From Tubulanus polymorphus (taxonomy: Eukaryota; Animalia; Nemertea): a stretch of 64,000 nucleotides of DNA. Of the stretch, positions 1-64,000 are shown piece by piece. The notes beneath the pieces were generated by a model, which was given only the letters and a program-made list of their open reading frames with translations, ran no database searches and was not told where the DNA came from. The translations under genes were made by a program, and so were the position numbers. The stretch is taken from contig NC_134031.1 of NCBI RefSeq assembly GCF_964204645.1, forward strand, positions 20,157,910-20,221,909, written 5' to 3'. Positions within the stretch are counted from its first letter, which is position 1. Every line of letters begins with the position of its first letter.

Positions 1-747
1 GGTCACAATAATTTACTCTATTCAACCAGAGTGTCAAATTACAACTCTGAACTGAATCCCGATCGCTATGCCTGGTGAATTATGCTATTGTATTAAGGAC
101 ACTATTCGGAATCCCACCGGTGTCCTCGCAGAACATTTCAATTTAAAAGCTTCACAGAAATCAAGCAAGTAGTTTTGAACAAATGGTACAATTCCCACGA
201 AACAATAAACACCAGTTGACCTACGCGGCCATATTTCAGTAGCTTTTGATATCTGATAAAACATCTCAGATTTCAACTGAACCAATTTAAGAACAGTTAA
301 CTGTACAACTTTAAAAGGGATTTCAGACATTTTGTTCAAATTAAAGGAGTTCCAAGCAGCTTTAAAAGCAGTTTTTAAGGAATCAAAGAGTCGTGCTGGG
401 TTCCCTATCGTCGATCTCGTCACTGAGTGGAAGCTCCCGAAAACACCAACAACCGGAATCCGCTTTGTTTCGAGATAACCATAACAAACCGAACCACTTT
501 CAATTATCACATGAACTCCTTTTATTTAGTAAATTCAACAGCTCGTCATCAAAATATCAATTATGAATCATTACAAATGATCGCAACAAAATTCAGGGAT
601 GAAACAAACCACAATATATTCATACTTGAACCGGATTGAATTAAAATTTACAAATTTCTGTCATAATCAATAAGTCAAATTACACGGTATTCTTGAATAC
701 CAAAATATCAATAATATCAAAAGAAAATCTAACAATAACTCAGGCAG

Positions 748-897
748 TACAGTAGATTCCGCTCAAATCGAATCTGGCCAACTTTCATTAAACTGTTTAA
801 CACAGATATTTCATTGGAAATATCTTGCCGACCCCATACAAGAACTCCTACAAATTTTTCGCAATCTTAAATAGATTCGACTTTGAGCGGTGTTGTA
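748..897. mobile_element. Small non-autonomous TIR element (Tc1/mariner-like MITE), right end decayed
   Basis: TA-CAGTAGATTCCGCTCAAATCGAATC at the left end is complementary to GATTCGACTTTGAGCGG near 873-889. A TA-CAGT start is typical of Tc1/mariner MITEs. Confidence 0.45.
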
Positions 898-1143
898 GCA
901 CCAAAATATCGGTTATTCATGGTTTTGAAACTATTTTCATCGCAGTGAAATGCACCTTTTTAAGACCATATTCGTAAATACGTGGAAATAACTACAATTA
1001 CAACGAATTTAACACAAAATATCAATCAACTCATTCATGGAAAACAACAAGATTCTAGTCTTTTAGAAGGACGTTCATTCTGTATTAAATTGATCTCTCA
1101 TAAAAAATCTTCCACCATTATTCTTTTATAAACACACATTGTA

Positions 1144-1379
1144 CAGGCGCGGATCCAGGAGAGTGCTTTAGGCGCTAGAGCACCCCCACCCCTTTGAAAG
1201 ATTTCCTTTGCATTATTTATTTTCCTTTCAAAGTACAAAGTACATTTACGTGCGAGAGATGATCAAGCAGTGCTTAAAAACGCTCAGAATGCATGAAAAT
1301 GAGACGAATTCTGAAGAATTTTCTTGGGGATGAATAGCAAAGAGCACCCCCAACTTTGAAAATCTTGGATCCGTTCCTG
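1144..1379. mobile_element. MITE-like element with CAGGCGCGGATCCAG-type termini
   Basis: CAGGCGCGGATCCAGGA ... TCTTGGATCCGTTCCTG form imperfect terminal inverted repeats. The internal motif GAGCACCCCCA occurs twice. Confidence 0.5.
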
Positions 1380-1832
1380 TTCCCTGTTGTACGCAACCAT
1401 TTTATATATATATATTCCCATCTAATATCATCCTACAGCGGAACCTAATAACAATATATCATTCAAATATCAATACCGGGTACAGAGGTCGTATTCAATG
1501 ACATCATTTCAATAACTGGTGATGGTTTTGCTCGTGATGAATACAACAAATATTTGAAAGAAAAAGTAAACGGAGGAAGAAATATTTTAAATCCAGCGTT
1601 ACAAATCATATTTGATTTGTTTTGCTGCGAATGGAAGTCACAGCTTTTGCAGGTTTTTAAAGAGTTTTTTTTAAATATTAATACCGAATCAATTTAAATG
1701 GCATTGAAAAAAAGTTAGGAGTAAGGTAGGTAGGACCAGCACAAGCGATTGAATCGTTTTTTTAATACCACCGGTCATATAGCTCTGTTGTCAGCTGAAT
1801 GATTTCCGATTGAAGTTTATTCATCTCGTCGA

Positions 1833-4800
1833 TCATTCCCATTCGGTCGTTCCGGGAGGTTTCGCCGTTAAGTCGTACATCACCCGCGATATTCCCGGCA
1901 CAGTCAGTATCTGCGACACCATTTGCTCAATGACCTGCAAGTCAAACCGATGAATTATGATTTTTCGATTAAAAAGGCACGTTTTTGAAATACGAGGACA
2001 TTTGTGTCAGTCCTATGATCTACAATGACAAAGCGCCAAATAAGACTTAGTCAATGGAATACTGATAAGCTCAGACATAATTGCTGTGGTCTGATAAATA
2101 TTATATACACATGTACCGGTAGATTTAATGGACTTGTTTTGATAAATGTTATATAGCTTTATTGGACTTGTTTTAAAAACAGGAATTTGTAAAATGCGGT
2201 GAAGACGCACTAAAGTGGTCTGCCCATTATTCAACATTCTGGGGTGAAATTTCTAAAAGTTTTCAAATTATCTCCAGCGTTTTCGGGTATTAATGAATCA
2301 GCAAAGAAATGGGTAAGATTTTTTTTCTACTGACCTGTACAGGCACGTGTTTACCGGGAGTAGCAGGAATACCGGTCATGAAATCGGCCGTAATGAACGT
2401 GCGTAGCACAACAGATCGCTGGCAGGAAGGCAGACGTAGAATAGGATCGCGATCGAAATGTATCGGCACTAACACTACAGGCATCTGACTGATATTCGAT
2501 GAAAAACCTAAATAACATCCGACATAAAGCGATTTTAAATTAGCATTCTCAAAACCCTTATTCGATATCTTTATTTAGATGAAATGATGCGACTAACCTG
2601 AATCGTGCAAAACTTTATTTGCGAGGCAATCGGCTTGTCGTAGCACGCTGAGTACACCCTGTGAGAGGTAGGTCGGAGTTACATCCTGTACCTGATCATT
2701 TATCATCGGCCCAAATACATATACAACCCTAAACAACAACAACAAACTAATGAAATAAAAGTTTCAAATATTTCTTAACTCCGTGTCAGTAATACCTAAG
2801 TTGTACCATTTCAAGTGATTCTCAAATGGACACCGTGGACCTGAACCCCTAATTAACTCCGATCCTTGGCTCAAATAGAGATAGGAATTGGCTTGCAACC
2901 ACACAACCAAAAGGATCGTTTCTTTCCATCACTTCTCTTATGAAGTACGGTAGGCACTATTACCCCAAGGGTTGAGTTGGCATCTACCGGGTACAAGACT
3001 GTAATAGCGACATGTCCAAAAAGCTCAAACACGACCCATGTAAAAAACACTGCAATACCCAATAACGTCAACATAGTTTCCTAATAAGAAATAGTCTCAC
3101 TCTTACCGGTTTATATTGTGACAAACTTTCGGTATAATTTTCGCCAAAATCATGAGATCGTTCCAGTCTGGTTGACCATCTTGAGACAGAGCTGCCACAT
3201 AGCTGTAGGATCTGTGATCACCCTGAAAAATAATGACAATAATGAATGAATTTACGACTTAATAACCGTAATCGGGAAATAATTTCATTGTAATCAGAGT
3301 TTATCTTACCTGTACGCCGACCGTTCTAATGGGTAATAGAATACCGCTTAATTTGTGCGTTTTAGAAATTCTTAACAGCGAATCTTTACAGTTCGTTGAC
3401 AGGGCAGCGTTGAGACGATTCAGCAGTGAATGGGGCTACAAAATATAGATCATCAAAACCCTAATTCTTCTCACACATGCGTTAACGACTGCTCAAAAGA
3501 GATCAAAAGGTTTACCCTTTCAACGGCGACATGGTAGTCGCACATTATTTTCAGTAAGATATTCGTTTCGGCGAAATCCTTCTCGCTAAATGCTTCTTCG
3601 GCGCATATCACACGAATAGCCAGTCCGGGACCTGAAAATTAGCTTCACTTCAATGACACGAATCTATTACAAAGTTCCATAGTCAGCAGGACTTAGACTA
3701 AGATCAGTCAGGAGCGTCAAAAATTACTTATTTTCGTGTACTGAAAGAACTGAATGATTATGCGCACCTGGAAATGGATGTCGATGAACGAGTTCCGATG
3801 GAAGACCTAAATCTTTCCCAATTTGTCGTACTTCATCTTTATGGAAGTCTTTCAGTGGTTCGACGACGCGACCTTGCTGTCGTAGAGCGCGAACCAACTC
3901 GGTATCGTTATGATGGGTTTTTATTGCATCTGCTTTATTACTCGCTAAATTTGAAGCGCTTTCGATCAAGTCGGGTCGAAGGGTGCCTGAAAGATTTACC
4001 GAAGATTATGAAATCACTTTTCCGTACGTTTAATCACGAGCAAAATCTCTAAAATGGAAATGAATGTAACAAGTGAATAAAGAATAAGTAAGAAATCCTA
4101 GTGTTACACACCTTGTCCTAAATATACATCTTCTGGTTTTAGATTAAGTTCTTCCACAACTTCATTTGCAACCTGTTTATTGACAGAGTGCATCATTACG
4201 GTAACCTACACTACACTTTTATCAGCAGAACCGATACAAATTGAGTGATTTGAGAGATAGAGCGCGCCGCCAGATCAGTTAATTCTGGATATTAGGGAAT
4301 TTAAAGGAGAAAATTTCATATTTCGTAGAAGCGTCTGCATCACCTTCATATCCTATTTAAAAATCTGTGTCCAAACTGTACTACTGATTTAGGCATAGTC
4401 TACTGTACAATTGCCTATCAAAATTGAAGGGGTTTTAGAGAAGTTTCGGGCATTTTGTCTAAAGGAGTTTCAAGTCACCCTAGAAGCATTTTTTCAAGGA
4501 ATCAAGTAGTTGTAGGAAGCCTGTATTTAGTGCGACATGTTACACTATATAATTGATACGTACTGTCATGAATGTATCTCCTATAATTCTTCTTTTCTCC
4601 TCCGGATCGACAGTTTGATTCAACATTTTAGTTTTGCGTTTTCGAGGCGTCAAATCGTTCGGACTAATCGCCATAGTCGTCGTAGCTGTGTAGAATGTAT
4701 GAGCTGCCTTAATCACTGAAATCAGATCAACAAATCCGTGGGAACACTGGGTTTCTACTGATAACAGGAATTTCAGATTCAGATGTTACTCACCTCTCAC

Positions 4801-6806
4801 TTGTAAACCGAGACGACTCAACGACTGTTCAACGTTTTGACTTTCGTCTTTTCTCATGAAGCCGTTGTCGATGTGAATAGCGATGATTTGATCGGGTTTT
4901 AAAGATTTATGAAGTAAAGCGGCACACACCGTTGAATCAACACCACCACTCAGCAGCAACTAAAACACACTGCTGTATTTAATACACTGATACACTAAAA
5001 TTGCCCCAGCTTTGAGGAAGCTTTCTTTTTTTAGAGACTAAAATGAATGTTTTGTATTCAGTGTTATGCTATTATTTTCAGATGAGTAGATATGTTGCTG
5101 GGAATTTGTAAAAGATGCTTAATTCATTCACAGGCCGAAAAGCCTAATTGCTATGGGAATCATTCAATATATAGGCAATCAATGAAAAATATCTTCAGCA
5201 TTAAAATTTAATACTTTTAAAATACAAATACATAAAGGGTGACTACACTGCTACCTTATAACCCGATAGACAAGACAAATATTTTTTCAGTTACAGTTAA
5301 TGATATGAGACAGATATTTACCAAAACTTTGTGATCGCCAACAGTTTCTCGTATGTACTGTATACAAGACGCTTCGCGACTTTGTATCGTGTAGTTACCG
5401 TGACAACCAACGACGTTGAACAAAAAGTTTTTGATCATATCGCATCCGTTTTCAGTGAGATCGACTTCGGGATGAAACTGTACGCCGAATAGTCGTGATT
5501 TCTCATTCGCGATACCTACAGCAAAAAAAACATCACAGAAATCACAATTTAACCGACATTTTATTAACATATTTTCTATGAATAGCCATTAGTGGATTAT
5601 CAAAAACAATGACCTAAAATAAAACCAATGATAAGGCAAGCAAACCCAAGTGATGATGGGGTCTTGAGGGCAATCATGATGGTCATACCGTTTTCATAAA
5701 CATTTGTGAAGTTTTTCTAAGTTTATACATGAAATGAACCAAAATTTGAAGTCATAATAAATAATTTTACTTTTTTCTATGTCCACTTTCAACAAACAAT
5801 TCACTGAATTTTGAGAGGAGTGAATTTCGGAACTAAACTTTTTCTTTAAATCATTATTTAGATATGAAACTGGATTGACGTTTTGATAGCTCTTTTACCT
5901 GCGATAATATCACCGGAATAGGCAACAGGATTGAGACCTTCACCGACAATACAGATACTGTCTCCATGCGTCAATAGAACCTCTTGTTCAGCCTTCAATC
6001 CACTGAACAGCGAACATTTGTTGTCAACTTTAATCGTAAATTGTCCATCTTCCCGCGTGTTCTTCTTCTCAATAGTCCCTTTAAACTCTTTATTCAACAT
6101 CTGAAATGGAAACAAAGTTCCTTACGAAATATCTACCAATATTTCACAGTTTGAAATGGATAATAATTGGGCTCAATCGATACATCAGTAGATATAATAT
6201 CTCTCTAGGAGACTCAGTCCAACCCGGATGAACATTCTAAAATAACTTTTCAAACTCACCTGCATTCCATAGCATATACCTAGAACCGGTAAACCACATT
6301 TAAACAGTGCAGGATCGTAAACAGGTGCATCTTCGGCATATACAGAGTTCGGCCCACCGGAAATAATAATTGCTCTAAAATGAAATGACGTTTTGAATTA
6401 TGCCTTACCACTGGTTTTTTATAGATCAAGGGTCAGGTTTCAAAAAAAATGTTCAACTCTTAAATTTCGAGTTAATTTTCTTTGACTAAGATTAAAATCA
6501 AGGCCACATCACTCACACCCATTACTTACTTATATCCATTCTCCTTCAGCACAATAGCAGTTGTATCGAGAGGAAGAATGTCGGTATCAACCTTTAATTC
6601 CCGAACTTTACGATCGATTACCTACAGAGAGAGAACACAACAAATAAACAGCAATAACAAAGCTTTCAAATATCAAGTCTGAATCGTCAGAAAGCCCTAA
6701 TAATGTGAATTTTACTTAAAGACTGTTTTCATACCTTCCCATATTGTGCTCCTGCATCTAAAATAGCTATTTTCTCATGGTTTCCGAGGCCATTTGTGTA
6801 TTCCAT
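1833..6806 (-). CDS. GMPS: GMP synthase [glutamine-hydrolysing], 15 coding exons, 678 aa
   Basis: Exons 6735-6806, 6530-6621, 6260-6374, 5899-6100, 5322-5515, 4794-4959, 4564-4715, 4112-4172, 3768-3986, 3516-3631, 3310-3435, 3107-3222, 2598-2728, 2335-2507, 1833-1934; all introns GT-AG, total 2037 nt. Motifs: [26 protein letters not shown] (GATase Cys), [15 protein letters not shown] (PP-loop), [29 protein letters not shown]-terminal KPPGTTEWE*. Confidence 0.97.
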
Positions 6807-7739
6807 CACACCAGGGTATACAAAACCCAATCTATAATGAATTAAATTGTTTCATTTAGTCGACAATAATATGAATCATTCGATTCAATCCTCTAGTAGC
6901 TAGGGGTTGTTCAAAGGCCAACGTGCACAGGTTAATTTTCGTCCCAAAGTTTTGGGACAAAGCTTCCTGTATTTCAGCCTTTAAAACACCATCACCATAC
7001 CTCAAACTGACTGTTGCCGATGGAAGAAAATCTGGACATTTGGCATGATAAGAATCCCAATAATTACATATTGTTAAAACTAATCTACTTCAAACAAGCA
7101 ACCCAGACAATAAAATGCCAATCAATTGTATACACACCGTTTATCAAACCAGGTTGTCCTCATTACTGAGATGACACAAATATGCAGGTTACTGATATAA
7201 CATGAATCCAAGTGATTCAAGAAATATTCATAAAAGCTTGGTTTTTAACACTCTTCAATATGCATTTGACCTAATATCAAGACTGTCCCCTTATGTACGA
7301 GCTCGTAACGATTCTACTTTTTAGACAGTCCAATACTCTGTAACAACTTTTAGATTTTTCAGGTTTTTTGAGGGGTCTTAAACATATGAACCCGGAGTCT
7401 AAGGGCTACTCTGCACGTTGGGTTAGGCTACCACGGCAAGATATTGAGTGGTCCGTCTGATGTGAACGGTGGGCGATGCTGTAAAACTAACTAATGTTAC
7501 ACGCAAGTGACTGAACGTTTGCGGCACAGACTATATTTCGGGAACGGAACTCCTGTAAAACGTTTTCACTTTCGATCAGCGCAACAGATCAGCACGACAG
7601 CGCAATATACTCGTTCTGTGATGGATAAAGCATCACAAACAATATCATCATGACGTTACCTTAGTAAAATAGCAGTTTATATTGAAGTATTATACAAAAT
7701 TCCGAGTCTCACACGCGGGTTAAACAGTGCTGCCACCTT

Positions 7740-8013
7740 GCGCACGTACCTACAACTTTTACTAATTTATACTGGATTTATTTTAACAAGACGGCGGAAT
7801 TAATTTTGTAATTAACTCTGAACATAATCAGGAAGAATTAGAATTTATGTAGATCTTTTAAATCAAATAGATTTTATATTCTATGATATAGCTACGGTAA
7901 CTAATGTAAACAACAAACCCGGAAGTCAGTGTGCCGTCAAGTTGGAAAGTTGATGTTTTGATCGATTTACAAATTACCTACTGTCCACGGAGGAGAAGCG
8001 AACGGATTGAACG
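7740..8013. promoter_or_regulatory. Probable bidirectional promoter (GMPS / uncharacterised gene)
   Basis: Lies between head-to-head genes. Contains X-box-like ATAGCTACGGTAAC (7888-7901), forkhead GTAAACA (7906-7912) and ETS CCGGAAGT (7919-7926). Candidate UTR donors: minus AG|GTACGT near 7750 and plus CG|GTAAAT at 8013/8014. Confidence 0.5.
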
Positions 8014-8266
8014 GTAAATTGAAAACACTTTCGGTATCCCTGCATTTCTGATTGCAAAATTAGTTTAATATCAGTTCTTTCAACTTCTTTCATCCATCCA
8101 ATACCGGTAAGCCTATATCGTGGACGTGGTAGACCCTAATGTTGGTAGGCCTAGGCACTGGCCTACCTCTCTTAAGATTCAAGATAGAGTGATCAGCATT
8201 TTTGGTAAGGTTATTTGAACCCGAGCGTATAATCAATCGTGTTATTTTGTATTTGCAGATAACAAA

Positions 8267-9656
8267 ATGGATCAAACGCAGACAGTAGATTATTTGACCA
8301 AACGTCCCAGGACTCCTAACACTAGATATACTGAACTCACACATGAACAGTTGTGCAATATCAAAAATGTAAAAAATCTGCTAATGAAAAAATTCAGGTA
8401 CCAGCATCGATATCACTTTCTATTCTCCATGATCTTCATTTCAGGATCCGCATCCATTTTTCCATTGTTCGAAGCCAGACGGACCTCCAATCTACGGAGA
8501 TGGAAGGGAAGGCGGACGTTTTTATAACGACCGGTACGCGATGGGGATCGCGAGTGAACACAACGTCCGAGGGCCGTCTCTTTCACAGCCGTTCATGTAC
8601 ATAACCGAGAAACATATCCGCGATCCTCCCGCAGAGCATAACTCATCCAGACTAGGAGCTGCATCTACGTGGGGACCTGGAAAAGCTGGCGAGTGTCCAG
8701 TTATCTTCAACCTCGTCATTATTTACAAGAACTCTGAGATTAGAATAAAATAATCTTTTATTTTCTGATATTTTCAGGTGAAAGAACAATGCGACATTTC
8801 ATAGCGGAAGATAAAAACGACTACGGTATGATAGATTGTTTACGAAGACATCCGACAAATCAACCCGGCAATATCATATTCAAATATGGCAGGCCTCATC
8901 ACGGCTATTATGCCCAGAAAAATCCATGTTAGTATTCATAACCACCAAATCAAACACGGCTGAAACACTACTTCAATTTCAGATCAGTTTCTAAATGATC
9001 GGATATTTTCACATCGGTATAAGCCCATCCGATTATAAAAGCTTACCACCAACAAATACGACTGATCTCAACTTTAACCCGAGGGTTAACTCAATTGAAA
9101 ATGAGTTAGTCCCAGGGCTAAAGTTAATTCTAATCTATAAAACTGAGCTCTGGGTTTTACAATTCAGACCACTGCATTAAAGGAACAGTTCATTTAAAAA
9201 GCCACAATTCCATTCAATTTCTACTCGACAGCTATGACTACATGGTTTGACTCGTCATGCCCGATGAATGAAGCTTCCATTATGGTCGTTCCTGAATCGA
9301 AAACGGTTGACATGTATAAAGCAATATCGGAATACGAACAAGCCAAGTGTACACAAAGCCCTGGAGCCGAGTGGCCCGGATTCACTGAATATACCGATCG
9401 ATATCTGCTACATTCAAAAACAGAATCTGCATTAACTGGGTTAGTTTTTCCATTCTCTATTCCTCCTCACAAACTTTAGTCACATTATTTACTATCATGA
9501 CGCCCGAGATATTAATATCGTTGTAGGCTTGAAACTAAGGAACAATACGAAGAAAATTCATCCTCAAAGACAGGGACGCCGTTGCAGGAGAAAACTGTAC
9601 GGATAGAGACTCCAGCTGATTACCAGCAATCAGAACCAATAGCTGTCTGTAATTAA
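8267..9656 (+). CDS. Uncharacterised 277-aa protein, 5 coding exons (possibly ciliary/flagellar)
   Basis: Exons 8267-8368, 8445-8688, 8778-8927, 9232-9439, 9527-9656 join in consistent phases (0,1,1,2) into one open 834-nt frame: MDQTQTVDYLTKRPRTPN...DPHPFFHCSKPDGPPIYGDG...YGRPHHGYYAQKNP...WPGFTEYTDRY...IAVCN*. Intron 2 is best explained by a GC donor (TG|GCGAGT). Confidence 0.8.
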
Positions 9657-10336
9657 AACTTTTGTAGATATCTAAAACAGCTTAAACCTATAGTCTGTCT
9701 GTCCGTCCGTCCGTGCATTGATTGACTGTGATTAATTATGTTTATAGAACGTTTGTTTTCAAGACGAGCACAAACTCTTGATTGAAGTGGTCTAAAATAG
9801 TGACGGTTTTGGATGATAATATATTGCTAAAACAATCAAACGAATGCTTGTGCTTTTCTAATTAAGAGTCTCTACTGAGGCAATCATCTTACTAATAGTG
9901 GGCGCAATAGATTTTCAGGAATATCTATTTGAGCGTACTGGTAATTTAGTGAAACCTGCTTAATGTATTATTTACTGTTCACATTATCTGAAGAAGGGAA
10001 GGGTTCAACTCGTAATCTGTTATTAAATAACTGAGCTAAAAAATTCTGATTTTAACAGTTTTGAAAAAAGAAACATAATCTTTTGCTAATGTATAGTTTC
10101 ATGCAGATGTGTGAAAATCAAATCATCATTTCAACATTAAACTAAATCAATTTTTGTATCGTTGTTATTTTTTTATGAACATTTCAATAAAATCATGTGC
10201 AGTAGTTTAAGTGGCTGTTATATTTGTTATCAAACAAAAAGGCTTTAATCGTTCAACGATGAACCAATGAAATAAACGATTAAAAACGTCAAACTACACC
10301 ACAAATATTTTCAAGATACCGGTAACTCTAATATAA

Positions 10337-13271
10337 TCACGTGTCATTAGCTAGAGCTTGTCTGATATCTTCAACAGCTCGGTCGATGTCCTCAAATGAC
10401 GTATGTCGCCCGACGCTGAGTCTTAACGCTTTGCTTGCTATGTCCTTCGATATGCCTATCGACCACAATATATGCGATGGAATATTTTGAGCGTGGCAAG
10501 CCGCACCAACACTAGCCTGCACTAACTTACACTTCGACAGAATTTCAGCTCCTTAAATACACGAAAATTAAATCAAAGCATTGATGGATTATGAGGATTT
10601 CTCGCAATAGGACACAGTACAACGAATTGTACAAGATTAGAGGATCTCATTCAAAATAATAGTTTGACATCAATGGTATGAATTGAAACTTCATTAACCT
10701 GTGAGTCCAGATAGAATAGATACGTTGCAGGTGTTTGGTAGTCTGTCTTTTCCGTTAAAATGAAGGTTTTTTCTGCCAAACATATCCTGTTCAGAAATGA
10801 GCATCACAAGATTAATAAATGCACGCAGTTTACTTTTCTGCGAGAATTGCTTTTGGATGTACTTACGACTAATTTTTTCTCCAGATAGTTTCTGACTAGC
10901 CTCATGTGACTTGAATAATTTTCGATATTCGCAGTAACTAATTCAGCTGCTTTGCCTAAACCAGCGATCATACCAGTGTTTTCTGTGCTATTAAAAAATT
11001 GAATTTAGTCTCCAATAGAATTATACCTTGTTTCTACTATTCCGCCTGGTCACTTATGTGAACTGCAATAAAATTTCATATAGTTCATTTCTACAGCTGC
11101 CGAGTCTGTTATGGTTAGTTTGGGCTTACGATACTTCAGCGCGACAGACCTTTCAAATTAGAGTCATTATAAGATTAAGATTATAAGATATTTGTGATAC
11201 GGTCCCTGTTCCTTTTCGTTGCTCTCCGTTCCATTCCTTGAAGTATCATAAGCCGTTAGCTGAACATAATTTTTTTTCTAAAGTTATACCCAGGGTAGAT
11301 CGGCAGCCGCCAGGTCAAGTTTTAAGCTCAGATGAGGAACGAAGGTATCAATCTTTTTTAGGTTTATCATTAAACAGTGATGTTATTCGATCTACTGGGT
11401 ATAATTTGAACTATTTCTTACCCGGGACGGAAGTTGCGTTCCTGTCCCCCACCGTAAAACATCGGAATCAGCGGAGCAGACGATGTTTCACCGAGATCTC
11501 GCACGTAAAGCGCTCCGATACGAGGAGCATAAAACTATAAGAAAAAAAAAAAACAATTTCAATGGCAATTTTTTCATCGATCAACAGTGAATTCAAGTGA
11601 TCCCGATATTCAATAGATTTACCTTATGCCCGACAATAGTTAGATAATCAACTGCTAAATTGTTAACATCAACTGGTATTTTTCCGATCGCTTGTGCCGC
11701 ATCGGTGTGAATGAGTATTTTTTCGAGACCGGCCAGTTTGAGATTTTCGGCAGTTCTTTTCGGAGTGTGAGTTCGAACTTGTTGACTGATTCCAAAAATA
11801 GGCTGTAAAAGTCAAAGACAGCGGAGGATGTAAAAAATTTGTGAAAATACGAATTTCATAAATTTGTAGAATCGAAACGAATAGCATACGAAACTATTAT
11901 TGCCCCGGGATGAAATGTTTGAAATTTTACTACTCCAAATTATGCGACGACTGCTACGTCAACCTCGGAGAAAATCTATCGATGCCGTGAGATGTGAATC
12001 AAGCAGAGTTAACTCTACGAACCTGGATGGATCCGATTTCGTTGTTAGCGAGCATCAATGAAATGAGACACGTATTGGGACGTATACAACTGATGACATC
12101 GTCGACATCGATCACCCCGCCTCGAGATATCTGAATCGGTACATAACTTAAATCTGAAATACCAAATAGCGAAAAATAAATTGGCACCCACTCATACATA
12201 CTTAGGCCATATTTGTTACAACATATTCATTTATCTACAGGGGAAACTCTAGAGTAAGAAAAAAAATTTCCCTGACTTTTCCCTGACCTTTAGCTTTTAT
12301 ACAAAATTCCCCTTACTTTTTTCAAGAAAAATTCCCCTAACTTTTCCCTGATTTCTAACTTTTTCTTTACAAAATTCCTTTTTTTAAAGAAAAAAATTCC
12401 CAGACTTTTCCCTGATTTCCAGGTATAAAGTGGCACCACGCCATTGAACCTCTTTGATTCCCAAAAAGCACGTGGCATCTTAATCATAGCACAGACCTCT
12501 TACCTATGTCACCTTGATCACGATATTTTTCTAAAACTAATTTCACAGAATCGTGTTCAATATCAGATGAAATCACGTGTGGTTTTAACTTGCTGTTTCT
12601 ATGATACGATTTTACAATTGTATGGAACACTAAATTATTAGCCTGAAACAAAACAATAAAACAAGTAACAATTATTTAGACTCAATAGCAGGGGATGGGG
12701 AGGGTGGTTCTTTCATGCTCATACCTCAGTCCCTCCTGATGTGAAAACTATTTCTAAAACAGAAAACATCATAACTTTCATATGAATATTATTTCATGAT
12801 GAATAGTCGTAATTAGTCAAATCGAAGTCATTTACCCGATGCTTTGCCATTAATCATTTCAGCTATTCTATCTCTCGACCAGCTAATTACATCTTTTGCT
12901 TTTTTTCCTACACAGAAGAGCAAAATATTGCGTAATTGATGAATTACCTATTGCCCATTGGTTAAAAACCAATATGAAATTTGATGGTTTAACCTTTTAC
13001 TGGTTTGCAGTCGCACAAAAATCTGTTTTGGCATGCCAAAACGGAATTTTTGAGAATTTTGTTTTCTATTCCTCTTTTATTGTAAAAAAGCCAATAATGT
13101 TATCCATGTACCATGAGTACGGTGGCAATGAAGAAAAATTTGAATTGAATCCGAATTACCTGGTTCATGAGAACTGCTTGGATTTCCCCAAGCATATTTC
13201 AGTGTTTCGTGAATTTTTTCCAAGACCTCAGGTTCTAGTGGGGTCGTGGCATTGCAGTCCAGATATATCAT
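10337..13271 (-). CDS. SCLY: Selenocysteine lyase (PLP-dependent, NifS-like group I), 10 exons, 399 aa
   Basis: Exons 13160-13271, 12836-12907, 12725-12753, 12504-12642, 12023-12153, 11623-11802, 11422-11534, 10867-10987, 10699-10786, 10337-10551; total 1200 nt. Motifs: [54 protein letters not shown] (PLP Lys), [21 protein letters not shown] (catalytic Cys), LRLSVGR. EHDS, GAACH and the lack of a mitochondrial presequence favour SCLY over NFS1. Confidence 0.94.
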
Positions 13272-13329
13272 GGTTTTTAACTTCCTACAGCCCTACCAAA
13301 ACGAATTACGGGGTACCAGTTTTTCACAG

Positions 13330-13386
13330 TACGTGGTACGGGAGCTCTCGATGACGTCATTGGAAATCCCACGTACTCCCCACGTA
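13330..13386. promoter_or_regulatory. SCLY proximal motif cluster (CRE plus three TACGTGG)
   Basis: Perfect TGACGTCA at 13352-13359. TACGTGG at 13330-13336 (+), 13369-13375 (-) and 13380-13386 (-), 60-115 bp upstream of the ATG. Confidence 0.45.
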
Positions 13387-13823
13387 AGGTTTCTGAAAGA
13401 TCCCTGACCCCCATACTGTAAACTATGGAATTCCCATGGGAATTCCTCAAGGGTCATACGCGACTTACGAGTTACGACTTACATTTCACTACTACACGAT
13501 ACGTTTTACGAGTTACTATTTCCTTCGTTACGACTTATCGAGCATCCGAAGGCGCGTTGTTCAACGGACAAGAGTATTTATCGTAGCCGGGCTACATGAA
13601 TCTATCCTTTTGAACGGTGGGCTACAGTGATGCTGAATAGAGGAGGGGTGCCCGACGGAATGGATATCAAACTTTAACTTTTTATTACAACTCAAACCAC
13701 ATTACAATGGTACATTGGGGATACAGATTATAATTCATATTAAAGATAAAATTCGTTCCACAAAAATAACACAATATATACATATAATAGCACTTTTTGT
13801 CCAGTATCAAGATTTCTAACGTG

Positions 13824-13981
13824 ATCACCGTCTATTGAAATTTGGCTGAACCGTCTACGATCAGTAGACAGCTCTTATTTGTCTCACTGACGTTTCTTCA
13901 ATGTGCTGAAATCACACTCGCCATCTAGTGGACCAGTAAGAGCTGTCTAGTCAGTTCAGCCATATTCCAATAGATGGCGAT
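13824..13981. mobile_element. Hairpin/MITE-like element containing a CTCF-like motif
   Basis: Outer 28-bp IR ATCACCGTCTATTGAAATTTGGCTGAAC / GTTCAGCCATATTCCAATAGATGGCGAT; inner IR TAGACAGCTCTTA / TAAGAGCTGTCTA; internal CGCCATCTAGTGG. Confidence 0.6.
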
Positions 13982-14024
13982 TATAGAATCATTGAGCGAA
14001 AACGTTAATGAGTAGTTGTCATAA

Positions 14025-14277
14025 GGGGCCGTCCATAAAAGACATCAACGCTTTGGGGGAGGGGTTCAGATTTTTTGGACTTTCGGACAAGGGGAGGGGC
14101 GAAGTAAAATCACTCAATCCTCTAATGACTAGTTATCAGATGAAATCTTTATCAAGTGTGAAACGGGTCCATTGCCCGTCGGACAAGGGGAAAGGTCAAG
14201 CTGATGGATTCCATGTGGACATAAGAGTGGAAGTCAATTTTCCATATTTTGTGCGGACGTCTTTTGTGGACAGCCCC
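14025..14277. mobile_element. PIF/Harbinger (Tourist-like) MITE
   Basis: TIRs GGGGCCGTCCATAAAAGAC / GTCTTTTGTGGACAGCCCC, flanked on both sides by TAA (14022-14024 and 14278-14280), a 3-bp TWA target-site duplication. Confidence 0.7.
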
Positions 14278-14319
14278 TAAAATGCTTTCATTTTCTGTTT
14301 TCAGAAATTTCATGTGCCG

Positions 14320-14652
14320 AGGGGCCGTAGTTTCACAAACACGATCAATTTTTCAACTGAATTTATGAAGAAATTAATGTTTTAGTGACAACTATGGTTG
14401 TCTTTTGGTTGTCTGTTCTTATTTAGTATTTAATCATATCTGTGAAACCGTACCCTGCACAATAAATTTTAGATGCTCCAGTTTCACACACTGAATAGCG
14501 AGTACGGTATTTAATTCAGTTGAGTCCAGTTTCACGAAAAAAGGATGAATCCATTTTAGAGTTAAACTGAATGAATGAATACTTATTGAGTAGAATATTT
14601 CTATGAAACTGAACCAGTGGGATGTGACGCACTGAGTGTGTGAAACTGCTGG
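14320..14652. mobile_element. Cluster of adjacent/nested short MITEs (CCAGTTTCAC...GTGAAACTGG family)
   Basis: GTAGTTTCACA...TGTGAAACCGT at ~14320-14456. CCAGTTTCACACACT...AGTGTGTGAAACTG at ~14478-14648 encloses a second CCAGTTTCACG...ATGAAACTG. The same termini recur at ~25852, 36617, 38023 and 60885. Confidence 0.5.
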
Positions 14653-14865
14653 CGTCTGTAATCATAACTAGAACAACACAGAATATTCATCTTTATTTCA
14701 GATAAAACAGTAACGTCAGTTGGCATGAAATATTATAGTCCCATAATAAAGAAAACCTTGATAATTCAACTTTTTGGTTTCATTGATTGCGAGACTTTAC
14801 AGTCATACAAAATATGTCCATTTACAATATACATGTGTATCATATAAATTTATAAAAATCAGACC

Positions 14866-15059
14866 AATGAAACCGGGTCCCGAGGTACAAACAATTACAA
14901 ACTAATTAAACCGGGTCCCGAGGTACAAACAATTACAAACTAATGAAACCGGGTCCCGAGGTACAAACAATTACAAACTAATGAAACCGGGTCCCGAGGT
15001 ACAAACAATTACAAACTAATGAAACCGGGTCCCGAGGTACAAACAATTACAAACTAATG
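14866..15059. repeat. 38-bp minisatellite, 5 copies
   Basis: AATGAAACCGGGTCCCGAGGTACAAACAATTACAAACT x5, nearly identical. Confidence 0.97.
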
Positions 15060-16889
15060 CAGTTACATGGAGTGTGTAAATTATCTCATGCCCTTGATCC
15101 ATCGCAGAAAGCCCATCATTAGGGTTTTCCCTAATTCCCTCAATTGTGATTAGCTTGGCACCAATGATCGCTGCTTTGCAGCTACATTTAATCTAAAATG
15201 AAATTAATTAATTTTCAGTAAAAATTAAAACCCACTTTACACAAATTTAAGACACAACATTTAGGAGTCTCTCTAGAGACCATCGTCAAGTTTGAAGAAA
15301 TAACTAAAACAGGAAAAAATAGAGAGGGAAAAACAAGTTAATTGAGAAAAGTGAGACTAGAGGGTGTTAAGTGCTTAAGTTGAGAGGTTTTGTTATTTTG
15401 TGCATAGGTTGTTCTAGTTATTTCTTCATTTGCTTTTATTATTTTGATTCCGATTCTTGATAAATAAACTACGCCTTTAATGTTTTAAATTTGCATATAG
15501 CATGGTTTAAATCATATATTCTATGCCAGAGTCAGGCTATTATTCAATCAGCAAAAATGAGAACAGCTTTGAGAGATGAATCAGGGGATGGCTCCATTGT
15601 TTTTATGGATTGTGATACGCAGTCCATGAAACCATCACAAACAGAACAACAGTTGCCTGCCCGTGTCGCCCAGCACAATATAATACCAATAATATATTTT
15701 ACTTTAAACTTAACAATTGCAGATCTCGGAAGTGGCAGCATATCAATCTTCAGGTAGATGGCTGGTCCCTGTCCTTGTCAAATGGAATATCAGTCCCCAC
15801 TTCGTCCTAGAATAAGAGAGAAAACTTGCGTCTGCAAATATTACATTGAAAATGTTTGATTGAATAAACAGTCAAAAGGGAATTGCTTTCATGAAATATC
15901 TCGTAAACTGGAATTTATAATTACCTTATAATTCTAGATAATTTAACACCATTATACAATCTTTGTTCATTTTCAAATTGTTCTATTGGACAAATTTCAT
16001 GCTGCAATAAATCATTATACCATGAAAAGAATTAGCAACGTATTTAGAAAATTAGAAAATCAGCATCAGCAGCATCAACACCGCACTTCTTTCCGTAGAA
16101 TCACACATAAAAGTTATGTACAGAATTTATGAATATTATCAAATTAGAGCACAGTGGAGTGATGAAAAACTCACCATTTCTAAACTTGTATCAGATTAGT
16201 TCAGTGCCATCTAGCAGGATTTCACTTCCAACAGTCATTATGTCATGAAGTTAAGAGAACTGATGATTTTCTGAGAAAATAAATATATATAAATAATTGA
16301 ACTGTTAAGTTTTATAACAAGCCAGAACCAGGTATAGAGACAATTACTTAGTTTCTTAAAAGAATAGCAGCTTCAGCAACAACTAGAGCTTCTTCTCTAT
16401 TTGAAGGTGAATATTTTTAATTTCTCCAGCTCCAATTGGTATTGGGTGTATTGCATTCTGGAAGGAGAAAATTATGCCAGAAAACAATTAATGAAATAAA
16501 CAGACACTGCAACTTGTTTGTGCTTGATTGACAGAAAACCTACAAGGTTAATGAGTAGTTTATCACAATGTGTCGAGTATATACAGATTTCTGAGAGGTT
16601 TGATGGTAGCTTTAGACTGCGTCCTCTAGTAAAGCCTTGATACCTGCCAACATTGACCGATCAAAACATCATTTTCTGGACTTGATTTGAAGATCACCAC
16701 AAATTACTGCAATAAATCGAAAAAAAATCACCACTTCTGACTTGTTTGATTTGTAGAGCGCAATGTTTACTGCAAGTTCACCTTCATTCTGGGCCCTTGA
16801 ATACAAAAGTTTTATAATTTTGATGATTTGAACTTTGACCAGAATAGAAGTGATTATAAATTTACAGTCAAACGAGAGACTAGAAGCTG

Positions 16890-18126
16890 TAGATATTTAC
16901 CGGTACTGTTTTTGTTTTGAGGGTCTAATGCGATGTCCATCTTTAACAAATGTGAAGTGAATTCCTGATGTTTACTGTTCAAGGATTCTGTCAAGGGTTC
17001 CACTTATTTCAGCTCCTAAAAATGTTAGAAATTGTCAGTTAAGTTGTTATGAAATAAGAGCAGTTTCACACCAAATCAAAGACTTACCATTTTTATCAAT
17101 GTTTTTAAGCCAGCGGTATTTGAGGTTGAGTGTTGGGTGCAAAAACCTCCAAAGCTCTGTTCACTGAAAATATGCATGGAAGACATAAAGATCTTGATAA
17201 TTCCAACTTTGATCAGGACAAAAAGAGTTTGAATGATTGAAAACTCACTTCAAACTAAGCCGTGATCTTTCAGTGATTGAATGCTGGAAACATAAACAGA
17301 TAGAATGATTTATACACAACAGTTCTCTAAAAAAAAATTCCTAACAGGTTTTACCTGCTGCTGCTGGTGCGCTAGTGCTGCAGTGTTTATCTCATCCTGT
17401 AAATGAGAGTAAAACAATAACAGAGACTGTGAAGAATTCTAAAGAGAAATTCATTACCAGTTTTGTACTTACCTTTCAAACAGTAAATTAGATATTTACC
17501 AGTACCGTATTGGTTTTGAGGATCTAAAGCGATGTCCATCTTAAACAAATGTGAAGTGAATTCCCAATGATTACTGTTCACAGATTCTATCAAGGGTTCC
17601 AGTTATTTCAGCTCCTAAATACAAATTTTAGAAATTGTCAGTTAAGTTGTTATGAAATAAGAGCAGTTTCACACCAAATCAAACTAAGCCGTGATCTTTG
17701 AGTGATTGAATGCTGGAAACATAAACAGATAGAATAATTTATATAGAACAGTTCTCTAAAAATAATGAATTTCCAAACAGGTTTTACCTGCTGCTGCTGC
17801 CGCTGCTGGTGGCGCTGTTGCTGCATGGTGCTGGTACTGCGGGTACTGCCAGTGCTGCTGTTGCAGCTGCTAGTGGCGCTGTTGCTGCATGGTGCTGGTA
17901 CTGCAGGTACTGCCAGTGCTGCTGTTGCAGCTGCTGGTGGCGCTGGTGCTGCATGGTGCTGGTACTGCGGGTACTGCCAGTGCTGCTGTTGCTGCTGCTG
18001 CGGTGTGTATCTCATCCTGTAACTGAGAGTAAAACAGTAATTTTTAGTTCAAAAATAATTCAAAATATCAACAGAGACTGTGAAGCATTCTGTGGAGAAA
18101 TTCATTACCAGTTTTATACTTACCTT
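16890..18126. repeat. ~600-bp tandem segmental duplication
   Basis: 16890-17474 aligns with 17489-18126. The right copy lacks ~170 bp (joined at TCAAA microhomology) and has gained the 64-bp array. Confidence 0.9.
17790..18001. repeat. 64-bp CTG/CAG-rich minisatellite, ~3 copies
   Basis: CTGCATGGTG recurs at 17821, 17885 and 17949. Confidence 0.92.
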
Positions 18127-18260
18127 AAATGAGCCTGTTTAAATAGTAAATTCCATTGCATTCATTTCATTCTGAAAAGAAAAAGAATTGATAATCAATG
18201 ACAATAGAGCAGAATGTAACATCTCAAAGTTATCAATCAATCAGACAGAAACAGTACAGG

Positions 18261-18458
18261 ATTTCTGTAGATTAAACTGCTGTACTTATTTCATACTGAT
18301 TGTACAGTTACAGATACATGTAACATTGTGTGCAGATACTGAGTACAGATCACTGCATTACTTCATCCTGTGATTGAACAGTGATTTAATGTTCTCTCAT
18401 CTTCATTAGATTCCCATCCGTCTAACTAAAACATCAGAACATTTCAACTCATCTAACC
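18261..18458 (+). repeat. Left arm of 198-bp inverted repeat
   Basis: Reverse complement of 23367-23564 with about 4 mismatches. Confidence 0.95.
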
Positions 18459-19090
18459 TCCCGACCCGACCCTCCCAGGCCCCATCCCTCCCACCCTCCC
18501 GGACCCCTTCCCTCCCACCCTCCCATACCCCTTCCCTCCCACCCTCCCGGACCCCTTCCCTCCCGCCCTCCCGGACCCCTTCCCTCCCGCCCTCCCGGTC
18601 CCCTTCCCTCCCGGAACCCTTCCCTCCCGCCCTCCCTTACCCCTTCCCTCCCGCCCTCCCTCACCCCTTCCCTCCCTCGTCCGTTCCCTCCCTCGTCCCT
18701 TCCCTCCCGGACCCCTTCCCTCCCTTGTCCCTTCCCTCCGTCGCCCCTTCCCTCCTTCGTCCCTTCCCTCACGCCCTCCGTCGTCCCTTCCCTCCCGCTC
18801 TTCCTCTATGTCCTCCCACCTAGCCCTCCCTTAATGCCCTCCCACCTAGCCTTCCCTTAATGCCCTCCCACCTAGCCCTCCCTCAATGCCCTCCCACCTA
18901 GCCCTCCCTTAATGCTCTTCCACCTAGCCCTCCCTCAATGCCCTCCCACCTAGCCCTCCCTTAATGCTCTTCCACCTAGCCCTCCCTCAATGCCCTCCCA
19001 CCTAGCCCTCCCTTAATGCTCTTCCACCTAGCCCTCCCTCAATGCCCTCCCACCTAGCCCTCCCTTAATGCCCTCCCACCTAGCCTTCTC
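18459..19090. repeat. C-rich minisatellites (~24-bp array, then 26-bp array)
   Basis: CCCTCCCGGACCCCTTCCCTCCCR units at ~18460-18800; CCCTCCCACCTAGCCCTCCCTYAATG x~10 at ~18810-19090. The G-rich strand has dense GGG runs. Confidence 0.93.
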
Positions 19091-19878
19091 CTCAACTCTT
19101 TTGTCTCCTCCTCAGACACCTCTCATCTGTACAATAACTACAAAACGATTTGCCATTTTTCAGGATCATATCCATTTCATATACTACTACTAATTGAAAT
19201 CCTTAATCAATTGCATCATTGATGGGACTCACAAATACTTTTCCACAATTTTTGAGGCATTCAAATGATCATATGCCTGGTGCGGTCTTGAAAATCACAT
19301 GGCTTAAATTTGAGATGATTTCTTAATCAATTTCATCGAATTCATTCAAATTATTCCTATTATTTCTACTCCCTCTTATAAAGTATTTACAATATATCTC
19401 AGTTTCACGGCTAGTTGCAGCAGTCGTCTTTTATTTCATCAAATGAAGTTTGATCTCCAAAACATCAAACCAAACCCGAGGAACTTAATTAATAATGTAG
19501 TAAGGGAGGGGGAGGTATACGGAGGGTTCACCTGAACCAAACCTCCACACTCACAAAATGTCGCGAGAAAGGCAAACACAAACCAAGGACAAGAATGATG
19601 GCTGAGATCAAAACAACTAATGCTATTTATGTTGCTTCACGAATTCAACGTTGTCACTCTTATTATGAAACCAGTGTGGACTAATGACAGTTAGATGAGA
19701 TATTTCTATACTCTCTACCAGAGGTTTTATATAAGCAAGATAATAAATAATCCGTTTTACTGCAATTTGATTGTCTTTTCAAGTTAACTCTTGAACCCAG
19801 TGGAACAAATCAAACTCCAGCTCTTTTCCTTCATTTGCCATTTTTCGTTTTCGTTTTTACTCTTTTCTTTTTTAGCGT

Positions 19879-20067
19879 TTGAGTCGAGGTAGGGAAAGAC
19901 CCCTGCCCGCTCGCTAAGCGTGCAGGACACTAAACCATCGAATTGCTCTCGGACTCCACTCTTTATATTTTATCTTTTTTGAGTTGAGGTAGGTATAGAC
20001 CCCTGCCCGCCCTCTAAGCGTGCAGGACACAAACCTTCGAATTGCTCTCGGACCCCACTCTTTATAT
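19879..20067. repeat. ~100-bp tandem doublet with internal hairpins
   Basis: TTGAGTYGAGGTAGG..AGACCCCTGCCCGC....TAAGCGTGCAGGACAC...TCGAATTGCTCTCGGACYCCACTCTTTATAT occurs at ~19879 and ~19979. Confidence 0.9.
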
Positions 20068-20382
20068 CAGCATTTCATGCTGTTCATTTTGTGGCTAGAA
20101 GCTCACGCGTTTGCTTAATATTTTTTTTTTTCATATGGCTTTTCCTTATTTGTCATCTCACTAGAACTCTCATCAGTTCCGACTGGGATCAAGTTAACTC
20201 TTTTAGAGACAAACAGCAAAAGGTTGTGTTAGTTGCACCAGCAGCAGCAGCAGCTGCAGTAGCACCAGCAGCAACACTGATACAGATGAATGTTTCATTA
20301 ACTACGTCATTAGTTCCACTTAAATCATTTCGTTCTCAAATACAGAGTTGTGAAGGCAACAGAAATAACTTGTACAACTTTT

Positions 20383-20730
20383 CATTCATGGCCCTGGTTT
20401 GGAGACCAAACAGTTAAAGTTTGGGGCCCGGTTTTGGTGACCAAAGAGTCAAAGAATGATCCAAGGTCCTGTTTTGGTGACCAAAGAGTCATAGATGGGT
20501 TCATGGTCCTGTTTTGGTGACCAAAGAGTCAAAGTTTGGTTCATGGCCCTGGTTTGGTGCCCAAAGAGTCAAAGTTTGGTATATGGTTCTGATTTGGTGA
20601 CCACACAAGGTAAATATAGCTCATGGCTTTGGTTTGATAACGTGAGAACAAATTTGGCTCATGGTACTTTTTAAAGTTAATGCAGTTTTATGGTCCTGGT
20701 TTGATAAGCAAAGTTTGGTTCATGACCCTA
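20383..20730. repeat. ~40-bp degenerate minisatellite, ~8 copies
   Basis: TTCATGGYCCTGKTTTGGTGACCAAAGAGTCAAAGTTTGG units with a period of 40 (20440, 20480, 20520, 20560, 20600). Confidence 0.88.
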
Positions 20731-23029
20731 TAGTTCCTAGTTCAGTAACCGTATAAGTGGCACTACAGATGAATTTTCATGAGTTGAGCAGTTTTTAGCC
20801 ATCAGATTGTCACCAGAGCAAACGTACATAACATGGGAAATTGAGAGTGTTGCATATTTTGAATAGGGTAAAATTGGACTTATCACCGATCAATTGTATA
20901 AAGTTAAGAATTACGTACACACTGAATGGAATAATTCACTAATTTGAGTCTAGGTATGTAAAATAATACATTGATCGAAGTCTAAAAGCTATAAACTGAC
21001 AAATTGATCGAGCACTGATTAAATTTTAAATAACAGCGGAGGATGTTTATGACTTTCATAAACTGATATGATCGTGAAAAATGGCAAAATACACTAGATA
21101 TCTTCCCCCCGTGTTGTGACGATTATCTGTATTCAACATTTCTACTCTATTCTAGTAGTCAGAAATGATAAATCAGCGATAAAGGTCGGGTTTTCTGCGT
21201 TAATGATTATGCTATCTTTGAAACAACAAAATCCGAATTGAATTGATTTATCGTGCTGAAGATTCACGCATAGGCGGACTAACAGACTAATAGTATCGCG
21301 AGCTGGTTTCAATTCCAGGGGATTTTGTCTGTAAGCTGGAGCAATAAATCTTTATTGAATCGCCTGTAAATCAGATTCGCGATCAATCCATAAGATAAGA
21401 AGAACATCGCTTACCATTCAGTCAAACTAATAATTAGTATACGGAGGAAAACAAAGTATTGACAACTAATTACAACATATACACTGGTGTATCAGCAGTG
21501 CTACTGCGGCAATCGAGGATTCCACTTATGGCAGGCGAGGCTCCCGTCACATTCGCTAGCGGTAAAGTTACTCGGATACATTTCAATCAAATTCTAATCA
21601 ACTTCTCTTGTTGGCAAATCTTTTTTCAGTGAAATTATACCATACACTCATTGGGGACACAAGTCTCATATCTATGTGATGACTTGTTTGACAAAATTTC
21701 AATTTGGGAGACGAAAAATCCAGTTCAAAGTTCATTGAAAATGAACTAACTTTCACAATAACTGAGTGTATTGTTGCGCCATCTGGTGTGTGCTGGTATC
21801 CCGTTAATTTAAAACGGAGTTCATGAAATTAAGTGAACGCGTTTCCTACAAATAAATCACTAAGATTTGTGCTAAAGGATTCTCAAAAACTTCAACACAG
21901 TTAAATAATCTAAGATATGTAACTACTACAATATATAATATACGCTTTATCAAAGTCTCAATGTAGTAGGAAGGTCGCGGTAGTCTAACTGTGAAAACAA
22001 GAACTATATCTGGTTGAATATCATCTGTTTTAAACTTTTTACAATTCAGTAAAATATTTCCTGATATAAGTATAATTAGTTTGCAGCCCCTTAAATTCAC
22101 AGGTAGATATTGTCATCAATCAAGAATATCCTGAATATAATAATAGAACAATAGTCTCTCTGTGTCAATCTTTGTCCCACCTATAAATTGTGAAGTTTAT
22201 TTCAGAAAATGTGTCCTATCTTTTTGAAAAGGATTTAACTAGTTATTAAGGATATCTATCTATGAATAGTGGTATACTGTGCCATGTAAACTGCTGAAGG
22301 CAAATGAAGTGTGTCTGAAAATCCATTGAAGTGATCACAAAACATATCACTTTTCTAATGACTACCATACTCTTCTTCAAAAATGAAGAGTAAGTCTCTA
22401 AGAATCTGCAGAAAAAAGAGGAAGTAGCAATGTATGTGACTGCATCTCGACTCTCATCAACAAGTCGTCCTATTCGATTGTTTAACTAGAACCAGTATTT
22501 ACAGCGGTTTCTAAAATAGCACCGAAGAAAATAGAATACATCTTTCTGCTGGAAATGTATCAGTAAACCGCCAGATATCAACAGTAATTATTACGTATGA
22601 TTGTTGTTTAATTGAATTGTTCATTAAGCCGCATTTTGATCGGAGCCATGGAGCAGCAGTTTGTGATCAAATTCAACACCCTTGATGGCCCTTAAAATTT
22701 AAACGCCCCAATACAAAAATCTGGGGGCTATTATCTCATAACGATTGAGAGAAGTGACGGTGAAATTACGTGCGCACTCACCGGGGATCAAACCCGGGTC
22801 TCATAGAAATAACAACCAGTAAAATAGAATGAGTCCAACTGGCCGGTGGTTATACAGCTTGTCATGCATAACAACTGAAACATGACATGTTGCAGTCATG
22901 TGTGGCCGCATGATGTGTTTCATAATGATTAATCCTTACTTAGAATAATAAAAAGATGGGACACATTTTCTGAAATATCCTGAACTTCAAGACTAAAAAA
23001 GCTACGACTAAACCACCTGTACCTGACAC

Positions 23030-23365
23030 CAAACCACCCCCTACAGACCCTACACTACCTAAACCCATACCCATACCCTGCCCTCCAAAGTCCTACCGCC
23101 ATTCTCTCCAGCCCACCATACCCCCTACCGCCCCACCCCTACATCCCACCCTCGCACCTAGAACCCCTCCCTCCCACCCTCCCTCTTGCCCTCCCTCTTG
23201 CCCTCCCTCGACCCATCCATCCCACCCTCCCTCACCCTATCCCTCCCTCCCTCACCCTATCCCTCCCTCCCTCACCACATCCCTCCCACCCTCCCTCACC
23301 CCATCCCTCCCGCCCTCCCTCTCCCCTTCCCTCCCACCAACCCTACCCACCCTCCCCGAACCCCG
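23030..23365. repeat. C-rich low-complexity tract
   Basis: CCCTCCCTC/CCCACC runs directly abutting the right inverted-repeat arm. Confidence 0.85.
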
Positions 23366-23366
23366 C

Positions 23367-23564
23367 GGTTAGATGAGTTGAAATGTTCTGATGTTTTAGT
23401 TAGACGGATGGGAATCTAATGAAGATGAGAGAACATTAAATCACTGTTCAATCACAGGATGAAGTAATGCAGTGATCTGTACTCTGTATCTGTACACAAT
23501 GTTACATGTATCTGTAACTGTTCAATCAGTATGAAATAAGTACAGCAGTTTAATCCACAGAAAT
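23367..23564 (-). repeat. Right arm of 198-bp inverted repeat
   Basis: Reverse complement of 18261-18458. Confidence 0.95.
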
Positions 23565-23911
23565 TCTACCTCTAAAGATACACATGATCTGATTATCAAG
23601 AAGGAACATGATTGATAACATTATTGACATCAGGAACCAGTTTCATATTGATTAGAAATAACATCATTTGAGTTGATCACAATTTAGAAAACCTGTAAAC
23701 CCGCTTACAGAAATAACAATCCCACCATGAACTAATCCTAGCCAAATATTCACCGATATAAAGACATTTGAAATGATTGAATAAATGCAACAGGTTTCTG
23801 TGACTTCATTTCAAAACATGGTTTATAAAATCATTATGAAACTGGTTCCTTAACATCAATTCAACAACCGATAAATAAAGATAAATGTAACTTATCTTGA
23901 ATTTCCACATA

Positions 23912-24148
23912 TAGTGATTCCTGATGTCATGCTGAATCCAAGAGTGATTCCTGATGTCCTGTCCTGAATCCAAGAGTGATTCCCGATGTCCTGTGCTGAA
24001 TCCAAGAGTGATTCCTGATGTCCTATGCTGAATCCAAGAGTGATTCCTGATGTTCATTGCCGAATCCAAAAGTCTGATTGTCAAACACTGATTCCCGTTG
24101 TCCTGTGCAGAATCCAAGAGTGATTCCTTGTTTTCCTGTGCTGAATCA
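23912..24148. repeat. 32-bp minisatellite, ~7 degenerate copies
   Basis: TGCTGAATCCAAGAGTGATTCCTGATGTCCTG units. Confidence 0.9.
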
Positions 24149-24808
24149 ACGTTCCCATTGAACATGTTGAAGTGATACCTATAATAGACAAATCTAAGAT
24201 TGTTTTCTTTCCTTAGAAATAATTGCATAAATATCAAATTTAAAGTTCAAACTAACAAATTAAATTGATCGCTCCCAGTCTGCAGTTCATCTATTCACTG
24301 GGTTATCCAAACTTTAAGTTTTGCATCCTGAGTTGAACGTGAAATATAAACAAGAAAGTAATGAAGAATCGAACAGTATAAATATTGTTTCATTCAGAAA
24401 CCGCGATGAAGAGAACATATTTAAAAGATGAAATAAACTTACACTGTTCGATGAAATCAGTCGATGGAATCATTTTAGAACAAACTCATTACAACACAGC
24501 GAGGTGATTGAAGCCCAACGTGGTCTAGAAATATCAGGATGCAATTTGACGATATGCTTGACTGAGCGCCACCATGCTGGCGTGGCGCGTAGGATCGATG
24601 TGCCTCTAAAATAATATGATTACCCACAATATCCGAGATGGAATATTTTTGAACATTTTTTTCCATTTAAACCAATGATACAAACACTTACCAAATATTG
24701 AAATACTGATTTCAGGGGTCGGAAAGGAGGGTGGCAATGTTTGTATAGGCAAAGTTTTTGCTTTTCCTATGATTAAGTACGCCATTTAGATATTGCGTCG
24801 CGCGCCAC

Positions 24809-24870
24809 TAGACTGGTTGCCTTCCAATTCTGCGCCACCTGCATTCGCAGGAAGGCCAGCAACCAGTCTA
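24809..24870. mobile_element. 62-bp hairpin element with CTCF-like core, upstream of WDR46
   Basis: Perfect 12-bp IR TAGACTGGTTGC / GCAACCAGTCTA around TTCTGCGCCACCTGC. Homologous, in opposite orientation, to 37192-37247. Confidence 0.6.
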
Positions 24871-25132
24871 TTGGAGTCTCGCCAGCCCGCCCTCTGTCGG
24901 CCAGTATACTTTTCGATTAGATTTGGTTTTTATATTCTATGCAATATTCAAAGAATTTATTCCTATGAAAAGCACGCTCTTTACAAACATAATGATTCGT
25001 TTCGAAGTTACTTGAATTTTCAAAGTAAAAATGTTCGCGAGCGGCTCCGGTTGGTTTCAAGTCGGCTCCGGTCGATTTCCAGTCGGTTTCCAGTGGGGTC
25101 CGTTTTTTAGTGAGGGCGCTGACCAATGCAAA

Positions 25133-28100
25133 ATGGCGACCTCCATGGATAACGTGAACTCGAATGAAAAAGTAAGTTTTGGTCCGATTTTCTTCGAGAC
25201 GCTTTTTGTCGCTGTCACAAAAATAACCACTCCTACACAGATGATATTTCTAGATCTTAAACTTGAACAAGTTATATTTATTGCGACCGCGGTTTCGTTG
25301 TCCCGCGTACAGAAAACGACCAGTCCAGTACAAAAACTCGTTTTTCGTTAGAAGAGAGGACTACACTTGACTCTTGAGTCACGAGTGGAACCCATCTTGA
25401 TAACCGCGTAGTGAAACCTCGGAACTCATCTGCTCGTCCCCTCAATAGACACATTGCCCTCATTCCACCGCGTTGACATTCAACGCCAGAAGTGGTCACG
25501 TCAATGTAATGAAACCGAAACAGACCGACGAACCCGAAAGATCAGAAAAATTGATTTATTTAGTGGAAAAATTTGCCTGTTACAATCAGTGAAACAGCTA
25601 GGCCCTACTGACCACCACAAAATTCATTCTTCAAAGGTGATTCTATGATATATCCATTACATAGGTTGTGGATCAGTCAACAAAACCGAAGAAAAGGATG
25701 GAAAACAATGATGCGAACTTCTTTAAAAAAGTGACTCCCTCAAAAAAGACGAGAAAAGATGCTGATAGTCAACTCAGAAATTTCAAAAATCTTCGTGAGG
25801 TGAGATCTGCTTGGCTAGGTTTTATTATGACCAGTTTTTATTTTAATCAAGGTCCAGTTTCTGTTTAAGGAGACATAAATCTATTAACTGTCAACTGAAT
25901 CAATGTAGAAATCGAATGGATTTAAGAATGAGCTAATTCTTTTTGTGAAACTGGACTTTTAGATGTTTGACTTCTTAATCTTTTTTCTGTGGGCCTGGTT
26001 GAATTGCAGCGTGCTGGGGTCTTGTGGTAAAAAAATTGAAGCAACTCAAATAAAACGAAACCATTTATTGGTTATTAATTATCAAGACCTTATTTATTAT
26101 GATGTGTCCTTGAGGAAAATAGCTAGGAATATTATTTCTAAATTCTGACCACCTTCAGCGACCTGGCACTGCCGAATGTTTCGCCATCTTTTAGAAAAAA
26201 GCCATAACTAAGTTGTCTGCACGTACATAGAGTTAGAACGATGTGCAATGATTAGTGCTATTAAAAATCTGTTTATGCATTTTTTGTACTTTTTGATACT
26301 TCATGATGATCTGAGCTTGTCATATATAACATCAAATGTCATTCTTATGAATTTTATATGCGCCACGAATGTTTGAATAATAAACTGAGTTGAACTCAGT
26401 TGATTTTTATCTTTTTTTTCAATTCCGTTTCAATTGAATCTCATTAAAGGAGGATCAATTTCCCGGTGATAAACCGATCAGTCAAAAAACTGTTGCGAAA
26501 TATAAACACGGCAAAGCATTTTCGATGGTGAGTTAAATAAGCATTGGAACAAAATGTTTCTAATTCATCAATAATTGTCACCTATTTAAAAGTTTCCTAG
26601 TTCGTTTACATTTTATGTATGCGATGATCAGAACCCCGATAACTAGTTGAGGCATGATCTATTTTTTAAGAGGGGAGTAAAAGGAAGATACGCAGAGCAT
26701 CATCTCAATGTGAAGCAAAGTAAATTTGAACACGCTGCAAAGCAGGCGGCGAGAACAGAATTTCTGCACACCGAGGAACCCGGGTAAATAAATCAAAACT
26801 GTTTGATTTGCAAAGTTTTTACTTAACTCCAGTTAATTCAATGCAGTGGACGTGAGAGGTCTACGGATGCCCACTGCTGACATTAAACGAGATAATCATG
26901 ATTTCGACTTGAGTTATTTATGTTGTCATAATTAACTTGAAAAATAATTCCACATTCCACGTAATAGGTCAAAATTTGAAATAATTAACTCGGACGTTTA
27001 CATAAGAAAAAGTCGAATTCATAAGATTTTATCTCGTAGGCCTATGTCATCAACGGGCTTCCAGGTCACTATAATTCTAATGATATGAATTATTGTTTTA
27101 TCACCAGTTATTTAAATGAAGACGACTCATATATGATATCACAGCATGATATTGCTGATGCAGTCGATATAACAAGTGCGCAAAAGGTATTTTATTTTCA
27201 ATTAATACACATTTATGAGTAATGATTCATACAACTTTCTAGATTTTTATGGTCAAGTGTCGGATCTGACCAAATTATGGATAACCGTTCAACTCGGATA
27301 TTTTTGGAATACAGTAGAACTTGCTTAATAACGAGTGAAATATTTCTCATCCATCTGGCCAGTTTAAAACCCTTTCAGTGCGCCTACACCGCAGAGCAGT
27401 GTATAAATCATCTGTTAGCACTGAAAGGGTTTAACTATCGTCCATACTTCGGAATCTACTTAGAAATCTGCGCAGTCCCTAGTCATCCGAATTAAGTGAT
27501 GAATTCTGTTGTTGAAATATTATTCTAATTACCTAATGTATTAAGTTTATACCATCCAGATACCTCTTAACTTTGATTCTAATGCAGGTTTTGTTGTGTC
27601 CGTTAAAAGCACCAAAATTTCAATTTTTGTTCGCAGTTTTTCGAATTGAAACTCGGTCAGTTTGGTCCGTATCGGATGAATTATAGTCGCAATGGGCGTT
27701 TTTTATTGATCGCCGGAAATAAAGGACACGTCGCCGCTATGGACTGGCAAACAAAAAAACTAATGTGTGAAATGAACGTAATGGAAACTGTACAAGATAC
27801 GCGGTAGGTTATGTTTCAGAGTTTCTTAGGTTCTCGGGCTTCAGTGAGACTCTTATTCACAGTCGGTCTGACTGTATATATCTATGTATCTGTCTTTTAG
27901 CTACGCAGCTTCGTTAATAGTGAGTCGATCTTGATGAAACTTCAGGTTTGAATTGGAGTCCGAGAACCGTTGTCACCTATGGCGTGTCATATTTATTCCG
28001 AAGATTATACTAGAACTAATGCCATTGACGTACAATTCTATGTTCTTATAGGTGGTTACATATTGAAACGATGTTCGCAGTCGCGCAGAAAAAATGGACG

Positions 28101-31096
28101 TTCATTTATGACAATCAGGGCATCGAGTTGCACTGTCTGAAGCATTTAAACGAGGTTTTACGCATGGAATTTCTACCGTATCACTTCCTTCTCGTCACAT
28201 CGGTGAGTCAATAATGAACGCTTGTCGGTGAATATCAGCTAGGATAAAGTTGCTTTGAATGCTACATTCCGTCTCCAGGACATAGTATGAGTCAGTATGA
28301 TACCATAGTATGAGTCGGGTCATCTTCCCCGGTAGGGATTTGAACCTGATGGCATCGAGACTGCCACAGTATGAAACCCTGCCTAGCAAGCCTGAGTGCT
28401 ATATGGGTCGCTTAGAATAGATGATATCATTGCTAGCCAATCGGAAACTTTGTTTTGTTTTAGCCCGGGTTTTTAAATCATCAATACTCATTGTTCCAAT
28501 AAATTGTAAGAAGCTGTAATGAAAACAGATCCACGACGATAACCGAGTGGTAAAAATATAGGAATTTTAAATGTTAATCGAATTTGATTTGTGTCTATTT
28601 CAGAGTGCCCGAGGTTTTTTGAGTTATACGGATGTATCGGTCGGTCAAAAAGTGGCGACGATTCCGACGAGAGAAGGTCGTCTGAACGTAATGTGTCAAA
28701 ATCGATCCAACGCAATCATTCATTTAGGTCATTCGGGAGGTGAGTACAAGTACTAAAAATTATTTATCAACTTTTTAGTTCTCATGTCTCAGTTTTCATT
28801 GCTGTATTTTTCATTTCGATTCAGGAACCGTCACGTTGTGGTCTCCGAATAAAAAAACACACCTTGTTAAAATGTTATGCCACGGTGGTGGTATCCAGTC
28901 ATTAGCTGTTGATAACAGTGGCACGTGAGTATTGCTTATTCAATATTGATATGCAGAATAGTCTTCGTTAACCCTTTTAGTCTTTATCTTGACTACCATG
29001 CCCACTCTTCTTCAATACCTGGTTATATTTTACTTTAGACAAAATACCAAGATATCCAATCAACTCGAATATTTGTTGAGATATTTTTCTGGCACTGTAT
29101 AATATATATAATATATATCTGTTATCACCCTCGAATCCAAAAAGTCTGACTTTACAGAGTCAACTACAGTTCATTTGGAAAGAATGGAACAGTGTATGTT
29201 CATTGAATTTGATTGAGAAAGTTTGTTCTCTGTAAAATGTTGGAGTTAAGCGAGCAATGGCATTAAAATGGATGGCAGCGTTATAACTGATCACAACAAT
29301 CTTGGCTTGCTACATCACTCAACTCGGTTATGTTTATCCATACACGTGTTATTGGACTTCATTAAAAATCTCGATTCAACAGTTGCTTAAAAGTGTGATT
29401 TTTCATTTCAGTTATATGGCCACATCAGGATTGGATAGGACGATGAAACTATGGGATTTACGAACTTATAAACAGTTACAGTCTTACAAAGTTGGAGCAG
29501 CTGCTTGCCATTTGAATTTCAGTCAAACAGACTTGTTATCTGCTGGTATTGGAAACGTCGTTGAGGTAAATACGTAGATGATAAATATTTGAAAGAGGTT
29601 CATTGAGTTGAGGAACTCTTCTAATGAATTTCTGGTTAATTTGAATATTTTCTTTAGTGTATTGGTTCAAAATATATTTTCTGTTCCGGTACTTGTTTTA
29701 ATAACCGTGGTATATTTGTACTGTAGGTTTATAAGGACTGCTGTAAAACCACGGTGAATTCTCCGTACATGAAACACAACATGTCTTCGCCGATCAGTAA
29801 CATGCAGTTTTGTCCGTTCGAAGATGTTTTAGGTGTCGGACACGGCAACGGATTTTCAAGTCTTTTAATACCCGGCGCTGGTGAAGCGAACTTTGACGCG
29901 TTAGAGTCGAATCCATACGAGAATAGGAAGCAAAGACGAAACGCTGAAGTTAAGATGCTTCTGGAAAAGGTATGTATGCAATCTACGCTATGTTGGGAAT
30001 GTAAATATTACGATTTAAATTCCCCTTTTTCGTGAAATTCTCTGAAATAAAGCTCCGGAGGTTATAACGGACTCCAAAGGTTAAAACTGTGAGTATAGCA
30101 GTGGTGCTCAGTTGTTATGTTGTAATATTATTTTCTCTTGATACGCAATTGAATGTTTATAGATTCCGGCAAATCTGGAATAACATCTTTCAGAAAAGAT
30201 GGCAACACCAAACATTTGAGTGTTATGTCGCTTCATAAACGTGGACTAGGGCAAGCTTTAAATGTTTTGAATATTTTTAGATTCAACCAGATCTGATATC
30301 GTTGAACCCTAAACAACTCGGAGAAGTAGATGTCATGACATTAGAAGACAAGGTCAATGAACACAATAAGCTAAAGGTACGGAACACAGTGATTTTCGAA
30401 CTATTCACTGGAATAACTAGTGTAATAGTTTATATCTTCAAAGAACATCAGGGGCCAGTGGCTCAAAAGTTGGTTACAGTTAACCAATACATAGTTGATA
30501 AAGAGACAATGAAAATTTCATTGTTAATATGGTACTAATCTGCCGGTTATCAAACTTTTGAGCAACTGCAGCCCCTGGTTCTGTTGGTTCTTCATAGACA
30601 GTTGATAGTCTAATTATTCAGTTAATGAATTAATTCGTTATCATCACCCACGAGAAAAACTGTATGAGGATGTTAATGTTTCGACTTATTTCTAGCAGCC
30701 ATTTTACAGAGATGAATAAAGTTTCTCAAAATGGCTGGTAGATTTAAGTTGAAATGTTAACTTCATCTTACATTTTTTCTGTGGGTTCTATTCCTCATTG
30801 GTTCTATATTTGGAAATATCCTGCTTGATTCACTAACTGATGGATTTTTGCAGTTCTTAAAGCCGCAAAATATCGACGTCATCTTAAAACACAAGAAGAA
30901 AGGTCGAAGCAAAGCTGGCAAAATTGAAAAGCGAAAAAGCGGTGTGAAATTCGAAGATAAAACGAAACAGTTGAAGAATATAAAAAAGATTCAAGCTAAT
31001 TTGAAAGTGAACTCCAATAACGATGAGGAGCAATCGTCGTATGTTATAAAAAATAAAACTGTTTTCGATCGTTTTAATAAATCTGAAAAGAGATGA
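25133..31096 (+). CDS. WDR46: WD repeat-containing protein 46 (Utp7/BING4, SSU processome), 13 exons, 577 aa
   Basis: Exons 25133-25171, 25665-25799, 26450-26527, 26671-26783, 27108-27186, 27637-27803, 28052-28202, 28604-28739, 28825-28924, 29412-29565, 29727-29969, 30281-30376, 30854-31096; 1734 nt with consistent phases. Motifs: [93 protein letters not shown]. The ATG sits in a YY1-like AAAATGGCG. Confidence 0.95.
27367..27432. mobile_element. Miniature piggyBac-like hairpin element in a WDR46 intron
   Basis: AAACCCTTTCAGTGC / GCACTGAAAGGGTTT perfect IR with TTAA-like flanks. Confidence 0.5.
30449..30577. mobile_element. MITE in WDR46 intron 12
   Basis: CAGGGGCCAGTGGCTCAAAAGTT ... AACTTTTGAGCAACTGCAGCCCCTG terminal inverted repeats. 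Confidence 0.6.
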
Positions 31097-34000
31097 ATAT
31101 TTAAAAAAAGAGTAAAGTGTGTTTATTAGCTGCGAGGATTGACGATTGAGATCCAACTTGATCAAATTTGAAACCTATGGGTTGAATTGAAGTGTTTTAG
31201 ATATTTTTCCATAAAATCGCACCCCAGTTCACCGACTTTTAAGCATGTGTCCCAGCTGTATGAACTAAAATGAAAAAGGGTCAAGGAGTGATGGATCAGA
31301 CAGAGGAGAGCATAAAACAACACAACTTGTGGTCGAAAACGTTGCATCCGAAAAGGATCAGCTCAGCTGTGAACTCTATAGTTCAAAAATCGACTCTTTA
31401 TTGGCTTATTCACAAAGTGTAGGAGTCGTGGTTAAATATTACTTTCAATAGCGATGATGAAGTGCGAGTATATTACAAAAACATCTAAAAACATGGGACT
31501 CGAACCCGCAGTGAGTGGTCGTTGCCGCTAGGTGGCCGGGTCATCCATCAAGGCTATTTTTGTGGACAAGTTCAAATGTTGCATTGTCAAATGCGAATCA
31601 CGGCGGATATTTAATGGCACACGGCGCCGTAAACGTTAAAATGAGGATGTATAATGACGTGAGTATGCCGCACTGATTTCCTCTCGGAGAATGATTCAGA
31701 TAAGCAGTTGATAAGATCTTATCTCGTTTTATCGAAGTTATTTCTGACAGTTCGTTTACTTCCGGCCGGTTTTTAACTCTTCTCAGTCTTCGTACTTTCG
31801 ATCCTCGATTCGATCGATGGATCGATGATTCATTCACAGAAATGAGATAGAAAAACAAGTTATCAATTCTATCAAGCCTCCATGTTTACCGATTTCGATT
31901 TTTTTTCGGTGAAATGGAATAAAAGAAATTGTTCGTAGACTGTGATTACTTACAACGTTGTTAATGTTAGTTATATTGTTTCGATATGAATGATTCCACA
32001 GTAGTGGGTCTTGTAGCCTGGAATGGATTGATAATGAACTTCAACTGATGAAAAAGCCGTGTGATCGCTGTCTCACAATGTAGTAGTAGAATGAGTTCTG
32101 AATATTAATATCAGATTCAGGAATTTGGGGAGTCGAAGAAGAAAACAAATTTCTCTTAGGCCCGTAGGATTTGTAAAGAGACTATTTGCATTTGGAGTGT
32201 TTTGGGTAAAGGCTTCTTCTGAACCTTCGACTTCGTGACAGACATAATAGCCACAGATAATTTAATTTTTTTTGACAGCCCTTAGCTGAACATGGGCCTA
32301 TACATAGTAGGCCTACAAACATGTATAGGCCTATATTTAATTTTTTTTTTAGATTATTTCATATTACTTACCGGTATTCCTCTGCTAACTTGCCAGAGCT
32401 TAAAGTCTTACAAATTATGCAAAGAAAAAGGCTTTTAGAATAAGACCAAAAATTCAGAAACATTTTTGCAAAAATTCGCAGCTTCTATTCTTCACTTATG
32501 AAAGGATTTTATATTTTTCAAATTACGTGCAAAAACTAAAGGCAGTACATGATACTCTAAACACTTTTATCAAAAGAGAATTTCACGCTTTTGCTTTAAC
32601 TGAGAGGCTCTGGGAAGTAGAAACTGTAGGGGTCTGATTGTAGGGGTAGTCTGGTTTTCGTTATAGCGTGGTTTTGACTTTCTGCCTCTCATTACGAACT
32701 GCGTTTAGTTCAATGTTGAACCGCCTCATTCGACGATGAACGGCATTAAAACTTTATTTATATCATGCATAGATATAACCGGGGGTAACAAGGTGGGAAC
32801 TGCTACTGTAACGCACCTGGGAGGTTGGTATTTTTGCTGTTAGGGTGAAGAGCATCTAGGCAGGTTTCCTTTAAATGCGAAAATCAGCAAATTCTGTAAA
32901 GTTTTGGATGTGTGTTGGCCATTTCAAGAAAAAGTGAGTTCGATGTTTGAATACTGGTTGAATGCTATGGTAATTGTGGTGTCTCTGATTTGGAATGTAT
33001 TGGCTTATATTAGGTCCAGGTGCGTTTTGAGGAAAAAGTGAGTTGGATGTTTTTATGTTTAACTGGTTAAGCGGTGTTCCTTTGAAGTGAAATAAATCAG
33101 TAATTCCATAGAAGTGTTCTCGAATACACTTCTATGGTATTTCACAGTCAGGGAGAACGTTAAGTAAAATCTGTGAATTCTCAACGTTGCCATTTCGGTG
33201 ATGTCTGCCGCCTGAATGTTTCTTGCTCGAGAACATTTTTCACGCAATAGGAACCGATTTCTGTGAATTTTGGATCTCCGGATTCAACTACTGGGTATGT
33301 AATTTCAACAAGATGGAAGTGTAGTAATTTTCAGGGGTAGATTCAGGGTCGACAGGAGGGGGTGTCCACTTGAGAAATTTAGGGCTATTTTCCAAGCTTC
33401 GCCGCAATTACGTCGTTTAAACAACAAGTTTTTAGAACTTCTTTAGTGCTTGTTAAACAACACACCAAAACAAAATTTTGTTATTTTCCAAAAATGTTCA
33501 GTCCATAATTTTGGGGATAGAATTTTAAGGGTCCTCAAAATTTAAGGGGTTGATGGGGTGTCGAGACTCCGCAGACACCCCCTGTAGCCACCAGTGATTT
33601 TATCGACTGAATTGTTTGGTTTGGTAGACTATTAGAGAGTGATTAGATAAATTAGTATACGTGGTACAGAGTACTGTTGCCCATCCCTACAACGTTTATG
33701 GTCATTACATTGTTGATATTATTTGCTCGACACAACTGATTAGCTAAACTACGGCAATTTTCTATGCTGTGACATTCTATAGTTGGTTCCCAGGCTGGAT
33801 GACTTATTATTGCAAACCTCCAAATACATATATCAGCGACCAGTGTTATAGTGTTGTTGTTGGGCTTTGTTTTAATCTTACTCAAAGGTCGAATGTTCGA
33901 ACAATAACCGTGAGATGGATTTTATTACGGATGATGTAAGTAGCCTATTTTAATTTGGGTAGAAGTTAATCTCATTATTACTCATGTTATCATCATGATT

Positions 34001-34156
34001 TGGATGAGCAAAGTTTGAATATATAGTCAATCAAACCTATTACATCTTTAAAGCCAGTCTCAGGTCATCAGACATGCCCTGACTTTCGACATGACTAGAA
34101 TTACACCGGTGTCAAAAAAGGTTCCTGATTGATAAGGCTTAGCAAAAATGGTACAT

Positions 34157-34357
34157 TGTTTCTCCGTAGCGGCCAGGTTATTTTTGTTAATTATAATACA
34201 ATTTGTAATCAGTTCATTTCTATAGCTGCCGGGTCTGTTGTGGTAAAATTGATCACGATTTTAAAAAAAGTTATGTACAGGGTCGATAGGCGGCCGGCCG
34301 GGTCAACTTTCTTAAAGCTATACAGAGTCGAGAAACAAGGTGTGACTTTTTTTGCCT
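34157..34357 (+). repeat. Left member of an old inverted repeat pair around the zinc-finger exon
   Basis: Aligns to the reverse complement of ~36560-36827, e.g. ATTTGTAATCAGTTCATTTCTATAGCTGCCG vs ATTTGTCATCAGTTCATTTCTATAACTACCG. Confidence 0.75.
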
Positions 34358-34572
34358 AAATCTCGACTTGACTGCTTACGATCCGACGATCCGATCGGAT
34401 CTTAGTCGACCTGAATTAGGCTTCGTTTCAGTTCTTCTAATCTATATTTCATCTCTTTTTCTTTACAGAATGTGAATGCTGGCTATGTAACCACGGGTCG
34501 TAACCGTAATCGCTGACGGATATTAATTCGCAGATTTCCTACCTCCGAGATTAGTCTCGAGAAGGAAACAAA

Positions 34573-36516
34573 ATGACAGGTAAAGAACCCCAGAGTCGGC
34601 GACGAAAGGGCGCGATCAACTCGAAGTTTTTCTGCGACGTTTGTCAGAAAGCGTATTCGTCGAAGCAAGCGTTGAACGTTCACAGCCGGTTGCATTCCGG
34701 TGACAATCCGTACCGATGCGATTACTGCGCGCAGAGTTTTCCGCAACTCGTGTTGCTCACGGCGCACGTACGCAGCAAACATTCGCACAACATCGGCGAG
34801 GACGCGATCGTCGCGATCACGTGCGACACATGCGGTAAGTCGTATTCGTCGAAAAACGCGTTGAGAGTCCATCAGCGAATCCACGCTAACGAATATCCAT
34901 TTACGTGCGATCAGTGCGACGCCGCGTTCGCGCAGCGTGTTCAATTGAACGCTCACGTTCAACGACAACACGGCGACGCGACGTTCGCGTGCGAGGAATG
35001 CGCGAAAGTTTTCCGCGACGAAACTGCGTTGAAACGACACTTCAAAAAGAAGCACGACGCTGGCAGTTCGGATAACGGTGACGTTCGTACAAAGTCTCGG
35101 TTATCGAATGCATCGACGATCGAAAAAATTCGAAAGAATTCAAATAATGATTGTTCGATTTGCGCGAAGACGTTCTCGACGAAAAGCGCGTTGAATTTAC
35201 ACCATCGAATTCACTCGTTGACTGATCGTTACGCGTGTAATATCTGCGGCGCGACGTTCGCGCAGAAAGTTCAACTGACGTCGCACGCTACGCGGCACGA
35301 CGCAACGAAACGGTTCGCGTGCGCATCGTGTCAGAAAGCGTTCGGCACGCGCGCGCTCTTAAACCAACACGAAAAGACGCACAACAAGGAGTTTAGATTC
35401 GCGTGCGAGATCTGCGCGAAACGTTTCACGACGCGCGGCTTGTTGAAGCGACACATGCTCATTCACGAACCACCGCCGCTAGACGAACAGTTCAAGTGCG
35501 GCATCTGCGCGAAGACGTTCGTGTACAAACACGTACGCGACGACCACGTTAAACGCCACCTGGAGGACAAGGCGTTCAAGTGTTCGTTGTGCGACAAGGC
35601 GTTCGTGAAACGATTCGAGTTGGACTCGCACGCGTTGACGCACAGCGCCGAGAAGCGCCATCAGTGTATTCATTGCGGCCGGTGTTTCAAACGTCAGTCG
35701 GTGGCCATCGTTCACGAACGCATACATACCGGTATTCGGCCATTCGCGTGTAAACTCTGCGGAGCGAAGATGATCTCGTTTCCAATGTTAAAAATACACC
35801 ATCGTCGCGCGCATCCGAATTACAATAACAACTGTGGTAGTATCGTATCGACGAATGACGCCAGTAGTGCCGCGTCGACGAACGGCGCCGGTGGTACCGC
35901 GTCGACGAACGGTTTCAGCGTTTTAAAGAATGAATCATTGTTAAAATCGGTGTCGTGTGTAATCACTGAAGACGCTGAATCAGCGTCGTCTCGACGAACG
36001 TCAAAGCGTAAAGGCGTTCCGGTGAAATTGAACGTCGCAGATGACTCGGCCGACGAAACGCCGTCTACCGTAACGCCGGCGGTCGCGAACGCGGAAACTC
36101 GCGACGCGGCGGCTATAGCGCCACCTATGATGAAGATGACGGAGGAGGACGATTACGAAGAACCATGCGGCGCCGATTCGGACGCGACCGCGTCGTTGCC
36201 TCCGTACGTCGTCGTAGAAAGCCCTCAGCACAATATCATGGATACGAGCGATATGAGTTACATCGACGACTTGTTACCGTTCACCGACGGCGAGTTGGAG
36301 GCCATTTTATCGGAAGAGAATATCGACTTTTTGAAAGAATTGTGGACGACCGATAGTTTTCTGCACACGCCGGTCGTCGACAGCGATAAGTTGTTCACGT
36401 GCGAATTTTGCGAGAGGAACTTTGAGGATTTCGAAATGCTCGTGTCTCATTTGAATTTCGAAGATTCGACGCGACGTTGTTCGTTCGCACCGAGTTATTC
36501 GATATTGTCGCTTTAA
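34573..36516 (+). CDS. C2H2 zinc-finger protein, 13 fingers plus one degenerate C-terminal finger, 647 aa, single coding exon
   Basis: Thirteen CxxC-x12-HxxxH/HxxxxH motifs, with HSGDNPY and HTGIRPF linkers. Acidic-hydrophobic C-terminal region. In-frame stops lie upstream of the ATG. Splice acceptor at 34468 and a candidate UTR exon at 33888-33935. Confidence 0.93.
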   Translation: MTGKEPQSRRRKGAINSKFFCDVCQKAYSSKQALNVHSRLHSGDNPYRCDYCAQSFPQLVLLTAHVRSKHSHNIGEDAIVAITCDTCGKSYSSKNALRVHQRIHANEYPFTCDQCDAAFAQRVQLNAHVQRQHGDATFACEECAKVFRDETALKRHFKKKHDAGSSDNGDVRTKSRLSNASTIEKIRKNSNNDCSICAKTFSTKSALNLHHRIHSLTDRYACNICGATFAQKVQLTSHATRHDATKRFACASCQKAFGTRALLNQHEKTHNKEFRFACEICAKRFTTRGLLKRHMLIHEPPPLDEQFKCGICAKTFVYKHVRDDHVKRHLEDKAFKCSLCDKAFVKRFELDSHALTHSAEKRHQCIHCGRCFKRQSVAIVHERIHTGIRPFACKLCGAKMISFPMLKIHHRRAHPNYNNNCGSIVSTNDASSAASTNGAGGTASTNGFSVLKNESLLKSVSCVITEDAESASSRRTSKRKGVPVKLNVADDSADETPSTVTPAVANAETRDAAAIAPPMMKMTEEDDYEEPCGADSDATASLPPYVVVESPQHNIMDTSDMSYIDDLLPFTDGELEAILSEENIDFLKELWTTDSFLHTPVVDSDKLFTCEFCERNFEDFEMLVSHLNFEDSTRRCSFAPSYSILSL

Positions 36517-36559
36517 TTATAGAAAAGAAAAATATCGAGATTATAGTTGCACAGTTTTG

Positions 36560-36827
36560 AGGCTAACAAAAATTGATACTTCGTTTCTCACTTCTGCTGA
36601 GTATAAAAGTTGACCTGAGCCCAGTTTCACAAAAAAGTTTACTCAATTTTTTTGGTGTAATTGCTATTGGTTACTTCATGTTTTCAATGAGGACAACAAT
36701 TCAAACCTAACCGTTTTAGGCTGAAACTGGGCCCTGGTCGGCCACCTTTACATTCGGTAGTTATAGAAATGAACTGATGACAAATATTTTTGCGGTTAAC
36801 AAAATGACCCGGCCGATTAGGAGGAAC
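36560..36827 (-). repeat. Right member of the old inverted repeat pair, interrupted by a younger MITE at ~36617-36734
   Basis: Removing GCCCAGTTTCAC...GAAACTGGGCCC restores AAAAGTTGACCTG-GTCGGCCACCT, which matches the reverse complement of AGGCGGCCGGCCGGGTCAACTTTC at ~34288-34311. Confidence 0.72.
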
Positions 36828-37019
36828 GAATCTATTGATCATGATTAAATTAGTTACTAATAGATCTCTTTGTGTGTTAGAATTAGAATAAGATAAATCG
36901 TAATAAATATTTGAATACTCGTAGTCTTACGAGAATATTTTGCTTTTTTTGTTTTATTGGAATTTCAACCACGTTATGAATGGACTGCTCTTTATGCCAT
37001 ACACTTAATAAATAGATTG

Positions 37020-37165
37020 CTGATGCCAGGATTCGAACCCAACAGCTCGATCCAGAGATTTTAGCATCGATTCAGCCATCCTCGCTTGCCAGGGGTCCGG
37101 TATCACTCCCGAACTCGCTTCGGGGAACAGCTTTAGCGTAGTGGGTTCGAATCCCTTGATGGGTG
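37020..37165. repeat. tRNA-derived SINE-like remnant(s)
   Basis: Pol III B-box GGTTCGAATCC on both strands (37029-37040 minus, 37143-37154 plus) and A-box-like TGGCTGAATCG on the minus strand. No complete cloverleaf. Confidence 0.4.
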
Positions 37166-37183
37166 AAGATGCGATTCAGCTTT

Positions 37184-37254
37184 TGATCAGTTAGACTGGT
37201 TACCGATGACCAGGTGGCGTAGCAGAATTTGACAGGCAACCAGTCTAATGATCA
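37184..37254. mobile_element. Hairpin element with CTCF-like core, upstream of dynamin
   Basis: TGATCAGTTAGACTGGTTACC / GGCAACCAGTCTAATGATCA IR around GACCAGGTGGCGTA. Same family as 24809-24870. Confidence 0.6.
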
Positions 37255-37419
37255 GTAAATGAGCCAGCTCCGGCAATTGAGGATACAACGACGATCGCCT
37301 AACGGTGCACCATACCTGGTGCGTTTAACGGCTGGGTATCGAGACCATTTTGACAGGAGTCGCCATTTTCAGGAAATCGCTCTCTCTCTCACTAAATCGA
37401 CGTTAAAATACGCTGAAAA

Positions 37420-40400
37420 ATGGCTGGAAACGCGGGGATGGAACAGCTCATCCCCCTCGTCAATAAACTACAAGATGCATTCGCATCGCTAGGTGTCCCG
37501 TTAAGTTTGGATTTGCCCCAAATCGCTGTTGTTGGAAGTCAAAGCGCTGGAAAATCGAGCGTTCTGGAGAATTTTGTCGGGAGGTGAGTCATTACTCTTC
37601 CGGGTTTACTCAGTCCAGTTAGTGTATTTAGGGGGTGTTGACAATCACATGCTCGTCGTGCCTGAGTAGTTAGTTTATTCCTGGAAGTGAAAGACAGCAA
37701 CATTTACCCCGATTGATTGAGACCATAGCCTAATAGTTGCAAGGTGTTAAGCTAGATTTCTAGAATTATAAAACTATATGTATTTCTTATCAATATCAGC
37801 CAGTGACAGTGTCCACATATAGCATAGGGCCTAGTACAGAGAGTTCACCCAGTCCTGGAAGATGTGTTTGTTACAGGAGCTTGTATCAGAGTTGCTGGTA
37901 CTGCAAAAACTAAAATGTGTTTAATCCAGTATCTATGAAATAAATATGTCATATTGTTTATACTTTAGGCTATTTACTATATTGAAATATAGGCCTCCCT
38001 TTAAGTTTAGATTAATAGGCCAGGGCCCAGTTTCACGAAAAAGTGTAAGCCTAAATCGGTCAAGTTTGAATTGTTGTCCTCATTGAAGATTAGAATGACC
38101 AATAGCAATTACACCAGTAATTTGAGTTAAAAGTTATGGACTCTGATCGATAATTTTTGCTGTACCAACAACTCTGATAGGCCTTCCTTTAAGTTTAGAT
38201 TAATAGGCCAATGCCTAATTTTTTTCTTGAAAAAGTGTAAGCCTAAATCGGTCAAGTTTGAATTGTTGTCCTTATTGAAGATTAGAATGACCAATAGCAA
38301 TTACACCAGTAATTTGAGTTAAAAGTTATGGACTCTGATCGATATTTTTTGCTGTACCAACAACTCTGATAGGAGTTCTCCTGTGGTGACTCGTACTGTA
38401 GTACTAACACTCACACCTCAGTATGTTACACCTACAAGCAATTGTTTGAGATAATTGCTTGTATTACACAGTCACTTCAGTTCTTAATGAAAAATAAAAA
38501 AGTATAGAGTAGATAGGATTCAATAGATAGGCCAATACTGTACTGGTTGTATCTAGTACTAGGACTGGACAGACCCGACAGGGTTACCTCGCTGTATTTA
38601 TCCTGATTTCCTGACAAGATAAAATTTCGTCAACAATTCAAAATTATTCTTAATCATTTTAAACGTTCCAGGAAGCAAGACTGAGATCAGGGTATATTCT
38701 GTAGTATCGCTGTCAATGCAATTACTGCGATACTGTTGGACAGACTAATTTATGTGCTGAAGGGCTTCAGGCTTAGCTGATTAGCGGATTGAGTTAAAAA
38801 TGACGAGCAGGCCTCGAATGTATTACCCATATAGTCTTGATCCGCCATTTGGTACCATGTAGCAATCACTGGCCTAAATGCTTAGATTTAGTTGTCTTGT
38901 CATCACAAGCTACGATGTCATTACTATTTTTGGTGTGGTAGCATCGGCCTGTGTACTATATCTCAGTCAATGTGGCTTTTCCAAGAAATAAAAACAGCGA
39001 ACCACGTGAAGAATAAGTATACAGCAAAAAATCACTTAGCAGTAGAACTTGTTGCTCAATCCCGAGAATCCTGTTCTAATTTCTAGCTCTACAATCATTT
39101 ATCAATCTGGGTCCGGTTCTAGTAAGTCTCGTTCACCCTCAGGGGTCAGTTCCACAGTTGTGAGTTAAAGTTAACTCAGAGTTAAAATCAGTTCATTTTC
39201 AATGTTTTAACTCTAGAATCAAATTTAACTCAGAACTGTGGAACTGACCCCTGAGGGCGAACGAGACTTACTAGAACTTATCAGGGCAAACAATATTTTG
39301 TCGCCTGTGTGGTCAAACAAAGGCTTCCTCTGAAAGTACGATAGCTGGAGAAAACCTGGAAAACTCAGGGAATCGTAGAATCCTACATGCACAACTAAAT
39401 ATGAATTATTAAGAGTTCACTGATACAAAGAAATCTCGACTTTAGACTGATTTCATTTTTGGGTTTAGCTTCATGACTGTATCGAAGGATATATGACACT
39501 ATTTTGAACGGACACTGAATGATTTTGAGCGACTGTGGAAACCTGCGATTAGAATGTGAAATTTTATTGACGAATGGCATGGATTTTTAGTGTTGAATTA
39601 AGCACCGGGAAATAAGCCTTGATTTGCATGATTTATACTGATGATAGCTCGAGGTTGAATTTGAATTAGGTACCAATACCTAGTCTTCATGATAAAATGT
39701 ACTTAGTCTTTATGATAAAATGTACCTAGTCTTCATGATAAAATGTACCTAGTCTTTATGATAAAATGTACCTAGTCTTCGCCTTTAGCTACGGGAGTGA
39801 AATTACCGGTTTTGAACCCCGGAGAATTAAGCGCTCGCAGCTCTTGAATATGAGCTACTCGGCATGAAAAATGTTTATTTTACTAAATTTTATATCGTTG
39901 AATCAATAAACTGCGATGAGTGTCTTTAATAGTTCTCTAAATTACGTCGAATAAGATAAGAATTAATGAGAATATTTCAGTTTGTTTGTACTGAATATCA
40001 ATTGATCGACTCGCCCGTGTGGTTCAGTTAGAACCCGGTTAATTGGTTTCCTCAACGACGCAGCTGCTTGTTTCCGCGGCGACCGACCGACGATGAAATG
40101 GTTCTCACGACGACGATGACAAAAATTGACGTAATTAGATTTTATGTCGACGAATGAAAAGCAGTCGCTACATTTAAGTTCGGTCTCTTCTTCCGCTGCT
40201 GATCTTTTTTTTTCTCGTTGCCGGGCACGGTTATATACGTTGGTTTGGCAACTGTGCCAGTACGACGGGTTTGTTTCCATGGTTACTGGCTCATTTAGTG
40301 GGTTGAAACGAACTTATCACCGGTGGATCGATTGATCGATTGAATGCGATGTGATTTTTCCGTGTTTTCGGGGGGCAGGGACTCCGTCGCCGTTGACGTG

Positions 40401-43400
40401 AGATCAGAATGTTGATCGTGTGTTTGATGATTGATTTTTGCCGATTCGTCCTCGTCATCATCGCTGATACGGATCTCTCCCCTCACTCCCTCTCTCTCTC
40501 CACCCCCTCTCCCCTCCTCTTTACCTCTCCTGTCTGTTTTTATGTCCGATGTTGGGAATTGGGCCAGGATGTCAATGTTGTCCTCAATGAAAATGTTAAA
40601 GTAACCAATAGTTCATTCAAACTATTTTCCGGACCCTGGGTCATTTTTCAAGCGGACATATTCTCTGTCCTATCTGCATATTTGATGCTATACAGCCTGC
40701 CTGGAAGCAGTGCGGTGCGATGTATCGAGCTGTGTAATAGCGCGGTGCGATGTATCGAGCTGTGTTATAGCGCGGTGTGATGTATCGAGCTGTGTTATAG
40801 CGCGGTGCAATGTATCGAGCTGTGTTATAGCGCGGTGCGATGTATCGAGCTGTGTTATAGTGCGGTGCGATGTATCGCGCTGTGTTATAGCGCGGTGCAA
40901 TGTAGTGAGCTGTGTTATAGCGCGGTGCAATGTAGCGAGCTGTGTTATAGCACGATGCGATGTATCGAGCTGTGTTATAGCGCGGTGCGATGTATCGAGC
41001 TGTGTTATAGCGCGGTGCAATGTAGCGAGCTGTGTTATAGCACGATGCGATGTATCGAGCTGTGTTATAGCGCGGTGCGATGTATCGAGCCGTGTTATAA
41101 TGCGATGTATCGAGCTGTGTTATAGAGCGTTGCGATGACAGGGACACACGATCTCCTCATGAATGTTTATCAGCTACATTGATTAATCTGAATTTGCTGT
41201 TGGTATATGATATGTAACTAAGCGATGATGTCGGCAGGCGTAGGCGGTTGCCGGCTGAACTGATAAACAGTTAAACGCTATCAAATTAAGTCTTATTCAT
41301 TATCAGAGAGTCCAGGAATATGAAAATTTCAAAATGTGATTTCCTGTTTCGGTATTATTTGGTAATTTGTGCGCATGAGACGATTTCCTTAATCACAGGT
41401 CGCCTATAGTTGTCTTACTTCGGAAAACCGCCATTTTTTTAAATCGCGCAAAAATCACCAAAAAATTACCTAGTGCTGCATAAAAATAATGTCATTATTG
41501 ACAGGGCATTTTTTCAGAAACTGCAGCTGGCTTCCATGTGAACTCTTGATTGAACCCCTAGCACACTAACTGTACGATGAGACTCATGGGACTTGTTGTT
41601 GATTGGTTTATTTAATTAGTTTGTGGTGTCGTTAATTAGTTTAGACCCTCAAGTGCAATAGCAGGTATGATTATTTCTACGTGTGTTGCTATCTCTTTTT
41701 ACTTGATGATTTGTTGCAGCTTGAGAACGACAGCAGATGTATGCATGTATGTATGACCCGTGATACTTGTTTAGTCATTTTCGTCTCGTGTACATGCTGA
41801 TCTTTTCTTGGAAAGGAAATCTCTTTAATCTGAGAAATAAAACTGAGATTACAACTCTGCTGAGTGAAAACCTTAGTCCTTAAATCTGCTTCAAGTGATA
41901 ACTGATTCCTATTGGTGAATCCAGAGGTAGGCGCATGCGGCCGACCAAACATTTTTAAAACATGGTCAATATCATGGTCAAACTTCCTGGAAGTTTTTTC
42001 CTTGAAAACTCATTAGATCCCGGAATGACCAGTAATAACCCTGATTTTGAAAAAGAAAAAACCGATACCTGAAGTATCTGAGGTTGATACTATAAACAAT
42101 TTTTTCATATGAAAGCAATTATTGTGTTCAGTTAAAAGGGAGCTGCTTAGAGGTAGTGACTGGATTCATGTGTTCAGTGATAGATCCGTGGGTACCGTTG
42201 GTTCAGTACGTGCCTGTAGGTGGTTGTGGTTGTGCGATCGATAGAGTCACAGTTTCTATGGTATCGAAATCACAATCGATTCGATGTAGTCGAGTATCAC
42301 AGGAGCGAGTTCCGTGAGCTACAACAACAACACCACCACCACGTGAAGTGCTCACGAGGAAGAGAGATATAAGGGAACAAACGACTCAATCAGATAAGAA
42401 TAGATGGTGGAATGATTGTCTAAAGACTTTCATGTCACTGCTGCACTATTGGACCGAATAATAGCCTCGATAAAATATCTTCAGTACTATGGAGAAACTT
42501 TCTACGCTACTTTATCCTCGCTGGTGGTGGTAACAGGTTGCTGGCAGTCGCCGGGCTGACCTGGACCTGCCGGGCTGACCTGAACCTGCCGGGCTGACCT
42601 AAACCGGCCATTAGTAATAATAGTCTTACTGGGGGAACTGTTTATCATGGTCAATTGTTGAACAAGTCTATCTACAACTGATAACTGTATCTGGTAAGGT
42701 TTATCAGGTTGAGTCGCAGTCGACCTGAATGCTCTGAGACCAACGAATTGGCAATCATCACCTAAACGACCTGAGCTAGGCTTTAAGGATGATGATGATG
42801 CATCTGAGTTGACAGGTTATCCGTAAAAGCGTTCGGAGTTGTCATTTTCAGCTCGGTCACCGCTGTTTATAACAGCTAGACGCGCAGTGGTGCTATTACA
42901 CGTCTTACGAGGTTAATTCGATGTAGAAACTTCCATTAATAAGACATTAATCGTCAGTGAAGGCCGAGACAGTAATATATAGTAGCGCGTATACAGGTTA
43001 TTGATGAGCAGTTTCTGAAGGGTCATACGCTTGTTTACTTACAATAAAGAGAAGAGCACAATTTCTGCTATATACAGCGCGCTTGTTGCGGCTGCTGAGA
43101 AATCAATGCCATAGTATTTGCTTTTACATATAATAATGCCGGATATGATTTATTATTGGAAATGTATATCATTGAAGAACTAGTGTGTACTACAAAAGTG
43201 AAAAAGATTGTTTAATTCTAATTTCCCTTAAATCGAATTTAGACACGTATAAATCAGAATAGAATCAGTAAGATAATGTTATCGCGACAAACTATAAATT
43301 CCAGACCTGCTGGAATTTTATAGTTTGTCCTGGTTAAGGTTAAAGATTAGAACTTAGATACTGAAATTTTCGGATGTCTTTGGAAATTGTTGGCCGTCCC

Positions 43401-46400
43401 GGAAACTGGCGATCTCTTATCCCTCGAAGCAAATTTCAGGGGTTGGCGATGGATATTTCTCCGAGTTGAGAGCGATATCCAAGTTGGATGGTTTTTAATT
43501 CATACGCAGGATCAGATGGATATTTTGAACAAACATCCGAACGTTTTATCTCTGAATTGATTGGATCCGACTTGAGTGAAGCCTAACTGTATATTATATA
43601 TCCGTGTGATTGGAATTTTTGATGACAGTCGCTTCGTATCGATCAGGAGAGAGAGAGTGCTCTATACCTAATTAAAATCAGCTCGCGTTAAAAACCAATT
43701 GATCAAAAACAAACGCCAGTGAAGATCAATAACTTATAATGTCGTGCTGATAACGCAGTAGCCGTATTACCGGTACATGAAAACAAAATTACCATCGGTA
43801 CTGTTGGTAGCCGTCTCTCCATTACGTGGGGGCTCGGTTCTTAACGGTATTTGGTAGTTGCAACCAATTTTGGAATGAAATTTGTGTTTGAATTGAGTTC
43901 ATTATTGATGGGTGAAATTTAAAGAAAATTTACCGATTGCAAATCATGGCATCAAAAATTAAGACGAAAATTTCAGGAAAAACTTTTTTCGAATCATGAT
44001 GAACTAAAAGATTTTGTGATATTACGGTTTAAGAGTATTGTCTACAATCAACAATTTTGATGTTGTAAAAATGTATTCTCGTGCTGGAAGGTTATATGAT
44101 TGTTATGATTATTTCATGGATATCTTTCATTGTCGCCACATCGGTGGTATACACCATTATCGTCAGTCACAGATTTCTGTGAGGTTTTTATATTTGTCAA
44201 TCGATCGAACTATTGATCAATATTAGATCAATCGCGCTGCGTATTATAATGTAACATGTATATGTCTCAGCCTCAGGCTCCTCGCGATGCTTAAAGTATC
44301 GTCATTACCACGCCGAGGACTCGATAGATACTCAATAGTCTTGTGACTATGGTTAGACATGTCGGGTAGTCTGGTGACTACGCTTAGAAATGTTGGGTAG
44401 TCTGGTGATAGTTGCTGATATTCTTCGCCAAAAGACGACAAACGATTCGGTCAATTAATATCATTAGCATTCGACATTTCGCAGTCGTGGTTCAGTAATT
44501 ACGCCATTGACCATTACCACATGCGATTCGCTACTGTCTGCTGATGTTTGCAGAGCTTAGCGTTGTCCTCACTCTCTCATACTTATCCTTATCATCAATT
44601 GTGACTTGTCGTGAGTTGTGTAAGGATTGATTTTGAACGATGACGATGAACGACGATGTTGCGTTCGTGCGTTTGAGACGAATGAATTGCTATCGAGGGA
44701 ATTCGATCGATTAGTTTCTACACGAGTTCAACATCTCGATCCAGATTCTGGACATATCTCGCAGTTTTGCTTCTACACAGGAAGATAATCCCTCAACGGA
44801 GCTGCTCAGCATCTGGTTCCGTTTCCGCGGTCTTCGCGATGTTGGTGTCAAAATAAGTTCCTTTAGTGGCAAAGTTCAAATAGTTCTGTCATTGTTCTCA
44901 ATTACACGGGGCTGGCATTCATTTAGCGTGTTATATTATGAAGCTTTTGAAGCATTGAAAATGAAGCTTCATTCAGGTGTAAGCTCTCATTACTGTGATT
45001 GTCACACATTCACACATTTAAATCTATTTCCGATGAACTCGGGTCATTTGCATTTGTCGATTAGAGCGTAATTAATTTTTCAAAAAGAAGAACATTTCAC
45101 AAAACCAACTGAAATCTTTTAGCAAACAATTTTATAGCATCATTGATATCAACTTGCGTGCAGGGGTGGAAGATTTCTTAATGGGGGAGGTTGATTTTGG
45201 GAGAGATGGATGTAAAGTTGGCGGGATTTCATCATTCACGTTTAGCTCGATCTTTAACGTTCACATCGCGCTATCGTAGTTATGGTAGATGGATTTTTCG
45301 AGAGAAAAAAAATATGACTGATTTGACAGTTGAAAGCATCTCGGCAAATATCATGACAGATCTTTCGCACGCGTTCAGTCCCCTAATGTAATTTTCACGC
45401 GGCTTCAACGCCGTTAAGAGCAGTTGAAATGATTATAAATATTTATTTGTGGAGATATTTTGTTTTCAAAATTTAGCGAATCCATCGAGATGCAGAGAAG
45501 CCTGAACTGTTACTGATAAGACCGATTTGTCACTCTTTCATGAAAATTACCAGTTTGATATGTTTGATGTTTACACACTTGTCTTTCGTAACTGATTTAT
45601 TCACACATTTTCTCTCAACGAATTTCATTGAATTTTTGCTGAAACTTTGTAACTGAAAATGCGCATGTCAACAAGCAGGGCGCAGGTCGGCCTTGTGACT
45701 GCCAGTAATGTCGTCATTCGTCGCACGAACCCATTGATCCTACGCGCTATTCCAACCGCCAAAACTTCCCCAAACCATTATTTTCAAACACGGTTTTTAC
45801 ATTAAATTCATTGCACTGAATTCACTTTCTCTCTATTTGCAGGGATTTCTTGCCGCGAGGTTCTGGAATCGTTACGAGACGACCGCTTGTACTACAACTA
45901 AACAACCACGGTCACGGTGAGTGTCGATCAATATTTCATCGAGGTCTTCATTTTCTTTTTTCTACATGGAATGTAATACGATCCATTAAACATCACGCGG
46001 AGGTTTTTCCAATATGTTTAAGTTTTCTTAGTTATAAGCCCTTTACTAGGAAGGAAAGATTGTCGGTAGTGATCAGTAGTAGGCCTGTAGTAGGGTGGAA
46101 GCTTGTTGGTAGTGAAAGGGCTCAACTCTGATCCAGATTCAACCAGGTTTACTGTACATTACGGGTCACTGTTTAATCTCTATTGCTGTGTGTTTGTTGT
46201 TTTGTAGAGTATGCCGAATTCTTACACTGCAAGGGTAAAAAATTCACCGATTTCGACCTCGTACGTAAAGAGATCGAAGATGAAACCGATCGCGTCACCG
46301 GCTCAAATAAAGGCATATCAAATGCACCGATTAACCTGAGAGTCTTCTCACCAAACGGTAAGTATTTCATCCCACAGTCGATATATGACTTTGTTTTTTT

Positions 46401-49400
46401 CAGAGAATTTGAAGATTTGTTTCATATATTTATTAGAACACACTTTAAGAAGTTACCAACTGTGTCTGTTCCTGATAATGATATGCCATGTCAGTGTTAT
46501 TCGTCCCTGGAACTTTAATTTTCTTGAAATATCTTCTCCTGATGGAGACATTCACAGGCAGACAGTCTTGAATATTCTATTACAGCGAAGTGCTTTCACT
46601 TCGCTAGATGCTATTATATAGATACATATAGTATATAGCATCGCTGATTGTATTTTTTATGCAGTTTTGTGTTGATAACATCTGTCACGTTACCAGTCCT
46701 CATGATATCCTAATAGGATTGAGGCAAACTATGCAAGTTCCCATTCTAGATTTCCCTGAACTAATGAATGAACCAAAAACAAATTACCACAAGAAACTGC
46801 CATAGGCAGATTGATAAGTGTATTGTAGTTAAATTCTATCAGGTGTAGCCCCGATCAGACCTCTCCCCCAATTATTTCGAGTCCATCAAATGTGTAATCC
46901 AATTTATGATTAAAGAGATGTCTCTAGTGGTAACTCAATTACAACGAGCAAACAGGTTGAAAAAATGCACTATTTTCTATATCTTTTTTTTTCAGTTTTG
47001 AACCTGACATTGATTGATTTGCCGGGTATGACACGTGTAGCGGTCGGCGACCAACCGGTCGACATCGAGCAGCAGATTCGTAGTATGGTGATGGAATTCA
47101 TCGGTAACGCTAACTGCCTCATTCTCGCCGTTTCACCGGCAAATACCGATTTAGCGAATTCTGACGCGTTGAAAATCGCGAAGGAAGTCGATCCACAAGG
47201 TAATTAAAAACTTCTCAGAAACGTATACCTTACAATTTGGCCTTGTTTCATTTTTCAGGGAAATCAGGGAAAAGTAGGAGAAATTTGTAATGACATGGTT
47301 CCCAGGGAAATTGGGAAAAACTTGGGAATTTTGAATTCATATAACTGTGGGAACCATGTAATGAAAAAAAGCTGAAAATTAGGGATAAGTGAATATTGAA
47401 ATTGCTAAAGACAGTTTCTGTTTATGTCTTACGTATCAATTCAAGTCGGATATTTGACTGTGTTGATTCAAGTCAGGGAGAGCGACGTGCATATCAGGGA
47501 ATAGTAGGAAAAAGCCAGCAATCTAAGAGAAGCTGTAATTTCATCAAGAGCTTTTATTATTATTTTAGTTGATTTAAGATTTATCCTTAGGAGCTAATTC
47601 CGTAGCCTGTCTAGCCATCGAAACAGATGATCTTGATCTTGATTATTTTACTGCGTTGGCTGTTTCGTATGAATTGGGAATTTCTCGCCGCTAAAAGCTA
47701 CAGAATGGTCCTCGTCTGACACAACACTAATTGATATGCTGGTGCTCATAACCACTTACAACATCTGTAATGACTGCTCTAACACCAATTTAGGAATGTC
47801 CTTTAGTTACTTACGACCAAACAGCTAACTGCTCGAAATCCAGAACAGACCGAAATAGTAAAAACCTAACTAACAGCTTGGAGAAACATAACTGAACTGA
47901 CTTTATTCTACACTATTTACACTGACTTGAGAAAAATTGCCCGAAACAATAAAGCGGGATTGATTACATGCAGACATTTAAACATTAACACAAATTTTGA
48001 GACAACTGATTTTAAGAGTAGTTATTGATACGCAATCGACCGTCGACCTTGTACTTTCGTTTTATGTATTGATGATCGTAATAGCCATCACAATCGTAAT
48101 CGTTACCATTATCAATATCCCTGTCTGAATCATAGGCGCTTTCATTGTCTCGCATTTTTAACCTGTCCAATTTTGACAGCAATCCACGTATCTCTCTGCG
48201 TTGTCTGTCGACCTTTTTATCTCTCTCATCGAGTTCCGCATCAAGGTCATCTAGACGCTCTGTGAGGTCGTCCTCTTTTTCCCGTGCTTCTTCTACAGAG
48301 ATGATTCTGCATTCGGTTTGAGTTTCAGCGTCTCTTGTAGCGCGTACGGCCTGAATTGCAGAATTTGCGGTCACCGGTTTACACATAACGCTAGCGTTTG
48401 ACGTTCGTGTACTGGCGGATTCTTTGACCGCCGCGGACGCTTCAGCAGTCTTAGATTCCAGAAGAGTAATTCCTTCAGCGATAGAATCCAGCAGCTTCTG
48501 ATGATCTCTTCTCATCGTGTTTATCCATTGCGGTTCGGATTGAGACTGAATCTCAAACGGTTGACCCCACGTCAGGTTGACTCTGATACCGCCGTCATCG
48601 GTATGGATGCTCCAAGATGTCGGTTTGCTCGAATAGCCAGCCTCTTGAAGAGCGACAATCACAGCTTGCGGAAGAGCATTCATTTTTTTGTCGCAGTGTA
48701 CGTACTATAGGACCTTGGTAGCGCTCAACTTTCAACGTAGCTTACAAGCAGATTTAAAGAGTAGTGACTTGACTAGCAGCTTGGAACAGCAAAACTGATC
48801 TGACTTTATTTTACGCGCAAGCTATTTGTATACATTAAGACACAAGCCAGGTATAGATATGGTAATTGATGTAAAAACAAAGGTGACTGAGCAGTGACAT
48901 GACATTGAGACAAACAACAATTAATGCATTCCGACACAGACAAACTGTCTCAAACAACAAAGAGGGTTATATATGAAAGATCTTGGCAAACTAGGGGGTA
49001 ATTATATGATACAATAGTGAATATGAATATAAATTGAACTGTATAGTTAGATTTAGAGACAAACTAGAGGGTACTTACAATAGTGAATACAAGTTGAGAA
49101 AGAGTGATCACATTTAAATATTGATTAAGGAATATGAAACATAGATTAAAGATGTTCAATAATTATGAGTAGATTTTAGCTTTGTTATATTCCTGTTTTC
49201 TGAAAGTCCAGAAATGAAACATAAAAATGATATGATTTAGGCCTTTATAAGATAGAATTAGTATATGTAATAGAAGATGTATTTATACTGATTCACTCTC
49301 ATTTTCCCTCCAGCCATTTTCCCTCCATACAAAATCCATCAATCATTATCCCTCCAGTTACTTTCCCTTCAAAAACATACATTTTTCTGTATGTGTACCG

Positions 49401-52400
49401 TTAATGAATCCGGGACCATTCTTACGTCCAAAATCCCACACCGAGAATCCCGGAGATTCGAGTCGAAGTTATCTCATTGAAAATGAACTAACAGTTAACT
49501 GTATGGAACTACTAAAATGTATATTTTCTGCTTATTTCATAGGTTTACGAACTATAGGTGTTATAACAAAATTAGATTTAATGGATGAAGGTACAGACGC
49601 CAAGGACATATTAGAAAATCGAACATTGCCATTACGAAGAGGTTTGTATAATAATAGTAATGATAATGATGATAATAATGATATTTACAAGTCATCTTTA
49701 ACGGTTTAATTTCGCTCATTTACAGGATACGTAGGTGTAGTGAACAGAAGTCAGAAAGATATCGACGGACGGAAAGACATTAAGGCGGCCATGGCAGCCG
49801 AGCGAAAATTCTTCCTCAGTCATCCTTGCTACAGGTTGGTATCGAGATTCACGCGGAAAGAAAAGATTTTTTGCTCAGAAAATTATTTTTAAAAATTTTT
49901 TTAACCTGAAAAAATGATGGAAATGTGTGAAAAATTTTGTTGTGCGCAGTACCTAGGACAAGTGTGAAAAATCTTGAAAAATTATTTAGAAAATGTTAAA
50001 AAATCCTGGAACCAGATGCACAGTCTTTACTTTATTCCAAAAGTGATCCTAGATCCTGAGACAGGATTTGCTATGGAAATGAAGATGGTCTAAGACTGGT
50101 CTTAAATCTAAGACCGGCCCCTGGTATTTTGTTGTTAACTTCGAAGTCTAAAAATACAACATAGGGTTTACTCCCACACTGAAATGCACCTATCATCTTT
50201 GTTGATAAGAGGAAATAGGGCACTCTTAAATTTTGATGGAGTTGTACAAGTCCATCCTTGCTAACAATGTCCTTTGTAGTAACCTGGTTTCTGGACGAAT
50301 GCCTCGTTATGATTTGTTTTCGATATTTCAGACACATGGCAGATAAAATGGGTACGCCATATTTACAACGCGTACTCAACCAGCAACTGACCAATCACAT
50401 TCGCGACACGTTGCCGGCGCTGCGCAACAAACTGCAATCGCAACTGATCAGCATCGAAAAAGACGTCGAGGAATTCAAGAATTTCCGACCGGACGACCCA
50501 GCCCGTAAAACAAAGGCCATGTTACAGTAAGTACCGTTTACTAGGTCATTCATATATCAAGTCAAAGCTGTGTACGAGTAAACTTACTTTGTAGGGATCC
50601 ATGAATATATTTCACTATATCTTACAGATTTAAGCAGGTTTATCTAGGGTTAAAACTCATTTGAAATCCATTATTTTCTCAAATTCGATTACATTGATCG
50701 AAATCACGCCCAGATCTGCACTATATTTCCTTATTTAATTAACCTTCTATTATATCGAACAATTTTTGGTGATAATACTCCAAATGTTAAAGTAGTCAGG
50801 TCCTAATATTGCATATACGAGCGCTACAAAAATTAACTGATTTTGATCTATTTGGCCCACGCTTGAAGAATCAAAAAGATATCCTATTTTTAACTAAATG
50901 TCGTAATGGTATCAATAGAAACCTTGTAAAGAGTAAAAACGTTGATGTTTCAGAATGATTCAACAATTCGGCGTCGATTTTGACGAAAAGATCGAAGGAG
51001 CCGGAACCGAAGTGAACACTGCCGAGTTATCGGGCGGCGCGAAAATCAATCGCATATTCCACGAACGATTTCCATTCGAATTAGTCAAGGTCAGTGCGGA
51101 GACCGTTTGATTTTATAAAACTAGGTATCTTTTTTTTAAATTCATTTACTGTAATGTCTGTGTTTTCTTGGAATTCAGATGGAATTTGATGAGAAGGAAT
51201 TAAGAAAGGAAATAAGCATAGCAATTAAAAATATCCACGCCATCAGGTTAGTGCTGCACTGGCGCTTCAATGCCCGCTTCATACCTTCGAGTTATTGAGG
51301 AAACCAATTTTCTACTCAAAATTGATGAGCCAAAAACAGTTCCATAGTTCAGGCTTGAAAATAAAACCCTGAGATTGTAAAATCGGCTAGTTTTGACTCA
51401 AATGTTAAGAACAGTGCAAGTATTAGTTGACAGAGTCTGTATTTGATATATGGGATGAAACACCTCACAAATAGTCCCTTAGTCACTCTGAGGTCAGTTT
51501 TTCAATTGTAAAATATAATTGAATCTAGAGTTAAGTAATTGAAAATAGTCAAATTTAACTATTTGATATTGGGTTAGGATTTCTGGGGTAAAACAATGTG
51601 AACTGATATTGAGTCCTAGTCTGTAATTTAGCGACGACACTAATCTAGATATTGCTGTATTCATATTTCTATAGGACGGGTCTATTTACACCTGACAAAG
51701 CGTTCGAAACGATCGTCAAACGACAAATCGAGAAATTAAAAGAACCGTGTTTGAAATGCGTCGACATGTGCGTAACAGAATTGACAAATGTCGTACGTAA
51801 ATGTACTGGAAAGGTGCGTATTATCAAGAGGTCCGAGAAGCTACGAGATTTCTCATCATTTTAGGAAACATCAGATACCAGTGTTATAGACTGGTATTAA
51901 GTGGCCGCCCTGTATAAACTGATGAAATCATCTTGATCCAGTTCCACAGTTGTGAGTTAAGATTTGACTCAAGAGTTAACTCATTGAAAATGAACTGATT
52001 TAAACTCAGAGTTAACTCTAACTCACGACTGTAGAACCGGACCCAGTCTACCATCAGCTCATGACATGTCGTTCTATGATTGTGATTTGTTCGTTGTATT
52101 CGTAGATGTGTCGATATCCGCGGTTACGCGAAGAGACCGAACGTATAGTGAACATGTACATTCGCGAACAGGAGTCGAAATCGAAGGAACAATTGATATT
52201 ACTGGTGAATATACAACTCGCCTACATGAATACAAACCACGAGGATTTCATCGGTTTCGCAAAGTGAGTAAATCACCGAGGTCAAACACGGTCGTAGCTC
52301 GGTCGTCCCTAACTGAAAACTGACGGTTTGTAGTTATTCGGGGATCGAATCGGTATCGCGAACATACGCGCTATAAAGAAATTATATTTCAATTGTTTGT

Positions 52401-55400
52401 TATTTTCAGTGCGCAACAATCGACTGAAGCGACGACTAAACGAAAACTTGGGAATCAGGTGAGTTTAACGAATGCGGTGAGACTCACATCTTTCATTATC
52501 TCACGTTCTTTAGAGCATGCTATTGTCACTACTGCGCCTTCCCGCTTCTCGTGATTCCGACACGGACACCTGCCATTAACACGTATTCAAACTGCCACGG
52601 TACAGAAACCCTACTCTAGTAGACTCAGTGTGTGCCGTATGAGTAATATGTGAGCTTTTGTTAGTTTCTAAGTTACATCCCCGGAAGTCACTATCGCGGT
52701 GTTTGTCTTATGTTTGTCTTGCCAGCAGTATTTGACACCAATCACTGCAGCACTGCTATTTCATTCGCAATTTTTTCCCTTCTCGATTAAGTTCAAACCG
52801 ATCTGCCTCAATCTTGGGTTCAATACAACGCATAGGAATTTTTAGGAAAACCTTTTTGCTGATAGAAATTGTCGGTAAACATTACATTTTAACATTGAGT
52901 TTAATTATTAACAAAAGACTTATTCATCGCATACTCCATATTTTATGGTGGTTTGTACTACCCTGAATTTGAACGGTGCAGAGTGGCCCCCCTGATCACC
53001 AGGCCAGGAATGTTTCACAGACATTATCCAATTCTCTTTATTTTTTGGGATATCGAAGTTTTCGTCACATTAACATCAAACCTTTCGAACATTTTCTGGA
53101 GCAGACAATGCACATTATGACATTTTATGCATCATTATTTCATCATAGGTTTCTAGGTTATACAATGTGTATGTACATTAGTGCTTTTATGTATTTACCT
53201 AAAGATCACATTAGCCATTGATTTGATGGTGTACATGTACACCCCACATTTAACCAGCATTGATTGTAGTACACCGGGGTGGATGGGACAATGATAGGAC
53301 ATATTATTAGAAATAGGATTACAGATTACAGTCTTGTTTCCATATACAGCATCAGCTTTCAAACGGTGAATTGAAATTTCTTTCCTTAATCATCCCCATA
53401 GCAGACCTGACTACGATTACTATTTGTGAGGAGTTTCTACTCTATCTATGAGTTCAACTACCAACAATATTCGTAATCATTTGAATTACTATTTTCGATG
53501 TCAGATTACTCAACTTTTTGGTGAAAACAACAATTAGATTTCAGGTTGTCCGGTCTACCATATTCAGTAAACTGTTAGAGCTCCAAACATCCTATATCAT
53601 TCCAATCACTTGTTTTCTTTTCTTTGCTCATGTTTTTTTTTGTGCTTGAGTCACTCTGTTTTTGTTATCGATGCCTTCAAGTAACAGTAAAAGTGAGTTA
53701 AACGTTGTTAATCGAATTTCCACTACGAGACGGTCTTGAATTGACCGTCGAAGTGAACCGATCTCGCGACCAACGAATAACAATCGATTTATACAAAAAC
53801 TAGAAAATGTTAGGGTACTCTGAAATATTGCGAGATGTGTCAGGATCATCTACGGTATGTTTCATTGCAGATTGCGAACATGGAGGTCGGGTAATCGATT
53901 CTGGAACTATCAACTCATATCTATATCTATATATATCATTCATATCGATGTAGTGCTTACATAGAAACTCAGTTTGTGACCCTGTTTTTATCATCATCAT
54001 TCTCAACTACTCTGATCGACTTTTCATAGCAATCTTTCGCCTGGTCAAGGCAATTTTTACGATGGTCCTTCTCGAACAATCCAACGCAACACGCTCGATC
54101 TCGTAAAACGTTTACTACCGACGACCGACCATTTCGTTCGTATGTTTTGAAGGAGAATGAACGCTAATATCAGACAATCTAAAATTGCTTTGGTCGGCTA
54201 GCACGCTGTTTTCCTTGTGTGTGGTTTTTCGAACAAACGATGTGTATAAACGTACGATATATATGCATGGGTTTTTAACCGATTGAAAAAACAGGAATTT
54301 TCTAGTATAGACTCCGTTGTTTTTTTTTTCTGTTGATTTTTTTCTTCTGTTTTTAGCTGAAGTTTCAGGTACTATTTTGCGATCCGTAGGTTCCGATAGC
54401 AGTCATTCGCACATCACCCGGCGCCGTGTAACAGTATTTCAGCTCTCACATTTTAGCGGCCGTGCATCGCCGTCGAACGTTGTTTGATCCTCGAGGTCAA
54501 GGTCAAATCAAGTGGCAGATGAACGCCATCCTAGCAAAAAACTCTTCATCGTATTTTAATAATGTATTTACAATCTAACAACCAACTCACATCCTGACGT
54601 TTATCACATCCATAAGTTTTGAATTTTTTAACCTAGATGCATTTTTCAACTGTTAAGTGTTGAATCTTCTATAGTCATGCCGTCATCTCACACCAGGTGG
54701 TGCTGAGGTGAAATTTTTGTTAGAAAATTTGTCACTAACGGTTGAAAGACGAATATTTGGTTACGGAATTTAAGATAACTTTGTAAGATTGTGAATTGTA
54801 CAATTGTAAACACATTGTTTAGATACAATATAGAGTTTTGCTAGGATGGCAGCGTTCCATACAAATCAACAAGGCATAATTACAGCCAGAGCCCGTCGAT
54901 CAAACAACTTTCTCGATGCGACGGCCGTCCTCCACCGCTCTATATATTGTATAATTCCCCTTTTAGGTAGCAACTGTATTCATTTTATAGAAAATAATTC
55001 ACTCAAAAGAAGTAGTAATCTGGCAGTTCCGATGTAGAATTAAGAAGTCACTATCGTGTTAGTTTATCCAAACTAGTTCACCGGAGATCAGTTGCTATCT
55101 GAATTTCACATTTTACTCACACGTTAGTCGTATACCCCCGACAGTCAACTCCCGTTTATACGCAGTCCTTTATAATCTCTTTACAATGCTTTTGGCTTCC
55201 GATTTTCCAGCAAATTCAATTTCTGCCATCCTCCACGTAATTCACTGAACAGAAAGATGTTTTCATCCGATTTTCTGGCACTGAAAGATTTAACTGAATC
55301 AGTTATAATGAGTATCGCGATGGCGACAGATAATCAGGGGTTGATTTGGAACCCTTTTAAGTTGATGTTGAAGTATAAGTTTGACAGTCTGTTTTAGAAT

Positions 55401-58400
55401 ATGAACAAGCATTCACTCCTGACTTAAGACCCCCCTGCACACGAGCTGAATAATGCGGTGCAGATATGTAGTAGGCCTAAGTGTAGTTGTATGATGCATA
55501 CACGCTTGCCACAGCTCCCTTTACTGAGTGCCTTTTTTGGCTCATATTTGGAGGCCTACAAACTTAGCACAACGCAAGATGCACTTGTGTGCAGGGGCCC
55601 TTATCAGCATATTACAATGATGTTAAACCGAAAAAGGATATAAGTACAAATTGTGTACTCGTATGTTTTTGTACATGTGCATCAGTATAAAGTATATTGA
55701 TTATTTCGGCGTGCGTTTAATGATACTGCTGTAATGACGGTGTTTATGTACCTTTGTTTTCTATGATGTTGCATAAACCGTGGTTGATTTTCTGTAGATA
55801 TATGATGACGATGAAAAATGATTTGTTACCGCATGTTTATCACTGATAATCCGTCTGCTGTTGTCGTTCTACGGGTTATAATAGATGTCGTCCTTCAACT
55901 ATTCTCAAATATCATGTACATGTATTAATAGTGTTTTCTTCTTTGAATGCTCGATTGAAAATATTGCGAGCATCTTAAATACGGCAGCAAACAGCTCTTC
56001 TAATGATGCTTAAAACCCTTTTAGAATTGACGCAGGGCGGCCGCCTTAACTGGAAACCGGGGAATAGTCTGGGAATTTTCATTTCTTTAAAAAAGTGAGG
56101 CTGAAAATATCAGCGACAAGTCGGGGAAATTTGTTGAGATTGCTAAATCGCACGTATGAGCAAACAGTTTATGTATTACATATTTGAATAGATTCAAAAA
56201 TTCACCCTGTAGCTGTATGTTTTTAGTTGCTATTGACAGGTGCTGCCACCTTTCCATGAGGATATATTCTAAATGATAGATGGCTTCTACGTACTTCCTA
56301 AGTCTCGAAGCAATCTAGATATGTTTGAAGAAGAGCTGGTGTAGATTTTTTACAGTTTTCTTCAAGCAACTCGAATAATATTTCTCGTTTATTCCTGTTT
56401 TGACAGGTCATTCGTAAAGGTTGGCTGACGCTGCATAACATCAGTTTCATGAAGGGTGGAGCGAAAGATTTTTGGTTTGTGTTGACCGCTGAATCATTAT
56501 CTTGGTTCAGAGACGAAGAGGTGAGCGTTACGTTCAGACTGATATTAATCTCGGTATTTCAGATTTAATGAGCAAAACCCACAGTTGATGATTTAACAAT
56601 TTATTTTCTGGCAGTTTCAGTCAGAGAAATGAAAAAAATTATCATTTCTCTGATGCTGAAGTTCAGTCAAAACTTTGAAACTGTCAAAATAAACTGCTCA
56701 TTAGGTCTAGAGTTACTTCTTCGGTTGCATTTCAGTTGTTTCCTATATTTTCGAAATATTTTGGCGCTTTTTTATCTAACAGGAAAAAGAAAAGAAGTAC
56801 ATGTTGAATCTGGATAACTTGAAAATACGCGACATGGAATCTGGATTCATGTCTCGACGTCACATGTTCGCGTTGTTCAACACGGAATCGAGGTTAGTTC
56901 ATCGTCTGCTCGCGAGATTCAAACTTGATATCAGTGAGGTGATGGTAATAACGCATTCAACACCCCCTCCCCCTCCCCCTCCCTCCCTCTCCCCGTGATA
57001 ATACAGTGCTGCCCCATTATGAATATACTCGTAGGGTTGGCACTGGAGCTGTTACATAGTCAGCTTTTCTCGAAATGAGCATTGAGAATGAAGCTAAGTT
57101 AGTTCGCATTGCCAGCCAATCGGGAACTGTGTCGCAAAACAACCCCAAAATCCTCCCACGCAGGGATTTGAATGTGATGGCTTTGCAAGACTCGGGTCAG
57201 CGCGTAATAGTGTTGCAGCAAGGTTAATTCTGAGCTGGAATCTCGAGGCATCAGGTTTGAATTCTTGTAGAGAATGTCATTATTCTAATGACAAAAAAAA
57301 TTCAATTTTTATTCAATCTATTCAATTATTGACTCGTAATATGGTTTTTATTCCTCAGTGGATTAATGTTATATGATATATAATGCAAGTCTATATAATC
57401 CTTAGTCTTGTTTCTCTAGTAATAGAATTGTTCGTTTTGTTCATTAAAGTGAAGGGCATGTGAAAATGCGGTACAGTAAATTAAATTGTCTTGAATACCG
57501 AAAAAAAGTGCATGCATCTTTTTTCGCGTCGATTTTTTTTTGTTGAGATTTTGAAACGATTAGTGTGAAATTCATCGGCATGAAGGTTTTTCGGTAAATC
57601 TAAGCACGTAGTTTTCAGACCCTTTCAATCACGCTCCATAAAGACTAGAAGAGCAACCAGAAAAATCTAGAACAAAGAATTGGACAAATTTTGCACAAAA
57701 ACTTCGGAAAATGCTATTGACCATGTTTCTTTATCAATACATGATTCATGAATGATGAGTGAATTGTAGCATTTTAATCCTAGAAATTTCTCCATTCACC
57801 TGCCGATTCACTCGGGGAATTTTGTACAGACATAGAAAACTCAGAGGGACCACTTAAGCTGACTGGGATTGATATTTGTAGTTTCAGTTTTCCTCACTAG
57901 GTGTCTTAGTCGATCTTTTTCTCTGGTGAGTTTTGATTGTGGGCTAGCAATAAGACCACAAATATCAGAACAGCCAACTTATAGATTCTGCTGTGGACGG
58001 TACTCAAGAGCTAATGATAACCTGAAGATAAACAGTTGAACATTTGATACTAGAACAATTCTAGCTGTTGGGTGGCCCTCTAACTTGAACAGGTGCCAAA
58101 GAAAGGAGGCATTCATTATGCGTGGTTTTAGAACTTATGTTAGCCCGTTGCAATCATAACTAACTGTATTTCCTCTATTCTCATTCCTCACATTAAATAT
58201 CGTCTTCTAAACGCGTTTGTTTTAAATGGTGTATCATCATTTTTTTCCATATTTTTCTTTGTCTTTCAGTGTGGAGGGACGAATTAATAGAGTGTATGGT
58301 TTATTTCAGACTTTTTCTTAACACAAAAAAAAACAATATATTCATATATATATATATATATATTTCTATGTATATGTACGATATGGTTCTTTTCACAAAT

Positions 58401-61400
58401 CGGTTGTTGAAGTTAAGGAAAAGGGGAATAATTTGGGAAAATGAAGAAATTGTTCGTTACGATGACAAATAATTATACTCTCATGATTCGTTATCTCTGA
58501 ATATATCGGCCAAACCGTAGCAAGCAGGTGGCTCCCTCTAACTCATGTCTGGTGCATGTCTCTGGCCCCTATGACAATATCATCGATTAGCTGGTAATTT
58601 GATGACATCGATGGGGGATTCAAGGAGGTAGCCATCCTATGAAAAATTCCCCAATGATATCGCTGATGAGGTGGGCAATTTGATGATGTAATTGGGGGAT
58701 TTGAAACGGCAACCATGTTATCGTGAGTATTGTTTGAATGACGGGACACAGCGCCCTCTGTTTGATTCCCTTACGATTTCACTGATGATGTCATCGGGCC
58801 ATTAATGGTTGAAGAAGCCATCTTTTTTCAACGGTGCTTACCTAGCTTTGGAAAAATGTTTCCTTTCGGACGGATTTTTGAAGGGACCATAAACTGCTAT
58901 GCATGCTTTGGCTGATGAATCAATCTTGCTTCGTATCGCTGGCATACTTTGTCGATCTTGTGGCCTTTTCTTTTTCCATCATCCTCGGGCAGCGATTCAA
59001 ACCTGATGGCTTTGTGAGACCAGTGAACCCCTGCATCAGAGTGGCCACACAAATTCACAGAGACCCAATCAAATAAGCCATTGAATATTTGATAAATGAT
59101 TGTGCAGTTTGATTGGCTAATCATGATGTATCCCATACTGTAGTGGCACAGTCTCAGAATGCTATCAGTTTCAAATCCTTGCGAGTGATGATGTCCTTTT
59201 TTCGCGAGTAACGGATAAATAGTGGCTTTGGCAGACGTAGAGTTTGCGCGTGCGTCGGCTCTATAAAAACAACTAAGCGTTTACTGAAGAGCGTTGTAAT
59301 AGCACTGTGACTGATTAACATAATGAAAATACACACACACTGACAAATTGAAGAAAAACCCATAATATAAGGTAAACTAACCGATGGATTTGATGTTTCA
59401 ACTCAAATGTGAGCAATTTTCAAAACAGATTTATTGCAAAATGGTTTGACAAATGAATACAACTCATTATTGTGTTTGAATTAAAACATCCAATCCTCTA
59501 CTAGTTATACTTTGTATTGTGAGTTTTTCTTCGACTGAATTAGACAGTCGCTTGTCTCTAAAAAATCAACACTGACAAAGTGTATGAATTAACCGAGAAG
59601 GATTTAGTTTGAATAGCATGCTTCGTGTCAGGCACTTGCACCGGGAAGGTTTCTAATGATTCAGGTGATAAATCACGTTTCGAGAATTGAACAACACGCA
59701 TAATGTCTGTCTTATTAACCACGGTTAAAAATACTAGTAAAACAGCATGAGAAAAATAACTTTAATTATCAAAGTACAATTCATAGACTCATAATTCATA
59801 GATTAGACTTTAAAAAAATCATTTTTCGGTCAGCCTCATAATTGTAATGTCGTAGATAGTCTCAATGTTTAGTTGCATTCTCGAACCAACAAGCTAAACA
59901 GTCTTTAGATAGCGGCTTTGTAGTTATTCATTGATTTCTGGTCTTTGTACATGTAATTTGTCTATCAGATTGGTTTTTTTTCTGAAATTAATTGTAAAGT
60001 GATTTGTGAGAATATCGGGTTGGTGAAAGGGAAAGTTCACTTACTGATATTAAAACTGCCTATCTCGGTTTTACCTACCATTTTGTTATGGTGTTTGCCA
60101 CGATGTTAGTGTGTGTTTGAACTGGGATATTTTCTGTTAATTGGAATATTGTGCTAACTGGCCTTGGTGAACCGAGGGAAATTCTGGTAATAAGCCCTGT
60201 TTGTTTCCCAATCTTATTGTCTCTATAAAGGTAGAATTTTCTTAAATGAAATCTTGAATGTTATTGGGTTGTCAGACGATGCTGCAGTGGAGACCCGTTA
60301 TAACCCTTCACGCATAGATGTGTTTTCTTACATCTTATGCCAAATGCACTGAGCAACACATAAACCCAAACTATGAAAAATATAAAATGCTTTTCTGACT
60401 TGTTTCATGACTGTGCGCGTCGCTCGAAACATGAAACGCCATTTTACGAAACCCGTGTTTCGATGAAACAGGCCAGGAAAGCATTTCTGTTTCGTCTAAA
60501 GGATTCGTGTCTCGTTGTATTGTTTTCAATATGATTTCAATTCGAGAGATATTTTTGTAAATGTGAAGTTTTCGATGTGTCTCTATTCAGGAATGTCTAT
60601 AAAAGCGATCGTCAACTCGAGTTATCGGCTGAAACTCAAGACGACATCGACAGCTGGAAGGCATCGTTCCTACGCGCCGGTGTTTACCCGGAGCGTAATA
60701 CCGAAGAAACGGCCGATGTAAGTTCTTTGCTTTGAATGAAAAAAAAAAATACTTCATCTTCTACTTTTTTCATTGTTCCAGAAATTGCGAAATATTTACG
60801 ATAATTGAAATAAGAAATAATAGATTTTACATTGATGTTAATTTTCAAATGATGAACTCAAGAGTCAAATTTGAATGGGGAACTGGGTCCACAAATGGTT
60901 GAGGCTATTTGTAAACAAATGATTTCTGGTCAAACGTTTTGTGAAACCGGGCCATGAAATATCTTTTTTTGATCTTTAGTCCAATGAAGTTAAATCGCAG
61001 TAGGTTTCATTCGGACAGGTAGAAAAATGTAGAACTTGGACCCAACTTTTCTGAATGTTTTACCTGGATGGGTTATTTATTATGTGATATCAGAAGTATC
61101 TACCCCTGCGCCATCTATCCATTTAGTTTGTTATTACATGGTAGCATATATGATACCCTCAGCGATTAAGAATTAAATCTAGGGTTCAATCTAGTATTAA
61201 TCGTGAAGGGGCTTAAGAGTTGATTATTTCTACATTAATCTCCGTTAAGCGTTAATGTTTCCAGGAACCGGTTCACAACGAGTCGATGGACCCGGTACAC
61301 GAGCGACAAGTCGAGATCATTCGCAATCTTGTCGAATCGTACATGAAAATAATCTATAAAATAATCAAGGACACTGTGCCGAAGGTCATCATGTGTATAG

Positions 61401-63386
61401 TGATTCATACTGTAAGTGATGGACAAATTGTCTTAATGGGCGTTAACTGTCGCTACGTAGGATAATCCATCTGCTGTAGGATAATCCATCTGCTGTAGGA
61501 TAATCCATCTGCTGTAGGATAATCCATCTGCTGTAGGATAATCTATCTGCTGTAGGATAATCCATCTGCTGTAGGATAATCCATCTGCTGTAGGATAATC
61601 CATCTGCTGTAGGATAATCCATCTGCTGTAGGATAATCCATCTGCTGTAGGATAATCCATCTGCTGTAGGATAATCCATCTGCTATAGTTTCACGTCAGA
61701 CATGAATACCATAACCATCTACCATTTTCTGTGGGCGATTGAATCCACGGTATCATCAAACGGAAGTCAATCTATTTTGAGACACATTCGGCGATGTATT
61801 TGAATTGTGGAGCATGAAAATCCAGTTCATAATTGATCGAATGCCAACAGAGTCGTCAAAAGTTCAATCCAGAACTCCTCGGTTATCATTAGTTTACCGT
61901 CGTGAAACTGTATATAATGCTTAAATACAATACACCGCGTCAAACTAACTTCAACCTAACCAGTAGAATTATTGAATAAACATTGTTTGCGTATCGTTTA
62001 AAAGCCTAGTAAACTGCTTACTTCACGTCACAAAGGTTTTTTCACTTCGCCCTGAAAAATCAGTTGCATTCATTTGAATTTCGAGACTTCATCAGTCGAT
62101 GACGTCCTGTCATCAGTTAACTTATATTCAGATCGGTCTATGAATTAAAAGCTGGTTCCTGGAATCTGAAGACATGAATACTCTAGAGAAATTGAAAGGC
62201 CGAGATCCAGATGGAAAGAAAAGGCATTTCTTGGTTAAAACAGTCAAAGGGCACTAAATAGTCCCTCCTTTGGATTAACTTTTTGAGGAATCCATACAAA
62301 AATGAGCAATTACCGAGTGAATGAATGTCAAATTATCAGGGTTTTACAATCTTAAGTCTCGACAAAAAGGGCAACTTAACTTAATAGGAAGACATGGGTC
62401 CTGATCCCCGAGAACACCCCGTAAATCCACCCTGCGGCTGACAATATGAGTGATTTTGTGAAACGGATCCCAGTTCCGTAGCGGTGAGTTGAGATTTGAC
62501 TCTTTGAGATTCAACATTTGAAACGATCAGCAACCGGGCGTCTTGATCCGAACAGTTCATCGAAATGTTTTCCAATTGCAACTGTTTTTTATAACCAGGG
62601 CATCGAACACGTTTAAACTAACAAGTCACCCGAACATTGTGTATTATTATATATAGGCTAACTCTGAAGTCGGTTCGATGGATCCTCAACTCGAACGACA
62701 AGTAGAAACCATTCGTAATCTAGTCGATTCTTACATGAAAATCATCTATAAAACAATACGCGACATGATCCCGAAAACGATCATGCATTTGATCGTTAAT
62801 CAGGTACGTATCGTAACGTTGGTGATGTAAAGGGTTAACGCCGCGCTTGAAGTACCCAGCAGTCACCTGCCACCGGTTCAGATCACATCTGCATGGAATA
62901 TTGTGTTCACCTGAACCAAAATTTCCTCACTTCGCTTTCAACAAATATTCACGACGACCATTTATCTATTATTCTCCAATCTGTGCATTCGTACATACTT
63001 TGGTTCAGCTTGAGCCAACACTGTGATGGTTGACTTGTGCTTAAAATTAATTTTACACTAAAGCTCAATACCTGCTTCAACCAGTTGAAACACCATTCGG
63101 CTCCTGATTCAAAGCCTGTGAGATACTTAGCTGATAAGAAGACTCGATTCTTCTAACACTTTAAACAATTAGCTTTACCGTGTTATTAACTTCGTAGCCA
63201 TATTGATTATTTCATTCACCTTGAGTACAAGTGCATCAATAAAAAAATTCTACCATTCTGAATGATTTCGTAATTTGCCACTTTTTCATCGGTAATTATT
63301 TGAATGTCATTATTTTCGAAAAATTTCAGGTCAAAGAATTCTTGAAGACGGAAATGATCGCGCAGCTGTATTCAACTGGAGACCAG
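37420..63386 (+). CDS. DNM: Classical dynamin (GTPase-middle-PH-GED); 3' end including the PRD lies beyond the window
   Basis: Exons 37420-37583, 45843-45916, 46208-46357, 46996-47199, 49543-49641, 49726-49834, 50332-50526, 50954-51089, 51179-51246, 51675-51813, 52106-52263, 52410-52458, 56407-56520, 56783-56892, 60591-60717, (61265-61411 or 62657-62803), 63330-63386; phases consistent. Motifs: [61 protein letters not shown] domain VIRKGWL...[33 protein letters not shown]. Confidence 0.97.
37989..38373. repeat. ~190-bp tandem duplication including a MITE fragment
   Basis: 37989-38176 is nearly identical to 38177-38373. The internal part is related in reverse orientation to the 36617-36734 MITE. 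Confidence 0.9.
39116..39277. mobile_element. Near-perfect palindromic MITE
   Basis: 44-bp IR GTTCTAGTAAGTCTCGTTCRCCCTCAGGGGTCAGTTCCACAGTT with 1 mismatch. The inner part is related, in opposite orientation, to ~51937-52044. Confidence 0.75.
39679..39780. repeat. 23-bp minisatellite, ~4.5 copies
   Basis: CCTAGTCTTYATGATAAAATGTA units. Confidence 0.93.
40273..40286. promoter_or_regulatory. RFX X-box-like site in dynamin intron 1
   Basis: GTTTCCATGGTTAC inside a CpG-rich stretch; a weaker GTTTCTATGGTATC lies at 42252-42265. Confidence 0.4.
40708..41125. repeat. 30-bp minisatellite, ~14 copies
   Basis: CGCGGTGCGATGTATCGAGCTGTGTTATAG units. Confidence 0.97.
48012..48683 (-). CDS. Intronless 223-aa ORF nested antisense in dynamin intron 4 (coiled-coil protein of unknown family)
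   Basis: True ATG in AAAAAAATG context; non-repetitive 672-nt frame, more GC-rich than the flanking intron; heptad region ([40 protein letters not shown]); DAETQT motif; minus-strand AATAAA about 105 nt past the stop. Confidence 0.65.
   Translation of the reverse strand: MNALPQAVIVALQEAGYSSKPTSWSIHTDDGGIRVNLTWGQPFEIQSQSEPQWINTMRRDHQKLLDSIAEGITLLESKTAEASAAVKESASTRTSNASVMCKPVTANSAIQAVRATRDAETQTECRIISVEEAREKEDDLTERLDDLDAELDERDKKVDRQRREIRGLLSKLDRLKMRDNESAYDSDRDIDNGNDYDCDGYYDHQYIKRKYKVDGRLRINNYS
54357..54368 (+). other. Candidate 12-nt dynamin microexon (LKFQ) between the middle and PH domains
   Basis: ~40-nt U-rich tract ending TTTTAG, then CTG AAG TTT CAG, then GTACTA; phase 0 within a phase-0 intron. 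Confidence 0.55.
61265..61411 (+). other. Dynamin GED exon copy A (divergent)
   Basis: TTTCCAG|...|GTAAGT, 147 nt, open: [49 protein letters not shown]. Confidence 0.88.
61457..61687. repeat. 19-bp minisatellite, 12 copies
   Basis: GTAGGATAATCCATCTGCT units, nearly perfect. Confidence 0.97.
62657..62803 (+). other. Dynamin GED exon copy B (canonical-like)
   Basis: TATATAG|...CAG|GTACGT, 147 nt: [49 protein letters not shown]. Confidence 0.93.
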
Positions 63387-63668
63387 GTTAGTTAGTAACA
63401 GACTCCTCGAGAGGCACTGTAATTGTGAAGAGTGAATTGTTTGAACAGAGATATCGCATCATTTGTGTGGACGCCACTTAAACAACCTAAAATTGAGCGT
63501 AGTGATTAAGTTGAAGCTGGTCAACATCGTTTAAATAAGCATTTTGCATTTTTCGTGCAAAGTTTGTTACGGGCTTAACTCCGAAAAGATTAACTATTGG
63601 GCACTGGGTACCTGTATTTTCATCTATAAATGGGTTCAAATTTTACTTTTTCCCTCATTGTCCTGCAG

Positions 63669-63674
63669 AGTTTG
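63669..63674 (+). other. Candidate 6-nt dynamin microexon (SL) within the GED
   Basis: TTTTACTTTTTCCCTCATTGTCCTGCAG|AGT TTG|GTGAGT: strong acceptor and consensus donor 6 nt apart, phase 0, following the exon that ends GDQ. Confidence 0.7.
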
Positions 63675-64000
63675 GTGAGTTTTTAATTCACTTTAGAGAA
63701 TTAAGACCTAGAGTCACAGTTATACCGGGTACAGTCGTGTCTTCAAATCGTTCACTAGTTGCATCATATGCTTAGGTATAGAGAGACATTCATGTAGTCG
63801 ACACAAGATTTTATATGAAATGCATAAGAAACAGATACCGGTATCTAGATATGATTGCGATTGGCAAACGGTGTCCAACGAAACAATTATCGCAATTTTT
63901 CGATTAACTTCAAAATGCATGTATAAGGATAGAGTGTATAAAATATAGAAATAGTAGTAGTAATACAACACCTGAATAGCATGTACATTACTGAATAGTA

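Follow-up and report, generated by a model that had tools for sequence, protein, structure and literature searches.

How dynamin forms dimers and polymers around membrane necks is determined by its stalk, whose diversity in vertebrates stems from three genes together with a switch between the alternative exons 10a and 10b. In DNM1 and DNM2, these two exons are tandem duplicates of equal length that encode alternative versions of a stalk helix in the middle domain, around residue 408, and their use is documented by RNA and genetics. The two exons of Dnm1 differ at 14 of 46 residues; invertebrate dynamins lack the exon-10 pair and are generally described with one isoform at that site (PMC2916854). 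Clusters of mutually exclusive exons, as delimited in Kassiopeia, consist of neighbouring, homologous exons of similar length that have the same frame and splice pattern and of which exactly one enters each mature mRNA (PMC3923563). The exclusive choice can be steered by RNA pairing between docking and selector sites, for which that publication cites Dscam1, 14-3-3 zeta and human dynamin-1 (PMC3923563).

Here we describe a second tandem exon pair in a classical dynamin, that of the nemertean Tubulanus polymorphus. Its members, here referred to as exon A and exon B, resemble 10a and 10b in being equally long duplicates that specify a stalk helix and differ at a minority of its residues, but they encode the first helix of the GTPase effector domain (GED; residues 644-692) rather than a middle-domain segment, and they are known here from sequence alone. 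The literature search returned the vertebrate exon-10 work and no described GED exon pair. Tandem-duplicated alternative exons being a known phenomenon, the A/B pair is probably a previously undescribed case of it.

Two tandem GED exons in a single dynamin gene

A search of the 268-Mb genome found only two copies of the 147-nt GED exon, both residing in the single classical dynamin gene that genome searches identified in T. polymorphus. Positions are given for the window, meaning the whole 64-kb stretch of DNA analysed, and all features lie on the forward strand. Exon A, the divergent copy, occupies 61265-61411, and exon B, the canonical copy, 62657-62803; the intron between them measures 1245 nt. 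Each exon is in phase 0 and comprises 49 open codons with no stop. Exon A is bordered by an acceptor reading tttccag/GAACCG and a donor reading CATACT/gtaagt, exon B by the acceptor tatatag/GCTAAC and the donor AATCAG/gtacgt. The pair is framed by two constitutive exons. The upstream one (60591-60717) encodes the end of the PH domain and a linker, ends in phase 0 with the donor GAT/gtaagt, and is 65-73% identical to the counterpart exon in the loci L008, L010, L019 and L020 of other taxa. The downstream one (63330-63386; 57 nt, phases 0/0) extends the GED helix irrespective of which of the two exons precedes it. Codon boundaries at the end of 60717 and at the start of 63330 put both flanks in phase 0, and A or B alone completes a canonical dynamin.

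The remainder of the gene has the classical order GTPase-middle-PH-GED-PRD. Open reading frame pieces of the GTPase and middle domains extend from about 45850 onward, and matches to spliced dynamin fragments placed PH-domain exons at about 56738-56905 and 60591-60717, and the exons for the C-terminal GED and the proline-rich region at about 64474-64644 and 65033-65257 (extended-locus coordinates). The PH domain and the proline-rich tail separate the gene from Drp1-type proteins. The equivalent of vertebrate exon 10 (51675-51813) is single-copy; the one further match in the genome is to a paralogue of 43% identity located on a different contig. Thus, both structural claims of the earlier sequence-only reading, a single exon-10 equivalent and two homologous, open, phase-0 exons of 147 nt with good splice sites, hold at this locus.

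Divergence of and probable constraint on exon A

Aligned without gaps, A and B have the same residue at 28 of 49 positions (57% amino acid identity), and 51 of their 147 bases are different (65% nucleotide identity); at 11 of the 28 common residues the codons are different. Each exon on its own scores above the Pfam gathering cut-off for the GED family (PF02212; 21.4 bits), with 35.9 bits for A and 47.4 bits for B. Per-exon alignments to solved dynamin-1 chains indicate that the 49-residue segment corresponds to residues 644-692 of human dynamin-1, the first GED helix and part of the stalk. B matches residues 646-691 of that protein with 68.5 bits as compared to 39.9 bits for A, and it is, judged by such similarity, the canonical version of the conserved housekeeping type. 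His687 and Leu688 of dynamin-1 are replaced by Cys and Ile in exon A, so the change from MH to MC noted earlier for this copy is real and falls on these two positions. A supplementary table lists the mutant I481D/H687D/L688S under stalk interface 2 as deficient in filament assembly (PMC8437954).

The A-B comparison gave a dS of 0.94-1.12, a dN of 0.27-0.38 and an omega of 0.26-0.40, values that come from one pairwise comparison over 49 codons; an omega of about 0.5 would be expected if A had drifted neutrally with B under constraint. A dS of about 1 marks the duplication as old, and the frame, the length and the splice sites of A have been preserved. In neutral simulations that started from B, 0.5% of the runs at 0.4 substitutions per site both held the frame open and preserved the BLOSUM similarity observed, and none of 5000 runs did so at 0.5 substitutions per site. 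Neutral decay is thereby rejected at t ≥ 0.4, and the pattern in A looks unlike such decay. These findings are suggestive of a copy that evolves faster, with a terminal branch about four times longer than that of B (0.59 versus 0.14), yet is still constrained; with fewer amino-acid changes in A than neutrality predicts, they support the earlier proposal of an old duplication under selection. An exhaustive protein search of a library of 1.84 billion representatives (E ≤ 0.001) yielded 466 matches, of which the 150 listed included none that lay nearer to A than to B, and a word-indexed search of short proteins found no A-like short open reading frame; both results weigh against a use of A.

The long terminal branch and the much weaker likeness of A to dynamin would also fit a dead or dying duplicate that is ignored by the spliceosome, with B as the sole exon in use and a single GED version made from the gene. 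The branch length leaves room for a recent loss of function. Of five sequencing runs compared with a 6-kb stretch of the locus, four are DNA-like, and the one that is presumably RNA (X5) gave no contig there. The DNA contigs of two samples span both exons and show no variation in either; the exception is a single contig of run X3 at low depth (4.8), which has a 2-nt deletion within exon A at 61273. This deletion is contradicted by run X2 from the same sample, where it is absent at a depth of 28.7, and by run X1. Moreover, with a dS to B of about 1, A is still open throughout and has not changed in length, its acceptor is good and its donor has the consensus form gtaagt, its substitutions are mostly conservative, it is recognised as a GED by itself, and comparable similarity was almost never preserved in the simulations at matching divergence. 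We therefore regard a dead exon A as unlikely, though as an explanation to be taken seriously.

Another explanation for a low dN would be occasional gene conversion, which would maintain the similarity of A and B in place of selection on A. One 26-nt block (61340-61365 versus 62732-62757) indeed differs at only 2 bases, although more than half of the synonymous sites elsewhere have changed. However, this block was chosen after inspection of the alignment and offers few codon choices in an AT-rich genome, and the 49 base differences outside it, many of them synonymous, would confine any conversion to a local and old event. An artefact of this kind appears very improbable.

A putative isoform switch

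We favour, with moderate confidence, the interpretation that A and B encode one 49-residue segment in two alternative forms and that one exon is chosen per mRNA, yielding two dynamin isoforms. In adjacency, homology, similar length, common phase and equal splice pattern, the two exons show the structural features of mutually exclusive pairs and match the Kassiopeia-type clusters. They differ from such clusters in that neither the frame nor steric hindrance enforces the choice in this genome. As 147 equals 3 × 49, a transcript with A and B jointly stays in frame; as the A-B intron has 1245 nt, no steric block is expected; and the splice sites of both exons are of the ordinary GT-AG type.

The same lack of enforcement would allow A to be used without strict alternation, as a cassette that is sometimes joined with B or skipped together with it, giving longer or shorter dynamins in some tissues. 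Double inclusion and double skipping would both remain in frame and escape nonsense-mediated decay, and the A-B intron has sufficient length for removal by splicing. Against this, a doubled or deleted 49-residue helix would be expected, from the matched dynamin structures, to break the four-helix fold of the stalk, and we consider this type of usage quite improbable.

If one exon is picked per mRNA, the two isoforms would be distinguished largely by residues 676-692, the C-terminal half of the helix. This half includes the substituted stalk interface-2 residues His687 and Leu688, and their exchange would tune stalk dimerisation and, with it, assembly, by analogy with vertebrate exons 10a and 10b.

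A candidate for the selection mechanism is a long-range RNA duplex. Its 5' arm (60839-60877) is located in the intron upstream of A and its 3' arm (62487-62524) about 135 nt upstream of the acceptor of exon B; the predicted pairing has -34.8 kcal/mol, and the 35-bp complementarity would loop out exon A. The arms were recovered with an E-value of 2e-5 when the 2.6-kb region was compared by blastn to its own inverse, and the 5' arm is unique in the genome. A unique complementarity that links the intron preceding the cluster with the one directly ahead of B is reminiscent of docking and selector sites, but it is a single pair here and not statistically unusual against the inverted pairs of the window. 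Because a scan across the 64-kb window detected eight spaced inverted pairs of similar kind, about one per 8 kb, we downgraded the duplex; it is no rarer than the background of the window and, as an exon selector, remains a weak lead. A second selector sequence was not found, and the duplex had no counterpart in L007, L008 or L014, three loci with tandem GED exons discussed below. The A-B intron also contains a young minisatellite (61457-61688; 12.2 copies of a 19-nt unit with 98% matches), 46 nt past the donor of exon A; this repeat was found at no other locus.

The same exon in other invertebrate lineages

At least three further lineages of invertebrates show the layout of a divergent upstream and a canonical downstream copy; they are represented by L007, by L008/L009/L014 and by L010. 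Two further species (P0257, P0265) have the same YR/YK-type upstream exon as L008/L009/L014 and were grouped with them. In all of these lineages the same exon is duplicated, the copies follow the same order as A and B, and the donor positions are identical; the upstream copies, in contrast, have no clear derived residues in common with A. The position of His687 is altered in the upstream copy in three of the four lineages. In the sample, six further lineages possess just one GED exon, and the single-copy loci include L019 and L020. Divergent "MF-type" exons in L015, L016 and L017/L018 were considered as partners of the A type and rejected, each being the single GED exon of another taxon.

Selection on these upstream copies bears on the possibility that exon A is dead. 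The upstream copy of one lineage is conserved across four species, with synonymous sites that are saturated. The orthologous upstream exons of L008 and L014 differ with a pS of 0.85 and a pN of 0.115, their introns no longer align, and these values clearly indicate strong purifying selection. The two copies of L010 gave a pS of 0.93 and a pN of 0.146. Purifying selection is thus clear for the upstream copies of two other lineages, which argues against a dead exon, whereas in L007 the upstream copy looks partly degenerate (omega 0.68 to its partner), in line with such an explanation.

The introns between the copies are shorter than in T. polymorphus, with 39 nt in L007 and about 210-330 nt and about 380 nt in the others (the L008/L009/L014 group; L010). 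An intron of 39 nt is probably too short to be spliced, which is a classic steric route to exclusivity; joint use of both copies as cassettes is accordingly improbable in L007.

The earlier reading had proposed that this lineage independently evolved the switch. This is not supported as stated, given that the layout is not confined to this lineage. A tree of the 41-residue cores does not resolve the origin of the duplications, and in AU tests of the same alignment neither a single clade of all upstream copies (p = 0.54) nor a sister relationship of A and B (p = 0.57) was rejected, so that the alignment would be compatible with a shared as well as a recurrent origin. We tentatively propose, while holding it to be somewhat more doubtful than probable, that in invertebrates the first GED-helix exon has been duplicated in tandem either repeatedly or very long ago, which would give isoform switching at stalk interface 2 (His687/Leu688) as an undescribed counterpart of vertebrate exons 10a and 10b.

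For annotation, models of the T. polymorphus dynamin gene should carry two isoforms instead of one exon, both or neither. If the alternative use of A and B is true, the first GED helix would represent a second and independent way for a single gene to diversify the stalk, and the two versions would be naturally occurring variants with which to probe the tuning of assembly by interface 2. Should the changed interface also favour pairing of like with like, a single gene could suffice for two separate polymers of dynamin.

Two copies of the first GED-helix exon

The classical dynamin gene lies on the + strand from about 45850 to beyond the window end. Within it, a constitutive upstream exon (60591-60717, +) that ends at a codon boundary (GAT/gtaagt) and a constitutive 57-nt downstream exon (63330-63386, +) that starts at one flank two 147-nt copies of the exon for the first GED/stalk helix: exon A (61265-61411, +; tttccag/GAACCG ... 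CATACT/gtaagt) and exon B (62657-62803, +; tatatag/GCTAAC ... AATCAG/gtacgt). The intervening introns measure 547, 1245 and 526 nt. A sequence-only reading had proposed this pair of phase-0 exons, which is present with exactly these borders, and DNA contigs of two samples agree with it. Inclusion of either A or B alone yields the canonical reading from the PH linker through the first GED helix to "VKEF...LYSTGDQ". The two copies align without gaps; 51 of 147 bases differ and 28 of 49 residues are common, 11 of these being encoded by different codons. Each copy individually passes the Pfam GED threshold. Searched in six frames, the 268-Mb assembly contains no copies of this GED exon besides A and B; all other matches are weak (E of at least 0.5), which indicates a single classical dynamin gene.

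Both exons are covered by DNA contigs from two samples, which show no differences except in one contig of depth 4.8 from sequencing run X3. This contig carries a 2-nt deletion inside A at 61273 (L013:874) and, 51 nt upstream, a 3-nt insertion. Run X2, which covers that sample more deeply, has neither change, nor has run X1; they are probably errors, but could represent a rare allele. Of the five runs compared with the 6-kb region 60400-66399, four are of DNA type; the fifth, presumed to be RNA and carrying the same species label, contributed no contig. Within the A/B alignment, a 26-nt block (61340-61365 in A, 62732-62757 in B; codons Y-M-K-I-I-Y-K) differs at 2 bases, while outside it more than half of the synonymous sites have changed. 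The block, picked after viewing the alignment, could stem from gene conversion of limited extent or from an exonic signal common to both copies. Further downstream, the same reading had listed a 6-nt Ser-Leu microexon candidate (s1-516592) at 63669-63674, with the borders cctgcag/AGTTTG/gtgagt. As the junction GDQ/NSMMEES already fits other dynamins without it, this microexon would be optional.

The closest known case is exon 10a/10b of vertebrate DNM1/DNM2, which encodes a middle-domain segment of the stalk. That pair is missing from invertebrate dynamins (PMC2916854), and its equivalent is single-copy here, as had been claimed. A and B show the sequence features by which mutually exclusive exons are recognized (PMC3923563), as read from genomic sequence alone. 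Our search of one paper library turned up no dynamin described with an alternative GED exon, which does not disprove a prior description.

Divergence of exon A and possible selection on it

Against solved structures (human dynamin-1 residues 646-691), B scores 68.5 bits and A 39.9 bits, and in an exhaustive protein search with A, B outscored A in every match among the 150 listed. B is therefore the canonical and A the fast-evolving copy. Correspondingly, their terminal branches in a 156-row tree measure 0.14 and 0.59. Over the helix core (residues 9-49), A and B differ mainly in the C-terminal half; from B to A the changes include T676I, R678K, T684V, H687C, L688I and N691H (dynamin-1 numbering) as well as neighbouring positions. 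The previously noted change of MH to MC in A is real and affects His687, which is part of the I481D/H687D/L688S stalk interface-2 mutant deficient in filament assembly (PMC8437954, Supplementary Table 1), and thus a residue known to matter for cross-dimer contacts. At position I690, A has Ile and B has Val; the mutation I690K causes a self-assembly defect.

Such divergence would also be seen if A were an unused, slowly dying copy, which is the main rival explanation. In that case, with A neutral and B constrained, a pairwise omega of about 0.5 would be expected. By Nei-Gojobori, dS was 0.94, dN 0.38 and omega 0.40 over all 49 codons, and dS 1.0-1.1, dN 0.27-0.29 and omega 0.26 over the helix core. 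The dN/dS of A, put forward earlier as a check, thus amounts to 0.26-0.40 against B in a single pairwise comparison. When neutral decay was simulated from B with intron base composition and without indels, an open frame together with a BLOSUM similarity as high as that observed was retained in 0.5% of runs at 0.4 substitutions per site and in 0 of 5000 at 0.5, half the measured dS. Indels would make retention of A by neutral decay still less likely. Omega and simulation, on 49 codons and one pairwise comparison, therefore favour selection acting on A, and we regard a dying copy as unlikely, at roughly one chance in five; a further alternative is that A was silenced only recently.

The exon pair in other invertebrates

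Genomic exon fragments from protein searches led to contigs that were fetched and scanned with the A and B peptides. In four contig sets, a divergent copy lies upstream of a canonical one, the donor position being shared by both: L007 (Logan SRR30767268), L008 (GCA_029980185.1; matched in arrangement and exon sequences by the lake-metagenome contig L009), L014, from another species of the L008 lineage, and L010 (ENA ERZ25069853). Between L008 and L014 both exons can still be aligned, but the introns no longer. Their upstream copies have a saturated pS of 0.85, a pN of 0.115 and derived residues in common (an 11-residue stretch and YRLVI), so this alternative exon arose long ago and is maintained by purifying selection. 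Two further species have an upstream exon of this type (protein matches P0257 and P0265; in P0265, YK replaces YR). The two L010 copies differ from each other with pS 0.93 and pN 0.146, and the L007 upstream copy is far more degenerate (omega 0.68). At the position equivalent to His687, A has Cys and the upstream copy of L007 has Arg; upstream copies of the L008 lineage have Arg or Lys there, and that of L010 shows no change. Six other sampled lineages (L011/L012, L015, L016, L017/L018, L019 and L020/L021) have only one GED exon between equivalent flanking exons, so that the distribution of the pair across animals is patchy.

In L008, the intron that separates the PH exon from the upstream GED copy contains a 90-nt inverted repeat (8888-8977/9115-9204, 90% identical), which brackets neither GED exon. 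The 271-aa transcript-like ORF P0001 contains three identical GED exons head to tail, followed by the C-terminal part, which could reflect exon repetition, circular-RNA read-through or an assembly artefact.

A 41-residue-core tree left the branching among GED copies unresolved. AU tests allow both a common origin of every upstream copy (p = 0.54) and an origin of A and B within the species (p = 0.57), rejecting neither. Independent evolution in this lineage, as proposed from the sequence, is therefore only one possible reading. The firmer point is that several invertebrate lineages have duplicated this GED exon and kept both copies.

Possible choice between the two exons

This genome shows no feature that would force exclusivity: an mRNA with both exons keeps its frame, the intron between A and B is long and every splice site is an ordinary GT-AG. 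A structural argument makes one-at-a-time use plausible, since a whole stalk helix would be gained by including both exons and lost by skipping both. The spacer between the L007 copies, 39 nt long (1164-1202), is probably too short for splicing, which would be the classic steric mechanism. The region 867-1421, spacer included, is one continuous open frame, so the two copies either exclude each other sterically or are read through as a single long exon.

A candidate for exon choice is a unique duplex (-34.8 kcal/mol) in which 60839-60877, part of the intron preceding A, would pair with 62487-62524, some 135 nt ahead of the B acceptor, and so loop out A. This duplex was stronger than 20 of 20 shuffles. 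As a window-wide scan gave eight comparable spaced inverted pairs in its 64 kb and no counterpart was found in the other loci, we rank it as a lead only. A 19-nt minisatellite (61457-61688; unit GTAGGATAATCCATCTGCT, 12.2 copies, 98% matches) begins 46 nt downstream of the A donor. It occurs at this locus only within the genome, contains CTGCTG in every unit and interrupts the short-read contigs.

On the genomic sequence, A and B are somewhat more probably than otherwise a functional alternative exon pair, by which the first GED helix would be switched at its interface-2 end. The pair is made more interesting by comparable pairs in other invertebrates and by the role that the altered residues play in dynamin function.
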